A stretch of 62,728 bases of DNA from Candidatus Jacksonbacteria bacterium RIFCSPLOWO2_02_FULL_44_20 (lineage in GTDB: Bacteria > Patescibacteriota > Patescibacteriia > UBA9629). The DNA is taken from the NCBI GenBank assembly GCA_001818155.1, contig MHJU01000012.1:1-62728 (forward strand), written 5' to 3'. Made by a program: the position numbers and the translations under genes. The notes under the pieces were generated by a model. That model saw only the letters and a list, made by a program, of their open reading frames with translations. It did not search any database and had not been told where the DNA came from. Within the stretch, counting starts at the first letter, position 1. The number at the start of each line of letters is the position of its first letter. Below are positions 1-62,728 of the stretch, in pieces.

Positions 1-156
1 AAAATTACTGTAAAGATTGTAGATTAGTTTACAGTTATTTTTATCATCCAAGAAATTATGCTATACTTCTCTGTGGATAAATTAAAGCGCGACGCGGGAG
101 GGGAGTTGCAATCTCGCAACAATCATCTTTTTGCGTTCTCGTTTTGAATCGTTACT

Positions 157-597
157 ATGCATCAATTCACTCAAAAGGATTTTGATCTCTCATCTCTGGT
201 TTTGCGAGTCGCGTTGGGGGCGTATTTTATTATCGCCGGACTCGCGCAAATTGTTAATTATGCAGGTTTTGCCGGCAACATTTCCGGATATGCGATAGTT
301 TCCTACATTCCGTACGCTGGAGTTCAAGGGGTCGTTTCCGCGCTTTTCCCTTGGATTGAATTGACGCTTGGATTGTTGCTTGTGTTAGGGCTTGCGACAA
401 CTATTTCAGCCTTGCTCGCCGCGCTTATCTCATTTATGTTTACTGTTGTGAATGGCTTTATAGAGGGCGCATCAATTGCAAGAGACGTGCTTTTTATCGC
501 CGTATCCCTTGCTCTTATGCTCATGGGCGGCGGAGGGTACAGTTTGGATCACAGAGTTCGCGGGAAAGGCAAGCGTATAGGAAATCAAAAAAAATAG
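157..597 (+). CDS. DoxX family membrane protein
   Basis: Four hydrophobic segments; LRVALGAYFIIAG, E-LxLGLLLVLGLAT and GGGGYSLD motifs typical of DoxX. Confidence 0.8.
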   Translation: MHQFTQKDFDLSSLVLRVALGAYFIIAGLAQIVNYAGFAGNISGYAIVSYIPYAGVQGVVSALFPWIELTLGLLLVLGLATTISALLAALISFMFTVVNGFIEGASIARDVLFIAVSLALMLMGGGGYSLDHRVRGKGKRIGNQKK

Positions 598-613
598 GAG
601 GTAATAATTTTTC

Positions 614-1414
614 ATGACACTTGATGATCGCAAAAAACGAACTCATAATTCGGTCGCAAAGAAGCTCTACGATCTTATGGAATCAAAGCGGTCAAACCTA
701 ATTCTCTCTCTTGATGTAACGCGAGGGAGAGATTTTTTTGATATTCTTGAACGCGTTGCTCCTCATATAATTATGGTAAAAACTCATATTGATACGATGC
801 ATGGCTTTGACGCAGAGTTTATCAAGCGCTTGATTTCACTTAAAGAGAAGCACAGTTTTCTTATTTTTGAGGATCGTAAATTTGCGGATATCGGCAACAC
901 AGTAAAATTGCAATATACAAAAGGCGTGTTTCAGATTATTGAATGGGCTGATCTTGTTACAGCCCACATTTTCCCTGGACCAGGCGCAATAGTGGCTTTG
1001 CGGAAAGCGTGGAAAGAAACGAGATATGAACGAGGTCTCGTGATTCTTCCACAGATGACTTCCGAAGGCAACTTGTTCTCTCCGGAAGTTCGCGATAGGG
1101 CGCTTGAGATTGCAAAGGAGTATTGCGATTTTGTGATCGGGTTTATAGGAGCGTCTCAAGGAGATGGGTCGCTTTCGCTGATTCGCGAACGCGCATGGCC
1201 GGAATTTTTAATTTTTGTTCCGGGTGTTAACATACAAAAACAAAAAGATGAGCTTTCACAAACATACGTTGCGCCGGAGATGGCAATCCGCGAAGGCGGC
1301 GATATTATAATCGTCGGGCGCGGGATTTACGAAGATGAAGCTCCTGAACGCGCCTCGGTTGAGTATAAAGAAAGGGCATGGAGTGAACTTATGAAACGCG
1401 AACAATCTTCTTAA
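614..1414 (+). CDS. pyrF: Orotidine-5'-phosphate decarboxylase (URA3/UMPS-like type)
   Basis: KTHID, FLIFEDRKFADIGNTVKLQY (DxKxxD catalytic motif), IIVGRGIY. Confidence 0.95.
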   Translation: MTLDDRKKRTHNSVAKKLYDLMESKRSNLILSLDVTRGRDFFDILERVAPHIIMVKTHIDTMHGFDAEFIKRLISLKEKHSFLIFEDRKFADIGNTVKLQYTKGVFQIIEWADLVTAHIFPGPGAIVALRKAWKETRYERGLVILPQMTSEGNLFSPEVRDRALEIAKEYCDFVIGFIGASQGDGSLSLIRERAWPEFLIFVPGVNIQKQKDELSQTYVAPEMAIREGGDIIIVGRGIYEDEAPERASVEYKERAWSELMKREQSS

Positions 1415-4400
1415 CGATTCACTTGAAGATACTGGTCCCACGGAGTAATATCTAAGAGATCAAGATTTTGATACATGCAGACCGCTTTTACAAAGAGCCG
1501 AGCTGTTTGGAGATTTGTGAGAATCGGAACATTTAAGTCAGCCGCAGTGCGGCGAAGCGCATAATCGTCATCAACTTCAAACGAGCCGGTTTTGACGGGC
1601 TTTTTATAATCAAAATCATTGATGACAATTGCAAGATCAATTTCTTTTTTGAACATGTATGTTGCAATATTGGGCTCTTTCGGCGCTTCGTGCAATTTGT
1701 AGAGCCGCGTAGCGATGACGCCGGAATACGACAAAAATTCAGTTGTGTGGTGAGTTGCATAAATCGTAAACCCGCGTTCTGAAAGCGCCCGTGCGCTCTC
1801 CAAAAATTTTTGCTTATTGGTTTCTCCACCAAGAGAAAGGAGTACGCCTTTTTTTGGCAGATGAAATCCTGTTGCAAGGATTGATTTTAGATACGCCGCT
1901 TCAAGCGTTTTATCCAGCGCGCCAACCTCTCCAGTTGAAGCCATTTCAACGCGCAATATCGGATCCGCTCCCTTCAGTCGGGAAAACGAGAATTGCGGCG
2001 CTTTTACGCCGACATACGGCAGTTCAAAAGTATTACGTTCGCATTTTTTCATTTTTGCGATCCCCCGGTTATGTTCTATGAGCGCATAAGTTGCCATTTC
2101 CACTAAATTGTTGCCTGTTACTTTTGAAACAAACGGAAAGCTACGGGAGGCGCGCAGGTTGCATTCAATAACTTTAATGTCATTATCTTTTGCAAGGAGC
2201 TGGATGTTAAACGGGCCTGTGATTGAAAGAGCTTTGCCGATCACTCGCGTCATCGCCCGAATGCGCCGCACAGTTTCAACATAGAGTTTTTGCGGCGGAC
2301 AGATGATGGTTGCGTCTCCGGAGTGCACTCCGGCGTTTTCCACATGCTCGCTTAAAATATCAATAAGCACCTCGCCTTTTTTAGCGACCGCGTCAACCTC
2401 AATCTCTTTTGCTCCGACAATGAATTTTGTAATGATAACCGGATGTTCGGGAGAAAGATAGGTCGCCTCTTTCAGATATTCGGAAAGATCTTCATCGTTA
2501 AATGCGATGTTCATCGCGGCTCCGGAGAGGACATAAGACGGACGCACAAGAACCGGATATCCAACCATGAGCGCGAATTTTTTTGCGGCCGAGATTTTTG
2601 TGAGTTCTTTCCAAGCCGGCTGGTCAATCGCGAGTTTATTTAATAGTTTTGAAAATTTATAACGATCTTCCGCGCGATCAATGTCTGACGGAGCTGTGCC
2701 TAAAATGCGCATTCCGGCTGACTCGCATTTTAACGCGATATTGTTCGGCGTTTGTCCGCCCATTGAAAGAACCACTGCCTGCGGGCGTTCCTCTTTATAT
2801 ATATCGCGTACGGTTTCAAAACTTAACTCCTCAAAATACAGCGTGTCCGCCATGTCGTAATCGGTTGAAACGGTCTCTGGATTATGATTGATCATGATCG
2901 TTTTGTATCCAATTCGCCGAAGCGTTTCTCCACATGTTACCGCGCACCAGTCAAATTCCACGGAACTTCCGATGCGATAGACTCCGGAGCCCAGTATCAT
3001 AATTTTTTTGTCCGGTTTTATTTTGTTTTTCTGTTTTTTTTCGTATGTGGAGTAGAGGTAGTTCGTTTGCGCAGGATATTCCGCGGCAAGCGTATCAATA
3101 TGATTTATACGCATCACGATGCCGTGCCTGCGCCTGTAGCGATATATTTCATCTTCGCTACTGTTTGTAAGAAGCGCGATTTGTTTGTCCGAAAACCCTT
3201 TGCGCTTTGCTTCATAGATAAGTAGCGGGTTTAGATATTGCGAGTCCTTTAATGTCTTCATAAAATCAGTGATATTTTTTATTTTATTAATGAACCACGG
3301 ATCAATGAGAGACCACTCTGCGATTTTTTTCGGCGCAACATTGCGTTTAAGAGCTTCTGTAATTGCAAGAACGCGATGTTCGTTTGGCCGTTTAATCAGT
3401 TCAATAAGAGCTTCCGGAGCGCGTTTACTGTTTATTATCCCAAGCGACTCTGCAAGGTGCGGATATTTTTGTGTGAGACGTTCTACGCTTGCAATAATTC
3501 CTGTTTGATCCAGCCCGAGCATACGAGACGCTTTTTGAAACGCTTCTTCAAACGATCTTCCGATTGCCATTACCTCGCCGACGCTTTTCATTTGCGTGCC
3601 GATTCCGCGATCAGCGCTTTTGAATTTGTCAGTGTCCCATCTGGGCATTTTTACGACTACATAATCAAGCGCTGGTTCAAAAAAAGCAGTTGTTTTTTTT
3701 GTGATTGAGTTTTGCAATTCCGGAAGATTCCAGCCGATCGCCAACTTCGCGGCGACGCGGGCGAGCGGATAGCCTGTTGCTTTTGAGGCGAGCGCGGAGG
3801 ATCGCGAAAGTCTGGCGTTCACTTCAATAATGCGATAATCTAAATGATTTTGAGTGCTTGCGCGGAGAGCAAATTGTATATTGCATTCTCCGACAATTTC
3901 AAGATTACGTATCAGTTTAATTGCGATTGAGCGCAGTCCGTGATATTCCCCATTCGTCAAAGTTTGAGACGGCGCGACAACAATAGATTCTCCCGTGTGC
4001 ACACCCATCGGATCCATGTTCTCCATATTACATACAGCGATGCAGTTGTCAGCCGAATCGCGAACCACTTCATACTCTATTTCTTTCCATCCCGTGAGGT
4101 CTTCTTCAACAAGGATTTGACGGTGCCTTAAAAGAGCGAGCGCCGCATAGTTTTCAAGTTCTTTTGCGTTTGCCGCGCATGCCGAGCCTTCTCCGCCAAG
4201 CGCAAATGCCGATCGTATAATAACAGGATAGCCGATTTTTTTTGCCGCGATAATCGCTGATTTTGGAGTTTCGGCAACTAGACTTTTAGGAGTTAAAAGA
4301 TTAAGTTTTTTGAGCGTTTGTATAAAAAGCGCGCGATCTTCAGTTTTTTCTATTGCGGACATTGGCGTGCCAAGAATGCGCGGTTTTTTATTTTCTCCGA

Positions 4401-4728
4401 GAAATCCTTGGTTGTGTAGATCAATCCCGCAGTTCAACGCGGTTTGTCCCCCGAAAGAAAGCAGAATGCCGTCGGGTTTTTCATGTTTTATAATTCTTGA
4501 AACAAAATGCGCATTTATCGGAAGAAAGTATACGCGATCCGCAAGCCCGCGAGATGTCTGATAAGTTGCGATATTAGGGTTGACGACAATGGTTTTTATT
4601 CCCTCTTCTTTCAGGGTTTTTATCGCTTGAGAGCCAGAGTAATCAAACTCGCCTGCCTCCCCAATTTTTAACGCGCCGGAGCCAAGAACTAGTACTTTGC
4701 GGAGTTTTGGACTTGAAATTTTATTCAT
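1411..4728 (-). CDS. carB: Carbamoyl-phosphate synthase large subunit
   Basis: GEFDYSGSQA, EVNARLSRSSALASKATGYP, GSSVEFDWCAV, ECNLRASRSFPFVSK; C-terminal MGS domain. Confidence 0.97.
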   Translation of the reverse strand: MNKISSPKLRKVLVLGSGALKIGEAGEFDYSGSQAIKTLKEEGIKTIVVNPNIATYQTSRGLADRVYFLPINAHFVSRIIKHEKPDGILLSFGGQTALNCGIDLHNQGFLGENKKPRILGTPMSAIEKTEDRALFIQTLKKLNLLTPKSLVAETPKSAIIAAKKIGYPVIIRSAFALGGEGSACAANAKELENYAALALLRHRQILVEEDLTGWKEIEYEVVRDSADNCIAVCNMENMDPMGVHTGESIVVAPSQTLTNGEYHGLRSIAIKLIRNLEIVGECNIQFALRASTQNHLDYRIIEVNARLSRSSALASKATGYPLARVAAKLAIGWNLPELQNSITKKTTAFFEPALDYVVVKMPRWDTDKFKSADRGIGTQMKSVGEVMAIGRSFEEAFQKASRMLGLDQTGIIASVERLTQKYPHLAESLGIINSKRAPEALIELIKRPNEHRVLAITEALKRNVAPKKIAEWSLIDPWFINKIKNITDFMKTLKDSQYLNPLLIYEAKRKGFSDKQIALLTNSSEDEIYRYRRRHGIVMRINHIDTLAAEYPAQTNYLYSTYEKKQKNKIKPDKKIMILGSGVYRIGSSVEFDWCAVTCGETLRRIGYKTIMINHNPETVSTDYDMADTLYFEELSFETVRDIYKEERPQAVVLSMGGQTPNNIALKCESAGMRILGTAPSDIDRAEDRYKFSKLLNKLAIDQPAWKELTKISAAKKFALMVGYPVLVRPSYVLSGAAMNIAFNDEDLSEYLKEATYLSPEHPVIITKFIVGAKEIEVDAVAKKGEVLIDILSEHVENAGVHSGDATIICPPQKLYVETVRRIRAMTRVIGKALSITGPFNIQLLAKDNDIKVIECNLRASRSFPFVSKVTGNNLVEMATYALIEHNRGIAKMKKCERNTFELPYVGVKAPQFSFSRLKGADPILRVEMASTGEVGALDKTLEAAYLKSILATGFHLPKKGVLLSLGGETNKQKFLESARALSERGFTIYATHHTTEFLSYSGVIATRLYKLHEAPKEPNIATYMFKKEIDLAIVINDFDYKKPVKTGSFEVDDDYALRRTAADLNVPILTNLQTARLFVKAVCMYQNLDLLDITPWDQYLQVNR

Positions 4729-5848
4729 TGGAATTTATCATTGAAATCCATTCATCAAACACCCATTCTGTATCAGTTGGTCCGGGTGCGGCTTCCGGGT
4801 GAAACTGAACCGACATCCACGGATAATGCTGGTGCCATAATCCTTCAACAGTTCCGTCGTTTAAGTTCCGAAACCACACGCGCCAACCTTTAGGCACGGT
4901 TTTTTCATTAACCGCATAGCCGTGATTTTGGGTCGTGATGTACGCCCGATTGCGCAGTTCGTCAATAACAGGCTGGTTTTGGGAGCGGTGTCCGTATTTT
5001 AATTTGTATGTCTTCGCGCCACAGGCAAGCGCCAGGAGTTGGTTGCCAAGACAAATTCCGAGAATTGGAATTAAAAATGACGGATTACTAATCGCTAATT
5101 GATTTTTTATTTGTTCAATTGTTTTATCGCATTTTGCAGGATCTCCTGGTCCATTTGATATAACTATCCCATTGATTCTAATTTTTTCGTAATTCGTTAA
5201 TTCAAAGTTCCACGGCACACGAATCACTCGGCATCCGCGTTTTATAAGACAACGGATGATATTCAATTTCACGCCGCAGTCGTAGAGGAGAATAGTATTT
5301 TTCTGTTTCTCTATTTTTACTGTATTTGGTTCGTACACGATCGGTTCTTTGCAACTTACTTCAGCCACTAAATTTTGTTTATTTGGATCTTTAAAAGTAT
5401 ATTTCGTTAATTTGTCATTTGTAATTCGCCCCAACATCGTCCCTTTTTCCCGCAGTTTTTCGGTGAGCGCGCGCGTGTCCACGCCCTCAATCGCCGGCAC
5501 GCCTTCTGATTTCAGCCAATTTTCAAGCGATTGTTTAGCCTGCGGGTGAGAATATTCTTTGCAATATTCTCTGACGATGAGCCCTGCTATTTGTATTTTT
5601 TCTGATTCAAAGGAGTGACTAAATAAGTCTTTAGTTTTAAGTTTGGAGTTGGTCTCCACTCCATAATTTCCGATCAACGGATACGTCAACACTAAAATTT
5701 GCCCGTGATATGACGGATCAGTGAACGTTTCCGGATACCCAACCATGCCGGTATTAAAGACCACTTCGCCTGATGCATCGGTTTGCGCGCCAAAAGATTC
5801 GCCTGTGAGTATGGTTTTGTCTTCTAATATCAGTGATTGAGTTCTCAT
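4721..5848 (-). CDS. carA: Carbamoyl-phosphate synthase small (glutaminase) subunit
   Basis: GEVVFNTGMVGYPE..TDPSY, SNGPGDP, GICLG, QNHGY, QFHPEAAPGP; start placed at ATG 5848. Confidence 0.96.
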   Translation of the reverse strand: MRTQSLILEDKTILTGESFGAQTDASGEVVFNTGMVGYPETFTDPSYHGQILVLTYPLIGNYGVETNSKLKTKDLFSHSFESEKIQIAGLIVREYCKEYSHPQAKQSLENWLKSEGVPAIEGVDTRALTEKLREKGTMLGRITNDKLTKYTFKDPNKQNLVAEVSCKEPIVYEPNTVKIEKQKNTILLYDCGVKLNIIRCLIKRGCRVIRVPWNFELTNYEKIRINGIVISNGPGDPAKCDKTIEQIKNQLAISNPSFLIPILGICLGNQLLALACGAKTYKLKYGHRSQNQPVIDELRNRAYITTQNHGYAVNEKTVPKGWRVWFRNLNDGTVEGLWHQHYPWMSVQFHPEAAPGPTDTEWVFDEWISMINSNE

Positions 5849-5855
5849 ATACAAA

Positions 5856-5877
5856 AAATCCCGAGAAGTCGGGATTT
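5856..5877 (-). terminator. Hairpin AAATCCCGA-GAAG-TCGGGATTT between hicA and carA
   Basis: Perfect 9-bp inverted repeat; T-run follows on the minus strand. Confidence 0.55.
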
Positions 5878-6094
5878 ATATGGTTATGAATTCTTCTATT
5901 GTTAAACCAGCTTGATCAATAATACTTTTTATTGTTTTCTTTTTAATGTCTTTATGGTGGTATGGGACAGTAACGCGGCGTTTTAGAGCGGGGTGAATAA
6001 GGATAACATGGCTTCCAGTTTGATGATCAATAATAAAACCAACTTTCTGTAATTTTTTAATTGTCTCCTTTGATCCTGGAACAGGTAGTTTCAT
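5876..6094 (-). CDS. hicA: HicA family mRNA interferase toxin
   Basis: LQKVGF..HQTGSHVIL.HP...RVTVPYH...IIDQAGL; start placed at ATG 6094. Confidence 0.9.
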   Translation of the reverse strand: MKLPVPGSKETIKKLQKVGFIIDHQTGSHVILIHPALKRRVTVPYHHKDIKKKTIKSIIDQAGLTIEEFITI

Positions 6095-6095
6095 T

Positions 6096-6392
6096 TTATA
6101 CTGGTTGCAAAATAGTTTTTTCCCATTGCGGCAATTTAATTTCAAGTGAGGTGGTAATTAGATGGCCGTTTTCTACAGGAATCGGTTCTCCGTGTTTTAT
6201 CAAACTTTCCAGGTAGCCCTCTATCGCATCCCGCGCCATCGCTATTGCTTCTTCAAATGTCTCGCCTTCTGTGGAGCAACCGGGCAGAGCCGGTACAGTG
6301 ACAGTGTATCCGCCTTCATCAGCAGGTTCTAAAATCACTGTGTAATGATTGATTGTTATAGGCAGGTTCATCATAAATTTATTTACCATCAT
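6096..6392 (-). CDS. hicB: HicB family antitoxin
   Basis: EGGYTVTVPALPGCSTEGETFEEAIAMARDAI...GEPIP. Confidence 0.9.
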   Translation of the reverse strand: MMVNKFMMNLPITINHYTVILEPADEGGYTVTVPALPGCSTEGETFEEAIAMARDAIEGYLESLIKHGEPIPVENGHLITTSLEIKLPQWEKTILQPV

Positions 6393-7306
6393 ATCAAACC
6401 GCGTCTTTCGCCGTCAAGCGCTAAAAAAAGCGCCATGCGGACCCACACGCCGTTATGAGCTTGTTTGAAATAAATCGCGCGCTGGTCATTGTCTATCTCC
6501 GGGTTTATTTCCCCGACTCTTGGCAATGGATGCATAAAAAGGCAATCATCCTTAAAGAGCGCCGCGGTGGCTTTATTCAGCACGTAAGCATTTTTGAGCC
6601 GCGCATATTCTGCCTTATCTTGGAATCGCTCTTCTTGTACGCGCGTCATGTATAATACTTGAACTCCCCTCGCAATTTCATCCCATGTTTCAAGTTCTTG
6701 ACAAGAGATGCCCTGATTTTTTAGCTTAGTCAAAATTTCCTCCGGCATCCTTAAAGAAGAAGGGGAGATGAAATAAAATTTTGGATTAAAGTGAGCAAGA
6801 CCTTGAGATAAAGAGTGCGCTGTTCTTCCATATTTAAGATCGCCGACAAAAGCTATAATTAAATTGTTGAGAGGAATTTTTTCAGCGATCGTAAAAATAT
6901 CCAATAACGCTTGCGTGGGATGCTCGCCGCTTCCATCTCCCGCATTCACAATCGGCACATGCGATACTGCCGCCGCTCGTGCCGCCGCCCCGGTTTCAAA
7001 ATGGCGCATTACAATATAATCGGCATAACCGTTTACTATTTTAATTGTGTCTTCAAGAGTTTCTCCTTTTTTTGTTGATGTTGTCTTTGCGTCAGCAAAT
7101 CCTAAAACGTTGGCTCCTAACCGCAAGGCAGCGCTTTCAAATGAGAGACGCGTGCGCGTGGACGGTTCAAAAAAGAGCGTTGCGATAATTGACCCCCGCG
7201 CCGCATCGCAATAAGTGATGGGCGAGGATTTTATGTCGCGCGCCTTTTCAATTATTTGAAGAAGTTCATCGCGAGAAAAGTCTGTAATTGAAAGTATATG
7301 TTTCAT
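6389..7306 (-). CDS. pyrB: Aspartate carbamoyltransferase catalytic subunit
   Basis: FFEPSTRTRLSF, HPTQALLD, GDLKYGRT, MHPLPR; start placed at ATG 7306 (MKHILS). Confidence 0.97.
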   Translation of the reverse strand: MKHILSITDFSRDELLQIIEKARDIKSSPITYCDAARGSIIATLFFEPSTRTRLSFESAALRLGANVLGFADAKTTSTKKGETLEDTIKIVNGYADYIVMRHFETGAAARAAAVSHVPIVNAGDGSGEHPTQALLDIFTIAEKIPLNNLIIAFVGDLKYGRTAHSLSQGLAHFNPKFYFISPSSLRMPEEILTKLKNQGISCQELETWDEIARGVQVLYMTRVQEERFQDKAEYARLKNAYVLNKATAALFKDDCLFMHPLPRVGEINPEIDNDQRAIYFKQAHNGVWVRMALFLALDGERRGLI

Positions 7307-7793
7307 ATGAAGTAAAAAGACCAATGCTCATAAGAGTTATGATAGCGCCCGCTAAAACAACTCCGATAAAAATAGCAAATAGCGCTTTCCGATAGGGGAT
7401 GCCGAAGAGGTATGCCGCAAGCGATGCGCTCCATGCGCCGGTGAAAGGTCCTGGAATTGCGATGTAGAGAATCAGAGCGGCCACTCCCCAGCCTTCAATT
7501 TTTTTTGAAATTCCGTGTTCAGTTTTTTTTCGCCACCAAAGATAAAGCGCAATCGGTTTATCTAAAAGCTTATGATGTGTTTTTATCTCTGGAAGAGCTC
7601 CTATGCCAAATAGTTTTTCAAACCCGGGCAAAAGCAGTAAAAGAAACGCTGGCGGAATCATATTGCCGAAAATCGCGGCGCCGTAGGCGAGCAAAGGGTT
7701 CGCTCCTTTGAAAATTCCATACGGTATTCCCGCGTTCAACTCCCCAACAGGCGCCATGGAAAGCAGAAAAATTTTAAGAAATGTTTCGTTCAT
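7266..7793 (-). CDS. Small multidrug export-like (COG2426-type) membrane protein
   Basis: LSMAPVGEL..GIP.G, FGNMIP, IAIPGPFTGAWS; start placed at ATG 7793. Confidence 0.75.
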   Translation of the reverse strand: MNETFLKIFLLSMAPVGELNAGIPYGIFKGANPLLAYGAAIFGNMIPPAFLLLLLPGFEKLFGIGALPEIKTHHKLLDKPIALYLWWRKKTEHGISKKIEGWGVAALILYIAIPGPFTGAWSASLAAYLFGIPYRKALFAIFIGVVLAGAIITLMSIGLFTSYETYTFNYRLFSR

Positions 7794-8193
7794 CACTCTG
7801 CATTTTAACAAGCTCTTCTGCCAATGCGCCTTTTTCTTTGAGCAAATCATCTTTCTTATTGGTCCAATACTGAACTGACTCTCTACTTTTGACTTTTTTT
7901 TTCTCATTAACACTGCTATCCAAAAGTTTGAGGCTTTTACGCAGATTTATTTCCGCGCCACTAAGCCGTTTACAAACCCCAGCATAGAGTCCGAGCGTTG
8001 TTGCGAAATCGGGATTTTTGCTTCCGCAATTACGGCAAAAGAATTCACCTTCTTTTAGAAGATGGTCTGTGTTGTTTTTGCATTTTTCTGAAGTTGTTTT
8101 TCTTTCCGGATCCTTGCGGCGTGGTCGCTTAGACTCTCTTTTTAGTAGATCAGCTCCAATGAATCCATCCACATAGATTTCAGGTTTGCTCAT
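7774..8193 (-). CDS. Hypothetical basic protein with CxxC
   Basis: 139 aa overlapping both neighbours in operon fashion; FCRNCG motif. Confidence 0.55.
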   Translation of the reverse strand: MSKPEIYVDGFIGADLLKRESKRPRRKDPERKTTSEKCKNNTDHLLKEGEFFCRNCGSKNPDFATTLGLYAGVCKRLSGAEINLRKSLKLLDSSVNEKKKVKSRESVQYWTNKKDDLLKEKGALAEELVKMQSDERNIS

Positions 8194-9961
8194 AGTGTTT
8201 CTGCCCCTCCTTTATTATCCGTTCAGAAAATTGTTTTAGCGATTCGTTTATCGGCTCTCTTGAACCAAAACGCCGGACTGAAAGCATGGCAGAATCTTCC
8301 CAAACTCCGCTTGGCGTGGCTTCTTTATCGCCGATTACAATTGTATAAGGAATTTTTTGGCTAGCAGAGTTTCTTATTTTTGCGCCGACAGTCTCACCGC
8401 TTTCATCAATTTCTATCCGAAGCTCTGCATTTTTTGCAAGCAGATATTCCTTGAGCAATGACGCGGTTTGAATATGATTTAACGAAACAGGCGCGATAAT
8501 AATCTGCGCGGGCGCAAGCCAGAAAGGAAACGCGCCGGCGTAATGCTCAATCAAAATGCCCATAAAACGTTCAATTGCTCCAAGTATAGTGCAGTGGATC
8601 ACCGCCGGACGCTCTTTTTTTCCAAGATCGGAAATGTAGAACAAGTCAAAATTTTCCGGCTGATTAAAATCAAGTTGTACAGTTGTAAGTTGCCACGGCC
8701 TTCCCAGAGAATCATTGATCGTAATATCAATTTTTGGCCCATAAAACGCGGCTTCGCCTTCTGCGATCGTGTATGGCACCCCCCAGTTTTTAACTGCGGC
8801 AATAAGCATCTCTTCTGCTTTTGCCCACAGCGCGTCATTTCCAAAGTATCTTTCCTTATGTTTTGGATCGCGCACAGAAATGTTTAGAGTGTATTTATCC
8901 AGTCCGAAAACTCGGTATGTTTTTTGCATCAGCGACAAAATCATTTTTATTTCCGATTCAATCTGATCGTGTCGTATGAAGTGGTGTGTGTCATCCTGCG
9001 TCAGTCCTTTTACGCGCACGAGCCCTGAAAGTTCTCCGCTTTTTTCATTGCGATAGACGGCTGTCGTTTCCGCGTAGCGAATCGGAAGTTCGCGATAACT
9101 GTGCGCTGATCCTTTATAAAGCTCAAAGTGGTGCGGACAGTTCATCGGTTTTATCACAAATTCATCTCCTTCTGAATCGGTCATCACAGGCATCATCGCA
9201 TCATATTTTCCCATGTGTCCGCTTTTTTGGTATAACTTCGCTTTCGCGATATGCGGGATATGCACGAATGTGTATCCGAGCGCTTCCTTCTCTTTCCGCA
9301 TAAATTTTTCCAGTTCATGCTTGATGATTTCTCCTTTTCCGGTAAATAACGGGAGCCCTGGCCCAACAAGATCAGAAAAAATAAACAACCCTAGTTCTTT
9401 TCCCAATTTTTTATGATCGCGCTTTTTCGCTTCCTCGCGCATTTTCAGATAATCGTCAAGTTCTTTTTGCGTTTGAAACGCTGTGCCGTAGACGCGCGTG
9501 AGCATGGCGTTTTTTTCGTTTCCACGCCAGTACGCGCCCGCGATTGAAATCAGTTTGAAGCCCCCTAGTTCCTGTTTCGGATTTTCTACATGTCCGCCGC
9601 GGCAAAGATCGGTAAAATTTCCGGAGGTATATACTGTAATCTCTTCGCCTTTGTTTTGAAGTTCGTTAATGAGTTCAATTTTGTACTGATTTCCGTCAAA
9701 AAATTCTTTTGCCTCATCTCCGGTTAATTTGCGCCGCGTAAACGCGCTCCATCCTCCCAAAAGTTCGCGCATTTTGGTTTCAATTTTTGGAAGATCGTCT
9801 TCTAAAATCGGTTCCTGAAATTCAAAATCATAATAAAAACCGGTTTCAATCGGGGGGCCGATCGTTGGTTTTGCTCCAGGGTAGAGTTCTGTAACAGCCG
9901 CGGCGAGGAGATGCGCGGCGCTGTGGCGGAGGTTGTTAAGATAGGTTTTGTCCTCGGGCAT
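8180..9961 (-). CDS. thrS: Threonine--tRNA ligase
   Basis: RHSAAHLL, DLCRGGHV, KPMNCPHH, GEAAFYGPKID, anticodon-binding domain. Confidence 0.98.
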   Translation of the reverse strand: MPEDKTYLNNLRHSAAHLLAAAVTELYPGAKPTIGPPIETGFYYDFEFQEPILEDDLPKIETKMRELLGGWSAFTRRKLTGDEAKEFFDGNQYKIELINELQNKGEEITVYTSGNFTDLCRGGHVENPKQELGGFKLISIAGAYWRGNEKNAMLTRVYGTAFQTQKELDDYLKMREEAKKRDHKKLGKELGLFIFSDLVGPGLPLFTGKGEIIKHELEKFMRKEKEALGYTFVHIPHIAKAKLYQKSGHMGKYDAMMPVMTDSEGDEFVIKPMNCPHHFELYKGSAHSYRELPIRYAETTAVYRNEKSGELSGLVRVKGLTQDDTHHFIRHDQIESEIKMILSLMQKTYRVFGLDKYTLNISVRDPKHKERYFGNDALWAKAEEMLIAAVKNWGVPYTIAEGEAAFYGPKIDITINDSLGRPWQLTTVQLDFNQPENFDLFYISDLGKKERPAVIHCTILGAIERFMGILIEHYAGAFPFWLAPAQIIIAPVSLNHIQTASLLKEYLLAKNAELRIEIDESGETVGAKIRNSASQKIPYTIVIGDKEATPSGVWEDSAMLSVRRFGSREPINESLKQFSERIIKEGQKHYEQT

Positions 9962-9977
9962 AAGCAGTTACTTACGA

Positions 9978-11174
9978 TCAAAATTTTTCTTCCGCATTTT
10001 TAATCGTTATCGCAATTTTCTCCGGAATCCGAGGCGCGCGGGTTACCCAAAAGGGAGAGAAGCGCACCTCTACCGCATCAATCGCTTCATTCGTTAATAA
10101 TTTTGTCTGAATCTCGTTTGCGGACAATCCAGCGAGCTCTTTTAGGTCAATTATTTTTTTTGTTGCATCAAGAGTTGTGAACCCTTCAATTTCTGTAGCG
10201 ATCTTTACTTCGTTCGTTTCCGGATTTATTTCCTGAATGGTGTAAGAAAAACTTTCGTCATTATATCCAAGCACATCCTTTCCATCAGGAAGATCTGCCT
10301 CAAAACTGGTTTTTGTCATATCTTTAACTGTTTCCTCGTCAAAATTCACTCCGTAGGCTTGGGCTGAAGCAATCACAGCAAATTGCTCTTTTTCTTCACC
10401 GATTTTTCCGTCGCTTTCAAACGTAGCGTCTCGTAAAAAAATACGATTTCGCGTTATGACAATTCCTCTCTCATTGAAATCTTGAATTGCTTTTTCAGCG
10501 AGTTTTGCGAGCGCCTCGCTATTCCCTCGTTCAAGGTCTGTTGAAGCAATTATTTTGACAATTCGCGCGCCGCCTGTAAATTGCTCCGAACTTTTTCCAT
10601 AAACAAGTTTTTGGCGTTCAAGAGAGAGCCCTGGAATAGTGAAAGTTGTTGGCGTGATATCTCCATTTTTGCCTTTTTGATCAGCTTTTACTGTAACTTC
10701 CACTGTGCCGCGCGAGGGAACAGTAACGCGATTAGTTGTCCGGAAAAGAATACCATCCGGAGTAAGGAGCCGTGTTTTTGGAACAAGAGATTGGGCAAAA
10801 GGAAGTTCGCTGATAATTGTAACAGCGCCGGTTGCGTAGTCCTCCAATTCCGCGCCTGTTCCTTCCGGGATAATTATTGCCTCAATAGAAATCGGGATAG
10901 TATGCGCAACAGCGCCATAACCTCCAGTTTCCGCGTTTTCATCGCCGTCTTTCAAAACTTTTTCGCGAAGTTTTTTAATCTCGTCTGTTTCAGCATTTTC
11001 ATCATTTGCAAATGTAATAGGAAGGATAATTTCCGTTTGCCGTGTTTTGCCTTGTTCGCGCGCTGTTATGAGAACTTCAGCGTGAGAAAGTGTGAAGTGA
11101 AGAGTGATAATCCCAAGCCCGAGCGCGGAGGCAAAGGCAAGAAGGGCAAGAAGTTTATAGATTACGAGTTTCAT
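9978..11174 (-). CDS. Membrane-anchored protein with baseplate J-like beta region
   Basis: N-terminal TM; ATGAVTI...LVPKTRLLTPDGILFRT...V.AD..G..G...FTGG pattern. Confidence 0.6.
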   Translation of the reverse strand: MKLVIYKLLALLAFASALGLGIITLHFTLSHAEVLITAREQGKTRQTEIILPITFANDENAETDEIKKLREKVLKDGDENAETGGYGAVAHTIPISIEAIIIPEGTGAELEDYATGAVTIISELPFAQSLVPKTRLLTPDGILFRTTNRVTVPSRGTVEVTVKADQKGKNGDITPTTFTIPGLSLERQKLVYGKSSEQFTGGARIVKIIASTDLERGNSEALAKLAEKAIQDFNERGIVITRNRIFLRDATFESDGKIGEEKEQFAVIASAQAYGVNFDEETVKDMTKTSFEADLPDGKDVLGYNDESFSYTIQEINPETNEVKIATEIEGFTTLDATKKIIDLKELAGLSANEIQTKLLTNEAIDAVEVRFSPFWVTRAPRIPEKIAITIKNAEEKF

Positions 11175-11176
11175 AT

Positions 11177-14100
11177 TTATTGTAAGATCACATCTATTTT
11201 TCGTTGCAATAAATCTTCCGGATGCACCTTGAAAGATGTTTTCATGATTTTAACACGGTTCCCGATAATCTGTAAATACACAGGCACGTCCCCAGGAAAC
11301 TGAACCAGCAGTTCTTTGATTTTAAGGAGCGTATCTTTTGAAACAATCGCGGGAATGCGCACTGTAAACACGGTTTCTTCCGATTTTTTTTGTTTTGTTT
11401 TTGTCATAGCCTCCAGCTTTTGTTCGTCAATCGGTTGGATCGTTTCCGCAATGAATTTCGGCTCCGTATCTTTCCACGAAAGCGAGCCTTTTATAAGAAG
11501 AATCGCGTCTTTGTGAACAATATTTTTTACGTTCTGCAAAAGTCGGGGAAATATGATCATTTCCAATTCCCCTCCGAAATCCTCTATTTTTACAAAAACC
11601 ATCGTGTCTCCTTGTTTTGTCTGAATAGATTTTATGGCGTTTACAACTCCGATGATTGTAGTTTTTGCGTTGCGTTCAGAGATCGCGAGTTCTTCCCGAT
11701 TGGTTGTGAGAATTTTAATCGGCGTTATACCGAGATTTTCCATGTACGGCTTTACATGATCAAGCGGATGAGCGCTCGCGTAAAGCCCCAGATATTCTTT
11801 TTCGTATTGAAGGATCGGATACGCCGCAGGATCAAAGAGAGGTTTGAATCGTATTTCGCGCGTAACAGGCGCGTCCCCGAATAATGACACGCGATCAGAA
11901 CTTGTATGAGTTTTTATATCGCGGGCAAAGGCAAGCATAGTTTCTATATTGTAATCAAGTGTCGCGCGGTCGCAAAATCTATCAAGCGCGCCGGCTCTGA
12001 CTAATGCCTCAAGCGATTTTTTGTTGATTGTTGTTGTGCGAATTAAAAAATCCTGAAGAGTCGCGTAAGCTCCGCGCGCCTCGCGATTTTCTATCACCTG
12101 CTCAATCACATTTGCCCCAAGATGCTTAATGGCATTTAACCCAAATCGGATGTTTTGCCCTGCCTCTGGAGCGCCGATCACTGTAAATCCGCCGAGGCTT
12201 TCGTTCACATCTGGAGGAAGAGTTAAAATATGCAAGGCGCGGCATTCTTCAATTCCTTCAGCAACTTTTTCCATGTTTCCGGATTCGCAGGTCAAAAGCG
12301 CGGCCATAAATTCTGGAGGAAAATTCGCCTTTACATAAGCGGTTTGATACGCGACGAGCGCATAAGAAGAGCCGTGCGCTTTATTGAATCCGTACGCCGC
12401 GAATGGTTCTATCAGACGCCATATTCGCTCGGCTTCGCTATCTGAAAGCGAGCTTGTTATTTTGCACCCGTCAATAAATTTATCTTTTTGCGCGGCCATT
12501 TCAGCCGGAATTTTTTTACCGATCGCTTTTCGTAACTTGTCGGCCGATTCCCAGTTGTATCCCGCAAGCGTTATCGCTGTTAAAAGCACATCATCCTGAT
12601 AAGTGATGATGCCGTAGGATTTTGCCAAAATATCTTTGAGTTTCGGATGAGGGTAGGAAACAAGCGAAGGATTATGTTTTCTCTTGATATATTCAGGAAG
12701 AGATTCAATGGGCCCAGGGCGGTAAAGAGAAATCATTGCCATAATGTCAAAAATTGTTGACGGCTCAAGTTCTTTTAGATAACGCGTCATGCCGCTTCCG
12801 GAGAGTTGAAACACGCCCATGGTTTGTCCGCGCGCGAGGAGAGTATATGTTTTCGCATCATCCAAAGGAAGGTTTTCAAGATCAATAGTAATCCCCCGTG
12901 TGCGCGAGATTATTTCGCGCGCAAGCCCGAGAATGGAAAGATTTGTGATTCCCAGCAAATCCATTTTCAGGAGCCCGACATTTTCAACAGCGTGCATTTC
13001 ATATTGTGTTGTTATGGCTCCTTGGCGCGCGTCTTTTTGAAGCGGCGTAAAATCAGTGAGTTCTCCAGGCGCTATAACAATGCCGGCCGCGTGCACGGAC
13101 GGATGCCGAACACACCCTTCCACTTTCCGCGAAAGGTCAATCACGCGCGCCACATCCTCATTTTCATCATATGCGGTTTTGAGTTCAGGGTTTTCAAGCA
13201 GGGCTCTCTCAAGCGTCATCTTGAATCCTTGAGAGCCGATCGGAATCATTTTCGCGAGTTTGTCGCAGAACGAATATGGGAGATTCAGGACGCGCCCCAT
13301 ATCGCGAACCGCCGCGCGCGCCAAAAGCGTTCCAAACGTGATAATGTGCGCGACTTTATCTGCGCCGTACTTGTCGCGCGTATACTGGATTACTTCGGCT
13401 CTCCGCGCGTCTTCAATATCAATATCAATATCCGGAGGCGATGGGCGATAAGGATTTAAGAAACGTTCAAAAGGAAGATCAAAACTCATCGGATCCGCGG
13501 TTGTGATGCCGACCGCATAAGATACAAGAGAACCGGCGGCGCTACCGCGAGTTGTTGTGATGATATTTTTTGTACGCGCAAAACTTATAATGTCCGCGAC
13601 AACTAAAAAATATGGCGCAAAGCCTTTCTTTTTAATAATCTCAAGTTCATAATTCAGCCGCTTCCTGTATTTCTCCGGCGCCTCGTCAATTGATCGCATA
13701 TTGAAGCGTCTAATAAGCCCTGTTTCCGCCTCTTTTGCAAGATACTCGTCCGGCGCCATGTTTTGCGGAATCGCCACTGTCGGGAACATCCATTTGTTCA
13801 TCGGAAGTTCCACTGAAACCATGTCTTGAACAAGGCTGGTATTTGAAACAGACTCGGGAATGTCGCGAAATTTATCCCGCATTTCATCCGGAGACGCAAA
13901 GTGAAGGTTTGAGTTTATCATTGTCAGCCTGTTCGCGTCCTCAATTTTTTTTCCGGTCTGTAGAGCAAGAAGCGCGTCCTGTGCGTACTTGTCTTCCGGG
14001 TTTATGTAGTGCACGTCGTTTGTCGCAACGAGCGGTACGCGCAGTTCCTCGCCCAGTTCTATAAGCGCATCTCTGATCGTTTTATATTCTGGCATTTCCG

Positions 14101-14626
14101 GATGATCCTGAATTTCTAAAAAATAATTTTCTTTCCCTACAATTTTTTGATATTCCAAAATCACCGCGCGCGCGGCGTCTTTCCCTTTTTCAAGAATGAC
14201 CCTCGCTAGTTCGCCGTTTGCGCAACCGGAAAGTAAAATTAGTCCTTCGGAGTGCAGAGCCAGAGATTCTTTATCAATGCGAGGTTTATAATAAAATCCT
14301 TTGAGCCAGCCGATGCTCGTTAATTTCATTAAATTTTTATAACCGGCATAAGTTTTTGCAAGGATGGTGAGATGATAGCGGGTTCGCTCGCTTTTGCTTC
14401 GCTCTTCGGAGAGCGGATATGGGGAGACATACGCTTCCATTCCAAGAATCGGTTTTACGTCGTGTTCTTTGCACGTCTTGTAAAATTCAATTGCCCCGTA
14501 CATTGCGCCGTGGTCGGTTAAGGCAAGCGCTGGCATCTTAAACTCGCGCGCCTTTTGCACAAGGTCGGAAATTTTCGGGAGTCCGTCAAGAAGCGAATAG
14601 TGGCTGTGGACGTGGAGGTGGATCAT
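11177..14626 (-). CDS. dnaE: DNA polymerase III alpha subunit
   Basis: HLHVHSHYSLLDG PHP domain, RGSAAGS, PDIDID, YGFNKAH, OB fold. Confidence 0.98.
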   Translation of the reverse strand: MIHLHVHSHYSLLDGLPKISDLVQKAREFKMPALALTDHGAMYGAIEFYKTCKEHDVKPILGMEAYVSPYPLSEERSKSERTRYHLTILAKTYAGYKNLMKLTSIGWLKGFYYKPRIDKESLALHSEGLILLSGCANGELARVILEKGKDAARAVILEYQKIVGKENYFLEIQDHPEMPEYKTIRDALIELGEELRVPLVATNDVHYINPEDKYAQDALLALQTGKKIEDANRLTMINSNLHFASPDEMRDKFRDIPESVSNTSLVQDMVSVELPMNKWMFPTVAIPQNMAPDEYLAKEAETGLIRRFNMRSIDEAPEKYRKRLNYELEIIKKKGFAPYFLVVADIISFARTKNIITTTRGSAAGSLVSYAVGITTADPMSFDLPFERFLNPYRPSPPDIDIDIEDARRAEVIQYTRDKYGADKVAHIITFGTLLARAAVRDMGRVLNLPYSFCDKLAKMIPIGSQGFKMTLERALLENPELKTAYDENEDVARVIDLSRKVEGCVRHPSVHAAGIVIAPGELTDFTPLQKDARQGAITTQYEMHAVENVGLLKMDLLGITNLSILGLAREIISRTRGITIDLENLPLDDAKTYTLLARGQTMGVFQLSGSGMTRYLKELEPSTIFDIMAMISLYRPGPIESLPEYIKRKHNPSLVSYPHPKLKDILAKSYGIITYQDDVLLTAITLAGYNWESADKLRKAIGKKIPAEMAAQKDKFIDGCKITSSLSDSEAERIWRLIEPFAAYGFNKAHGSSYALVAYQTAYVKANFPPEFMAALLTCESGNMEKVAEGIEECRALHILTLPPDVNESLGGFTVIGAPEAGQNIRFGLNAIKHLGANVIEQVIENREARGAYATLQDFLIRTTTINKKSLEALVRAGALDRFCDRATLDYNIETMLAFARDIKTHTSSDRVSLFGDAPVTREIRFKPLFDPAAYPILQYEKEYLGLYASAHPLDHVKPYMENLGITPIKILTTNREELAISERNAKTTIIGVVNAIKSIQTKQGDTMVFVKIEDFGGELEMIIFPRLLQNVKNIVHKDAILLIKGSLSWKDTEPKFIAETIQPIDEQKLEAMTKTKQKKSEETVFTVRIPAIVSKDTLLKIKELLVQFPGDVPVYLQIIGNRVKIMKTSFKVHPEDLLQRKIDVILQ

Positions 14627-14634
14627 GAAGGTTC

Positions 14635-14664
14635 TCCGCTAAAGGCGGATCCGCCTCTGGCGGA
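14635..14664. repeat. 30-bp double palindrome TCCGCTAAAGGCGGA-TCCGCCTCTGGCGGA
   Basis: Each half is a TCCGC-N5-GCGGA hairpin; the whole is palindromic with two G-U-compatible mismatches. Confidence 0.85.
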
Positions 14665-14724
14665 AAAGTTAAAGGTTAAAAGTTTAAAGTTGCAGTTAAA
14701 AATTGATGATTTGCCATAAATTTT

Positions 14725-15540
14725 TTAGATAACCTTGCTAGAAAATAAATCAGCCGGGATCTCTTTAATTCTTTTTTTCGCAAGGTCGCAATACTCTTTA
14801 CTTATATCAATCCCGATATAATTTCTATCTAATTTTTTTGCTCCAACACAAGTAGTGCCGCTTCCACACATTGGGTCTAATACTACATCACTCTTATTTG
14901 TCCAAGATAAGATATGATCCTCCACAAGTTTTATGGGGAATGGGGCTGGGTGTTCTTTCGCTGGTTGGTCCTCTTTATTTTTTCCGACGACATATTCCCA
15001 TACATTCCCTTTGATTTTTTTATCTTTAACCGGCTTTGCCATTTTTTTTCTAGTTTGAATATCTTTTGAATAATTTTTATAAGTAGTCCCATTCAACTGT
15101 AACCCTGCATGAAGACAATCAACCATGATGGGATTATGAACTTTTGTTAGTTCTTTACTGAAAACAAACATATATTCAAACTCATTAGTATATCGTTTTC
15201 TATAAACTTGCGGAATAGGATTTCTCTTTTTAAAAATCATTGTATCGTGTAGGTTAAAGCCAGCTTCTTTGAAAAAAAGGGCTTGCTGAAAACTCGTTCC
15301 TGTTTCGCTACCATCAATTGTCGCGTCTCCAATGACCCAAACAACAATTCCTCCTTTTCTGATGACGCGAAACAACTCTTTGACAATCCCTTCAAAATTA
15401 AATTTATAGCCGTTATAAGCTCTTAAATTGTCGTAGGGGGGCGAAGTTACAACTAAATCAACACTTCCGTTTTCGAAGTTTTTAAGTACATCAAGACAAT
15501 CACCCTGTATAATTTTGTTTAGATAATCTTTTGTACTCAT
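14725..15540 (-). CDS. Beta-class amino (N4C/N6A) DNA methyltransferase
   Basis: VTSPPY motif IV precedes HPAPFP and VLDPMCGSGTT motif I. Confidence 0.93.
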   Translation of the reverse strand: MSTKDYLNKIIQGDCLDVLKNFENGSVDLVVTSPPYDNLRAYNGYKFNFEGIVKELFRVIRKGGIVVWVIGDATIDGSETGTSFQQALFFKEAGFNLHDTMIFKKRNPIPQVYRKRYTNEFEYMFVFSKELTKVHNPIMVDCLHAGLQLNGTTYKNYSKDIQTRKKMAKPVKDKKIKGNVWEYVVGKNKEDQPAKEHPAPFPIKLVEDHILSWTNKSDVVLDPMCGSGTTCVGAKKLDRNYIGIDISKEYCDLAKKRIKEIPADLFSSKVI

Positions 15541-15546
15541 AACGAA

Positions 15547-16425
15547 CTAAATTATATTTACCCTTTCAATTGCCTTTTTGATGGTTTCTATTTTTTGTTC
15601 AATTTTTTGTGCCTTGATTAACAATTTTATAGCTTGCTCTCGGTTGAGTTTCTTAAACTCTTCAATTTTTGATGTCCAATAATTAATACCCTCTTGACCC
15701 ACCTCTTTTGTTTTACCTATTTCTTGTTCTTTATACTTTTTTAAAATACCAAGTGGTTGTTTTGTAATTTCACAAATCAAAGTATCAATCGCGTGCCAAT
15801 AAGTTGTCCCTCTTTTTTGGTCCGCGGCTTTATAATTTTTCTTAACACATGCCGATGTCTTCCAAAGTTTTTCTAAATCACCTTTTATGCCTTTATCAAT
15901 CAAAAATTGAAGGTGGACATAAGAAAGAAGCGTTACATTCTGCTCAATTGCTTGGTGGTAAATTTGACTTCTATCTGCTGGATATTGTGATAATGGAGAA
16001 ACTAAAAGCGCGTAAGTATCTTGTCTTCGCCAATCATCAAGGGCTTTAACCTTAAAATCTTTTTGGTTCTTTGCAGTCCTGCTTAAACGAAAACATTTAG
16101 CATCACTAACTAGCGTATAGTTTTTTGCCTTTGAATATACATCCGCAGAATTTCCCCTCGTTCTTAATACTTCCGACTTTAGCCCCAAAAGTTCTAATGA
16201 TTTAGCCAAAATTATATCTGAAAATTTTGACCATAGTTTTTCTTCCGAACTATCATGCTCAAAAACTTCTGGCATGATACCAACTTGTATTAGTTCTGCG
16301 ATTAAAGTTTCCTTTTTTATTGGTTGATATTTTTTCTCAATCAATTCGAAAGAATTGCTTTTGTTGCTAAACTGAAAAATATCGTCAATTATTTGTTTGC
16401 GAAAAGATTTTTTCATACGTTGCAT
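15547..16425 (-). CDS. HindIII-family type II restriction endonuclease
   Basis: RGNSADV...DAKCFRLSRTAKNQKDFKV, recognised as the HindIII-family signature; adjacent MTase. Confidence 0.88.
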   Translation of the reverse strand: MQRMKKSFRKQIIDDIFQFSNKSNSFELIEKKYQPIKKETLIAELIQVGIMPEVFEHDSSEEKLWSKFSDIILAKSLELLGLKSEVLRTRGNSADVYSKAKNYTLVSDAKCFRLSRTAKNQKDFKVKALDDWRRQDTYALLVSPLSQYPADRSQIYHQAIEQNVTLLSYVHLQFLIDKGIKGDLEKLWKTSACVKKNYKAADQKRGTTYWHAIDTLICEITKQPLGILKKYKEQEIGKTKEVGQEGINYWTSKIEEFKKLNREQAIKLLIKAQKIEQKIETIKKAIERVNII

Positions 16426-16434
16426 TTTGAACTT

Positions 16435-16731
16435 TCAACTTGGTTTTATTTTTGTTTTACGCTTTTTTTTCCTCGCTCTCGCATACTCCACCACCTCAAT
16501 AATCGCCTTACTTATTGCGGTTGCGGTTGTCGCGGTGGCTGAAGTTTTGTCTTTGAATCGGTCAACGACTTTTGTGAACATTTCAAAACGTTCTTTAACC
16601 GCTTTTGTGATGAGCCGCACGTCCCGTAGCGAACAGATTGCGTAATACAGAAGGAGAGAGAGGAGCGTTGCGAGCACGGCGCTTGAGATCGCAAGCGAGA
16701 GAAATAGAATGTCTTTTGTGGTGATTGGCAT
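16435..16731 (-). CDS. Hypothetical single-TM protein
   Basis: N-terminal hydrophobic helix, basic C-terminus; start placed at ATG 16731. Confidence 0.65.
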   Translation of the reverse strand: MPITTKDILFLSLAISSAVLATLLSLLLYYAICSLRDVRLITKAVKERFEMFTKVVDRFKDKTSATATTATAISKAIIEVVEYARARKKKRKTKIKPS

Positions 16732-16734
16732 AAA

Positions 16735-16830
16735 TAATTCAAAATTCAAAATCTAAAATTCAAAATCTGAACTTTTACTAACTTTGAATCTTAATTTTGC
16801 ATTTTTAATTCTGCATTTTGAATTTTATTC
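16735..16830. repeat. 7-nt-period degenerate repeats in inverted arrangement
   Basis: AAAATTC/AAAATCT units followed by TTTGCAT/TTTTAAT/TTTGAAT units. Confidence 0.8.
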
Positions 16831-16881
16831 TACCACACCTTCACCTCTTTTTTCAACTGTGTTACTATAATCGCTATACTT

Positions 16882-17709
16882 ATGGGAGATCAATTAAGCG
16901 ACAGACAACTTGCTATTGCATCATGGATGTATGAACGCCGTCTCGTTTTGGAACGAATTGTTCGCGTTTTCTTGGGCGTTTGCATGTTCGGGCTTTTTGG
17001 CGCGATCGTCGTAAATACCGTTTTGTATATAAGCTCGTATCAGGCGCATCGCATACAAATCCTGTCAGGAACACAGAATGCGATTCTATCAGGCGATCCC
17101 GCGCTTTTAGCCTCTCCCCGCTCACTCACGGCTTCAGAAATTACTGCTATCATAAGAGGGGAGCGGAGCGCAGATTTATATAGTTCAATTAACAATCCAA
17201 ACGCATCGTGGGCAGTTTTTTCAGTTCGTTATTATTTTTCAAGCCGCGGCGCGCCAATTACAGAGCCGCGCGAAACTTTTGCGCTTCCTGGTGAAAATTC
17301 GGTTGTTGGTTTTGCAAATGGCGCAGAGTTTTCAGCGCCTTTTGAGCTTATTCTTGAAGACATAAAATGGCGTAAAATTATTTTGCCGATTGAGCGCGAG
17401 CGCCTTAAACTTTTTTCCATTGAATCGCGCGATGTCGTATTCACGCCAGGCGATATTGAATCAGCGTCTTCATCAGTTCTAGCAACGCTTGTGAACAAAA
17501 GTCCGTTTGGATTTTGGAACGCGCCTATTACAGCGATTCTCTATAATAACAATTCGCTTGTCGGCATCGGGGAATACACGCTTTCACAATTTGCCGCTGG
17601 CGAGGAACGGGCTGTTTTGATTGGAGTCGGAAACATCAGATTTCCAGTAACAAATGTAGAGATTGTTCCGCGCGTGAACATGCTTGATGACGGTTCGCTA
17701 ATGCTATGA
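16882..17709 (+). CDS. Hypothetical membrane-anchored beta-rich protein
   Basis: One TM segment, then a beta-sandwich-like region; overlaps rodA start. Confidence 0.7.
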   Translation: MGDQLSDRQLAIASWMYERRLVLERIVRVFLGVCMFGLFGAIVVNTVLYISSYQAHRIQILSGTQNAILSGDPALLASPRSLTASEITAIIRGERSADLYSSINNPNASWAVFSVRYYFSSRGAPITEPRETFALPGENSVVGFANGAEFSAPFELILEDIKWRKIILPIERERLKLFSIESRDVVFTPGDIESASSSVLATLVNKSPFGFWNAPITAILYNNNSLVGIGEYTLSQFAAGEERAVLIGVGNIRFPVTNVEIVPRVNMLDDGSLML

Positions 17710-18806
17710 AACTTTCAGTTTACAGCCGTTTCCGCAATTTTGATTGGGGAATACTTATTTCCGGCATTTTTTTAATTCTCATCGGTTGCGCTACGCTTTA
17801 TAGTTTAGAACTTAATAATGAAAATCCTGATTTTTCCCTGCTTCTTCGTCAAGGAGCGGCCTCGGTTCTAGGGATTTTTTTATTAATAGCCGCGCTTTTT
17901 ACTGATTTTCGCCACTTAAAAAGTTATGCTTATATTCTATATCTTCTCGGGCTTACCATGCTTGCATCACTGCTTGTTTTTGGAGTTACAATTCACGGCA
18001 CACGAGGATGGTTTGCTCTTGCAGGAATCACGTTTCAGCCGGTTGAGTTATTCAAAATATTTTTTATCATCGCGCTCGCGAGATTTTTTTCCAGTATACG
18101 AACGATTAACGATCCGATGAATTTGCTAAAATTAATATTATTTTTGATCGCGCCGGCGATTCTCATTCTTCTTCAGCCGGATCTCGGCACGCTGATTATT
18201 TTAGTTGCGATTTTTGCCGGGTACCTTTTTACGGCAAAACTGAAACGAGTATTTATTTTATTTTTTATTTTTATAACACTTCTCGGAGTAATTGCTTCAT
18301 GGCAGTTTCTCGCGCCGTACCAAAAAGATCGCATCAGCAGTTTTTTCAATCCGGACATGAACACGAAAGGCAGCGCTTATAATATTACGCAGTCCAAAAT
18401 CGCGATTGGCTCCGGGCGCATGTTCGGGCGAGGGCTTGGGCTTGGAACCCAGAGCTCGCTTCATTTTCTTCCAGAAGAGGAAACAGATTTTATTTTTGCG
18501 GTCATTTCTGAATCCCTTGGTTTTGTAGGCGGAGGACTGCTTATTTTGTTGTATACTTTTCTTCTTTCAAGAATTATTTCGCTTGCAAATCGTCTAGACG
18601 ATCCCTTTGGCTCTCTTATCGCTCTTGGCGTATTTTTTTGGTTTGCTTTTCAGGGATTTGCGAATATCGCCATGAATATAGGACTCCTGCCTATATTTGG
18701 GGTTCCGTTGCCTTTTGTAAGCTACGGCGGAAGTTCTCTTCTTGTAAGTATTTTTGCGATTGGCGTTTTAGAGAGCGCCGCGCTTTTTTCTCCTAGAAAG
18801 AGTTAG
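17706..18806 (+). CDS. rodA: SEDS family rod shape-determining protein
   Basis: FQPVELFK, LQPDLGT, QSKIAIGSG, TDFIFAV, GVPLPFVSYGGSS. Confidence 0.9.
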   Translation: MKLSVYSRFRNFDWGILISGIFLILIGCATLYSLELNNENPDFSLLLRQGAASVLGIFLLIAALFTDFRHLKSYAYILYLLGLTMLASLLVFGVTIHGTRGWFALAGITFQPVELFKIFFIIALARFFSSIRTINDPMNLLKLILFLIAPAILILLQPDLGTLIILVAIFAGYLFTAKLKRVFILFFIFITLLGVIASWQFLAPYQKDRISSFFNPDMNTKGSAYNITQSKIAIGSGRMFGRGLGLGTQSSLHFLPEEETDFIFAVISESLGFVGGGLLILLYTFLLSRIISLANRLDDPFGSLIALGVFFWFAFQGFANIAMNIGLLPIFGVPLPFVSYGGSSLLVSIFAIGVLESAALFSPRKS

Positions 18807-18862
18807 CGCGCTAGGAGATCAGTTTTCTTGACATTCCACAATAATATGCTAGCTTGATTGTA

Positions 18863-19543
18863 ATGTTACAAGCAGAAATTAGACAATCAAAAAGAGGACT
18901 TGGCGCATATCGTAGAGAAGGAAAGATTCCGGCGGTTGTGTACGGTCACGGCATTCAGTCCGTGTCAGTTCTTATAGACAAACAAGAGTTTCTGAAACAC
19001 TTAAGAGCCGAAGGGAAAGGATCTCTTTTGGACCTGAAAATCGCGAGTGATGAGCCGGTAAAGGTTATTCTGCAAGACTTGCAGAAACACACTCTTACGC
19101 AAGAGTATCTGCATTTGGATTTTTATCGCATTCGCATGGATGAAAAAATGCGCGTCAAAGTGTTGCTTATTTTTACAGGAGAGGCGCCGGCGGTTAAAAC
19201 TGGAGGCGTGCTTGTGAAAGCTAAGGATCATGTTGAAATTGAATGTCTGCCAAAAGATTTGATCTCCAGCATTGCTGTTGATTTATCTTCTTTATCAGAA
19301 TTGCGCGCTTCTATTAAAGTGCGCGATCTCTCTGTAGGTTCAGGCATTTCTATCATCGGCAATCCGGACGATATCATTGTAACGATTGCGGAAATAAAAG
19401 AAGACATTGAAGACGCCGCGCTTGCGGCGCAAAAAGAAAAAGAACAGCTTGAAAAATTAAAAGCAGAGCCGGAAGAGAAGAAAGATGCTGAAGAGGGAAA
19501 AGAAAAGGATAAAGCCAAAGATAAAGCAAAGGAAAAGAAATAG
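18863..19543 (+). CDS. rplY: 50S ribosomal protein bL25 (long CTC form)
   Basis: RREGKIPAVVYG, HLDFY, beta domain, acidic/Lys tail; ATG 18863. Confidence 0.93.
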   Translation: MLQAEIRQSKRGLGAYRREGKIPAVVYGHGIQSVSVLIDKQEFLKHLRAEGKGSLLDLKIASDEPVKVILQDLQKHTLTQEYLHLDFYRIRMDEKMRVKVLLIFTGEAPAVKTGGVLVKAKDHVEIECLPKDLISSIAVDLSSLSELRASIKVRDLSVGSGISIIGNPDDIIVTIAEIKEDIEDAALAAQKEKEQLEKLKAEPEEKKDAEEGKEKDKAKDKAKEKK

Positions 19544-19552
19544 AGAAATTAT

Positions 19553-19594
19553 AAATCCCGACCTACCTATCGGCAGATAGGTTTATCGGGATTT
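19553..19594. terminator. Composite hairpin between convergent rplY and prmC
   Basis: AAATCCCGA...TCGGGATTT arms enclosing CCTACCTATCGGCAGATAGG; T-run follows on the + strand. Confidence 0.7.
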
Positions 19595-20375
19595 TTTGTA
19601 TGCCTTTATCTGTTTCGTACAAACGATAGATTGGCACAGAGTATATTTTTTTCATTATTTCTGTTTGTTTCTCAAGTTCGCGATAATAATAGTAAGAGTC
19701 ATCAGTCGGAGTCAAGAGCGCAGAACCCGGTTCGTAGCGGACAATTTCCGGTTCAAGAGTTTTATATTGCGCTGGCGTGATATACGGCAAATTTGCCGCG
19801 ATAATAATTGCGTCAAACTTTTTTTGCGGCGCATTAAGTATCGGTTCAATAAGATTTCCGTGAAAAAATGCGATTTTGTTTTGAACTCCGTGCTGGTTTG
19901 CGTTCTCGCGCGCAATATTAAGCGCGTCTATGGAAATATCCACTGCCGCATAATAGTGATGCATGAGAGAGGTTTTTGCAATCGCAATGATGATACATCC
20001 GGAACCGGTTCCGACATCAATAACTGCGCATTTTCCGGATGATTTTTTAAGTATTGCAAGCGTATTTTCCACGATTTCCTCGGTTTCCGGGCGGGGGATT
20101 AAAACGCTATCGTTAACAAAAAAGTTCAGTCCGTAAAATTCTTTTTTGCCAGTTATGTAGGCAACAGGCTCGCGATTGCATCGTCTGCTGATAAACGCAT
20201 CGTATCGGACGATTTCCTCGTCTGTCATTTCATATTCCGGATGCGCGTATAAAAATTCCCGAGGACGATTGATCGCCACACTCATCAAAACTTCAGCGTC
20301 TATAAGAGGGGAGTGGATGCCTTGTGTTTCTAAACGACGCTCCGTGGCTTTAAGATATTGACTAATAAAGTACAT
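19563..20375 (-). CDS. prmC: Release factor glutamine methyltransferase
   Basis: REPVAYITG.KEFYG, VLIPRPETE, DVGTGSG, ANLPY; start placed at ATG 20375. Confidence 0.93.
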   Translation of the reverse strand: MYFISQYLKATERRLETQGIHSPLIDAEVLMSVAINRPREFLYAHPEYEMTDEEIVRYDAFISRRCNREPVAYITGKKEFYGLNFFVNDSVLIPRPETEEIVENTLAILKKSSGKCAVIDVGTGSGCIIIAIAKTSLMHHYYAAVDISIDALNIARENANQHGVQNKIAFFHGNLIEPILNAPQKKFDAIIIAANLPYITPAQYKTLEPEIVRYEPGSALLTPTDDSYYYYRELEKQTEIMKKIYSVPIYRLYETDKGIQKIPINLSADR

Positions 20376-20484
20376 TATGTTATCGTATTGGCATTCTTTC
20401 ACATAACCCTATGAGGGGGTGGGTGTGAAAGAACTTTTGGGGGATTCTGTTTTTTCTATCTTTCTCGTACAGAATCCCTTTTTT

Positions 20485-21525
20485 TTATTGCATTTTTTCG
20501 CGAAGAGTTGCAATGATATTCTCTATCTCTCCGTTCAAAATTCTCTCAATCTGCCCCCAACTTTCTTTAATGCGGTGGTCGGTTACGCGATCTTGTGGAA
20601 AATTATAGGTGCGGATTTTTTCCGAACGATCTCCTGTGCCTATTTGTCCGCGCCTCTCGGCATCGTGTTCCTGTTTTTGCCGTTCGGCTTTTTGGGCCAA
20701 AAGGCGCGATTTCAAAATAGTAAAAGCGCGTTCCTTATTTTGCAGTTGAGACCGTTCATCTTGGCATGATACGACAAGCCCGGTTTTAAGATGCGTGATT
20801 CTCACAGCTGAATCGGTTGTATTCACGGATTGTCCTCCATGTCCGCTTGAACGAAACACGTCTATTCGCACGTCCTCCGTCTTGATCTCCACATCCACAT
20901 CTTCCGCTTTTGGAAGCACGGCGACTGTTGCGGTTGATGTATGAATTCTCCCGGATTTTTCGGTTTCAGGTATTCGCTGAACTCTATGCACGCCGCTTTC
21001 GTATTTTAATTTTGAATACGCGTTCTCGCCCTGAATTTCAAAAATAATCTCCTTAAATCCTCCTATCCCGATGCGGTTCTCGGAAAGAGTTTTCACGCGC
21101 CAGCCCTTATTTTCCGCATATCGCGCATACATTCGGAATAAATCTGCAGAAAAAAGAGAGGACTCGTCTCCTCCTGCGGCCGCTCGGATTTCAACAATAA
21201 TATCGCGTTTATCAAGCGGATTTTTCGGTTCTAAATCTCCCAACTTATTTTTGACACTCGTAATTTGACTTTTTAGATTTTCAATCTCCTCCTCCGCGAG
21301 CTCGCGCAATTCCACATCTTCAGCCGATTGCTCCGTTTCCTCTGCCTGCGAGAGATGATGATTCAGCATAGCGAGTTCTTTCGTATGCGCTATTTTCTTT
21401 TTTAGATCATTATATTCAATTGTGAGAGCGCGCAATCGCGATGAATCGCGCAAAACTTCCGGCTTTTGTATGTCAGTTTCAAGCTCATCTTGACGAATTG
21501 TAAGCGCGGCAATGTCGTATTCCAT
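20485..21525 (-). CDS. prfA: Peptide chain release factor 1
   Basis: [13 protein letters not shown] (PxT), GGQ motif, [15 protein letters not shown]. Confidence 0.97.
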
Positions 21526-21557
21526 TTAAGAGCAATACTACCATTAGAGAAGTGAAC

Positions 21558-21586
21558 TTGACAAGTTCCACTCCCTTTGCTACATT
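21558..21586 (+). promoter_or_regulatory. Sigma70-type promoter of hrcA operon
   Basis: TTGACA (21558-63), 17-nt spacer, TGc-TACATT (21581-86). Confidence 0.8.
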
Positions 21587-21611
21587 AGCAGACAAAGAGT
21601 TTGACTGCTAA
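21585..21611. promoter_or_regulatory. CIRCE-like HrcA operator
   Basis: TTAGCAGAC-N9-GACTGCTAA vs consensus TTAGCACTC-N9-GAGTGCTAA, directly upstream of hrcA. Confidence 0.88.
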
Positions 21612-21630
21612 TTTTAAGGGACTCATATCT

Positions 21631-22326
21631 ATGCTGACTGACCGCCAGAGAACACTGTTAAACGCGCTCATGAATCAATATATTAAAACAGGAGAACCGA
21701 TCGGTTCGGAACTTCTTGTAGACACGTACCATCTTTCTGTTTCCTCCGCAACTGTAAGGAATGAAATGCTCGCGCTTGATACGCTCGGGTATCTTGAAAA
21801 ACTCCACACGTCGTCCGGCAGAGTTCCAACTGAAAAGGCGTATTCCTATTATGTTGCAGAGTATGCGAAAAACCCAGTGCTAAACGCCAGATACAAAGAA
21901 CGCTTATCACAACTGGTTCCAACTTCAAAATATCCGAGCTCGCGCGAAATCGTAAAAGACGTTTCACGAAACATTGCAGATATCGCGCATGAATTCATAC
22001 TCACGGCTTTTGCGGATAATGATTTTTACTACACAGGATTATCGCATCTTTTTACAAAACCGGAATACGGAGAAGCAGAGAGCATAAAAAATTTATCGGA
22101 AATTATTGATGCGTTTGACGCGACGTTAAAAGAATTATACCGCACAATTCCGGAAGAAACACATACGTTTATAGGGTCAAAAAATCCTATTGATAAAAGT
22201 TCCAGCTTAATCACAGTCCGCATCGGCGCGAACGGCCCGATTCTTGCGCTTCTTGGGCCTATGCGAATGCGGTATGATGTTAATATCGCTCTTTTAGAAT
22301 ATTGCCAGTCGTTATTGGCAGATTAA
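21631..22326 (+). CDS. hrcA: Heat-inducible repressor HrcA (short form)
   Basis: LTDRQ..LL...YIKTGEPIGS, SSATVRNEM, HTSSGRVPT, LGPMRMRY; ATG 21631. Confidence 0.93.
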   Translation: MLTDRQRTLLNALMNQYIKTGEPIGSELLVDTYHLSVSSATVRNEMLALDTLGYLEKLHTSSGRVPTEKAYSYYVAEYAKNPVLNARYKERLSQLVPTSKYPSSREIVKDVSRNIADIAHEFILTAFADNDFYYTGLSHLFTKPEYGEAESIKNLSEIIDAFDATLKELYRTIPEETHTFIGSKNPIDKSSSLITVRIGANGPILALLGPMRMRYDVNIALLEYCQSLLAD

Positions 22327-22337
22327 GAACTAAAAAT

Positions 22338-22829
22338 ATGGAAAACAATTCTCTACAACAACAAACGGAGCAAACGCAATCTGAAGAAATCACTGAACTG
22401 CAAAAAAAATGCGACGAGTATCTTGCCGGGTGGCAGAGGGCAAAAGCCGATTACAGCAATCGCGAAAAAGATATCGCGCGCGAAAAAACGGAATTCCTGA
22501 AATTCGGAAATGCGGCGCTGATTCTTGAGCTGATTCCGATTTTTGATAATTTTCGCGAGGCGATGATGCACATTCCAAACGAACATAAAACAGACGAGTG
22601 GGTTATGGGAATAGAACTCGTGAAAAAACAGATCAGCGATTTTCTCAAAAATTTTGGCGCGGAGACGTACGGAAAAGAAGGAGAAGCGTTTGATCCGAAT
22701 CTCTTTGAGGCGCTTGATGAGACAGACGCAGAAGAGGATAAAAAAGGAAAAATTGTGAAGGTTGTGCGGATGGGATATAAGCTCCACGGCCGGGTAATTC
22801 GCCCGAGCCAAGTGATTGTCGGTAAATAA
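22338..22829 (+). CDS. grpE: Nucleotide exchange factor GrpE
   Basis: QRAKADYSN, GEAFDP, GYKLHGRVIRPSQV; ATG 22338. Confidence 0.95.
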   Translation: MENNSLQQQTEQTQSEEITELQKKCDEYLAGWQRAKADYSNREKDIAREKTEFLKFGNAALILELIPIFDNFREAMMHIPNEHKTDEWVMGIELVKKQISDFLKNFGAETYGKEGEAFDPNLFEALDETDAEEDKKGKIVKVVRMGYKLHGRVIRPSQVIVGK

Positions 22830-22906
22830 ATTTTAATTAAGAGCAAGTTGCGGGTTTAATAAATTTTTATTATTAAGCGCTGTACTTTGTCTCTCAACTT
22901 ACGCAT

Positions 22907-23332
22907 ATGTCTCTTATAAAATGGCAACCGGTGTTTGATGTTTTTGAAGATATTGACGGTTTCTTCGCAAGCGGAGGCCCTCGCCGCGCGATTTCCCGAA
23001 CCTTTGCTCCGGCCATAAACATTCGCGAGACCGACGACAGTGTGGTTGTAGAAACTCCGCTTCCGGGCATTGACCCTTCTAAGGTTGATATTACAATTGA
23101 AAACGACGTCTTGACGATTGAAGGCCGCGACGAGAAAAGGAGCGAAGTGGAAGAGCAGGATTATTCCCGCCGAGAGTGGACAATGCAGTCTTTTCATCGC
23201 TCTGTTGCTCTGCCTGTTGCAGTGCAGTCCGACGACGCGCAGGCATCGTATCAAAACGGCGTCTTGACGGTTACGATTCCGAAGCGCGAAGAGGCAAAGG
23301 CGAAGAAGGTTAGTGTGAAGGTGAAGGAGTAA
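22907..23332 (+). CDS. Hsp20/alpha-crystallin small heat-shock protein
   Basis: PAINIRET, LPG, SFHRSVALP, ASYQNGVLTVTIPK. Confidence 0.95.
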   Translation: MSLIKWQPVFDVFEDIDGFFASGGPRRAISRTFAPAINIRETDDSVVVETPLPGIDPSKVDITIENDVLTIEGRDEKRSEVEEQDYSRREWTMQSFHRSVALPVAVQSDDAQASYQNGVLTVTIPKREEAKAKKVSVKVKE

Positions 23333-23388
23333 AGTTGCCAAAAGAAAAAATGCCCATATCAATCAAGATATTGGCATTTGTCTCTCGC

Positions 23389-23541
23389 TTATTTGGGGTC
23401 CCTTATTAGGTAAACCCCAATTAAGAAAGAGATACAGCATATCCCTAAGCCTATAAGGCCATAGGGTTTTGGGACATCATTCCAAAACATTAATTGCAAC
23501 GTCCCAGATACTGCAATTAAGAAAGCTATACGGCCTTTCAT
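23389..23541 (-). CDS. 50-aa two-TM small membrane protein
   Basis: MKGRIAFLIAVSG...; strong SD AAGGAGGT before ATG; upstream region paralogous to the 27741 cassette. Confidence 0.7.
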   Translation of the reverse strand: MKGRIAFLIAVSGTLQLMFWNDVPKPYGLIGLGICCISFLIGVYLIRDPK

Positions 23542-23589
23542 CTTTCTCACCTCCTTTCTTTTTTGTAGAATGAGAAAAATGTTGAGCGC

Positions 23590-23630
23590 AGTATAGCACT
23601 TCTTCTTCTTCTTCTTCTTCTTCTTGTCAA
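23590..23630 (-). promoter_or_regulatory. Promoter-like element with expanded (GAA)8 spacer
   Basis: Minus strand TTGACA-A(GAA)8GTGC-TATACT; spacer 29 nt. Confidence 0.7.
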
Positions 23631-23656
23631 TAGATGAAGCGCAGAAGCCCATATGA

Positions 23657-24709
23657 ATGCAAAAAGACCGCTACAAACTTACCCAAGATATTTTAAAAAA
23701 AGTCGCTGAAATAGATGAGTTTAAGGGCGCGTGGATGAAATTAAAGTTGTTACACAGCCATATCCTTCCGCAATTGGAATGGGTAGCTCTGCTTCAATCC
23801 TCCGCATCTTCAACACGAATAGAAGGGTCAGAGATGAGCGACAAAGATGTAGAGGATTTTCTTCAAGGATTAAATATCCAAAAATTTAGGGATTGCGATA
23901 AACAGGAAGTGCAGGGATATAAAGAACTGTTGGAAACCGTATGTGCTAATTATGAAACCACACCCTTTACAGAAAATACGATAAAAGGTTTTCACAAGAT
24001 ATTGTTGCAGTACTCACAAAAAGATGAGCGTCATTTGGGAGAGTATAAAAAACATCCAAACACCGTGGTGGCGTTTGACGCAAACGGAAAACAACTCGGC
24101 ATTATTTTTAAAACCACAGAACCTTATCTAACGCCAAAAGAAATACAGGAATTACTGGAGCGTACAGGAGCTTGGATTCGCGGAGAAGATAAACATAGGC
24201 TTTTGATAATCGCGGAATTTATCGTAGACTTTCTTTCTATACATCCTTTTCAAGACGGCAATGGACGGCTTTCCCGCATTTTAACGAATTTTTTACTGTT
24301 GCAACATGGATACGAATTTGTGCGTTTTAGTTCTTTAGAGAGCGTGATAGAGAGTAACAAGCGATTATACTATCTTGCATTGCGCAGGAGCCAAAAGGAT
24401 CGCGGCAAAAAAAATGAAACGATAGAGCCGTGGATAAACTTTTTTTTAGACGTTTTGGTGACTATGACACGTACGTTAAAGCTGAAGGTGGAAGATAAAG
24501 GAATAAGTATACAAATTAGTGAACGAGAACAAAAAGTATTAGAATATGTAAACAAACATCAACGAGTTACAAGCACGGACGTAATGAACAAGTATTCAAT
24601 AGGTCAAAGAGCGGCGAGTAAAATTTTATTACAAATGGTAGAGAAGAAGCTATTGATTAGACAAGGAAAAGGGAAGAGAGATGCGTTTTATACGTTAAAT
24701 ATAATATAG
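23657..24709 (+). CDS. Fic family protein with C-terminal winged HTH
   Basis: HPFQDGNGRLSR active motif; SSTRIEG inhibitory-helix-like motif; GKGK wing. Confidence 0.93.
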   Translation: MQKDRYKLTQDILKKVAEIDEFKGAWMKLKLLHSHILPQLEWVALLQSSASSTRIEGSEMSDKDVEDFLQGLNIQKFRDCDKQEVQGYKELLETVCANYETTPFTENTIKGFHKILLQYSQKDERHLGEYKKHPNTVVAFDANGKQLGIIFKTTEPYLTPKEIQELLERTGAWIRGEDKHRLLIIAEFIVDFLSIHPFQDGNGRLSRILTNFLLLQHGYEFVRFSSLESVIESNKRLYYLALRRSQKDRGKKNETIEPWINFFLDVLVTMTRTLKLKVEDKGISIQISEREQKVLEYVNKHQRVTSTDVMNKYSIGQRAASKILLQMVEKKLLIRQGKGKRDAFYTLNII

Positions 24710-24742
24710 TTTAACGGAACTTTAACGGAACTTTAACGGAAC
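24710..24742 (+). repeat. Tandem repeat (TTTAACGGAAC)x3
   Basis: Three perfect 11-mers immediately after the fic stop codon. Confidence 0.95.
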
Positions 24743-24820
24743 TAACTTTAATTTTGATTAACTAATCAGTTATACGCTGTACGGTAAATATGCTTTATAG
24801 CGTTGTAACTTTAACACTAC

Positions 24821-26767
24821 ATGTCAAAAATTCTTGGCATAGACCTTGGCACCACAAACTCCTGCATGGCAATTATGGAGGGCGGCGAGTCAAAGGTTTT
24901 GGAAAATAAAGAAGGGCAACGCACCACTCCGTCAATTGTTGCGGTTTCAAAATCAGGAGAGAGGATTGTCGGAGTCGCGGCAAAACGGCAATCGGTTACA
25001 AATCCGCAAAACACTCTGTATTCAGTGAAGCGGCTTATCGGGCGCAGGTTTGACGACAATGAAGTTCAGCGTTCCATAAAAACGCTTCCGTATGAAATCC
25101 GCAAACGCGGAGAAGGAGTGGAGGTGAAAATGGGCGACAAGTGGTATACGCCGCAGGAAATTTCCGCGATGATTTTGGTGAAACTGAAAAATGACGCTGA
25201 AGAAAAGACAGGAGAAAAAATCACAGAAGCCATCATCACATGCCCCGCGTACTTTGACGACTCGCAGAGAAAAGCCACAAAAGAAGCAGGAGAAATTGCC
25301 GGGCTGAACGTCCGACGCGTTATCAACGAACCGACCGCCGCCGCGCTCGCTTACGGTTTTGACAAAAAGAAAGACGAAAAAATCGCAGTGTACGATTTGG
25401 GCGGCGGTACTTTTGACATTTCTATACTAGAAGTTTCTTCTGATACAGTGGAAGTGAAAGCGACAAACGGCGACACGCATCTTGGTGGAGACGATTTTGA
25501 TCAGATACTCATGGAATGGATTGCCGACGAATTTAAGAAAGATCAAGGTATTGATTTAAGACAGGATAAACTCGCGCTTCAGCGAATCAAAGAAGCCGCA
25601 GAAAAAGCAAAAATTGAGCTCTCAACGCAGATGGAGGTGGAAATCAACCAGCCGTTTATTACAAGCGGCGCTGAAGGGCCGAAGCATCTTCTCTTAAAAC
25701 TCACGCGCGCGAATCTAGAACAGCTTGTCGGGCATTTAGTTGAGAAAACTCTTGGGCCGGTGAAAAAGGCGCTTGCGGACGCAAAACTTTCGCCAAAAGA
25801 TATGAACGAAGTGGTGATGGTTGGAGGAATGACTCGCATGCCTCTTGTTCTTGAAACAGTTGAAAAGTTCTTCGGCAAAAAACCGCACCTCGGCGTGAAT
25901 CCGGATGAAGTGGTTGCGGTCGGAGCCGCTGTGCAGGCCGGCGTTTTACAAGGGGATGTGAAGGATGTATTGTTGCTTGACGTAACGCCCCTTACTTTGG
26001 GAATTGAAACTTTGGGCGGAGTCCGGACGCCGCTTATTGAACGAAACACCACTATTCCGACCGCAAAATCGCAAGTTTTTTCAACAGCCGGAGACAGCCA
26101 GACGTCAGTTGAGATTCATGTTTTACAAGGCGAGCGCGAGATGTCCGGAGACAACAAGACGCTTGGCAAGTTTATTTTAGACGGAATTCCTCCGGCTCCC
26201 CGCGGCGTGCCGCAAGTTGAAGTAACTTTTGACATAGACGCAAACGGAATTTTGCATGTAACCGCAAAAGACAAGGCAACCGGAAAAGAACAGAAAATTA
26301 CGATTACAGGTTCAACAGGATTGTCAAAAGATGAAATTGAGCGTATGAAGCGCGATGCGGAATTGCACGCGGATGAGGACAAGAAAAAGAAAGAATTGAT
26401 TCAGGAGCGCAACACCGCAGAGAGCTTGGCGTACACAGCCGAGAAAACCGTGAAAGAGGCTGGCGACAAAATAAGCTCGGATGAGAAAAAGGATGTGGAA
26501 GATCATGTGAAAAAAGTGCGGGATACTTTAATCGGAGAGGATGCCGGCGCAATCAAACAAAGCGCCGAGACATTGGGCCAAGTTTTGCAGAAAATCGGCG
26601 CGAAGATGTATCAGGCGTCGCAAAGCGCCGAGGCTGAAGGCGGAGCCGGAACAGAAAGCGCAAGTCCATCCGGAGCCGGCGATCAATCAGAACAAGGAGA
26701 AAGTAAAAAAGATAATGTCGTGGAGGGGGAGTATGAGGAGGTGAAGGATGAGAAAAAGAGTGAGTAG
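24821..26767 (+). CDS. dnaK: Chaperone DnaK
   Basis: [25 protein letters not shown]. Confidence 0.99.
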
Positions 26768-26771
26768 GATT

Positions 26772-27236
26772 ATGGCTAAAAAACAGACAATGTATTTAGA
26801 GACGTCAGTGATTTCCGCGTATTTTGATTTTTGGAAAGGGAATCCTCCACAGCAACGCTATACGCGACAGTTCTGGAAAGAAATTGTGCCGCATCATCGT
26901 GTGTATATTTCCGATATTTGCTTGCAAGAGTTAAGTCAGGCTCAAGAAGAGTGGTATAGAAATTATTTGGATATACTGCGCGACATTGAGATTATTACTG
27001 CTACCATGACAGTGAATATTTTAGCGAGAAAGTATGTCAGCGCTGGGATTATTCCAAAAAATAAACTTAACGATGCAAATCATTTAGCGATTGCGTCGCT
27101 TCACAGAATGGACTTTCTTGTTTCGTGGAATCAGGAGCATATTGTGCGTCCGCATAAGATACATCAGGTAATCGTTTTTAACAGAAGTCAGAATATACAT
27201 ATTCCAACTATTGTAAAACCAAGTGATTTTTTATGA
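26772..27236 (+). CDS. PIN-domain protein (VapC-like toxin)
   Basis: YLETSVIS, QEL, DANHLAIA, LVSWN..H. Confidence 0.85.
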   Translation: MAKKQTMYLETSVISAYFDFWKGNPPQQRYTRQFWKEIVPHHRVYISDICLQELSQAQEEWYRNYLDILRDIEIITATMTVNILARKYVSAGIIPKNKLNDANHLAIASLHRMDFLVSWNQEHIVRPHKIHQVIVFNRSQNIHIPTIVKPSDFL

Positions 27237-27454
27237 GAAAAGAACCTTATTTTATGCAGGAATTACATAAACAGAGAGAGAGAGAGGCGCGTATTTTGCG
27301 GACGCGGTTTAGAGGGGACTTTAACGCGTATTGGCAATGGACTATGGGGTGTTTGACTAAGAGCTTGAAAGAACAGGGGTACCGTATAGAGAACAGTAAA
27401 AGTGGAGTTGGCCGCTTGATGAAAGAGCGAAATGCGCGCGTGAACAAGAAGTAA
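27233..27454 (+). CDS. Small basic protein, probable PIN partner/antitoxin
   Basis: 73 aa, ATGA-coupled to the PIN gene. Confidence 0.55.
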   Translation: MRKEPYFMQELHKQREREARILRTRFRGDFNAYWQWTMGCLTKSLKEQGYRIENSKSGVGRLMKERNARVNKK

Positions 27455-27534
27455 AAGAAAAAAAGCTCCGTTCGCGCGTCATCAGTTTCTCTGGTTGATG
27501 AACGCGTTACTTAGAGCATTTTGTCATATTGAGA

Positions 27535-27741
27535 TTATTTTATTCTAAATTTTATCTCAATAAATCTTATCTCAATATGACTGATTCCTTCAACTACCAT
27601 TAGGGCGATTGTCCCAATGATAGTTGATAAAACAACAATCATTAACATCTTAGTGATTATGTGTACATTCTCTGGAATAAACCAGAGAAAAAATCCTCCT
27701 GCTAAGCAGGAGGACACAAATCCGATGAAAAATTTTTTCAT
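27535..27741 (-). CDS. 68-aa two-TM small membrane protein
   Basis: MKKFFIGFVSS...; SD AAGGAGGT; same upstream architecture as the 23541 ORF. Confidence 0.7.
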   Translation of the reverse strand: MKKFFIGFVSSCLAGGFFLWFIPENVHIITKMLMIVVLSTIIGTIALMVVEGISHIEIRFIEIKFRIK

Positions 27742-27826
27742 TTTTCTCACCTCCTTTTTATGAGAAAAAATCGGCCGGGTTTTGGATTTGCATTATGCAG
27801 ACCAAGCCGATTCCAGAGAACAAAAC

Positions 27827-27855
27827 ACTATAGCACTTCTTCTTCTTCTTGTCAA
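27827..27855 (-). promoter_or_regulatory. Near-consensus sigma70 promoter with (GAA)4 spacer
   Basis: Minus strand TTGACA-A(GAA)4GTGC-TATAGT; spacer 17 nt, extended -10 TG. Confidence 0.8.
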
Positions 27856-27881
27856 GAGTAGAACGCAAAGAAGCATGACCT

Positions 27882-29027
27882 TTGGCAAAAGATTACTACA
27901 ACCTATTAGGCGTCTCAAAAAACTCTTCGGAAGAGGAGATTAAAAAAGCGTTCCGCGCGCTCGCTCATCAATATCATCCGGATAAAAAAAGCGGCAATGA
28001 AGCCAAGTTCAAGGAACTGAACGAAGCGTATCAAGTATTGAGCGATCCGGAAAAACGCAAAAAATACGATCAGTTCGGCGCGAGCTTTGAACAAATGGGC
28101 GGATGGGAATCCGCAACCGGCGGAGCGCACTGGGAAGATATAATGAACGCGTTTCGGCAAGGCGGCGCGCGCGCGGGCGGTAATTTTGGCGGCAATGAAT
28201 TTGCCGGATTTTCTTTTGATATCGGCGATATTTTCAGCGAGTTTTTCGGAGGTCGCGCGTCTTCGTCCAGCATGAGTGGCGCTAGTCGCTCGCGTTCATC
28301 TCGCGGAAGGGACATTGAGATCGCTATTGAGATTGAATTTTTAGAAGCCGTAACCGGCGCAGAACGCACGCTTGAATTGAAAAAGTTTGACAAGTGCTCG
28401 CGGTGCAAGGGCAATCGGGCAGAACCCGGAACTCCTCTTATCACATGCAAGGAGTGCGGAGGAAGAGGAGAGGTTTCGCAAACGCGGCAAACCATTCTTG
28501 GAGTTATGCGCACAAGCGGCCAGTGCGGAAAGTGTGGCGGCGAAGGCGTATTCCCGAAACTTAACTGCAAACACTGCAACGGAGACGGCATGGAACGCGT
28601 TGCAAAAAAAATCAAAGTGAGAATCCCGGCCGGCATTCAAAACGGAGAGGCGATTCGCATAAGCGGCGAAGGCGAGATTTCTGAAAACGCGGCGCGCTAT
28701 GGGGATTTATACGTCGGCGTCCGCATTCGCTCGCATCATAAATTTAAGAGGGATGGCGACGACATTCACTCAAGCGAACTGATCTCATTCACACAAGCCG
28801 CGCTCGGCGATAAAATTCGCGCGGACACGGCGCACGGAAAAGTTGAATTGAAAATTCCCGCAGGCACCGAGTCCGGCACTGCATTCAAATTGAAACACAA
28901 GGGCGTGCCTAGTTTGCGTGGCGGAGGAGAGGGAGATCATTATGTTACGGTAAAAATTGTTGTTCCTGAACGAGTAAGCGCAAAAGCTAAAAAATTATTG
29001 AATGAGTTAAAAGAAGAGGGGCTATGA
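27882..29027 (+). CDS. dnaJ: Chaperone DnaJ
   Basis: HPD J-domain, G/F region, four CxxCxG zinc repeats; TTG start. Confidence 0.97.
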   Translation: MAKDYYNLLGVSKNSSEEEIKKAFRALAHQYHPDKKSGNEAKFKELNEAYQVLSDPEKRKKYDQFGASFEQMGGWESATGGAHWEDIMNAFRQGGARAGGNFGGNEFAGFSFDIGDIFSEFFGGRASSSSMSGASRSRSSRGRDIEIAIEIEFLEAVTGAERTLELKKFDKCSRCKGNRAEPGTPLITCKECGGRGEVSQTRQTILGVMRTSGQCGKCGGEGVFPKLNCKHCNGDGMERVAKKIKVRIPAGIQNGEAIRISGEGEISENAARYGDLYVGVRIRSHHKFKRDGDDIHSSELISFTQAALGDKIRADTAHGKVELKIPAGTESGTAFKLKHKGVPSLRGGGEGDHYVTVKIVVPERVSAKAKKLLNELKEEGL

Positions 29028-30316
29028 ATACGCCACATATTCTCGGTGTTCGCGTGGATGATATTTCGCTCCAAGATGCTCTGCAGAATATAGAGATGGA
29101 GCTGTCGTCTTCCGCTTCACAAAATTTTGTTGTTACTCCAAACCCAGAGATATGCCTTTTAGCAGAAAAGAACGAAGAGTATCGTCGCCATATTCTTGGG
29201 TTGGCGTTCTTGGCTTTGCCTGATGGCTTCGGATTAAAAATTGCCGCGTGGATACTTGGCACTCGTTTGAAGAATCGTGTAACAGGCGTTGACTTTATTT
29301 ATGGACTCATGGAACGCGCCAGTCAAAAAGGTTGGCGCGTTTTTTTGTTTGGAGGAGAGGGCGTGGCTCTCCGATGTGCTCAAATTTTAATGGGGCGATA
29401 TCGGGGGTTGAAGGTTGTTGGAACCTTGGATGGTGAAATTACAAATTACAAATTACAAATTACAAATAAAATCCAAATTTCAAATGATCAAATTGTTGAA
29501 ACTATCAATCAAGCGCGACCAGATATTTTGCTCGTTGCTCTTGGAGCTCCGAAGCAGGAGAAGTGGATTGCGGAAAATCTTCCCAGACTTCCATCAGTGA
29601 AACTTGCCATTGGGGTAGGAGGCACATTTGATTTTATCGCGGGACGCATAAAGCGCGCGCCAAAAATACTGCGCTCAAAAGGATTGGAATGGTTCTGGCG
29701 GTTGGTAATACAGCCGTGGCGGCTCCATCGCATCTACAACGCTACCTTGAGATTTCTCTTTACAGTGCTACTATGGAAAGTGCGGATGAGTTTTAAGTAC
29801 AGACGAAACGTTGTTGGCTTGATTGTGCGAGATAACGGCGGGTGTAGTTCAGTGGTAGAATGTCTGCTTCCCAAGCAGAAGATCGCCGGTTCGATCCCGG
29901 TCACCCGCTCCAATTTAAAAGTTTTACTGGTTGAACGTAACGACGAGCCCGGCCACTGGCAATTTCCACAGGGCGGGATTGACAAGGGAGAAACGCCAAG
30001 AAACGCGATAATGAGAGAAATGAAGGAAGAGCTTGGCACTGATAAACTAAAAATCATCAAATATGTTCAGGATTTTCATCGCTACATTTGGCCTAAAGTA
30101 GATAAACTTCGCCGCGGCTATCGCGGACAAAAACAAGATTTATTTATTTTGGAATTCACTGGCGCCGAGGGCGATATTCATATAGACAACCGCGAGCACA
30201 GTAATTATCAGTGGGCGCATTTTGATAAAGCGGTTGAGACAGTGCACGAAGTCAGAAAAGAGCAAACGCAAAAAGCATTAACTATTTTTTACTATGCCGG
30301 AAATTATCACCACTAA
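29024..30316 (+). CDS. WecB/TagA/CpsF glycosyltransferase fused to RppH-like Nudix hydrolase
   Basis: VVTPNPE, PDG.G, RVTGVD, ALGAPKQE, GLEWFWRL; then WQFPQGG and Nudix box GGIDKGETPRNAIMREMKEELG, YRGQKQ. Confidence 0.88.
   Translation: MNTPHILGVRVDDISLQDALQNIEMELSSSASQNFVVTPNPEICLLAEKNEEYRRHILGLAFLALPDGFGLKIAAWILGTRLKNRVTGVDFIYGLMERASQKGWRVFLFGGEGVALRCAQILMGRYRGLKVVGTLDGEITNYKLQITNKIQISNDQIVETINQARPDILLVALGAPKQEKWIAENLPRLPSVKLAIGVGGTFDFIAGRIKRAPKILRSKGLEWFWRLVIQPWRLHRIYNATLRFLFTVLLWKVRMSFKYRRNVVGLIVRDNGGCSSVVECLLPKQKIAGSIPVTRSNLKVLLVERNDEPGHWQFPQGGIDKGETPRNAIMREMKEELGTDKLKIIKYVQDFHRYIWPKVDKLRRGYRGQKQDLFILEFTGAEGDIHIDNREHSNYQWAHFDKAVETVHEVRKEQTQKALTIFYYAGNYHH
29436..29463 (+). repeat. (AAATTAC)x4 heptamer repeat inside CDS
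   Basis: Four perfect copies plus a degenerate tail, translated as EITNYKLQITNKIQISNDQI. Confidence 0.9.
29838..29912 (+). tRNA. tRNA-Gly (CCC), nested in the TagA-Nudix CDS
   Basis: Acceptor GCGGGTG/CACCCGC, D arm GTTC-AGTGGTA-GAAT, anticodon stem TCTGC/GCAGA with loop TTCCCAA, T arm GCCGG-TTCGATC-CCGGT, U discriminator plus CCA. Confidence 0.93.
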
Positions 30317-30656
30317 AATTGCGCCTGATCGTTTACAATATCACCTTAATAATACTTTTGGCGATATGGTGAAGTTCGTGGCAGATATTGGAAAAGGCGT
30401 CCTTGCGCTTGGCGGGGAAATGCATGCGGATTGCGAGGAAATGTTACTACAAGCAGATTCAAAACAGGAGAATTTGTGGGGGGCGAATATATACCCATAC
30501 AAAGAAGGAGATGAACGGGTAGAATATGTATCTCTCATAAATATACGTCCTCATCAGGATAATAGAGAGATGTACATTCAAGATCCGCATATCAGATTGC
30601 AAATAAAAGCGATAGCAGACAAACTGCTTCTTTCACCCGATGATCAAATGGCATAA
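30294..30656 (+). CDS. DUF5674-like protein
   Basis: GDMVKFVAD, GGEMHADCE, LWGAN, SLINIRP. Confidence 0.75.
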   Translation: MPEIITTKIAPDRLQYHLNNTFGDMVKFVADIGKGVLALGGEMHADCEEMLLQADSKQENLWGANIYPYKEGDERVEYVSLINIRPHQDNREMYIQDPHIRLQIKAIADKLLLSPDDQMA

Positions 30657-30963
30657 AAATTTAACGCAGGAAAAATGGAACGAATATCCCTTGTCAAAGC
30701 AAATGCTTATGATAGGAACCGAATTTGCTCGCATGTTGCATCAGAAAAGTTTAGAATCTTTGCAAAAATGTTTTGAGCGTTCTTTTGAATTACTTGATTT
30801 GAGTTTTAATGATCCTAAAGTTAAAGCAGGCAAGCGTGAGCTATTTGCGTTGCGAACATTATTAAATGATCAACTTAACAGAGGATTGAGGCGAGATGAA
30901 ATTGAACGATGCTATCAGTATTGTCTGCAATTTCACAAATTGCCCGATTCAGGGAGACAATAA
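30640..30963 (+). CDS. Hypothetical helical protein, partner of DUF5674-like gene
   Basis: Overlaps the upstream gene; paralogous remnant at 37430-37691. Confidence 0.65.
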   Translation: MIKWHKNLTQEKWNEYPLSKQMLMIGTEFARMLHQKSLESLQKCFERSFELLDLSFNDPKVKAGKRELFALRTLLNDQLNRGLRRDEIERCYQYCLQFHKLPDSGRQ

Positions 30964-30967
30964 CATT

Positions 30968-31555
30968 ATGAAACTATTACCAGAAATTCAAACGCGCCGC
31001 AGTCCAATCATTTTTCAAAATAGGCCTGTTGAGCAGGAAAAGATAGAGGTAGTGCTGGAAGCCGCGCGATGGGCGCCGTCTTCGTATAATCATCAACCAT
31101 GGCGATATATTGTTGTAAACGAAAATGAGGCTTTGAATAAGGCGCGCAAAGGACTTGTGGCGGGAAATTTTTGGGCAAAACAGGCGCCAATATTGATTAT
31201 CGCTCTTTCCAAGCCTGAATTTGACGATACAGTTGATGGCAAAGAGTATTATTTGTACGATACCGGACAATCAGTAATGTCGCTTGCGCTTGAGGCAGAG
31301 CACCTTGGATTATCAACGCATCAGATGCTCGGATTTACAGAAGCTACAATTAAGAAAGAGTTTGCGATACCTGATCCGTGGCGTGTTATTGTGTTAATAG
31401 CATTAGGTTATGAGGCCGATATGGCAAGAGATAAGCGAGGTATAGTACAAAAACTTGGTATGCAAGTTTTTGAAAAAATACGAGAACGCATGGTAAAGCC
31501 TCGCGAGCGAAAATCGCTCCAAGAAATTGCGAGCTTTAATACATTTGCTTTTTAA
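30968..31555 (+). CDS. Nitroreductase family protein
   Basis: RRS, LEAARWAPSSYNHQPW, ALGY; ATG 30968. Confidence 0.92.
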   Translation: MKLLPEIQTRRSPIIFQNRPVEQEKIEVVLEAARWAPSSYNHQPWRYIVVNENEALNKARKGLVAGNFWAKQAPILIIALSKPEFDDTVDGKEYYLYDTGQSVMSLALEAEHLGLSTHQMLGFTEATIKKEFAIPDPWRVIVLIALGYEADMARDKRGIVQKLGMQVFEKIRERMVKPRERKSLQEIASFNTFAF

Positions 31556-31677
31556 GGTGAAATAGTGCAAAAGAATTTATGAACCTTGAAGAAGTTGCCA
31601 AAGAACTAAATTCCATTAAGTCCCGTAACAATCGCGTTGAAGCGGACATGGTGGATGAAACATAATTCGTAAATTAT

Positions 31678-31753
31678 CGGGCTGTAGCGCAGTTGGTAGC
31701 GCACATGCATGGGGTGCATGGGGTCGCGGGTTCGAGTCCCGCCAGCCCGACCA
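31678..31753 (+). tRNA. tRNA-Pro (GGG)
   Basis: CGGGCTG/CAGCCCG acceptor, anticodon stem CATGC/GCATG with loop ATGGGGT, GGTTCGAGTCC, ACCA end. Confidence 0.96.
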
Positions 31754-31765
31754 AGTTTTAAATTT

Positions 31766-32794
31766 ATGGACAAAAAATTACTAATCTCAAAAGTAGAAGA
31801 ATTGCGCGGATCGCGCGTGATTACGTATACGACAAGCGACCGCCAAGGACCAGTGAATGCGCGGATTGCAATGGATGTTATTCCAATTATGAGTCGTCAT
31901 CTGCAAAACATCGGCAAGGTAGAGAAGATTGACTTGTTTTTGTACAGTAGCGGAGGGGACACCATGGTGCCGTGGCGTCTTGTTTCCATGATCCGAGAAT
32001 TTTGCGATTCGTTTGCGGTACTCGTGCCATATAAAGCGCATAGCGCCGCGACAATGGTTGCTCTTGGCGCGGATGAGATTGTCATGACAAACATGGGCGA
32101 ACTATCTCCGATTGATCCTTCAACATCAAACGTATTTAACCCTACGGATCCGCAAAATCCTCAAAGCAAGATTCCAATTTCTGTTGAAGACGTGATGGCG
32201 TATTTTGATCTCGTAAAAAATAAATTCGGCATTAAGACAGACGCGGATTTAACGCAGGCGTTTAGCAAGTTTATTGAAAGCAACCCGCAAATCCATCCGC
32301 TTGCGCTTGGAAACGTCAACCGTATTCACAATCTCATTCGCATCCTCGCAAAGCGTCTCTTAAAAAGTCATCGTGCGCCTTTAAGAGACGATGAGATAGA
32401 GAAGATCGTTGACTATTTCACGGAAAAACTTTACTCGCATCAGTATTTTATCGGACGCAAAGAAGCGCGAGAAGATTTAGGGTTGCGAACTGTGATGAAC
32501 GCTGATGCGGTTCTCACAGAGAGTATTACGAAGTTGTATGATGAATACCGATCAGCGATGAAACTTGATGAAACCGTGTGGAACCCAGAAAACGAACTCG
32601 GAACAAACGCGGTGCAAAACAAAAAGGATTACTCAATTGCCTTTATAGAAAGCCGAGATGTGAGCAATCAGTTTCAACTGTCAATTGAATATCGCAAACA
32701 GCAAGTGCCTGTTATGGCGCAAACTCCCCAAGGCCAAGTCCAAATCGCCCAAGACCAAGTGGCGTGGAGAATTGTGGAGCAGGGGTGGAGGTAA
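31766..32794 (+). CDS. SDH/ClpP-fold serine protease-like protein
   Basis: LYSSGG, KAHSAATMVALGADEIVM, LSPIDP, YSHQY; start moved to ATG 31766 after the tRNA. Confidence 0.85.
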   Translation: MDKKLLISKVEELRGSRVITYTTSDRQGPVNARIAMDVIPIMSRHLQNIGKVEKIDLFLYSSGGDTMVPWRLVSMIREFCDSFAVLVPYKAHSAATMVALGADEIVMTNMGELSPIDPSTSNVFNPTDPQNPQSKIPISVEDVMAYFDLVKNKFGIKTDADLTQAFSKFIESNPQIHPLALGNVNRIHNLIRILAKRLLKSHRAPLRDDEIEKIVDYFTEKLYSHQYFIGRKEAREDLGLRTVMNADAVLTESITKLYDEYRSAMKLDETVWNPENELGTNAVQNKKDYSIAFIESRDVSNQFQLSIEYRKQQVPVMAQTPQGQVQIAQDQVAWRIVEQGWR

Positions 32795-32800
32795 GTAAGT

Positions 32801-33448
32801 ATGCAAAAGATATTGAAAAACAGGGTGATATTGATAGCATGCGCTGTTATTGTAGCTGGTGGTTTTTTTATTACTCTAGCTTACATAAAAACATCCAGTG
32901 AGGTCAGAACCCCTTTGTATTTGATTGAAGTAGTTCTCCAGTTTCTTAATATAGCGGTGCTTGGCATGGTTGGCTTGTACTTCATGGGTTTGCAAACCAA
33001 GATCAATAACACATTAAAAGGTTTAGAAGATGTTGTTGCAGTAACTGTTTTATGGGAAACTGGAACTGATAAGGTGAATATTTTGAACGTTGGCAAAGTT
33101 ATACTATACCTTAATAAATACGATATTGGAAAAAATACCGAGATATTCAGTAGGTCATTATTGATACCAGCATCTGGTCTAATTAGGATCTCGCTCCATG
33201 ATTTACCGGTAGGGGAAATGGATATGCAGTTATATTTAACAGATGATTTCAAACGTAAGTATAAGTTTGAAGGAAAGATTTTAGTAGAAGAAATAGAGCA
33301 ACCGTATGTATTACTACTTGGGCAGACGGCGAATCTTTTACAAGGTGATGGGACAGTTACATCTGGTGTAGCTCCAGTTCAAAATAAAAAAGTAAAAGTT
33401 TTAGCAATACACCCATACAAAACAGAGCAATACGACTGGAAGTTATAG
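32801..33448 (+). CDS. Hypothetical membrane protein (AT-rich)
   Basis: Two N-terminal TM segments, 215 aa. Confidence 0.65.
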   Translation: MQKILKNRVILIACAVIVAGGFFITLAYIKTSSEVRTPLYLIEVVLQFLNIAVLGMVGLYFMGLQTKINNTLKGLEDVVAVTVLWETGTDKVNILNVGKVILYLNKYDIGKNTEIFSRSLLIPASGLIRISLHDLPVGEMDMQLYLTDDFKRKYKFEGKILVEEIEQPYVLLLGQTANLLQGDGTVTSGVAPVQNKKVKVLAIHPYKTEQYDWKL

Positions 33449-33502
33449 AACTATGTGTTAAAATGAAACCCGAAATCATCACAACAAAAATCTCACCACT
33501 TT

Positions 33503-34351
33503 ATGAAAAACGATAACAAACAAATTACAATTTTTGAAGGTAAAAGAATTCGTCGCCACTGGGATAAAAAACAAGAAAAGTGGTATTTTTCAGTGGTTGA
33601 TATTATTCAGGCGTTAATTCAGCAAGCAGATTATCAAACCGCCAGAAAATACTGGAATAAACTCAAAGAAAGGCTAAAAAAAGAAGGGAACGAGTCGGTG
33701 TCAAATTGTCACCAACTGAAATTTGAAGCCGCTGATGGCAAATATTACGCAACCGATGCCGCAGATGTAGAGACATTATTGCGTCTCATTCAATCAGTGC
33801 CAAGTCCAAAAGCCGAACCGATAAAACTCTGGTTGGCTCGTGTTGGTTATGAAAGAATGCAAGAAATCATTGATCCGGAAAAATCCGTCAATCGGGCTAG
33901 AACAAATTGGCAAAGATTGGGCAGGAGCGGAAAATGGATTCAACAGCGAATGATGGGGCAGGAAACCAGGAACAAGCTTACCGATTATTGGAAAGAGCAC
34001 GATGTTAAAGAACAGGACGAATACGCGATTTTAACTAATATAATCCATCAGGAATGGAGCGATGTGTCGGTAAAACAACACAAGGAGCTGAAAAATTTGA
34101 AAACGGAAAATTTGCGTGATCATATGACAGAAGCGGAATTGATTTTTACCGCGCTTGCGGAATTGTCTACTCGCCAAATTGCGGAAACGGAACAAGTCCG
34201 AGGCCTTGAAAAAAATAAAATGCCGGCGCAGAAAGGCGGACAAATCGCCAAAAACGCGCGGTTGGAGTTAGAACAAAAAACCGGCAGGCGGGTAGTAAGC
34301 AAGGAGAACTTTAAACTACCAGAAGGCAAAAAATCGAAAAGGTTAAGATGA
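33503..34351 (+). CDS. BRO-N domain (phage antirepressor-like) protein
   Basis: FEGKRIRR.W...WYFSVVDII, YWNKLK.RL, QSVPSPKAEP.KLWLA, NLRDHM. Confidence 0.85.
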   Translation: MKNDNKQITIFEGKRIRRHWDKKQEKWYFSVVDIIQALIQQADYQTARKYWNKLKERLKKEGNESVSNCHQLKFEAADGKYYATDAADVETLLRLIQSVPSPKAEPIKLWLARVGYERMQEIIDPEKSVNRARTNWQRLGRSGKWIQQRMMGQETRNKLTDYWKEHDVKEQDEYAILTNIIHQEWSDVSVKQHKELKNLKTENLRDHMTEAELIFTALAELSTRQIAETEQVRGLEKNKMPAQKGGQIAKNARLELEQKTGRRVVSKENFKLPEGKKSKRLR

Positions 34352-35544
34352 TTTTAATTTCTCGCGAAACAATGAACCATCACAATCAACACTTTGGCGA
34401 TAGAAAGAAGCGTGTGCCTGTCTTCATTTTTTTGTTTGTCATGACAGCTATCCTCACCGGCTGTCAACACGAAAAAAGTGCTGTAAATACGCCACCTATC
34501 ATAGAAGTACCCAATCAGTCCACGACTTCAACACCAACCACCGCTCTTCCAGACCTCCAACCGGAACAGCCTCCTATTGTAGCAGAGAAGAAGGTGTACA
34601 CCACCGTGGATTTTTCCGAGTACAATTCCGACTATCAATTCAAAGCCATCATCCCGCCGAACTACCAGGTAGAATATGTGAATGTAATTGAGTCCATTAA
34701 CATTTACGATCCACAAGCAGAGGGCGGCGTGCCACGAGATCAACCACAAATTTTTATACGCAAGTTTAGCGCGAGCACTTTCCTTACTTTAAACACGGTT
34801 GATATTTTTTCACGCGAGGAGCGTATGGTGGGGAGGCACGAGGCGGTTTTATATGATATTCAAAAGAAGCAGAGCGTGGCGGATTTTCCCGATCAGCCAA
34901 AGTGGCGAAACGAACGGCATAAGGTGCTGGATATTCGTTATACAGAAATAAATCCGAGCATATTTTTTGTCTTCGCGTATAACCCAGCCTTTGGAGACGT
35001 CGAATTTCAGCGATTCATAGATAGCCTTATTTTTTACAACGATCGCGAAAGTTTCCACTCGCCGCTTGATCCGCCAGAAAACCGCGTCACCAAAAAGCCG
35101 TTTGGCATTTATGTTACGCTCGAAAATTCTCCAGTACAGCCGGAAAAGTTTACCGGCTATCATACGGGCACGGATTTTGAAATAAATGAGTACGAGTTAC
35201 TGCCTGATATTCCGGTACTCGCCATCTGCGGAGGCGTTATCAAAGAGAGAAAACGCGTAAATGGCTATGGCGGAGTTGTTATACAAGAGTGTATATTTGA
35301 AAACCAACCTGTGCATGTCTTGTACGGCCATGTATCTTTAGATGACGCAGATGTTGGCGCGTACATACCGCCCGGGAGAATCATCGCAAAACTTGGACGC
35401 GACAAAAGCGAAGAAACCGACGGCGAGCGAAAGCATTTGCATTTGGGGATTGTCAAGGGGACGAAGGTTGACTTACGCGGTTACATGAGCGATAAAGCCG
35501 AACTTGATATGTGGCTTGACTTTGGCGAGTTTGTACCGTTATAA
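34348..35544 (+). CDS. Putative lipoprotein with M23 peptidase domain
   Basis: Lipobox-like LTGC; HTGTD, LYGH and HLH motifs. Confidence 0.82.
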   Translation: MILISRETMNHHNQHFGDRKKRVPVFIFLFVMTAILTGCQHEKSAVNTPPIIEVPNQSTTSTPTTALPDLQPEQPPIVAEKKVYTTVDFSEYNSDYQFKAIIPPNYQVEYVNVIESINIYDPQAEGGVPRDQPQIFIRKFSASTFLTLNTVDIFSREERMVGRHEAVLYDIQKKQSVADFPDQPKWRNERHKVLDIRYTEINPSIFFVFAYNPAFGDVEFQRFIDSLIFYNDRESFHSPLDPPENRVTKKPFGIYVTLENSPVQPEKFTGYHTGTDFEINEYELLPDIPVLAICGGVIKERKRVNGYGGVVIQECIFENQPVHVLYGHVSLDDADVGAYIPPGRIIAKLGRDKSEETDGERKHLHLGIVKGTKVDLRGYMSDKAELDMWLDFGEFVPL

Positions 35545-35580
35545 GTGCCGCATGAGCGGCTTTAGCTTCAATCATAATTT

Positions 35581-35688
35581 GGGCGTGTTGCGCAATAGCT
35601 CATTTTGGCAAAGCGTAAAATTTTTTTGGTTTGTTTAAGCCATAAAATTTTTACCAAATTGTCCAAAATTGCATTTCGCAACAGTCCC
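35581..35688. mobile_element. MITE-like 108-bp element
   Basis: Terminal inverted repeats GGGCGTGTTGCGCAAT.. and (rc) GGGACTGTTGCGAAAT.., both followed by ATTTTGG; non-coding interior. Confidence 0.6.
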
Positions 35689-35692
35689 CTAA

Positions 35693-35997
35693 AGGCAAGA
35701 AAACAGCCAAGATCATCCCTTTACAAAGCTTTGCCGGAAGTATAGAATTGAGCATAGAAGAATTAAATTCAGACATCCTTGGACCAATGGAATGATTGAG
35801 CGGTTCAACGGAAAGATTAAAAAGAACGTGTTGAGAAAATATCTTTTTAGTGATGTGGGCGATCTTAAAGAAAAACTCGCTGAATATATCAACGACTACA
35901 ATTTTACAATCAGACTTAAATGGTTAGGATATAAAACCACGGTCGACTACCTAAAAACTAACTTTAATTATACTATACAACGTATCGTTATCTAACA
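35693..35997 (+). pseudogene. IS481-family transposase 3' remnant with right end
   Basis: HPFTKLC...IEHRRIKFRHPWTNGMIERFNG; ends ACAACGTATCGTTATCTAACA; N-terminus missing. Confidence 0.8.
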
Positions 35998-36230
35998 CTT
36001 GAACAGCCACTTTTAGTGTCTTGACAAACCAGACCACCTTATTATCTAACATTTACCAATCCCATTCCTTGTGATAGGATGTTTCTAAAAATGAACATTT
36101 TATTCTTGGATTGTGACCTCTATTCGAATATGGAAAAAAATGGAATACATTTACAAACCAAGAAGTTTTTACAGCAGATACTCCAACGAAACAAGATGAG
36201 AAAGGAGAAGCAGTATTACCACAAGCGGTT

Positions 36231-36926
36231 GTGGGACAGAAAGGAGAGGAACCTACAGCGCCAAAAGTCAAAGAATTAACCAGTCAGGAAAAAGAAAGGG
36301 TTGCTGAATTGGAAGAAATTCGCATGAGAGCAGTTGAGTATTATGGGAAACTTGGAATTCGCCCGGAAGAAATTGAGGTTGCAGATCATACAGGGTCTAC
36401 ATATAGGATTGAATTTTTCGGGGCGATTTCTATACAATATCCGTATCGCGCACATTCCTATGCTTACTCAGAGAATCACAAATGGGACAATTACACCACA
36501 AATGCCGTTCGTGTTCCAGGAGGGTACGGGGGATTCCATTACTTTAGGTTCAAAAGGGTCCAAAGGAAACATGAATTTGTAGTGATTAAGTGTTTTAAGA
36601 GTTATGGAAATGAAGGAGGAATGTTTGCAAAAGATTTTACCACGGGGCGTCTCATAAGAGGAAAGGAAGTATTTGCATTGTGGGAAGATGGATCACAGGA
36701 GATACAGATTCCTAAGAATCCTGAACCGCGTCAAGAGTGGGGTGAATATGATGTGGGGTACATATCCGCTTTGCCACCGCGACTCAAATTAAAGCAAGAT
36801 TTAAAGCCGGTTGCCCAGTCGGAAAAAAAAATTACACAACCTCTTAAGAAGCGCGGGTCTACTAAACGCCAAAAGAGAGAATTAGTGGAGCAACAATTAG
36901 TTAAAGACTATATAGACAGGGAGTAA
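36231..36926 (+). CDS. Hypothetical protein, start uncertain
   Basis: 231-aa ORF; frame stays open upstream to a TGA at 36114. Confidence 0.5.
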   Translation: MGQKGEEPTAPKVKELTSQEKERVAELEEIRMRAVEYYGKLGIRPEEIEVADHTGSTYRIEFFGAISIQYPYRAHSYAYSENHKWDNYTTNAVRVPGGYGGFHYFRFKRVQRKHEFVVIKCFKSYGNEGGMFAKDFTTGRLIRGKEVFALWEDGSQEIQIPKNPEPRQEWGEYDVGYISALPPRLKLKQDLKPVAQSEKKITQPLKKRGSTKRQKRELVEQQLVKDYIDRE

Positions 36927-37072
36927 GTATGCGCTTGGAAGAGAGGAGTGATTTAGAATTACATCGTGGCACAACGACAGAGCTGATAATATGAAGAGGA
37001 AGAAGGTATTCTCACGGAGGGGTAAAATCATACCCTAGATTGACATTTACTTGAGAGTTTTGGTTAATGCCT

Positions 37073-37433
37073 ATGCCCGAAATTATTACTACAAAAATTG
37101 ATAGAGCAGAGTTAAAGCGGCATGTTGAGGAAATTTTTGGCGACATGGTGAAGTTTGTGGTTGATATTGAAAAGGGGATACTCGCGCTTGGAGGCGAGAT
37201 GCACGCGGAGTAGTGAGGAGTTGTTGCTGAAAGAAGGATAGCGGCAAGAGAATTTATGGGGCGCGAATTTGTATCCGTTTCGAGATGGTGAAGAGCGGAT
37301 TGAGTACACGTCGCTCATTAACATTCGTCCAAGCGCGGGAAACCGCGGCATGGAAATTCAAGATGAAGCAATAAAACACAAAGTAAAAGAAGCCGCAGAG
37401 CGTCTGCTTTTTTCACCTGAAGATCGCTTATGA
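37073..37433 (+). pseudogene. Disrupted paralog of the DUF5674-like gene
   Basis: MPEIITTKID...GGEMHAE then TAG 37211 (frameshift); second TAG 37239 in the shifted frame; resumes QENLWGAN...SLINIRP. Confidence 0.88.
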
Positions 37434-37691
37434 CGCCGCATCACAAAACCTTAACTGTAGAGAAATTTGAAACACGAAGAAGATCAAAAACGCTGTATTG
37501 AACGCGCATACGAGCTTGTTGATCTAACGGTTGCCGACCCCAAGTGGCGCGGGCGAAGCAAGGAGCTTCTGCGAATTCGCGAGATGTTAGGCGAGGAGTA
37601 TATTGGACGCATTGATCTTCGCAAAATTGAACAATACTACGCGTACTGCCTTGATTTTGCGAAGGCGAATGTGAAATATGAGTTAGAATGA
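37430..37691 (+). pseudogene. Internally deleted paralog of the 30640-30963 gene
   Basis: MTPHHKTLTVEKF joined out of frame to CIERAYELVDLTVADPK..KELLRIR. Confidence 0.75.
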
Positions 37692-40600
37692 CCAAACACA
37701 TCCCCAAAAAATGGAACATCCTCGTTTTAGGCGCGGCAACGATTGCAACGGCCGTCTATTTCATTTATTCAAACAGAGTTCGTTTAATAGACGAGACTGT
37801 GTTCTGGAATTTTAATTCCTGCTCGACAGGCGCAAAAGAATTATTGGCTGATATAAAAAGCGCAAACTATTGTGAAACCCATGGCGAATGCGTTACGCTT
37901 GACGAGTCGGCAGTCCATTGCATAAATTTTGTGAACACAAACGAACGCGCAGTGCTTGAAAATAAAATAGCTTCTCTTGTCGGCAGATGTCCGGGGATGG
38001 ACAAAGCATGCCCGGATTTTGGAGGCGAGCCATATCTTGCCTGCCGTTCCAACAAATGCGAACAAGCAGAAAGAGGCGAGGAGCGAGTTATTGCGCAAAC
38101 AGATGAAAATGAATACCACCTATTGGAGAAAATTTTTATAACAATAACTAATGATTTACTGGTGCCTATTCAAATCGTAGACGATGCAACCGCAGATCCT
38201 GCATTTGTTAGGTTGGAGCAAAAAACAGACGCGTGGCGCGATGTCTATGAAGATATCAAAACACCGCCTTCTTCTCTTTTACTATACAAAGAACTTAAAC
38301 CAAGGGAAAGCTATGCCTATGTGTGGAGTCCATATTTTGCATACGGTCAAAGCCCAATCCTCAAACTTGTTCCGGGGATATATCGTTTCACGTTCTTTTT
38401 AGATGGGGAAAAAAATTTGCGCCTCCAAACAAATGAATTTACGATTACAGACAAAAGAGGCGGATTTCAAATGGAAAATCTTTGTGACAAAGATGCCGAC
38501 TGCGTTTTAAGTTCTACCGATTGTTGCCCCACGTGCAATGCTGACGCAGTTACTATTTGGGAAGCGGAAAGAAGAAAGAATGATCAGTTTTGTGATACAA
38601 AAGATTATAAATGTATTCAACTTCAATGCCCTTACGAACGGACAATAGCGCGATGCCTCACTAATCAATGCGTCAAAACCTATGAGATTACCGGGCAGGT
38701 GATAGAAACCGAAGCCGTTCTTCCTTCAAAAATTAGACTAAAATATGAAGATGGAGATGCAGGCACGCAGAGGACATGCAATGAACTCAATCGCGTTAAA
38801 ATCAAAGAAGCGGTTTTTGGCGGTCCAGAACGAGAATTTGTTTTCAAAAAAGATAATCGCTTTTTTATCAAGGAAGGGAGTTGCTATTCGCTTGAATATC
38901 AAAAAACAGAAGACATATGCGAAGGCGATGTGATTATCGGCTTGCAAGAAAAGCCGTGTGTGGAAGTTTCTCTAGACAAAAGTGAATATCAATGGAATGA
39001 CGAGATTGAAATAAAAGTTGCCAATAATAGCGGCACAACATATTGGTATGATAATTCAGATGGATTGGGGCATAAACTCATATTGCTTACGCTTTATGTA
39101 GATAAATTGCCAATATCGCTTGCATCAGAAGGCAATATCGCGATACCCAAGGAGTTGTTTCCCGGAAGCGCGATACGATTGCCTGTGTTGCAAATTAAGA
39201 AAATTTTACCATCTTTATTATCGGACAAAGAAAGAAACACATTTTTCCTTAAATTTATCTATGCGTTAGATACATGGGATACGCCCGAAATTCCAAGCGC
39301 AATTAACCAATACGCGCGTACAAATGAGTTTACCATTAACCTTGAAGACGCGCCGCGATACTATTCTGACAATGCCTATTGCAAATCAAACAGCGATTGT
39401 CAGCCTGTGCTGTGCAACAAGGGCGGTTTTGGCGTTGAACATAGTTGTTTAAATCAGAATGCCCCACCGTGCTATGACTCGCGCATCATGGAGCCAGTGC
39501 TTGGAGAACCTCGTCCGCCGATTGAGTGCGTGTGCGTCCAAAACAAGTGCGAGGAAAAACAAGTCGTGCCAATTTCAGTTTCAACTGACAAAGATGAATA
39601 TATCAAAGGAGAAAAAGTTACTATATCAATCGCTAATCTCACGAACAAATCCCAACCGATCCATTATCCCTATTACAGCATTACTTTTAATGACCCAGAA
39701 GACGGAAAAACAAGATTGCTTGATCTCGGGGACTGCGAATCCTGTAGCACTCCCTGTTCGCCCTTGCCATCGCTTACGTTGCAGCCAAGGGAGATAAAAA
39801 AATTTACATGGGATCAAAAGTCCTCTTATTGCGATAATGGCGCGCGAAAAACAAAACAAGCGCCAGGTAATTTTTACCACGCCGCCTCATATACTGATTT
39901 TCCCAAAGGAACAGTATATACCGTTGCATCAGACCAATTTTCTGTTGTTTCTAACGTTGTTATTACTCCATCTCGCAATGAATATACACGGGGCGAGGAG
40001 CTGACGTTCACTGTTTCTAATAATTCCGACGAGAATGTGTGGCTTCGTTTTTCTGGCAATCCTTCGTATTTAGATCCAAACGCGGGGTTTCTTGAAATGT
40101 GGGACGCGGAAAGAGAATCTTGGGATATTGCATGGGAGGCGCACATTTTTTCAACCGCAAGCTATGAAGATCAGAAAGTCGCGCCACAGAGAGCGCGGCA
40201 GTATTATCTTCCTCTTTTTACTTTTGATCCGGGCACATACCGGATTGGCATGTATGTCAATTTTACAATTATTCCGGAAACAGTAGCATCAGGAACCGGG
40301 CAATCGCCGCATTCTAAACCTTTTACGATAAAGGAGAAGAAAAGCATCGTGACAGATCATTTCATTATTTTTCATCACGCCGATGATCTGCAAAAAGCGG
40401 CATCCATAGGACAAGAAGCAGAAAATGCGTTTTCTTCAATTATCCAAGATATTCCCGTAGACAAAGAGCGGTACCAAGAAGATTGGAAAGTGAAGCTCTA
40501 CGTGTACCCTGATAAAAGTCTCTATAGCCGGGTAACCATGCGTCCTTCATGGTCAAATGGGTCCGTGAGCTATCGCAAACGAATGCTCCACTTGCCGCAA

Positions 40601-41086
40601 GCGGTGGCAGAGGACTATGCTATCGGGCATGAACTCACGCATCTCATGCATTCGGATTTGTACGGCGGATATTCTTTTTGGAAAAATGTGCCTGAATGGG
40701 TAACCGAGGGGCTTGCGATGTATGAAGAAGAAAAGATTGACGACGTGTATGTGCGAAGCGCATTAGCGCCGTATCTCGCTGTATTTAAAAACGGCGACTA
40801 TTATTCCCTTGAGGAACTAACTGACAAAAGCAGTGTTGAAGGAATTTCAGAAAATGTGCGTTTTTGGTATGCGGAGGGGTGGAGCATTGCCAAATTTTTA
40901 ATCCAGACGCACGGCATGGAAAAATTTTTGGCGTTTGGAAAATATTTAGGCGAGAATATGAATCTTGAAAAAAGCGTGCCCGCGTATCCGCTTAATGAAG
41001 CCTTGCAAGAAGTTTATAATGGCAGTTTTGCGTCCACAGGCGATCTTCTTGAGCAATGGCTAAAACAATTGCCGCTCAAAACATAG
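37688..41086 (+). CDS. Large surface protein: Cys-rich and Ig-like repeats plus zincin (peptidase MA-like) domain
   Basis: N-terminal TM; CxxDxDC-type modules; TDKxEY-type repeats; HELTH and PEWVTEGLA. Confidence 0.8.
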   Translation: MTKHIPKKWNILVLGAATIATAVYFIYSNRVRLIDETVFWNFNSCSTGAKELLADIKSANYCETHGECVTLDESAVHCINFVNTNERAVLENKIASLVGRCPGMDKACPDFGGEPYLACRSNKCEQAERGEERVIAQTDENEYHLLEKIFITITNDLLVPIQIVDDATADPAFVRLEQKTDAWRDVYEDIKTPPSSLLLYKELKPRESYAYVWSPYFAYGQSPILKLVPGIYRFTFFLDGEKNLRLQTNEFTITDKRGGFQMENLCDKDADCVLSSTDCCPTCNADAVTIWEAERRKNDQFCDTKDYKCIQLQCPYERTIARCLTNQCVKTYEITGQVIETEAVLPSKIRLKYEDGDAGTQRTCNELNRVKIKEAVFGGPEREFVFKKDNRFFIKEGSCYSLEYQKTEDICEGDVIIGLQEKPCVEVSLDKSEYQWNDEIEIKVANNSGTTYWYDNSDGLGHKLILLTLYVDKLPISLASEGNIAIPKELFPGSAIRLPVLQIKKILPSLLSDKERNTFFLKFIYALDTWDTPEIPSAINQYARTNEFTINLEDAPRYYSDNAYCKSNSDCQPVLCNKGGFGVEHSCLNQNAPPCYDSRIMEPVLGEPRPPIECVCVQNKCEEKQVVPISVSTDKDEYIKGEKVTISIANLTNKSQPIHYPYYSITFNDPEDGKTRLLDLGDCESCSTPCSPLPSLTLQPREIKKFTWDQKSSYCDNGARKTKQAPGNFYHAASYTDFPKGTVYTVASDQFSVVSNVVITPSRNEYTRGEELTFTVSNNSDENVWLRFSGNPSYLDPNAGFLEMWDAERESWDIAWEAHIFSTASYEDQKVAPQRARQYYLPLFTFDPGTYRIGMYVNFTIIPETVASGTGQSPHSKPFTIKEKKSIVTDHFIIFHHADDLQKAASIGQEAENAFSSIIQDIPVDKERYQEDWKVKLYVYPDKSLYSRVTMRPSWSNGSVSYRKRMLHLPQAVAEDYAIGHELTHLMHSDLYGGYSFWKNVPEWVTEGLAMYEEEKIDDVYVRSALAPYLAVFKNGDYYSLEELTDKSSVEGISENVRFWYAEGWSIAKFLIQTHGMEKFLAFGKYLGENMNLEKSVPAYPLNEALQEVYNGSFASTGDLLEQWLKQLPLKT

Positions 41087-41142
41087 ACGTGAGTGAGTTA
41101 AAATATCTCGCGCAGAATAGGTGTATGATATAATAACGCCGT

Positions 41143-41400
41143 ATGAATTTTGTTCCACCAAAGCTTAATCGTTACTTTTGGGACGCCAACCCTAAAAATT
41201 TCACTCACAAGCACGCGCGGTTGCGGCGTTTAATTGAAGCGTGGTAGAATCATGGTATGGGGGGAAAGAATTTTGCCGGAAAAAAATGTTTACCGTGCGA
41301 AGGGGGAGTGAAGCCGCTTGAAGGCGCGGAAGATAAAGAGCAACTCACTGCCGATTATGGGTTTACCGAGGCAAACGGCCCGCCTGCGTCCAAACCATGA
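41143..41400 (+). pseudogene. Two short 5' gene remnants
   Basis: 41143-41247 MNFVPPKLNRYFWDAN (DUF6922-like start); 41257-41400 ..KKCLPCEGGVKPL (pterin-4a-carbinolamine dehydratase-like N-terminus). Confidence 0.5.
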
Positions 41401-41438
41401 GCACAAGATTACTTAGTTTTATTAAGGTATTAAAAGCT

Positions 41439-41936
41439 ATGAAAAAAACGATATTTCTAATAGGATTTTTGAGTTTACTGTTGGCGCCGTACAAATTTGT
41501 TTTTGCTTGCCGATGCGTTCAGCCGGGTGCGCCAAAAGAAGAACTGCAAACAGCAACGGCGGTGTTTTCGGGCACCGTTGTAGACATAGATAAAAAGAAA
41601 GTATCAGTGGGGCAGGGATTTTTTGAGGATTCTTATACGGCAACTTTTGATGTGGAAATGGCATGGAAAGGAGTGTCCAAAAAGACAATTACCGTCAATG
41701 CCGGCATTCAAGGCGGAATGTGCGGATACCCCTTTGAAGAAAAGGAGAGCTACATAGTTTATGCACATGGCGCGGACGAGAACGGGCTTTTAACAAGCCT
41801 CTGCACAAGGACAAACAAGCTTATATATGCTTATGAGGACTTGAAAGAGTTAGGAGAGGGTCAAGCCGAGCTTGTGCAAAATACTGTACCAGAGCTTCCA
41901 GCCCACATTCAATTTACAAGTGCAACCTGTGGATAA
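41439..41936 (+). CDS. Secreted TIMP/NTR-like protein; 3' end runs into IS30
   Basis: Signal peptide then CRC, AVFSGTVV, WKG, CGYPF, YIVYA, LCTRT. Confidence 0.75.
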   Translation: MKKTIFLIGFLSLLLAPYKFVFACRCVQPGAPKEELQTATAVFSGTVVDIDKKKVSVGQGFFEDSYTATFDVEMAWKGVSKKTITVNAGIQGGMCGYPFEEKESYIVYAHGADENGLLTSLCTRTNKLIYAYEDLKELGEGQAELVQNTVPELPAHIQFTSATCG

Positions 41937-43003
41937 AAATTTTTGATGTTTGAACGTAACGACCTTTGATATAGTTTGTTCATTTCCTCTTTGTACGCCT
42001 CGTTTGGTGTTTGGTATCCCAAGCATTTCATCGGACGATTATTGATCAATCTTTCAACTTGCCTAATTCGCGCGTTGGAGACAGTATCGAGATCAACGCC
42101 GCGGGGCAAGTAGAATCTCACGAGTCCGTTTCTGTTTTCATTGGTTCCTCTCTGCCAAGACGCGTATGTCTTGGCAAAGTAGAATTTCATCCCAATGGCG
42201 GCAGTAACGGTCTCGTGAGCGGCGGCTTCCAATCCGTTGTCGTAGGTCATTGTTCGCCGCGCTTCTGAGGGGAACGCGCGGTAACGGCGGATGGTTGAAC
42301 GCGCTTTTGCCTGTGCAGTCAGATCGCGCGGCCTAAATATCATCACCTTGCGTGTTTTGCGTTCAACGGCGGTGGAGAGCGCTCGGCGGTGCCGATTGTA
42401 TACAATGTTATCGCCCTCCCAATGACCGAATTGTCTCCGTTTTTCCACTAGTACAGGGCGTTTTTCAATATCAATCCGATGAGGGATACGATTGTCCTTC
42501 CAATGTCTTCTTCCGTTCTTTTTCCGCCTAATACGATGAGCGCGGCGTAAATACTGGCGCATGTTCTGTTTCCGGCCTTCAAGGCTGTATATGAACTGGT
42601 AGATACTTTCTTGATTCAAGTATGGTTTGCGTTTTCTCTGTAATCGCCCCGCGATGAGGTCCGGAGACCAACCGCGTTTCAGGAGCCGAATGATTTTTTT
42701 CTTGAGTACTGGTTGTTTGACCACATATCGTATCTTCCGTCCCCTTGCTTTCCGCTTGCCCGCCTTTCGCTCCGCGGTGTCCGGAAGATACTGCTTGAGT
42801 TTAAGATGCTGGTTCCTTCGCAGTTCTCTGCCGATGGTTGATTTGTTTCTGCCGAGTCTTTCGGCAATGTCGCTGTTTGTTATTCCTTTCTGCTTCAGCT
42901 GATAGATTTTTTCACGCTCTTTTTGCCCAAGTTGTTTATATGATTTGTTGTGCATATACTTTGAGTATACTGCTCAAAGTTGCACTTCTAAATTGATTTT
43001 ACC
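41901..43003 (-). mobile_element. IS30-family insertion sequence (outer ends +/- 3 bp)
   Basis: IR cores TCAATTTACAAGTGCAAC (41909-26) and rc TCAATTTAGAAGTGCAAC (42979-96), 17/18 identical. Confidence 0.9.
41909..42955 (-). CDS. IS30-family DDE transposase
   Basis: HTH IAERLGRNKSTIGRELRRN; GHWEGD, TYDNGLE, WQRGTNENRNG, NNRPMKCLGYQTP. Confidence 0.96.
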   Translation of the reverse strand: MHNKSYKQLGQKEREKIYQLKQKGITNSDIAERLGRNKSTIGRELRRNQHLKLKQYLPDTAERKAGKRKARGRKIRYVVKQPVLKKKIIRLLKRGWSPDLIAGRLQRKRKPYLNQESIYQFIYSLEGRKQNMRQYLRRAHRIRRKKNGRRHWKDNRIPHRIDIEKRPVLVEKRRQFGHWEGDNIVYNRHRRALSTAVERKTRKVMIFRPRDLTAQAKARSTIRRYRAFPSEARRTMTYDNGLEAAAHETVTAAIGMKFYFAKTYASWQRGTNENRNGLVRFYLPRGVDLDTVSNARIRQVERLINNRPMKCLGYQTPNEAYKEEMNKLYQRSLRSNIKNFYPQVALVN

Positions 43004-43211
43004 AATTCAATAAATTTTAAAAATTAAAGAATTGTGCCTAATTTTTCTCCGCTATCACTACGAAGAATAAAAAATGTTTTTTTACATCCGATAACAGCGT
43101 GTATCTGGTTCGGTAGATTTGACGCAATTAAATTTCGGGTCTTCTCCCAAACATGTGGGTAAATTAGTGTGGAAATCCCACCTATGACGGCTTATTGCCT
43201 AAACAATTCTT

Positions 43212-43940
43212 ATGCCTAATTCAATATCTCAACCAGTCAATCAAACCAAGCGCACTCATCTAAAGACATGGCAGTGGATAATACCACTCATTCTCCTTGC
43301 CACCTTAGTCGGCGGATATTTTGTGTATCAAAATTATTTTTTGCAAAAAACAACGCGCGAAATACCAGCCTCTGCGCCAGCGGCAAACCAAAGCACAGAA
43401 GCGCCTGAAGCCGTCAAGGAAGACGATTTTTGGAAAGCTATTAGAGACATAGCTTCCATAGTCATCGAATCGCGGGATCAAGCGTGTGAGACATCGGTCG
43501 ATTGCGCTTTTGTCTCTACCTCGTGCGGCGATTGCGGAGGCGATACGGTGAATTTGCTCTACACGGAGAAATATGCGCAACTATTGGATAACGAGTGCCC
43601 CAACCCTCCTGTTTACGCATGCGACTGGGATTATAGGGATAAGTTCAAAATAGATTGCGTGAATTCTCTGTGTGTGTTTGTTCCAAAAAACGGCGATGCG
43701 TCTAAAATCATCACCGCGCAAGGAAACATACAGCCCTTGGAAGGTTCCATTTGGCAGTATGGCACGCATACTTTATTAGATGAAGATGGAGACATTCTCT
43801 ACGCACTATCAAGCGATGCAGTGACTTTAGATGATTACAATAGGAAAAAAGTTGAGGTGCAGGGCTCTCTCAAAGAAGGCTATCCGGTAGACGGCGGCCC
43901 TCCTTATATAGAAGTGGATACGGTAAGAGAAGCGAATTAA
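43212..43940 (+). CDS. Membrane-anchored Cys-rich protein
   Basis: TM then CETSVDC...CGDC...CVNSLC module like those in the 37688 protein. Confidence 0.7.
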   Translation: MPNSISQPVNQTKRTHLKTWQWIIPLILLATLVGGYFVYQNYFLQKTTREIPASAPAANQSTEAPEAVKEDDFWKAIRDIASIVIESRDQACETSVDCAFVSTSCGDCGGDTVNLLYTEKYAQLLDNECPNPPVYACDWDYRDKFKIDCVNSLCVFVPKNGDASKIITAQGNIQPLEGSIWQYGTHTLLDEDGDILYALSSDAVTLDDYNRKKVEVQGSLKEGYPVDGGPPYIEVDTVREAN

Positions 43941-43988
43941 CCGAGCCAATGAATGGACACTTTTTTAAAGAAAAGAACAGTACTATAC

Positions 43989-44774
43989 CTATTGTCTTGA
44001 TTTTGCGAGGGGGAGCCGCACGTAAAACGTCGTCCCATGCCCGAGTTCGCTTTCAAACCATAGTTCTCCCTTGTGCGCCCGGATAATCGGGCGGGCGACG
44101 TATAGCCCAAGCCCAGAACTTGCCGGTTGCATGTTAATAGCGTTTTTACTGCGATAATATTGCAGATAAATTTTTTCCGCATCTATTTTTTTGATTCCGA
44201 TGCCGGTATCAGAAATTGCAATGAGCGCGGTTTCCCCCTCATCGGTAAGAGTAATTTTTATTGATCCATTTTCTGGTGTATATGCAATCGCATTTGATAT
44301 AATATGCCGTATCGCATCTGCAAGCATTTGTTTATCTCCGACAACTGCTGGAAAGTTATTTGTCCCACTGTATAAAATTTCAAGCCCTTTTTCTTTAATG
44401 CGAATTTTGTAATGCTTGAGAATTCCTTGAATAATATTATGACTTGAGACTTTTCGTTTTTTGAGTTTAAGAGCGCGTGGATTGATTTTTAGAACTCCTA
44501 AGAAGTCATCAATTATCTCAATCATATTTTGCGCGGCTTGATACGCGTCGTTTAGCATCTCTTTCGTCTTTTGAGACTGATTGCAGACGGGATCATTTCG
44601 CAGATCTCCTATGGTCCAGACAATAACAGTGAGCGGCGTGCGGAGTTGATGGCGAACTACAGAAAGAAACTGCGCTTCGCGTTTACTCATTTGGTGAAGT
44701 CGGGCGAGCTCTCGCTCCTTTCGTTTTATATCTTTCGCGAGCGTGATATAGGTTGAAGAAGTTGTAGGCAACAT
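43989..44774 (-). CDS. Histidine kinase core (HisKA + HATPase)
   Basis: HQLRTPL, SNAIAY, DTGIG, SGLGL, GTTF; no sensor domain. Confidence 0.92.
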   Translation of the reverse strand: MLPTTSSTYITLAKDIKRKERELARLHQMSKREAQFLSVVRHQLRTPLTVIVWTIGDLRNDPVCNQSQKTKEMLNDAYQAAQNMIEIIDDFLGVLKINPRALKLKKRKVSSHNIIQGILKHYKIRIKEKGLEILYSGTNNFPAVVGDKQMLADAIRHIISNAIAYTPENGSIKITLTDEGETALIAISDTGIGIKKIDAEKIYLQYYRSKNAINMQPASSGLGLYVARPIIRAHKGELWFESELGHGTTFYVRLPLAKSRQ

Positions 44775-44813
44775 AAACGCAAGTATAATCTATTATTGGC
44801 TTTTATGCAAAAT

Positions 44814-44841
44814 AAATCCCCCGCAAGCGCGCGAGGGATTT
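44814..44841. terminator. Hairpin downstream of the 44873 ORF
   Basis: AAATCCC..GGGATTT stem flanked by A/T tracts. Confidence 0.55.
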
Positions 44842-44872
44842 TGTTTGTTAAACGTTTATTTTACTCTACTCT

Positions 44873-45160
44873 CTAAAGTTCTGTTTCAATGTTCAATTCA
44901 TCAGGCAATACGGTATCATCTTCAGCGTTCAGTTCAATATCCAATTCCCGCAACGCAGATTCATCATTGATTGAAGTAGTAGTATCTGGCGTTATTGAAG
45001 GAGGAGGCGTTGTCGGAGCAGTCGTTGCAGGTTGCTCATCTATTGGAGCTATCGCATATTTTTGTTTTCTTACGGCAACAAGAAGAGCGATTATAATGAT
45101 GATAATGACAATACCGATAACAGCATTTTTATTTTTCATTGGTTCTATAAATGTTCTCAT
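44873..45160 (-). CDS. Small single-TM protein with P/T-rich linker
   Basis: Hydrophobic anchor, acidic tail. Confidence 0.65.
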   Translation of the reverse strand: MRTFIEPMKNKNAVIGIVIIIIIIALLVAVRKQKYAIAPIDEQPATTAPTTPPPSITPDTTTSINDESALRELDIELNAEDDTVLPDELNIETEL

Positions 45161-45210
45161 ATACGAAGTATCTGCGTTTTTTGCAAATACTTCTTTAATG
45201 AGACGCGTAA

Positions 45211-45792
45211 TTAGTTGGTTGTTGTTTTTGCTGATTTAAGTAATTGGATTCCTTCTTTCATGCTTTGTCGCGCATCTACAAGCGTTTTATATACTTCGGT
45301 CATTTTGCTCTTAAAATTTTTGGCAACGGCCAAAGGGTCTTCCGCATTTTCAAGTTGATCAAGCATTGTTTTCGCCTCGCTTACAGAAGCGCGCGCAAGA
45401 GCGATTTTTTCTGTTGCCGCTTGTAGGGAAGCAGTCGCCAGGGTTATATCAATTTCCTTCTCTTGCATTTTTTGCGTGAGGTCAGTTGCCTTTATATTTA
45501 ATTTTTCTAGTTTATCAATGCGAATCGTCGCGCGTTCTATAATATTTTGTCCGCGAAGTTTCGCGCGGGTTATGCGCGTCGCCTTTCGGTCCTCATTTTT
45601 AAGATCTCTTGCTTCTTCACGGCCTTGTTGGATTTCTTTTCTATCTTCAGCATTTGGCGCAGTTTGTTGCGCATTAACTCCTCCGACGAATAACATCGCC
45701 ACCATCGCCGCAACGAATGTAAATGTTGCCGCAACGATAAGAATTTTTGTGTATTTCATGATTCTTGAATAATGTCTCAAATATGTAATCAA
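45211..45792 (-). CDS. Secreted coiled-coil protein
   Basis: Signal-like N-terminus, Ala/Lys/Glu-rich helices. Confidence 0.7.
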   Translation of the reverse strand: MITYLRHYSRIMKYTKILIVAATFTFVAAMVAMLFVGGVNAQQTAPNAEDRKEIQQGREEARDLKNEDRKATRITRAKLRGQNIIERATIRIDKLEKLNIKATDLTQKMQEKEIDITLATASLQAATEKIALARASVSEAKTMLDQLENAEDPLAVAKNFKSKMTEVYKTLVDARQSMKEGIQLLKSAKTTTN

Positions 45793-45900
45793 AGATCCTT
45801 AATTTTTGACCACTATACACAAGACCATTAAATTTTTGCTATTATAAGTTATTGGCATAGAACCGTCAAGTATGATATATTTAGATAGAATGATTTTTTT

Positions 45901-47349
45901 ATGATTGTTACTCGTTTCGCTCCATCTCCAACAGGGGAGCCGCACATCGGCAATATAAGAACCGCGCTTTTTGCATGGATGTTTGCAAAAAAGAACGGCG
46001 GCGAATTTTTTGTTCGTATTGAAGACACTGACAAATCAAGAGAAATTCCCGGAGCGGTTCAGGCGATTGTAGAATCGTTAGAATGGCTTGGATTGAACTA
46101 TGATAAGAATTTAATTTTTCAAAGCGAGCGGTTGAAAATTTATAAAAGCTATGCCGACAAACTTGTGAAAAGCGGGTGGGCTTATACCTGTACATGTTCA
46201 GAAGAAAGATTGGCACAATTACGAGAAGAGCAGATCAAAAGAAAAGAGCCGCCGATGTACGACGGTAATTGCAGAAATAAAAATATATTTAGAAATGCCG
46301 GGACAAAGAATTGCGTGGTTCGCCTCAAGATTCCAAAAGACGGCGCAACAGAATTTACCGATATTGTCCGCGGCGCTGTTCGGTTTGAAAATAAACTTAT
46401 TGATGATCAGGTGATTCTGAAGTCCGACGGCTATCCAACATATCATTTGGCAAATGTTGTTGACGATTATGAGATGGTGGTTACTCACGTTATTCGCGGA
46501 GAAGATTGGCTTTCCTCAACACCGAAACATCTGCTGATTTATAAATATCTCGGACTTCAGCCGCCAGTTTTTGCTCATCTTCCCATGATTTTAGGGAAAG
46601 ATAAAAGCAAACTTTCTAAACGCCACGGCGCAATGCCTGTTTTGGAGTATAAGCGCGCAGGTTTTCTCGCTGACGCTTTTTTAAATTATATTGCGCTTTT
46701 GGGCTGGCATCCGGTTGAAAATCCTGACTGCCGAGAGGCAGGTCGCGAAATGTTAAGCCGGAAGGAAATAATAGAGCAATTCTCTTTAGAACGTGTGCAA
46801 AAATCCGGGGCCGTGTTTGATCCGGAAAAATTAACATGGATGAACGGGATGTACATGAGAAAACTTTCCCGCGCCGAACTTTTTGAAATCCTGCAAAGAT
46901 TCGGAGCGCAATATGACGAATCAGCCAAATTTGTATTAGAGAAGATTCCGGAAAAAAATATGGATCGCGCCATCGGGCTTGTGCAGGAGCGCATGCGCAC
47001 CTTAATGGATTTCGCCCCGCTCGCGCGCTTTATTATTGATCTGCCGGAGTATGATGCGGACATGCTTATATATAAGTCCGCCGATCTCACTCTCGCGCGA
47101 CAGGCTCTCACTGCCCTTAAAAAAATTTTGGAGGTCATTCCGGAACAAAATTTTACCAGTGATCGCATAGAAAACGATGTCTCAAGCCTTATTACAGAGG
47201 AAAAACTCTCAATCGGAGCTGTATTTCATCCTCTGCGCATTGCCTTAACTGGACTTAAGGATTCACCAGGTCCGGTTGAAACTGCTACTGCACTAGGGAA
47301 AGCCGAATCGCTTCGCCGAATCACACATGCATTGCAAAAAATTCGCTGA
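45901..47349 (+). CDS. gltX: Glutamate--tRNA ligase
   Basis: RFAPSPTG, HIGN, RIEDTD, KLSKR. Confidence 0.98.
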   Translation: MIVTRFAPSPTGEPHIGNIRTALFAWMFAKKNGGEFFVRIEDTDKSREIPGAVQAIVESLEWLGLNYDKNLIFQSERLKIYKSYADKLVKSGWAYTCTCSEERLAQLREEQIKRKEPPMYDGNCRNKNIFRNAGTKNCVVRLKIPKDGATEFTDIVRGAVRFENKLIDDQVILKSDGYPTYHLANVVDDYEMVVTHVIRGEDWLSSTPKHLLIYKYLGLQPPVFAHLPMILGKDKSKLSKRHGAMPVLEYKRAGFLADAFLNYIALLGWHPVENPDCREAGREMLSRKEIIEQFSLERVQKSGAVFDPEKLTWMNGMYMRKLSRAELFEILQRFGAQYDESAKFVLEKIPEKNMDRAIGLVQERMRTLMDFAPLARFIIDLPEYDADMLIYKSADLTLARQALTALKKILEVIPEQNFTSDRIENDVSSLITEEKLSIGAVFHPLRIALTGLKDSPGPVETATALGKAESLRRITHALQKIR

Positions 47350-47366
47350 TATTTTATACTTTTTTT

Positions 47367-48644
47367 GTGCCCGCATATCGCCCCAAACTTGTCTATTTTT
47401 TTTATCCGTTCCTTATTGGAAGTCTGTTTTTAGTTTTTTTTGCCGCGAGCAACGCATATCAATTGCCTATTTTAGAGATCGGAGGCGAGGATGATGCGGA
47501 AAACAATTCCATTACTGAATTGAATCAGGATTTAAAAACACGCCGTGAAGCGGTTGATGCGCTTAAACTACAGGCAGAGGAATACAGGGGAAAGGTGATT
47601 GCGCATAGAAATGAGGCCTTCACGCTGAAAAATCAGCTTCTTATTCTTGACGCGCAAATTGCAAAAATCAGCGTTGAAATTCAAACCAAAGAACAGGAGA
47701 TTGAAATTACAAAACTTGATATTCGCGGAATTGAACTGCGCATTGAACAATTAAAAAAAATAATCGGCAGGCAAAAGGAACGAATCGCGGACATTCTGCG
47801 CATCGTCTACCAAAATCAGGAAAAAAGCGAGCTGGAAATTCTCCTTTTGAATGATTCTCTTTCGGACTTCTTTAATCATGCGCAGTATATTGAAAATCTT
47901 CATGACGGTTTGCATAAACAACTTATTGAGTTAAAATCCGCAAACGAAGAACTTGAGAGCGAAGAAGTTTCTATAAAAGCGAAACAGGATGCTTTGGAAC
48001 GGCAGAAAAAATCGTTTGAAGATCAGCAATATGGTCTTAAAGATCAGGAAAGAGTAAAAACGCAACTTTTGGAGGAAACTCGCGAGAGTGAAAATACGTT
48101 CAGGACTTTACTGCAGGAGTTGAAGTCGCAGGAAGAATCGGTTAATGAGGAAATTATCTTACTTGAAAAAACGATACGAAAAAAACTTGAAGACGAAGAT
48201 GCCGCGAAAAAGTTAGAACAAGCAAAGGGCGAATTACTTTCCTGGCCTGTGCCGAAAAATACAATCACTGCGTATTTTCATGATCCGTCATATCCATACA
48301 GATATGTGTTTGAGCACCCGGCAATTGACATCCGCGCTCCTCATAGAACCACTGTTGCCGCTTCCGCAAGCGGATACGTCGCAAAAACTCGGAAAGACCC
48401 GAATTGCGACGGTCGCTATTCCTATATTATGATTATTCACGCGAACGGACTTTCAACTGTGTACGGACATGTAAATGAAATAGATGTTGAAGAGGGGCGG
48501 TTTGTTCTCCAAGGACAGGCAATCGGGCGAAGCGGAGGAATGCCCGGCACATGCGGCTCCGGACGTCTCACAACCGGGCCTCACATGCATTTTGAAGTGC
48601 GGTTGAACGGAATACCTGTTGATCCGCTTTTATATTTGCCGTAA
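47367..48644 (+). CDS. Coiled-coil M23 peptidase (EnvC-like architecture)
   Basis: TM, long coiled coil, HPAID, YGH, TGPHMHFEVR. Confidence 0.88.
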   Translation: MPAYRPKLVYFFYPFLIGSLFLVFFAASNAYQLPILEIGGEDDAENNSITELNQDLKTRREAVDALKLQAEEYRGKVIAHRNEAFTLKNQLLILDAQIAKISVEIQTKEQEIEITKLDIRGIELRIEQLKKIIGRQKERIADILRIVYQNQEKSELEILLLNDSLSDFFNHAQYIENLHDGLHKQLIELKSANEELESEEVSIKAKQDALERQKKSFEDQQYGLKDQERVKTQLLEETRESENTFRTLLQELKSQEESVNEEIILLEKTIRKKLEDEDAAKKLEQAKGELLSWPVPKNTITAYFHDPSYPYRYVFEHPAIDIRAPHRTTVAASASGYVAKTRKDPNCDGRYSYIMIIHANGLSTVYGHVNEIDVEEGRFVLQGQAIGRSGGMPGTCGSGRLTTGPHMHFEVRLNGIPVDPLLYLP

Positions 48645-48646
48645 AT

Positions 48647-49558
48647 ATGTACGACTTTGCCATTATCGGAGGAGGTCCTACTGGATACGCGGCGGCTATG
48701 TACGCCGGACGCTTAAATTTGAAAACGATTATTTTTACAGGCGCGCCCGGCGGACTTATTATTACCACGGATTTTGTTGATAACTATCCCGGATTCAAGC
48801 ACATAAGCGGATACGATCTTTTCAGTAATGTTCAGGAGCACGCCCGTTCTTACGAGATTACCGAGATTTCCGCAGAAGCAACTTCAGTACGCTCAAATGA
48901 TCGTGGAGCATTTATTATTCAGACAAAAAAAGATTCGCACGAAACTAAAACAGTTCTATTTGCAACCGGCGCGTCGCATCGTAAAATTACTGTTCCCGGA
49001 GCCGCGGAATTTGAAAACAAAGGCATACACTATTGCGCGCTCTGCGACGGGTTCGCGTATAAAGGTAAAATAGTTGCAATTGTTGGAGGAGCTGATTCGG
49101 CGGCCAAAGAATCGCTTGAACTTGCGCAAAATGCTGAAATCGTGTATATCCTTTGCCGTGGTAGCGCTCTTCGCGGCGAACCTGTAAATGTTACGCGAGT
49201 TCATCAGAATAAAAAAATCAAACTCGTAACAAACATTAATCCTGTAAAAATTATCGGGAAAGAACGCGTTGAAGGAGTTGAACTTGATCGTCCTTACGAA
49301 GGGAGCGCGATTCTTAAAGTTCAGGGAATTTTTGTTGCGATAGGACACATTCCGCAATCAGAATTATCGTTACAGCTTGGCGTTTTACGGAATGAAAAAA
49401 AGGAGATTGTCATTAACCGTTTTACTGAAACCAATGTCCATGGCGTGTATGCCGCTGGCGACGTATCTGATACTCCTTTCAAACAAATGATAATCGGTTG
49501 CGCCGAGGGCGTGATGGCGGCGTATCGGGCGTATGAGCATCTCGCAAAAGCAATATGA
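48647..49558 (+). CDS. trxB: Thioredoxin reductase
   Basis: IIGGGP, ATG, CALCDG, GVYAAGD. Confidence 0.92.
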   Translation: MYDFAIIGGGPTGYAAAMYAGRLNLKTIIFTGAPGGLIITTDFVDNYPGFKHISGYDLFSNVQEHARSYEITEISAEATSVRSNDRGAFIIQTKKDSHETKTVLFATGASHRKITVPGAAEFENKGIHYCALCDGFAYKGKIVAIVGGADSAAKESLELAQNAEIVYILCRGSALRGEPVNVTRVHQNKKIKLVTNINPVKIIGKERVEGVELDRPYEGSAILKVQGIFVAIGHIPQSELSLQLGVLRNEKKEIVINRFTETNVHGVYAAGDVSDTPFKQMIIGCAEGVMAAYRAYEHLAKAI

Positions 49559-49809
49559 ATATCAAGGATTTTATCAGAGAACGACCATATCTTATGTGGT
49601 CAACAAATAATTACGACGCGCTTTCAGAAGACGCGATTCTTGAAGCGGTTTTGAATTACGGCAATTTTAATGATGCGCAAAAGCTATTTTCTCTTTTGGG
49701 GATTAAAAAATCAGCCACCATTTTTCACAAGCAAATAAAAAGGAGTAGAGTTAATTATAGCCCGAAGATACAGAATTATTTCACGCTTTATTTTAAGAAA
49801 TATGCATAA
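49555..49809 (+). CDS. Small protein, probable antitoxin partner of AbiEii-like gene
   Basis: LMWS...ILEAVLNYG; overlaps the downstream NTase. Confidence 0.65.
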   Translation: MNIKDFIRERPYLMWSTNNYDALSEDAILEAVLNYGNFNDAQKLFSLLGIKKSATIFHKQIKRSRVNYSPKIQNYFTLYFKKYA

Positions 49810-50434
49810 AGAGATTTTAACAGACGCGCAGATTAAACTCTTGCCAATGCTTGAGTCGTTTGCTGAAAATTTTGGGTTAGTCGGCGGAACTGCGATAGCA
49901 TTGCATATTGGGCACAGGCGGTCAGTTGATTTTGACCTTTTTACGAATCACTCGTTTGACACGTTAAGAATAAAAAAAAAAATTGTGCAGTTTAACCCAA
50001 TAGAAGGAGTGTTAGTGGACGAAAGCGCGGAGTATTCGGTTGTTGTTCAAGGAGTAAAAGTAACCTTTTTGTACTATCCTTTTAAAATTGAGTTTGGGGA
50101 ACGTTTTGACGATGTTATACAACTGCCCGATTTAGCAACCTTAGCCGCAATGAAGGCGTATGCTTTAGGAAGACGGGCGAAGTGGAAAGATTATGTGGAT
50201 ATGTATTTTATATTCAAAAAATTTCATGCGTTGAAAGAGGTTGTAAAAAAAGCAGAGCAGATTTTTGCAGTTGATTTTAATGAAAAGTTGTTTCGCGTTC
50301 AATTAGCGTATTTTGATGACATGGATTATACGGAAAAAATAATGTATATGCCGGGATTTGAAACGAGCGACGAAACTGTAAAAAAGTCGCTCATTGAGTA
50401 TAGTTTGGAATACAATGAGTATAAAAAACCATGA
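49802..50434 (+). CDS. AbiEii/AbiGii-type nucleotidyltransferase
   Basis: LVGGTA..L..GHRRSVDFD, AMKAYA..RR...KDYVD. Confidence 0.88.
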   Translation: MHKEILTDAQIKLLPMLESFAENFGLVGGTAIALHIGHRRSVDFDLFTNHSFDTLRIKKKIVQFNPIEGVLVDESAEYSVVVQGVKVTFLYYPFKIEFGERFDDVIQLPDLATLAAMKAYALGRRAKWKDYVDMYFIFKKFHALKEVVKKAEQIFAVDFNEKLFRVQLAYFDDMDYTEKIMYMPGFETSDETVKKSLIEYSLEYNEYKKP

Positions 50435-51692
50435 ACGACAAATACTAGTGGAACCTAAAGAACAAGTATCCGTTCCAAAGCCGCCGCGTATTTTTGAGCT
50501 CATCAATTCGCAAGAGCCGTTGCAGAAGAAACTGGAACAGATAACGAGTCAGATCTATACCGATTTTTATACCGCCGCGAGTATGAGCGACCGTGAGAAA
50601 GTAGCGCTTGGTTTACTTGGATTATTAGAGTTCGGCAATGATGGACTTGCTGCATTACAGTATGGTATTGCGCAAGATACAGGCGCGTTGGGAGAAACGG
50701 CGCGGAAATTAGTTTCTTTTTTGCCAGAAAAGCCCAATGCAGATGAGTTCGCAAAACGAACGGCATTAGAAAAATCACTTGACATTCAACGATATGGGGA
50801 CATTATTTTTGATGAATGGGAGATGGAAGACGATGAGTTGGCGCATTTGTATAAAATTAACCCTATTCTGCAAAAAAAATTCAGCAATAAAAAAGCATTT
50901 CAAGCCGCCTACATCCAGCAGAGAGGTTTAAAACCTGGTATACGGAAGGAAGAAAGATTAGAGCAAGAACGGTTACTGATGCAGGGTGTTCCACCTGGCG
51001 AGGCAACCTATCGGTTTATGAAAAAACGGAAAGAAGAAGAGCTGATAAGCGATATTCGTTCATTCGGAAATTATGAAGCATCTTATATTGAGTTGTTAGG
51101 GCCTTTAGATGTTTTGCGTTTACGGTCCGAGAAAGAGCCTAAATTTTTATTGGTAGGCGCTGACTGGGGAGCCGGAGAGTTTGTACAGTTTATTGATAAA
51201 ATAAATCCCAATGGCAAAAAGTATATTATTGATAAAACAAAAATGTATACTTCATTTTTTAAGCACATTCAAAGCCAAGATAAATCTTTGATTACGATAA
51301 TGGACGGATTGAATCTTGGTTTCAAAAAAGAACAATTTGATTGTGTTTTTATTAATTATCTTTTAGGGGTACTCATAGGGGATAAAAACCAAACTTTTAA
51401 AGAAAGCCTGAGATTGCTGTTTACACAGCTTTTTGCTGTTTTGAAAAAAGGCGGAAGTTTGTGCATTGTTGATGAGTATGAATATGCGCATAAATTTTCA
51501 AAGGACGAGCTTGTGGAGATTCTGCAAGGCGCTGGTTTTTCCAAAACCAATGATGCTGGATTTCCGCTGTTTTGTTTATTTCAGCACGATAGATTACGCG
51601 GGATTATTGACGAGAATGGATTTGGACAGTTTAAAAATATCCCGTTAGTATGCAAAGATAACGATTTTACGTTTCGGTTTTCAAAACCATAA
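50394..51692 (+). CDS. Hypothetical protein with class I SAM-methyltransferase-like C-terminus
   Basis: LLVGAD, FDCVF, VLKKGG; start probably ATG 50415. Confidence 0.55.
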   Translation: MSIVWNTMSIKNHERQILVEPKEQVSVPKPPRIFELINSQEPLQKKLEQITSQIYTDFYTAASMSDREKVALGLLGLLEFGNDGLAALQYGIAQDTGALGETARKLVSFLPEKPNADEFAKRTALEKSLDIQRYGDIIFDEWEMEDDELAHLYKINPILQKKFSNKKAFQAAYIQQRGLKPGIRKEERLEQERLLMQGVPPGEATYRFMKKRKEEELISDIRSFGNYEASYIELLGPLDVLRLRSEKEPKFLLVGADWGAGEFVQFIDKINPNGKKYIIDKTKMYTSFFKHIQSQDKSLITIMDGLNLGFKKEQFDCVFINYLLGVLIGDKNQTFKESLRLLFTQLFAVLKKGGSLCIVDEYEYAHKFSKDELVEILQGAGFSKTNDAGFPLFCLFQHDRLRGIIDENGFGQFKNIPLVCKDNDFTFRFSKP

Positions 51693-51713
51693 CGCGTTAT
51701 TTAAGGAAACAAT

Positions 51714-52349
51714 ATGCCAACCGTCCCAATAGAGATCTCTGCCCGGCATTGCCACCTTTCGCAAACAGACCTTGATATTTTGTTTGGCAAAGGATATGCA
51801 TTAACTCCGACTAAGCCGTTGTCTCAACGCGCGCAATACGCGGCGCGGGAAGTGGTGGAAGTACAAACACCAAGCAGTTGGGGCTTGCCTCCGCATACGG
51901 ATTTTACGTTTGGAAAAGCGCCGGATCATAACCAAATCCGCATACTCGGGCCGGTGCGGGAGCACACTCAAGTAGAATTATCATGGAGCGACTGCGTTTC
52001 TGCCGGAATTGAACCGCGCGTTTTGGTTTCCGGAGATTGGAAGCGGAGCGCGGGAGGGCTGATTTTGATAGGACCAAATGGCGAAGTAAAATTGGAAAGG
52101 GGAGTTATAGTTCCGCAAAGACATATTCATTCTCATACAGATAAGGCGCGTGAATTAGGGCTAAAGCATGGGCAGATAGTTTCAGTAAAAGTTTTAGACG
52201 AAGATCAAAAATCCTCATTGTGCCCGATTACATTTCATAACGTTATCATCCGAATCCACCCAACATTTGACTGGCAGATGCATCTTCATACTGATGAAGG
52301 TAACGCCGCGGGGATTACAGGAATGGCTAAAGGAGAGATAATGATATGA
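51714..52349 (+). CDS. pduL: PduL-type phosphate acyltransferase
   Basis: SARHCHLS, RILGPVR..TQVELS, QRHIH, MHLHTDEGNA. Confidence 0.88.
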   Translation: MPTVPIEISARHCHLSQTDLDILFGKGYALTPTKPLSQRAQYAAREVVEVQTPSSWGLPPHTDFTFGKAPDHNQIRILGPVREHTQVELSWSDCVSAGIEPRVLVSGDWKRSAGGLILIGPNGEVKLERGVIVPQRHIHSHTDKARELGLKHGQIVSVKVLDEDQKSSLCPITFHNVIIRIHPTFDWQMHLHTDEGNAAGITGMAKGEIMI

Positions 52350-53365
52350 TTCTTTCAATTAACGCCGGTTCAACATCAGTTAAATACCGTCTTTTTTCAT
52401 CAAAACTCGCGCTTGTCGCAGGCGAGGATTTTCCAGACACTGCGCCGAGCAAAAAATTATTTCACCAGATTGCGCGTTTGCTTGAGAGTCAGTTGAAACA
52501 GAATCGTCTAAAAATCGCTCACCGCGTGGTGCATGGTGGTCCGCATTTGCGGCATCCGATGAAAATTACGCCGTATGTCGTAAAAACCATAAAAAATCAC
52601 GCGCATCTCGCGCCGTTACATAATCCTTTTAACCTTAAAGCAATTGAATTTGCGAGGAGATATTTTCCGAACGCCGCGCATTTTGCAGTTTTTGATACTG
52701 GATTTTTTCGCACACTTCCGTTAGTTGCGGAACTTTATCCGATTCCGCTATCATTCTATAAAAAATACGGCATAGAACGATATGGTTTTCACGGCATTGC
52801 GCATGCATATTGCGCAGAGATTGCAAAACAGAAACTGAAACTGACGCGCCCGAATCTCATTACGCTTCATCTTGGCGGAGGATCTTCAATCACAGCTGTA
52901 AAACGCGCCCGCGCGATTGACACATCAATGGGATATTCGCCTCTTGAAGGTCTCATGATGTGGTCTCGCGCAGGGGATATTGATCCGGGGGTTTTAGTAA
53001 GTTCAACCCCGAAAAATTTCGGCGCAAAATTTTGGAACAATGTCCTTAATTATGAATCAGGGTTAAAAGGAATTTCCGGCTGTAGAGATTATCTTGATCT
53101 TCTTCACAAACGCGCTCTCGGGCATCATACGGCAAAATTGGCATTTGACATGTTTGTATATCGCATACAAAAATATATCGGCGCATATTATGCGGCGTTA
53201 AACGGCAGTGTTGACGCCATTGTTTTTTCCGGCAAAATCGGAGCCGGAGACGCGATTACACGCCGCGCCGTATGCGATGGGCTTCCATTTTTGAAAAATG
53301 TCGCGAAATTAGTTGTAGAACCAAACGAAGAATGGATGATGGCGAAACTGGTCCAGAAATTGTGA
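52346..53365 (+). CDS. ackA: Acetate/propionate kinase (short)
   Basis: INAGSTSVK, HRVVHGG, APLHN, FDTGF, RYGFHG, HLGGGSS, DTSMG. Confidence 0.93.
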   Translation: MILSINAGSTSVKYRLFSSKLALVAGEDFPDTAPSKKLFHQIARLLESQLKQNRLKIAHRVVHGGPHLRHPMKITPYVVKTIKNHAHLAPLHNPFNLKAIEFARRYFPNAAHFAVFDTGFFRTLPLVAELYPIPLSFYKKYGIERYGFHGIAHAYCAEIAKQKLKLTRPNLITLHLGGGSSITAVKRARAIDTSMGYSPLEGLMMWSRAGDIDPGVLVSSTPKNFGAKFWNNVLNYESGLKGISGCRDYLDLLHKRALGHHTAKLAFDMFVYRIQKYIGAYYAALNGSVDAIVFSGKIGAGDAITRRAVCDGLPFLKNVAKLVVEPNEEWMMAKLVQKL

Positions 53366-53368
53366 TAT

Positions 53369-55117
53369 ATGCTCTACTCTATTCTTCCACAATCTTCAAA
53401 ATCTTTTTCATTAACAGCTCCGGATCTGCATCCAATTTTACGCAGTCTTCTTTTTCAGCGAGGAATAAGAACCAAAGATGATATTGATGAGTTTCTAAAT
53501 CCACGATATGAGAATTCAGCCTATGATCCGTTCCAATTTTTGGAAATGAAAAAAGCTGTAGAGCGTCTGCGTAAAGCGGCAGAATTAAATGAGAGGATTA
53601 TTATTTATGGAGATTATGATGTTGACGGTGTCGCATCTTCAATTCTCATGCTGGAAACTCTTGAAACGCTTTATAAAAAAATCTGTCTGCCGACAAGGCA
53701 AGATGACAAAAGAGCTTCAGTAGGCGTATATCTTCCGCATCGCGAGGATGAGGGATATGGGCTTAACCCAAAAGCCGTTTCATATATTAAGGAACACGGC
53801 GCGGCTCTGCTTATAACTTGCGATTGCGGCAGTGGAAACAAAGATGAGCTTAGCGATCTTCAAAAAGCAGGTATTGATGTTATTATTCTTGATCACCATG
53901 TCGCGCCTTTGGAGCGTCCGCCATCTTTTGCCTTCATCAATCCGAAATTTAAGAATGAAAGATATCCGTATCGCGATCTTTCAGCAGGAGGAGTTGTATT
54001 TAAGGTAATTCAGGCGCTTCGTAAGCTTGACTATATAAGTGAATCATTTGAGAAATGGTCGCTTGATTTAGTAGCGCTTTCAACTGTCGCAGACATGATG
54101 CCGCTTTTGAAAGAAAATCGGACACTTGTGAAATGGGGGCTTATGGTTTTGAATAAAACCCGCAGAGTTGGCATGCAGGCGCTAATCCGCAGTTCCCGGA
54201 TTCAAAAAATACTTACAACTTACGACATAAGCTACGCCCTCGCTCCTCGCATTAATTCAGCCGGGCGCCTTGATCACGCAAACGTCGCATTTGATCTTCT
54301 GCGCCAGACAAATAAAGAGAGCGCAGAACATGAAGCAATGAATCTCAATCAAACAAATGAAGCGCGGCAGAAACTCACAGAGAAAATTTTAGAAGAGGCA
54401 AAAAGGCAGATACAAGAACAATATGAGCGTCATGATCGAACTCTCCTTGCTTATAACCTTAATCAAAAAACATGGCCGATGGGCGTGTTGGGGCTTGTTG
54501 CGGGCAAAATCGCAAAAGAATATTATCGCCCGGTTTTTGTAATCGCGCAAACTAATCACGGCATCTCCGGGAGCGGACGTTCTATACCGGCATTTGATCT
54601 CACAGCTTTGCTTGACTCTGTGCGCGATCTTTTGGAAAAATACGGCGGGCATCCGCAGGCATGCGGTTTTACGCTCAAAAATATGGATGATCCAGAGGCA
54701 ACGATCCAGCTTTTCAAGTCAAGAATTGAGGAATATGGCAAGCAGTATTTGAAAGAAAGCGATCTTCTCCCGACTATCACTATTTCCTCTGAACTTGCCT
54801 TTTCGGATATTACTTTAGAGTTTATAGAAGATTTGGAACGGCTTGAGCCATATGGCCAGGAAAACACGAAACCGCTTTTTTTGACGCGCAATGTACAAGT
54901 TCTTTCGTCTAGAACAATGGGAAAAAAGAATAATCACTGCAAATTGCTTGTTTCAGCGCATGGGGCAAGACATGAAGCTGTAGTCTTTTGCGCTAAAGAT
55001 CACATAAAAGAAATTACTTCAGGGGACTTCTGCGACATCATCTATAATTTGGAACAAAACGAGTGGAATGGGGAAACAAGGATTCAGCTCATGATACGCG
55101 AGCTTGAACGAGTGTAG
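53369..55117 (+). CDS. recJ: ssDNA exonuclease RecJ
   Basis: YGDYDVDG, EGYG, DHH, APRINSAGR, GSGRS, GGH. Confidence 0.96.
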   Translation: MLYSILPQSSKSFSLTAPDLHPILRSLLFQRGIRTKDDIDEFLNPRYENSAYDPFQFLEMKKAVERLRKAAELNERIIIYGDYDVDGVASSILMLETLETLYKKICLPTRQDDKRASVGVYLPHREDEGYGLNPKAVSYIKEHGAALLITCDCGSGNKDELSDLQKAGIDVIILDHHVAPLERPPSFAFINPKFKNERYPYRDLSAGGVVFKVIQALRKLDYISESFEKWSLDLVALSTVADMMPLLKENRTLVKWGLMVLNKTRRVGMQALIRSSRIQKILTTYDISYALAPRINSAGRLDHANVAFDLLRQTNKESAEHEAMNLNQTNEARQKLTEKILEEAKRQIQEQYERHDRTLLAYNLNQKTWPMGVLGLVAGKIAKEYYRPVFVIAQTNHGISGSGRSIPAFDLTALLDSVRDLLEKYGGHPQACGFTLKNMDDPEATIQLFKSRIEEYGKQYLKESDLLPTITISSELAFSDITLEFIEDLERLEPYGQENTKPLFLTRNVQVLSSRTMGKKNNHCKLLVSAHGARHEAVVFCAKDHIKEITSGDFCDIIYNLEQNEWNGETRIQLMIRELERV

Positions 55118-55134
55118 TTGACTAATACAGAGGA

Positions 55135-55163
55135 TTGACAAACACCTTTTGAACCGTTATACT
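55135..55163 (+). promoter_or_regulatory. Sigma70 promoter of the infA-rpsI operon
   Basis: TTGACA-17 nt-TATACT. Confidence 0.85.
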
Positions 55164-55192
55164 AGGCATCAATACTTTATAAACAACGAAGA

Positions 55193-55423
55193 ATGGCACA
55201 ATTTCAGGTTAATCAGAAAGGATTTATTGAAGCAGAAGGCGTGATAGAAGAAGCGCTCCCATCTGCGACTTTTCGTGTAATACTTGATAACGGTCATGAG
55301 ATACTGGCAAGAATCTCCGGCAAGATGCGGCTCAATCATATTATGCTTGTGCCCGGGGATCGGATTAAGATAGAGATGAGCCAGTACGATTTGACAAAAG
55401 GGCGCATAACGTATCGTCTTTAG
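55193..55423 (+). CDS. infA: Translation initiation factor IF-1
   Basis: [31 protein letters not shown]. Confidence 0.97.
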
Positions 55424-55487
55424 AATCTATCTTTTCAAAGTAAATTGAGAGCCTTTACAGGCGCGGATTTCTTTTATCAAAATACAT

Positions 55488-55604
55488 ATGAAAGTTCAGG
55501 CATCTGTTAAAAAACGCTGTGCCCAATGTAAAATCATTCGGCGCGGAAAATATCTCCGCGTCATTTGTCGGGCGAAAAAATCGCATAAACAAAGACAAGG
55601 ATAA
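55488..55604 (+). CDS. rpmJ: 50S ribosomal protein bL36 (not in ORF track)
   Basis: [38 protein letters not shown]. Confidence 0.96.
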
Positions 55605-55609
55605 CATCT

Positions 55610-55999
55610 ATGGCTCGCATTGCAGGGGTAACCCTTCCAAAACAAAAACGAATTGAAATTGCGCTTACATACATGTACGGCATCGGCATTTCGCGCGCGC
55701 GTAAAATTATTCATGAAGCAGGGTTGGATGCGAATAAAAAGGTTAGCGATCTTACAGAACAAGAGGAAAATGCGTTGCGTTTAATTATTGAGAAAAATTA
55801 TAAAGTTGAAGGCGAACTCCGGCGAGAAATTATGCAAAACATTAAAGTACTGCAAGACATTGGAGCGTATAGAGGTATTCGGCACCGGAGACATCTGCCT
55901 GTGCGCGGACAGCGAACCAAAACTAACTCGCGCACTGTGCGCGGCAATGTGCGGAAAACTATGGGTTCTGGAAGATCAAAATCCGGAGATAAAACATAA
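55610..55999 (+). CDS. rpsM: 30S ribosomal protein uS13
   Basis: [18 protein letters not shown]. Confidence 0.98.
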
Positions 56000-56007
56000 A
56001 AATTTTA

Positions 56008-56027
56008 CCTGCCTATCGGCAGACAGG
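56008..56027. repeat. 20-bp quasi-palindromic repeat CCTGCCTATCGGCAGACAGG
   Basis: Related copies at 19562-19581, 46723-46742 and 53682-53703. Confidence 0.85.
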
Positions 56028-56031
56028 TTGT

Positions 56032-56394
56032 ATGGCTAAAAAACGAGAAGTCCAATATGGAAGAGTGCATATCAAAGCAACGTATAATAATACGCTGATT
56101 ACAGTTACTGATCCTCTTGGCAATGCGCTTGCGTGGTCTGGCGCCGGGTTAAAAGGATTCAAAGGTCCGCGGAAAGCAACGCCTTATGCGGCAAGCGTGA
56201 TTGCAAATGATATTTTACAAAAAATCAAACCTTTTAATATGAAAATGGTTGACGTGTTTGTTCAGGGTATCGGGCACGGACGCGAGTCCGCAATACGAAC
56301 ATTAAACAGCGGAGGGTTGAAAGTCGGATCAATACGAGACGTTACTCCAATTCCGCACAACGGCCCCCGTCAGCCAAAACCGCGGAGAGTGTAA
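56032..56394 (+). CDS. rpsK: 30S ribosomal protein uS11
   Basis: ATYNNT, GFKG.RKATPYAA, DVTPIPHNG. Confidence 0.98.
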   Translation: MAKKREVQYGRVHIKATYNNTLITVTDPLGNALAWSGAGLKGFKGPRKATPYAASVIANDILQKIKPFNMKMVDVFVQGIGHGRESAIRTLNSGGLKVGSIRDVTPIPHNGPRQPKPRRV

Positions 56395-56399
56395 TTTAC

Positions 56400-56423
56400 A
56401 GCTTTTTAGCTTTTTAGCTTTTT
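56400..56423 (+). repeat. (AGCTTTTT)x3 followed by degenerate inverted copies
   Basis: Between rpsK and rpoA. Confidence 0.8.
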
Positions 56424-56461
56424 ATCAAAACTAAAAAAGTTAAACAGCATAAGTTTTTTCA

Positions 56462-57244
56462 ATGAATATCTCTCTTCCATCGCAGATTGCTATTACCCCA
56501 TCCACAAAAAATCCGGACTCTGCCAGGGTTGAAATTTACCCTTTGTATCCAGGTTACGGACACACGATCGGAAATGCGTTGCGGCGCGTCTTATTATCTT
56601 CTCTGGAAGGAACAGGGATAACTGCCGTGAAGATTGAAAATGCGCAACATGAATTCATGACGCTTCCGCATGTTAAAGAGGAGGTTTTGGAAATAATTTT
56701 AAACTTAAAACAACTGTGTCTGAAGATGCACACTGACGGGCCTGAAAAACTCATACTGAATGTCAAGGGGAAAAAAGAGGTTTCCGCATCTGATTTTAAG
56801 GCAAACGCGAATGTGGAAATTATGAATAAAGATTTTCATATAGCATCTCTTACACATAAAGACGCCGAACTAGTTATTGAAGCGGTAATTGAAAGAGGGC
56901 TCGGGTTTAGCCCGATTGAAGAACGGGAGAAAGATACTGACGTGGGTGTTATTTCCATTGATACAGTTTTCTCGCCTGTCTTATCCATAGGATACACAGT
57001 TGAAGATGTCAGAGTCGGAAAGCGGACTGATTATGATAAATTGACGTTTGATATTACAACCAATGGAACGGTCAGTGTGGAACACGCCATACACGAAGCC
57101 ACAGATATTCTTGCGCAGTACATTTCATTCATCAAAGATAAAACAGAACTGGAAACCAAAACCGAAGAGAAAAATATAGAGGACCAAGAAGTAACAACGG
57201 AAAAACCGAAACGCAAACGCGCCGTTAAAACCAAAAAAGTTTAG
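56462..57244 (+). CDS. rpoA: RNA polymerase alpha subunit, N-terminal domain only
   Basis: PL.PGYGHTIGNALRRVLLSS, HEF, IDTVFSPV, RTDYDKL; 260 aa, ends in a charged tail. Confidence 0.96.
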   Translation: MNISLPSQIAITPSTKNPDSARVEIYPLYPGYGHTIGNALRRVLLSSLEGTGITAVKIENAQHEFMTLPHVKEEVLEIILNLKQLCLKMHTDGPEKLILNVKGKKEVSASDFKANANVEIMNKDFHIASLTHKDAELVIEAVIERGLGFSPIEEREKDTDVGVISIDTVFSPVLSIGYTVEDVRVGKRTDYDKLTFDITTNGTVSVEHAIHEATDILAQYISFIKDKTELETKTEEKNIEDQEVTTEKPKRKRAVKTKKV

Positions 57245-57257
57245 ATTCGGATAACTT

Positions 57258-57608
57258 ATGCGCCATAGAAACAAACCAACTATCAGCTCGCCCTTCCGAA
57301 GAAGAGACAACAGCCTTTTCAAAAATTTGGCTGTTTCTTTGATTCTGCATGAAAATGTGAAGACCACCTGCTCGCGAGCGAAAATTGTGCGCGCGCGCGT
57401 TGAACGTTTCATTACAAAAGCAAAGCAAGGCAACCTTACAGCCCGCCGCGCTCTTCTCCGATCGCTTGGACGAGAAGGAGCGGTGCGTAAATTGCTGGAA
57501 GAACTTGGGCCAAGATATAAAGAACGTAATGGCGGTTATACGCGTATTGTAAAACTGGGAGTCAGAAAAGGTGACGGAGCAGATATTTCACAAATTTCAT
57601 TTGTATAA
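57258..57608 (+). CDS. rplQ: 50S ribosomal protein bL17
   Basis: MRHR, RNGGYTRI, RKGDGA. Confidence 0.96.
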   Translation: MRHRNKPTISSPFRRRDNSLFKNLAVSLILHENVKTTCSRAKIVRARVERFITKAKQGNLTARRALLRSLGREGAVRKLLEELGPRYKERNGGYTRIVKLGVRKGDGADISQISFV

Positions 57609-57611
57609 ACA

Positions 57612-57941
57612 ATGATTCATCTTGACGCCACAAATCAAGCTCTTGGACGGCTTGCATCTCAAATCAGCCAGTATCTTCTCGGCAAACATAAGAGCGAGTT
57701 TGTTCCGTATAAAAATGTCGGGGATAAAGTTGAAGTCGCCAATGTTGACATGATAAAAATTACAGGCAACAAACTTGCTCAAAAAGTTTATTATCACCAT
57801 ACATTGTATCCAGGGCACTTGAAACAAACGTCGATGCATAAACTTTTGAAGTCCGATATGCTGAAAAGAGCGGTTTGGAATATGTTGCCAAAAAATAAAC
57901 TTCGCGAAGAACGCATGAAAAATCTTACCATTAAACTTTAA
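57612..57941 (+). CDS. rplM: 50S ribosomal protein uL13 (short)
   Basis: DA...LGRLAS, GKHK, YYHHT.YPG, MLPKNKL. Confidence 0.95.
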   Translation: MIHLDATNQALGRLASQISQYLLGKHKSEFVPYKNVGDKVEVANVDMIKITGNKLAQKVYYHHTLYPGHLKQTSMHKLLKSDMLKRAVWNMLPKNKLREERMKNLTIKL

Positions 57942-57942
57942 C

Positions 57943-58398
57943 ATGAGCATTGCAAAAAATCTTCCAAAACTTCAAAAAAAGAACAAGTACGATGAAATTT
58001 TTACAGATCGCGCTTACACTCACGCGGTCGGACGGCGAAAAAATGCAACCGCGCAAGTGCGTTTGTATGAAGAAGGACGAGGAAGAATTTACGTTAACGA
58101 AAAGGAATTCCGCAAATACTTCCCGCATTTTGAAATGCAAAAAATTGTTACTCGTCCGCTTGACATTGTAAAGGAAAAACAAAATCTGGACATATCAGTG
58201 AAAGTTTCGGGCGGCGGATTTCGTGGGCAAGCCGATGCATCGTCTCTTGCAATCGCGCGCGTAATTGCGAAGTGGAAGCCTGAATATCGTGAAAAATTAG
58301 CAAAAGAAGAACTCTTAAAAACCGATGCTCGCGTCAAGGAACGCAAAAAACCAGGGCTCAAACGCGCCCGCAAAGCTCCGCAATGGGCGAAGAGGTGA
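57943..58398 (+). CDS. rpsI: 30S ribosomal protein uS9
   Basis: GRRKNA, GGG..GQA, ERKKPGLKRARKAPQWAKR. Confidence 0.97.
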   Translation: MSIAKNLPKLQKKNKYDEIFTDRAYTHAVGRRKNATAQVRLYEEGRGRIYVNEKEFRKYFPHFEMQKIVTRPLDIVKEKQNLDISVKVSGGGFRGQADASSLAIARVIAKWKPEYREKLAKEELLKTDARVKERKKPGLKRARKAPQWAKR

Positions 58399-58405
58399 AA
58401 TATAT

Positions 58406-58717
58406 ATGGGAGTAGAAGAAAAGGAAATTCGCGGCGTATTGTCAGATGACGCTATAAATAAGTGCAGAAATTATCTATTTACTGAATGTTTGTGGGTGGC
58501 GGAGAATTGGCTTGGGTATAGCGCTGTGAGAGAGGATATTTTTAGCGACATTGAAAATCCTGATGCTTTAACTGCATTTGCCCATGAGGTAGTTAAAAAA
58601 ATTGAATCAACGCGCAACGAGGATTTTTGCTTTTATATGCAATACTATGGGAATACTGATCAGCTTGTGGACTGTATTGTCGAATATGCGCGAAAGATGC
58701 AACAAAAAATTTCTTAA
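58406..58717 (+). CDS. Hypothetical 103-aa acidic protein upstream of cas12a
   Basis: ATG 58406 with GAGGT upstream; MGVEEKEIRG... Confidence 0.6.
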   Translation: MGVEEKEIRGVLSDDAINKCRNYLFTECLWVAENWLGYSAVREDIFSDIENPDALTAFAHEVVKKIESTRNEDFCFYMQYYGNTDQLVDCIVEYARKMQQKIS

Positions 58718-58731
58718 TAACGATTTATATT

Positions 58732-58755
58732 GGGCGACAACCGTCGTCCTTTTTT
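58732..58755 (+). terminator. Intrinsic terminator-like hairpin
   Basis: GGGCGAC-AACC-GTCGTCC followed by T6. Confidence 0.7.
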
Positions 58756-58770
58756 AATTTTGTTTGAGGT

Positions 58771-61700
58771 ATGGAAAACATTTTTGATCAGTTTATCGGA
58801 AAATATTCTCTTTCTAAGACGTTGAGGTTTGAGTTGAAGCCGGTGGGGAAAACCGAAGATTTTTTGAAGATAAATAAGGTTTTTGAGAAAGATCAGACGA
58901 TTGACGACAGTTACAATCAAGCAAAGTTTTATTTTGACTCACTGCACCAAAAATTCATTGATGCGGCGTTAGCTTCAGATAAGACAAGTGAGCTGTCTTT
59001 TCAAAATTTTGCCGATGTGCTGGAAAAACAGAACAAAATTATTTTAGACAAAAAAAGAGAGATGGGCGCGCTTCGGAAAAGAGACAAAAATGCCGTGGGG
59101 ATAGACAGGTTGCAAAAGGAAATCAATGATGCGGAAGATATTATTCAGAAAGAAAAAGAAAAGATCTACAAGGATGTGCGAACGCTTTTTGATAATGAAG
59201 CTGAAAGTTGGAAGACATATTATCAAGAGCGAGAGGTAGACGGTAAAAAAATTACATTCAGCAAAGCCGATCTTAAGCAGAAAGGAGCTGATTTCTTGAC
59301 CGCGGCTGGAATTTTGAAAGTGCTCAAGTATGAGTTTCCAGAGGAAAAAGAAAAAGAATTTCAAGCGAAAAATCAGCCAAGTCTATTTGTTGAAGAAAAA
59401 GAAAATCCTGGTCAAAAACGATATATTTTTGACAGTTTTGACAAGTTCGCCGGATATTTGACCAAGTTTCAGCAGACAAAAAAAAATTTATATGCCGCAG
59501 ATGGAACATCAACGGCGGTAGCGACAAGAATTGCTGATAATTTTATCATCTTTCACCAAAACACGAAGGTTTTTAGAGATAAATACAAGAATAATCATAC
59601 TGATCTCGGCTTTGATGAAGAAAATATTTTTGAGATTGAACGATACAAAAATTGTCTTTTGCAAAGAGAAATTGAACATATAAAAAACGAAAATTCATAT
59701 AACAAAATTATCGGAAGAATCAATAAGAAAATAAAGGAGTATCGCGATCAAAAGGCAAAGGATACGAAATTAACAAAGTCAGATTTTCCGTTTTTCAAAA
59801 ACCTTGACAAGCAAATACTCGGTGAGGTTGAAAAGGAAAAACAGCTTATTGAGAAAACCCGCGAAAAAACAGAGGAAGATGTTCTCATTGAACGCTTTAA
59901 GGAATTTATTGAAAACAACGAAGAACGTTTCACAGCGGCAAAGAAATTGATGAACGCGTTTTGCAACGGTGAGTTTGAAAGCGAATATGAAGGAATCTAT
60001 TTGAAAAATAAAGCGATAAACACCATTTCACGCAGATGGTTTGTAAGCGACCGAGATTTTGAGTTAAAACTTCCGCAACAAAAGTCAAAAAATAAAAGTG
60101 AAAAAAACGAGCCAAAAGTCAAAAAATTCATCTCAATCGCGGAAATCAAAAACGCGGTTGAAGAACTTGATGGAGACATATTCAAAGCGGTTTTTTATGA
60201 TAAAAAGATTATTGCACAAGGAGGAAGCAAGTTGGAACAGTTTCTGGTGATTTGGAAATATGAGTTTGAATATTTATTCAGAGACATTGAAAGAGAAAAC
60301 GGCGAGAAATTATTAGGTTACGATTCTTGCCTGAAAATAGCGAAGCAATTAGGAATTTTTCCGCAAGAAAAAGAAGCAAGGGAGAAGGCAACTGCGGTGA
60401 TTAAAAATTACGCAGACGCGGGACTGGGCATTTTTCAGATGATGAAATACTTTTCGCTTGACGACAAAGATCGCAAAAACACGCCGGGGCAATTAAGCAC
60501 CAACTTTTACGCGGAGTACGACGGATACTATAAAGATTTTGAATTTATCAAGTATTACAACGAGTTTCGGAATTTCATAACCAAAAAACCGTTTGACGAG
60601 GACAAGATAAAGTTGAATTTTGAGAACGGGGCGTTACTAAAAGGGTGGGATGAAAACAAGGAATATGACTTTATGGGAGTAATTCTAAAGAAGGAAGGAC
60701 GGCTTTATCTCGGAATAATGCATAAAAATCATCGTAAACTTTTTCAGAGCATGGGCAACGCCAAAGGCGACAATGCGAATCGCTACCAAAAGATGATTTA
60801 CAAGCAAATAGCGGACGCGTCAAAGGATGTGCCGCGTTTATTGTTAACTTCAAAAAAGGCGATGGAAAAATTTAAGCCGTCGCAAGAAATACTGCGGATT
60901 AAAAAAGAAAAAACATTTAAGCGGGAGAGCAAAAACTTTAGTTTGCGAGACCTTCATGCCCTAATTGAGTATTATAGGAATTGCATCCCTCAATATTCTA
61001 ATTGGAGTTTCTATGATTTTCAGTTTCAAGACACTGGTAAATATCAAAACATTAAGGAATTTACAGACGATGTTCAAAAATACGGATATAAAATATCCTT
61101 TCGGGATATTGATGACGAGTATATAAATCAAGCCCTCAACGAGGGGAAAATGTATTTGTTCGAGGTTGTCAATAAAGATATTTACAATACGAAAAACGGG
61201 TCTAAAAATCTCCACACATTATATTTTGAGCATATCTTGTCCGCAGAGAATCTTAACGATCCGGTGTTTAAGTTAAGCGGAATGGCGGAAATTTTTCAAA
61301 GACAACCATCAGTCAATGAGAGAGAAAAAATTACAACGCAAAAAAATCAGTGCATTTTAGACAAGGGCGATAGAGCATATAAATACCGCAGGTATACCGA
61401 AAAGAAGATTATGTTTCACATGTCCTTGGTTTTAAATACGGGCAAGGGAGAAATAAAGCAAGTGCAGTTTAATAAAATAATAAACCAAAGGATTTCATCT
61501 TCCGACAATGAAATGAGGGTCAATGTAATCGGCATAGACCGTGGCGAAAAGAACCTTCTTTATTATTCAGTGGTAAAACAAAACGGGGAAATTATAGAAC
61601 AAGCCAGCTTAAATGAAATAAACGGCGTAAATTATCGCGACAAACTTATTGAAAGAGAAAAAGAGCGGCTGAAAAATCGACAATCATGGAAACCTGTAGT

Positions 61701-62728
61701 AAAGATAAAAGACCTTAAAAAAGGATACATATCGCATGTTATCCATAAAATATGCCAGCTTATAGAAAAATATAGCGCGATTGTCGTGCTTGAGGATTTG
61801 AATATGCGCTTTAAGCAGATTCGCGGCGGCATTGAACGAAGCGTGTACCAGCAATTTGAAAAGGCGTTGATTGACAAGCTTGGCTATCTAGTATTTAAGG
61901 ACAATAGAGATTTGCGTGCACCGGGCGGCGTCTTAAACGGCTATCAGCTTTCTGCGCCGTTCGTCTCGTTTGAAAAGATGAGAAAGCAAACGGGCATACT
62001 CTTTTACACGCAGGCGGAATATACATCAAAGACCGATCCAATTACGGGCTTCAGAAAAAATGTTTACATAAGCAATTCGGCTTCATTGGATAAAATAAAA
62101 GAGGCAGTAAAGAAATTTGACGCTATCGGATGGGACGGAAAAGAGCAAAGTTATTTTTTTAAGTATAATCCCTATAATCTTGCAGATGAAAAGTATAAAA
62201 ATAGCACTGTATCTAAAGAATGGGCTATCTTTGCTAGTGCTCCGCGCATTCGCAGGCAGAAAGGCGAAGACGGCTATTGGAAATACGACCGAGTGAAAGT
62301 AAATGAGGAATTTGAAAAATTGCTAAAGGTATGGAATTTTGTAAATCCTAAAGCGACGGACATTAAGCAAGAAATCATAAAAAAGGAAAAGGCTGGAGAT
62401 TTACAAGGAGAAAAAGAACTTGACGGCAGATTAAGAAATTTCTGGCACTCATTTATTTATCTTTTTAATCTTGTCTTAGAATTGCGAAATTCATTTTCGC
62501 TTCAAATTAAAATCAAAGCCGGCGAAGTGATTGCCGTAGATGAAGGGGTAGATTTTATCGCATCGCCAGTGAAGCCGTTTTTTACCACTCCTAATCCATA
62601 TATTCCATCTAATCTTTGCTGGCTTGCCGTAGAAAATGCCGACGCAAACGGCGCGTATAACATCGCGCGGAAAGGTGTAATGATTTTGAAGAAGATAAGA
62701 GAACACGCAAAAAAGGATCCCGAGTTTA
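58771..62728 (+). CDS. cas12a: Type V-A CRISPR effector Cas12a (Cpf1), 3'-truncated by the window edge
   Basis: Hand translation: MENIFDQFIGKYSLSKTLRFELKPVGKT; KIKLNFEN..LLKGWDENKE; NLHTLYF; IGIDRGEKNL (D923); IVVLEDLN (E1008); YTSKTDPITGF; LELRNS; NADANGAYNIARKG (D1291); 1319 codons, no stop. Confidence 0.98.
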   Translation, partial: MENIFDQFIGKYSLSKTLRFELKPVGKTEDFLKINKVFEKDQTIDDSYNQAKFYFDSLHQKFIDAALASDKTSELSFQNFADVLEKQNKIILDKKREMGALRKRDKNAVGIDRLQKEINDAEDIIQKEKEKIYKDVRTLFDNEAESWKTYYQEREVDGKKITFSKADLKQKGADFLTAAGILKVLKYEFPEEKEKEFQAKNQPSLFVEEKENPGQKRYIFDSFDKFAGYLTKFQQTKKNLYAADGTSTAVATRIADNFIIFHQNTKVFRDKYKNNHTDLGFDEENIFEIERYKNCLLQREIEHIKNENSYNKIIGRINKKIKEYRDQKAKDTKLTKSDFPFFKNLDKQILGEVEKEKQLIEKTREKTEEDVLIERFKEFIENNEERFTAAKKLMNAFCNGEFESEYEGIYLKNKAINTISRRWFVSDRDFELKLPQQKSKNKSEKNEPKVKKFISIAEIKNAVEELDGDIFKAVFYDKKIIAQGGSKLEQFLVIWKYEFEYLFRDIERENGEKLLGYDSCLKIAKQLGIFPQEKEAREKATAVIKNYADAGLGIFQMMKYFSLDDKDRKNTPGQLSTNFYAEYDGYYKDFEFIKYYNEFRNFITKKPFDEDKIKLNFENGALLKGWDENKEYDFMGVILKKEGRLYLGIMHKNHRKLFQSMGNAKGDNANRYQKMIYKQIADASKDVPRLLLTSKKAMEKFKPSQEILRIKKEKTFKRESKNFSLRDLHALIEYYRNCIPQYSNWSFYDFQFQDTGKYQNIKEFTDDVQKYGYKISFRDIDDEYINQALNEGKMYLFEVVNKDIYNTKNGSKNLHTLYFEHILSAENLNDPVFKLSGMAEIFQRQPSVNEREKITTQKNQCILDKGDRAYKYRRYTEKKIMFHMSLVLNTGKGEIKQVQFNKIINQRISSSDNEMRVNVIGIDRGEKNLLYYSVVKQNGEIIEQASLNEINGVNYRDKLIEREKERLKNRQSWKPVVKIKDLKKGYISHVIHKICQLIEKYSAIVVLEDLNMRFKQIRGGIERSVYQQFEKALIDKLGYLVFKDNRDLRAPGGVLNGYQLSAPFVSFEKMRKQTGILFYTQAEYTSKTDPITGFRKNVYISNSASLDKIKEAVKKFDAIGWDGKEQSYFFKYNPYNLADEKYKNSTVSKEWAIFASAPRIRRQKGEDGYWKYDRVKVNEEFEKLLKVWNFVNPKATDIKQEIIKKEKAGDLQGEKELDGRLRNFWHSFIYLFNLVLELRNSFSLQIKIKAGEVIAVDEGVDFIASPVKPFFTTPNPYIPSNLCWLAVENADANGAYNIARKGVMILKKIREHAKKDPEF

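Follow-up and report, generated by a model that had tools for sequence, protein, structure and literature searches.

Nesting of a tRNA gene in a bacterial open reading frame (ORF) has been described for selC (tRNA-Sec), which lies within the selB ORF of Alphaproteobacteria (Mukai 2021, Int J Mol Sci 22:4605, PMC8124441). This purely bioinformatic study describes itself as the first to report such a nested gene in a bacterial ORF. We found no later case in the literature, and the supplements of PMC8124441 might list more. As its text describes, selC forms a dispensable C-terminal extension past the last SelB domain, some lineages put a stop before the tRNA, and selC and SelB are functional partners. 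The same paper cites the mitochondrial tRNA-Lys within cox1 of Armadillidium vulgare (Doublet et al. 2015), a tRNA in direct orientation fully within a coding region, for which processing and translation are proposed as alternatives.

Here we analysed a locus in a contig of Candidatus Jacksonbacteria bacterium RIFCSPLOWO2_02_FULL_44_20 (the window, the whole stretch of 62,728 nt), where a tRNA-Gly(CCC) lies in frame in a gene for a WecG/TagA-Nudix fusion protein. From comparison with relatives, we consider it probable that this is a working tRNA gene, that the host protein is made by read-through and the tRNA released by RNase P, and that selection maintains both products. As in selB-selC, an entire sense-strand tRNA lies within a bacterial ORF and is conserved in a clade, frame keeping is helped by tRNA lengths that are divisible by three in most cases, and tRNA processing and full-length translation are proposed as alternatives from sequence alone (PMC8124441). 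Unlike selC, the tRNA is not a terminal extension but lies in the middle of a catalytic domain whose essential residues flank it, so that read-through would be needed for function, and in contrast to the partnership of selC and SelB it has no evident link to its host (PMC8124441). Whereas the Armadillidium case belongs to a very compact organelle genome with reduced 60-nt tRNAs (PMC8124441), this one is a canonical 75-nt cloverleaf in a free-standing bacterial genome. Documented below, and going beyond what is described for selB-selC, are a frameshift with its compensation, dN/dS values for the two flanks and a promoter-like site specific to the clade.

More distant parallels differ in the fate of the message or of the insert. 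In the E. coli tRNA-tufB operon, tRNA and message share one primary transcript that is split by RNase P and other nucleases, but those tRNAs lie outside the ORF and processing spares the message, whereas here the tRNA is within the ORF. Inteins, group I and II introns and the element bypassed in T4 gene 60 are foreign to the coding sequence and leave the gene alive; removal or skipping takes place in the RNA, in the protein or on the ribosome. In contrast, our evidence favours plain translation of an insert that is a housekeeping gene in its own right. An intein proper was ruled out, as the insert is merely 25 aa long.

The tRNA gene and its host protein

The tRNA-Gly(CCC) gene occupies positions 29838..29912 of the forward strand (75 nt including the encoded CCA; anticodon at 29870-29872). 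The initial annotation had proposed a complete tRNA at this place, and both ARAGORN and Rfam found it, the latter with 70.4 bits over the full RF00005 model (positions 1-71; cut-off 29, E 2.2e-14). The glycine anticodon CCC is present, and U73, G1:C72, C2:G71 and G3:C70, the acceptor-end identity set of tRNA-Gly, can be read from the sequence. Among the 49 tRNAs of the genome, all of which encode CCA (49/49), it is the sole Gly-CCC gene, a point that the initial annotation had left to be checked. Gly-GCC and Gly-UCC are located elsewhere, and the four family genomes yielded no second Gly-CCC gene. In 528 long ORFs, 18.9% of the Gly codons are GGG. Since tRNA-Gly(UCC) could read GGG by wobble rules, tRNA-Gly(CCC) need not be essential. 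The genome also contains an RNase P RNA gene (167.6 bits).

We compared the tRNA across five distinct DNA versions of the locus, all relatives. Each of the 21 stem pairs is paired in each version (105/105), and compensatory changes, with both sides altered, occur in five of the 21. No more than 1 of 500 shuffles came to this number, and no slid control out of six did. Nor do the five versions differ in the anticodon loop, the CCA or the acceptor features. Compensatory changes of this kind indicate selection acting on the RNA. Covariance model, identity features and covariation all point to a bacterial elongator tRNA-Gly.

The host ORF (29024..30316, forward strand, as are the features within it) codes for 430 aa plus stop, and its start overlaps the end of a dnaJ-like ORF on its 5′ side (27882-29027). 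In Pfam, and in Foldseek searches with the AlphaFold2 model, it appears as a fusion of a WecG/TagA glycosyltransferase with an RppH-like Nudix domain. The WecG/TagA/CpsF domain (aa 62-238; 29207..29737) scored 185.5 bits with PF03808 (cut-off 27.4) and 132.1 bits with TIGR00696 (cut-off 69), and it remained below the cut-off of the TarA equivalog model (137.2 vs 350). In Foldseek the modelled glycosyltransferase part matched TagA/TarA (TMt 0.92), so that family model and predicted fold both argue for membership in this family. That the protein is a two-domain fusion (WecG/TagA aa 62-238 and NUDIX aa 288-412) had been missed in the initial annotation.

The Nudix domain is split by the tRNA. Its N-terminal piece, with strand beta1 and the YR.N motif (aa 255-271; 29786..29836), lies upstream, and the rest, from strand beta2 onward (29915..30313), follows. 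Only past the insert do the Pfam and NCBIfam matches to the Nudix domain start, among them PF00293 (NUDIX, aa 288-412) with 69.6 bits (cut-off 21.1). The segment at aa 317-339 (29972..30040), which from the box consensus we take to be the Nudix box, is intact. Across 32 fusions, G317, G318, E332, E335, E336 and G338 of the box are invariant, while E323 and R331 reach a conservation of at least 90%. Upstream of the tRNA, R260 does not vary and N262 is likewise conserved to at least 90%, so that both stay fixed or nearly fixed as they do in insert-free fusions. Domain, box and predicted fold together place this part in the Nudix superfamily.

The resemblance of the host to RppH, suggested in the initial annotation, stood at the level of fold and family. 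The best structural match of the C-terminal domain was E. coli RppH (4s2y; E 5e-12, TMt 0.79), and the best NCBIfam family was NF001936 (E 4.8e-27). At the level of the equivalog it did not hold, as the scores for NF001936 (94.7 bits) and NF001938 (91.5 bits) missed the curated RppH cut-offs of 118 and 116, respectively. The insert-free relative P0010 likewise remained under the RppH cut-off (93.8 bits). The Nudix part shares the motifs YR.NV and WQ.PQGG with the E. coli RppH/ApnA-hydrolase branch, but unlike E. coli RppH it is fused to WecG/TagA, carries a tRNA-encoded loop and scores under the cut-off. RppH-like is therefore the description that fold and best-matching family support.

AlphaFold2 modelled the host protein with a pLDDT of 89.9 and a pTM of 0.83, and a second version with a different insert peptide with a pLDDT of 90.3. 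In both models the insert is a low-confidence stretch between two confident strands; in that of the host protein, pLDDT falls below 50 over aa 274-294, and beta1 comprises aa 259-270. According to these models the tRNA is located between Nudix strands beta1 and beta2, inside the catalytic domain, and the Nudix fold could tolerate the insert.

Reading frame and selection across the tRNA

The first base of the tRNA is codon position 2. The initial annotation had equated the 75 nt with 25 codons; the length is correct, but the tRNA bases touch 26 codons (aa 272-297; 29837..29914), which would encode the peptide loop. Its further statement that the tRNA is nested in frame with no stop was confirmed, its exact deletion of 29838-29912, which joins the Nudix sequence, was reproduced by script, and the peptide it quoted is present.

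An open frame by itself is common, since 51 of the 147 same-strand frames across the 49 tRNAs of the genome are free of stops. Only the nested tRNA-Gly(CCC) has long coding sequence on both sides, with 277 aa upstream and 133 aa downstream, whereas in the remaining long frames over tRNAs just 2-20 aa precede the tRNA; no other tRNA with coding sequence on both sides was found in this genome, G000. In the five versions the spacers flanking the tRNA measure 10, 22, 1, 1 and 4 nt on the 5′ side and 11, 11, 62, 4 and 11 nt on the 3′ side, and the tRNA measures 75 or 76 nt. Spacers plus tRNA nevertheless form a stop-free multiple of three in 5/5 versions, although these are relatives, so that neither this count nor the promoter count below represents independent trials.

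The 76-nt tRNA (G003 and L033; spacers of 1 and 4 nt) shifts the frame inside the tRNA, and the shorter 3′ spacer restores it. This state requires at least two changes on the host-protein tree, where G003 is sister to the 75-nt P0006 (support 100/99). Further length variants (n=4: P0003, P0004, P0008 and P0011) were seen as proteins, in a predicted-protein database where a broken frame would not appear as one protein. The dual constraint thus appears to be met flexibly, with the same tRNA read in two frames in sister lineages.

We estimated dN/dS on both sides of the tRNA in a family represented by four genomes, with dS saturated in most pairs. It was approximately 0.19 before and 0.31 after the tRNA in the L032-G003 pair, 0.19 and 0.23 in the G000-G001 pair, and approximately 0.2 in the 45 codons preceding the tRNA. 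Taken together, these comparisons of relatives suggest that selection keeps both the tRNA and the read-through protein.

Distribution and origin of the insert

The same arrangement was found in all three other family genomes, in open frames of 567, 452 and 493 aa, and in three metagenome contigs, which are the three closest of 80 metagenome loci collected with a query lying wholly after the tRNA. A scan of genome contigs returned it in 3 of 80 loci, all from family genomes already found. In a search against 1.84 billion cluster representatives, matches spanning the insert came from only three clusters, all of this clade, and a survey of 40 relatives gave 26 tRNA-Gly genes in 33 loci, of which only those of the family are nested. 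A 195-aa frame over the tRNA-Gly of L135 was considered as a further nested case and rejected as a chance frame between two minus-strand genes. The carriers are a small group of groundwater bacteria.

The empty site is represented by a close relative without the tRNA (P0009), seen as protein only, and the insert is likewise missing from 22 outgroup fusions. The ortholog comparison proposed in the initial annotation gave an insert present in all four family genomes and absent from outgroup fusions. Together with the five filled versions and the loop in the AlphaFold2 models, this supports its view of a mature-tRNA-sized insertion in a Nudix beta-hairpin, giving dual-coding DNA. We propose a single entry of the tRNA into the beta1-beta2 hairpin, dating to the ancestor of this family-level Patescibacteria clade, by a unit whose size was nearly exactly that of a mature tRNA. 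Since the insert is almost exactly a mature CCA-ended tRNA without flanks, a bolder and rather doubtful reading is that it came in by way of RNA and represents a bacterial tRNA retrocopy that has stayed functional. A search of G000 for a reverse transcriptase (PF00078) was negative, so the present gene content lends no support to an RNA-mediated origin. Outside the family, the most similar tRNA (93% identical, in G028) does not discriminate between relocation and transfer.

Proposed expression of the nested gene and competing explanations

A consensus scan placed a promoter-like site within the host ORF at 29747..29774 (TTGAGA, 16 nt, TG-extended TACTAT), with the -10 element ending 63 nt before the tRNA. 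The same element is present at the homologous place in 5/5 distinct tRNA-bearing loci, 54-75 nt upstream of the tRNA. Among 76 outgroup loci anchored by tblastn, three have the element and none has the TG. The scan did not exceed shuffles (2 sites vs 3.7), and the hexamers overlap conserved codons. The clade-specific site just upstream of the tRNA suggests a candidate promoter, from which part of the tRNA may derive as its own shorter transcript. No terminator-like site was found between the tRNA and the end of the ORF.

In the model we favour, ribosomes would translate straight across the tRNA and add a disordered loop of 26-46 residues to an intact Nudix fold; the sequence of the loop would be irrelevant and only frame continuity would matter. 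RNase P and 3′ trimming would release the tRNA from the long host mRNA, from the shorter transcript of the embedded promoter, or from both. Because cleavage would destroy the full-length mRNA as a message, it is reasonable to expect that each long transcript yields either tRNA or protein. A cut would also leave a non-stop 5′ fragment, and no tmRNA was found above the cut-off or by ARAGORN -m (it may be divergent), so cutting would be costly. Transcription, processing, translation and a regulatory use of this competition are the parts of the model that we infer.

Several other explanations would account for part of these data. The initial annotation had considered that the insert is removed like an intron, the tRNA being cut at its mature ends and the mRNA halves ligated to give a protein without the insert. 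An RtcB ligase gene is present in the genome, exact removal in silico keeps the frame in four of the five distinct DNA versions, and L032 minus exactly 75 nt has a hairpin as long as that of the empty-site relative. In G003/L033, however, the same removal produces a frameshift with a stop three codons on, so the frame is not restored in every copy. Removal also needs no stop-free frame across the tRNA, yet the read-through frame is open in 5/5 versions, and RNase P products carry a 5′-phosphate and a 3′-OH and are not RtcB substrates. We therefore regard intron-like removal as very improbable. Slightly less improbable, but still poorly compatible with the data, is that the insertion inactivated the Nudix domain, leaving only WecG and the tRNA to matter and the open frame as inherited chance. 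A long loop in a catalytic domain could indeed do harm, the versions share ancestry, and about one third of frames across tRNAs are open by chance. Against this, the Nudix part after the tRNA evolves with a dN/dS of 0.23-0.31, its box residues are invariant, and at least four independent spacer-length changes plus the frameshift inside the tRNA left the frame intact, for which a rough estimate of chance keeping is (1/3)^4, approximately 0.01, with stops not yet counted.

The opposite loss, in which the stretch no longer makes a tRNA and has become a mere tRNA-like coding insert, would fit the possible cover of GGG codons by tRNA-Gly(UCC). It would also fit the order-level outgroups searched (G004-G007, completeness 88-98%), in which no Gly-CCC gene was found, so that the anticodon may be dispensable. 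But a peptide that is predicted to be disordered and is read in two frames gives no reason for 21 kept stem pairs, five of them compensated, or for an invariant anticodon loop, CCA and acceptor end, and the family genomes offer no other Gly-CCC gene; we rate this explanation as very improbable as well. Still harder to reconcile is a separate translation of the Nudix part from an internal start after the tRNA, which would make the frame across the tRNA irrelevant. The promoter-like site and the downstream RNA fragment that tRNA processing would leave could serve it. A start-codon scan of the five versions, covering the stretch from the tRNA to the Nudix core, gave no in-frame start that is conserved. 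In G000 and G001 neither ATG, GTG nor TTG occurs in frame between tRNA and box, and the sole start in the remaining three, a TTG directly before PQGG, would drop the conserved strand beta2. Conservation of beta1 with its invariant R260 upstream of the tRNA, and the maintenance of the frame, would be left unexplained. An assembly chimera, finally, can be practically dismissed. The genome is in 41 contigs and tRNAs can attract misjoins, but the same architecture recurs with diverged sequence in three other genomes and three metagenome contigs, the exact host protein of the window is found on 13 contigs, and the stretch is present in 20 DNA runs from 10 studies, with 18 runs at 0.81-1.00 of sampled words; the 21 runs listed include no RNA run.

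Compared with these alternatives, a working tRNA gene within a maintained read-through gene remains our preferred explanation. A further step, which we put forward as speculative and rather doubtful, is that the nested tRNA acts as a built-in switch, with tRNA folding and RNase P cleavage competing against the ribosomes on each long transcript and translation load setting the ratio of tRNA-Gly(CCC) to the RppH-like enzyme and its attached cell-wall glycosyltransferase. If this were true, a tRNA gene would directly gate the dose of a protein that itself possibly triggers RNA decay.

ORFs that overlap tRNAs are routinely discarded as false by gene finders and curators, whereas here comparative evidence suggests that both genes are real. 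This would extend the one earlier precedent from bacteria, that of selC at the end of selB, to the interior of a folded domain and to an ordinary elongator tRNA. The locus may offer a natural system for studying the competition between ribosomes and RNase P, the tolerance of the Nudix hairpin to insertion and the movement of tRNA genes in reduced genomes.

A tRNA gene within a two-domain coding frame

The host ORF (29024-30316, +; 430 aa) was found to be stop-free through a complete tRNA-Gly(CCC) at 29838-29912 (+), which was called by ARAGORN and matched Rfam RF00005 with 70.4 bits (cut-off 29). The in-frame tRNA within a Nudix domain described in the initial annotation was thus confirmed. 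What that annotation missed is the two-domain makeup of the host protein, in which a WecG/TagA/CpsF glycosyltransferase domain (PF03808, aa 62-238) precedes the NUDIX domain (PF00293, aa 288-412). Because the tRNA starts at position 2 of a host codon, it supplies bases to the codons for aa 272-297. A tRNA crossed by an open frame is not in itself unusual: in G000, the genome of the window (1.07 Mb, 41 contigs), 51 of 147 same-strand frames over tRNAs were stop-free. Long coding on both sides (277 aa before, 133 aa after) was seen for the nested tRNA only, and the remaining long frames start 2-20 aa upstream of a tRNA and run into the next gene.

AlphaFold2 modelling of the host protein on a 32-row alignment (pLDDT 89.9, pTM 0.83) gave confident strands at 259-270 and 298-305, with pLDDT below 50 for aa 274-294, within the tRNA-encoded stretch. 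A similar result was obtained for the protein of G003, a genome of the same family with another insert peptide (pLDDT 90.3; strands 275-285 and 310-316, low confidence between). In Foldseek searches the N-terminal domain matched TagA/TarA (TMt 0.92), and the best match of the C-terminal domain was E. coli RppH (TMt 0.79, E 5e-12). Among relatives of solved structure, those closest by sequence were a plant Ap4A hydrolase with E 5.8e-17 and RppH with about 1e-9. The RppH models of NCBIfam ranked top among Nudix families yet stayed below their cut-off (94.7 vs 118). Based on these matches, the domain is predicted to be RppH-like but is not certified as RppH; the likeness proposed earlier therefore stands for the best structural and family match and fails at the cut-off.

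WecG/TagA-Nudix (RppH-like) fusions of about 390-440 aa are widespread in Patescibacteria (22 outgroup proteins in our 32-protein alignment, many cluster representatives of ~400 aa, and 77 + 77 loci in two scans), and named database entries label them merely WecB/TagA/CpsF glycosyltransferase. Within the WecG coding part, a terminator-like 14-pair hairpin followed by a T run (29311-29343, +) may be a chance product of the codons for ERA...GWRVFLF. At about 29441-29473 (aa 140-150) the WecG domain carries a low-complexity, highly variable insert with pLDDT below 50. Two further variants, P0003 and P0004, have short in-frame repeats (PPYEGG..., PLLTKEG.GEV) at several sites, including the spacer right after the tRNA, which look like translated palindromic repeat elements. 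The host protein seems tolerant of in-frame loop insertions. In the same-genus genome G001 (L002 688-2388), the host frame continues into the next gene, with PF18924 at the end in its protein P0005; the counterpart downstream gene in the window (30294-30656) overlaps the host ORF in a different frame.

The nested tRNA and a candidate promoter

The nested tRNA measures 75 nt including an encoded CCA and is the single Gly-CCC gene among the 49 tRNAs of G000, where the genes for Gly-GCC and Gly-UCC are located on other contigs; of the glycine codons in 528 long ORFs, 18.9% are GGG. Standard pairing was found at 21 of 21 stem pairs in each of five distinct DNA versions (105/105 cells), with both-side changes in five pairs (two each in the acceptor and anticodon stems, one in the T stem), whereas the anticodon loop, the discriminator and CCA were invariant. 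This pattern of pairing and compensation was equalled in 1 of 500 shuffles and in none of six slid controls. These results suggest that the nested tRNA is selected as an RNA, the statistics from five related sequences being indicative rather than decisive. RNase P RNA was found in G000. No tmRNA was detected in this genome, rated 100% complete, either above the Rfam cut-off or by ARAGORN -m. The tRNA set also includes tRNA-Ile(TAT) and only two CAT tRNAs, which suggests that AUA is decoded by a UAU anticodon and not by a lysidine-modified CAU tRNA; tRNA-Ile(GAT) is present in three copies.

Inside the host ORF, a sigma-70-like site (29747-29774) is made up of TTGAGA and, after a spacer of 16 nt, a TG-extended -10. 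The same arrangement (TTGAAA or TTGAGA, 16 nt, TG, TAnnnT) was present in all five tRNA-bearing versions, ending 54-75 nt before the tRNA, including versions with different encoded amino acids. At the equivalent position in outgroups, any such match occurred in 3 of 76 usable loci, and none of the 76 had the TG. Because the five versions are related and conserved codons overlap the site, this predicted promoter of the tRNA itself should be taken as a lead rather than a finding.

Distribution and origin of the insert

When the 176-aa Nudix part was searched against 40 relatives in six frames, matches spanning the tRNA were obtained in all three other family genomes, in open frames of 567 (G001), 452 (G002) and 493 aa (G003), and ARAGORN placed a tRNA-Gly(CCC) at the equivalent spot in each. 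Outgroups encode a WecG-Nudix fusion of about 400-420 aa, and no tRNA was called by ARAGORN at nine such loci. A metagenome scan, whose query lay wholly downstream of the tRNA and was hence blind to frame state, retained 80 of 167 loci. At the three most similar of these, with 60-61% identity, the tRNA was present and the frame open, and the other 77 had no tRNA. Among 80 loci in species-representative genomes, the tRNA-bearing ones were the same three family genomes. Protein collections added the read-through variants P0002-P0004, P0008 and P0011, as well as a close relative lacking the insert, P0009 (fragment P0010); P0005, P0006 and P0007 correspond to G001, the metagenome locus L032 and G002, respectively. 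In the 32-protein alignment, which omits P0007 and P0010 as fragments of forms already in it, the insert was present in nine of ten clade members and absent from all 22 outgroup fusions. No additional insert-bearing cluster was found among 1.84 billion cluster representatives scored. The nested tRNA is followed, 0.7-1.9 kb downstream, by a tRNA-Pro(GGG) in all family members (31678-31753, +, in the window; also L003, L004, L032-L034, L146-L148); in outgroups the fusion gene has no tRNA nearby.

The insert of L032 comprises precisely the 75 nt, and its removal leaves a hairpin equal in length to that of the empty-site P0009. The entering unit was accordingly close to a mature, CCA-ended tRNA, in line with the mature-tRNA-sized insertion postulated initially. 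The CCA end does not prove an RNA intermediate, since CCA is gene-encoded in 49/49 tRNAs of G000; no reverse transcriptase gene was found in this genome. BLAST and pattern searches did not find tRNA-Gly(CCC) in the order-level and nearest class-level outgroups G004-G007 (completeness 88-98%), and many genomes of the class carry a Gly-CCC gene in ordinary intergenic positions. P0009 sits in a polytomy of the host-protein tree, and may be ancestrally empty or may have lost the tRNA.

Proposed translation through the tRNA

The 5′ spacer, tRNA and 3′ spacer measure 10, 75 and 11 nt in G000, 22, 75 and 11 nt in G001, 1, 75 and 62 nt in G002, 1, 76 and 4 nt in G003, and 4, 75 and 11 nt in L032; in all five, the total is divisible by three and free of stops. 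Some 3′ spacers form strong hairpins (-23.4 kcal/mol in G002), and all spacers are in frame. The D loop of G003 and of its near-copy L033 has an extra base, which shifts the frame for the rest of the tRNA and gives a different peptide; a shorter 3′ spacer restores the frame. In a host-protein tree built without the insert columns, the 76-nt G003 and the 75-nt P0006 are sisters (support 100/99), and P0011 (76-type, known as a predicted protein only) is placed elsewhere, so that the 76 state requires at least two changes.

Silent sites were saturated in all pairs but two. For L032 vs G003, dN/dS was about 0.19 over the 45 codons preceding the tRNA, compared with 0.31 for the downstream Nudix part and 0.24 for WecG; the corresponding values for G000 vs G001 were about 0.19, 0.23 and 0.15. 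Upstream of the tRNA, R260 does not vary and N262 is conserved to at least 90%, as in insert-free fusions. Since no conserved in-frame start was found between the tRNA and the Nudix core, the downstream part, as judged from sequence, can only be made by translation through the tRNA. These comparisons indicate that the reading frame across the tRNA is under selection and, with the stem pairs kept throughout, support the dual coding claimed at first.

Intron-like re-ligation, in which the tRNA is removed exactly from the transcript and the message rejoined, had been raised as an alternative. Exact removal leaves the frame intact in four of the five versions, and an RtcB gene is present in G000. 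In G003 and L033, however, it results in a frameshift with a stop three codons on, whereas read-through is compatible with all five. RNase P products are not known to be RtcB substrates. For these reasons we consider re-ligation very improbable and favour read-through. The RtcB match itself (G000:C20:3652-5382, -) falls in two pieces (profile 1-76 and 46-426) ~170 codons apart inside a single 606-aa open frame; the gap may be an intein or other insert.

Literature searches covering main texts found no bacterial case of a nested tRNA other than the nearest precedent, the selC tRNA in the selB ORF. The report of that case (Mukai 2021, PMC8124441) also proposes that a transcript yields either tRNA or protein. 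Compared with selC-selB as described there, the tRNA studied here lies in the interior of a catalytic fold and not in a dispensable tail, is an ordinary elongator without evident link to its host, has a candidate internal promoter, and sits in a frame demonstrably kept through indels and a frameshift. The likely explanation of the locus is a single stretch of DNA shared by a predicted functional tRNA and a predicted protein translated through it.
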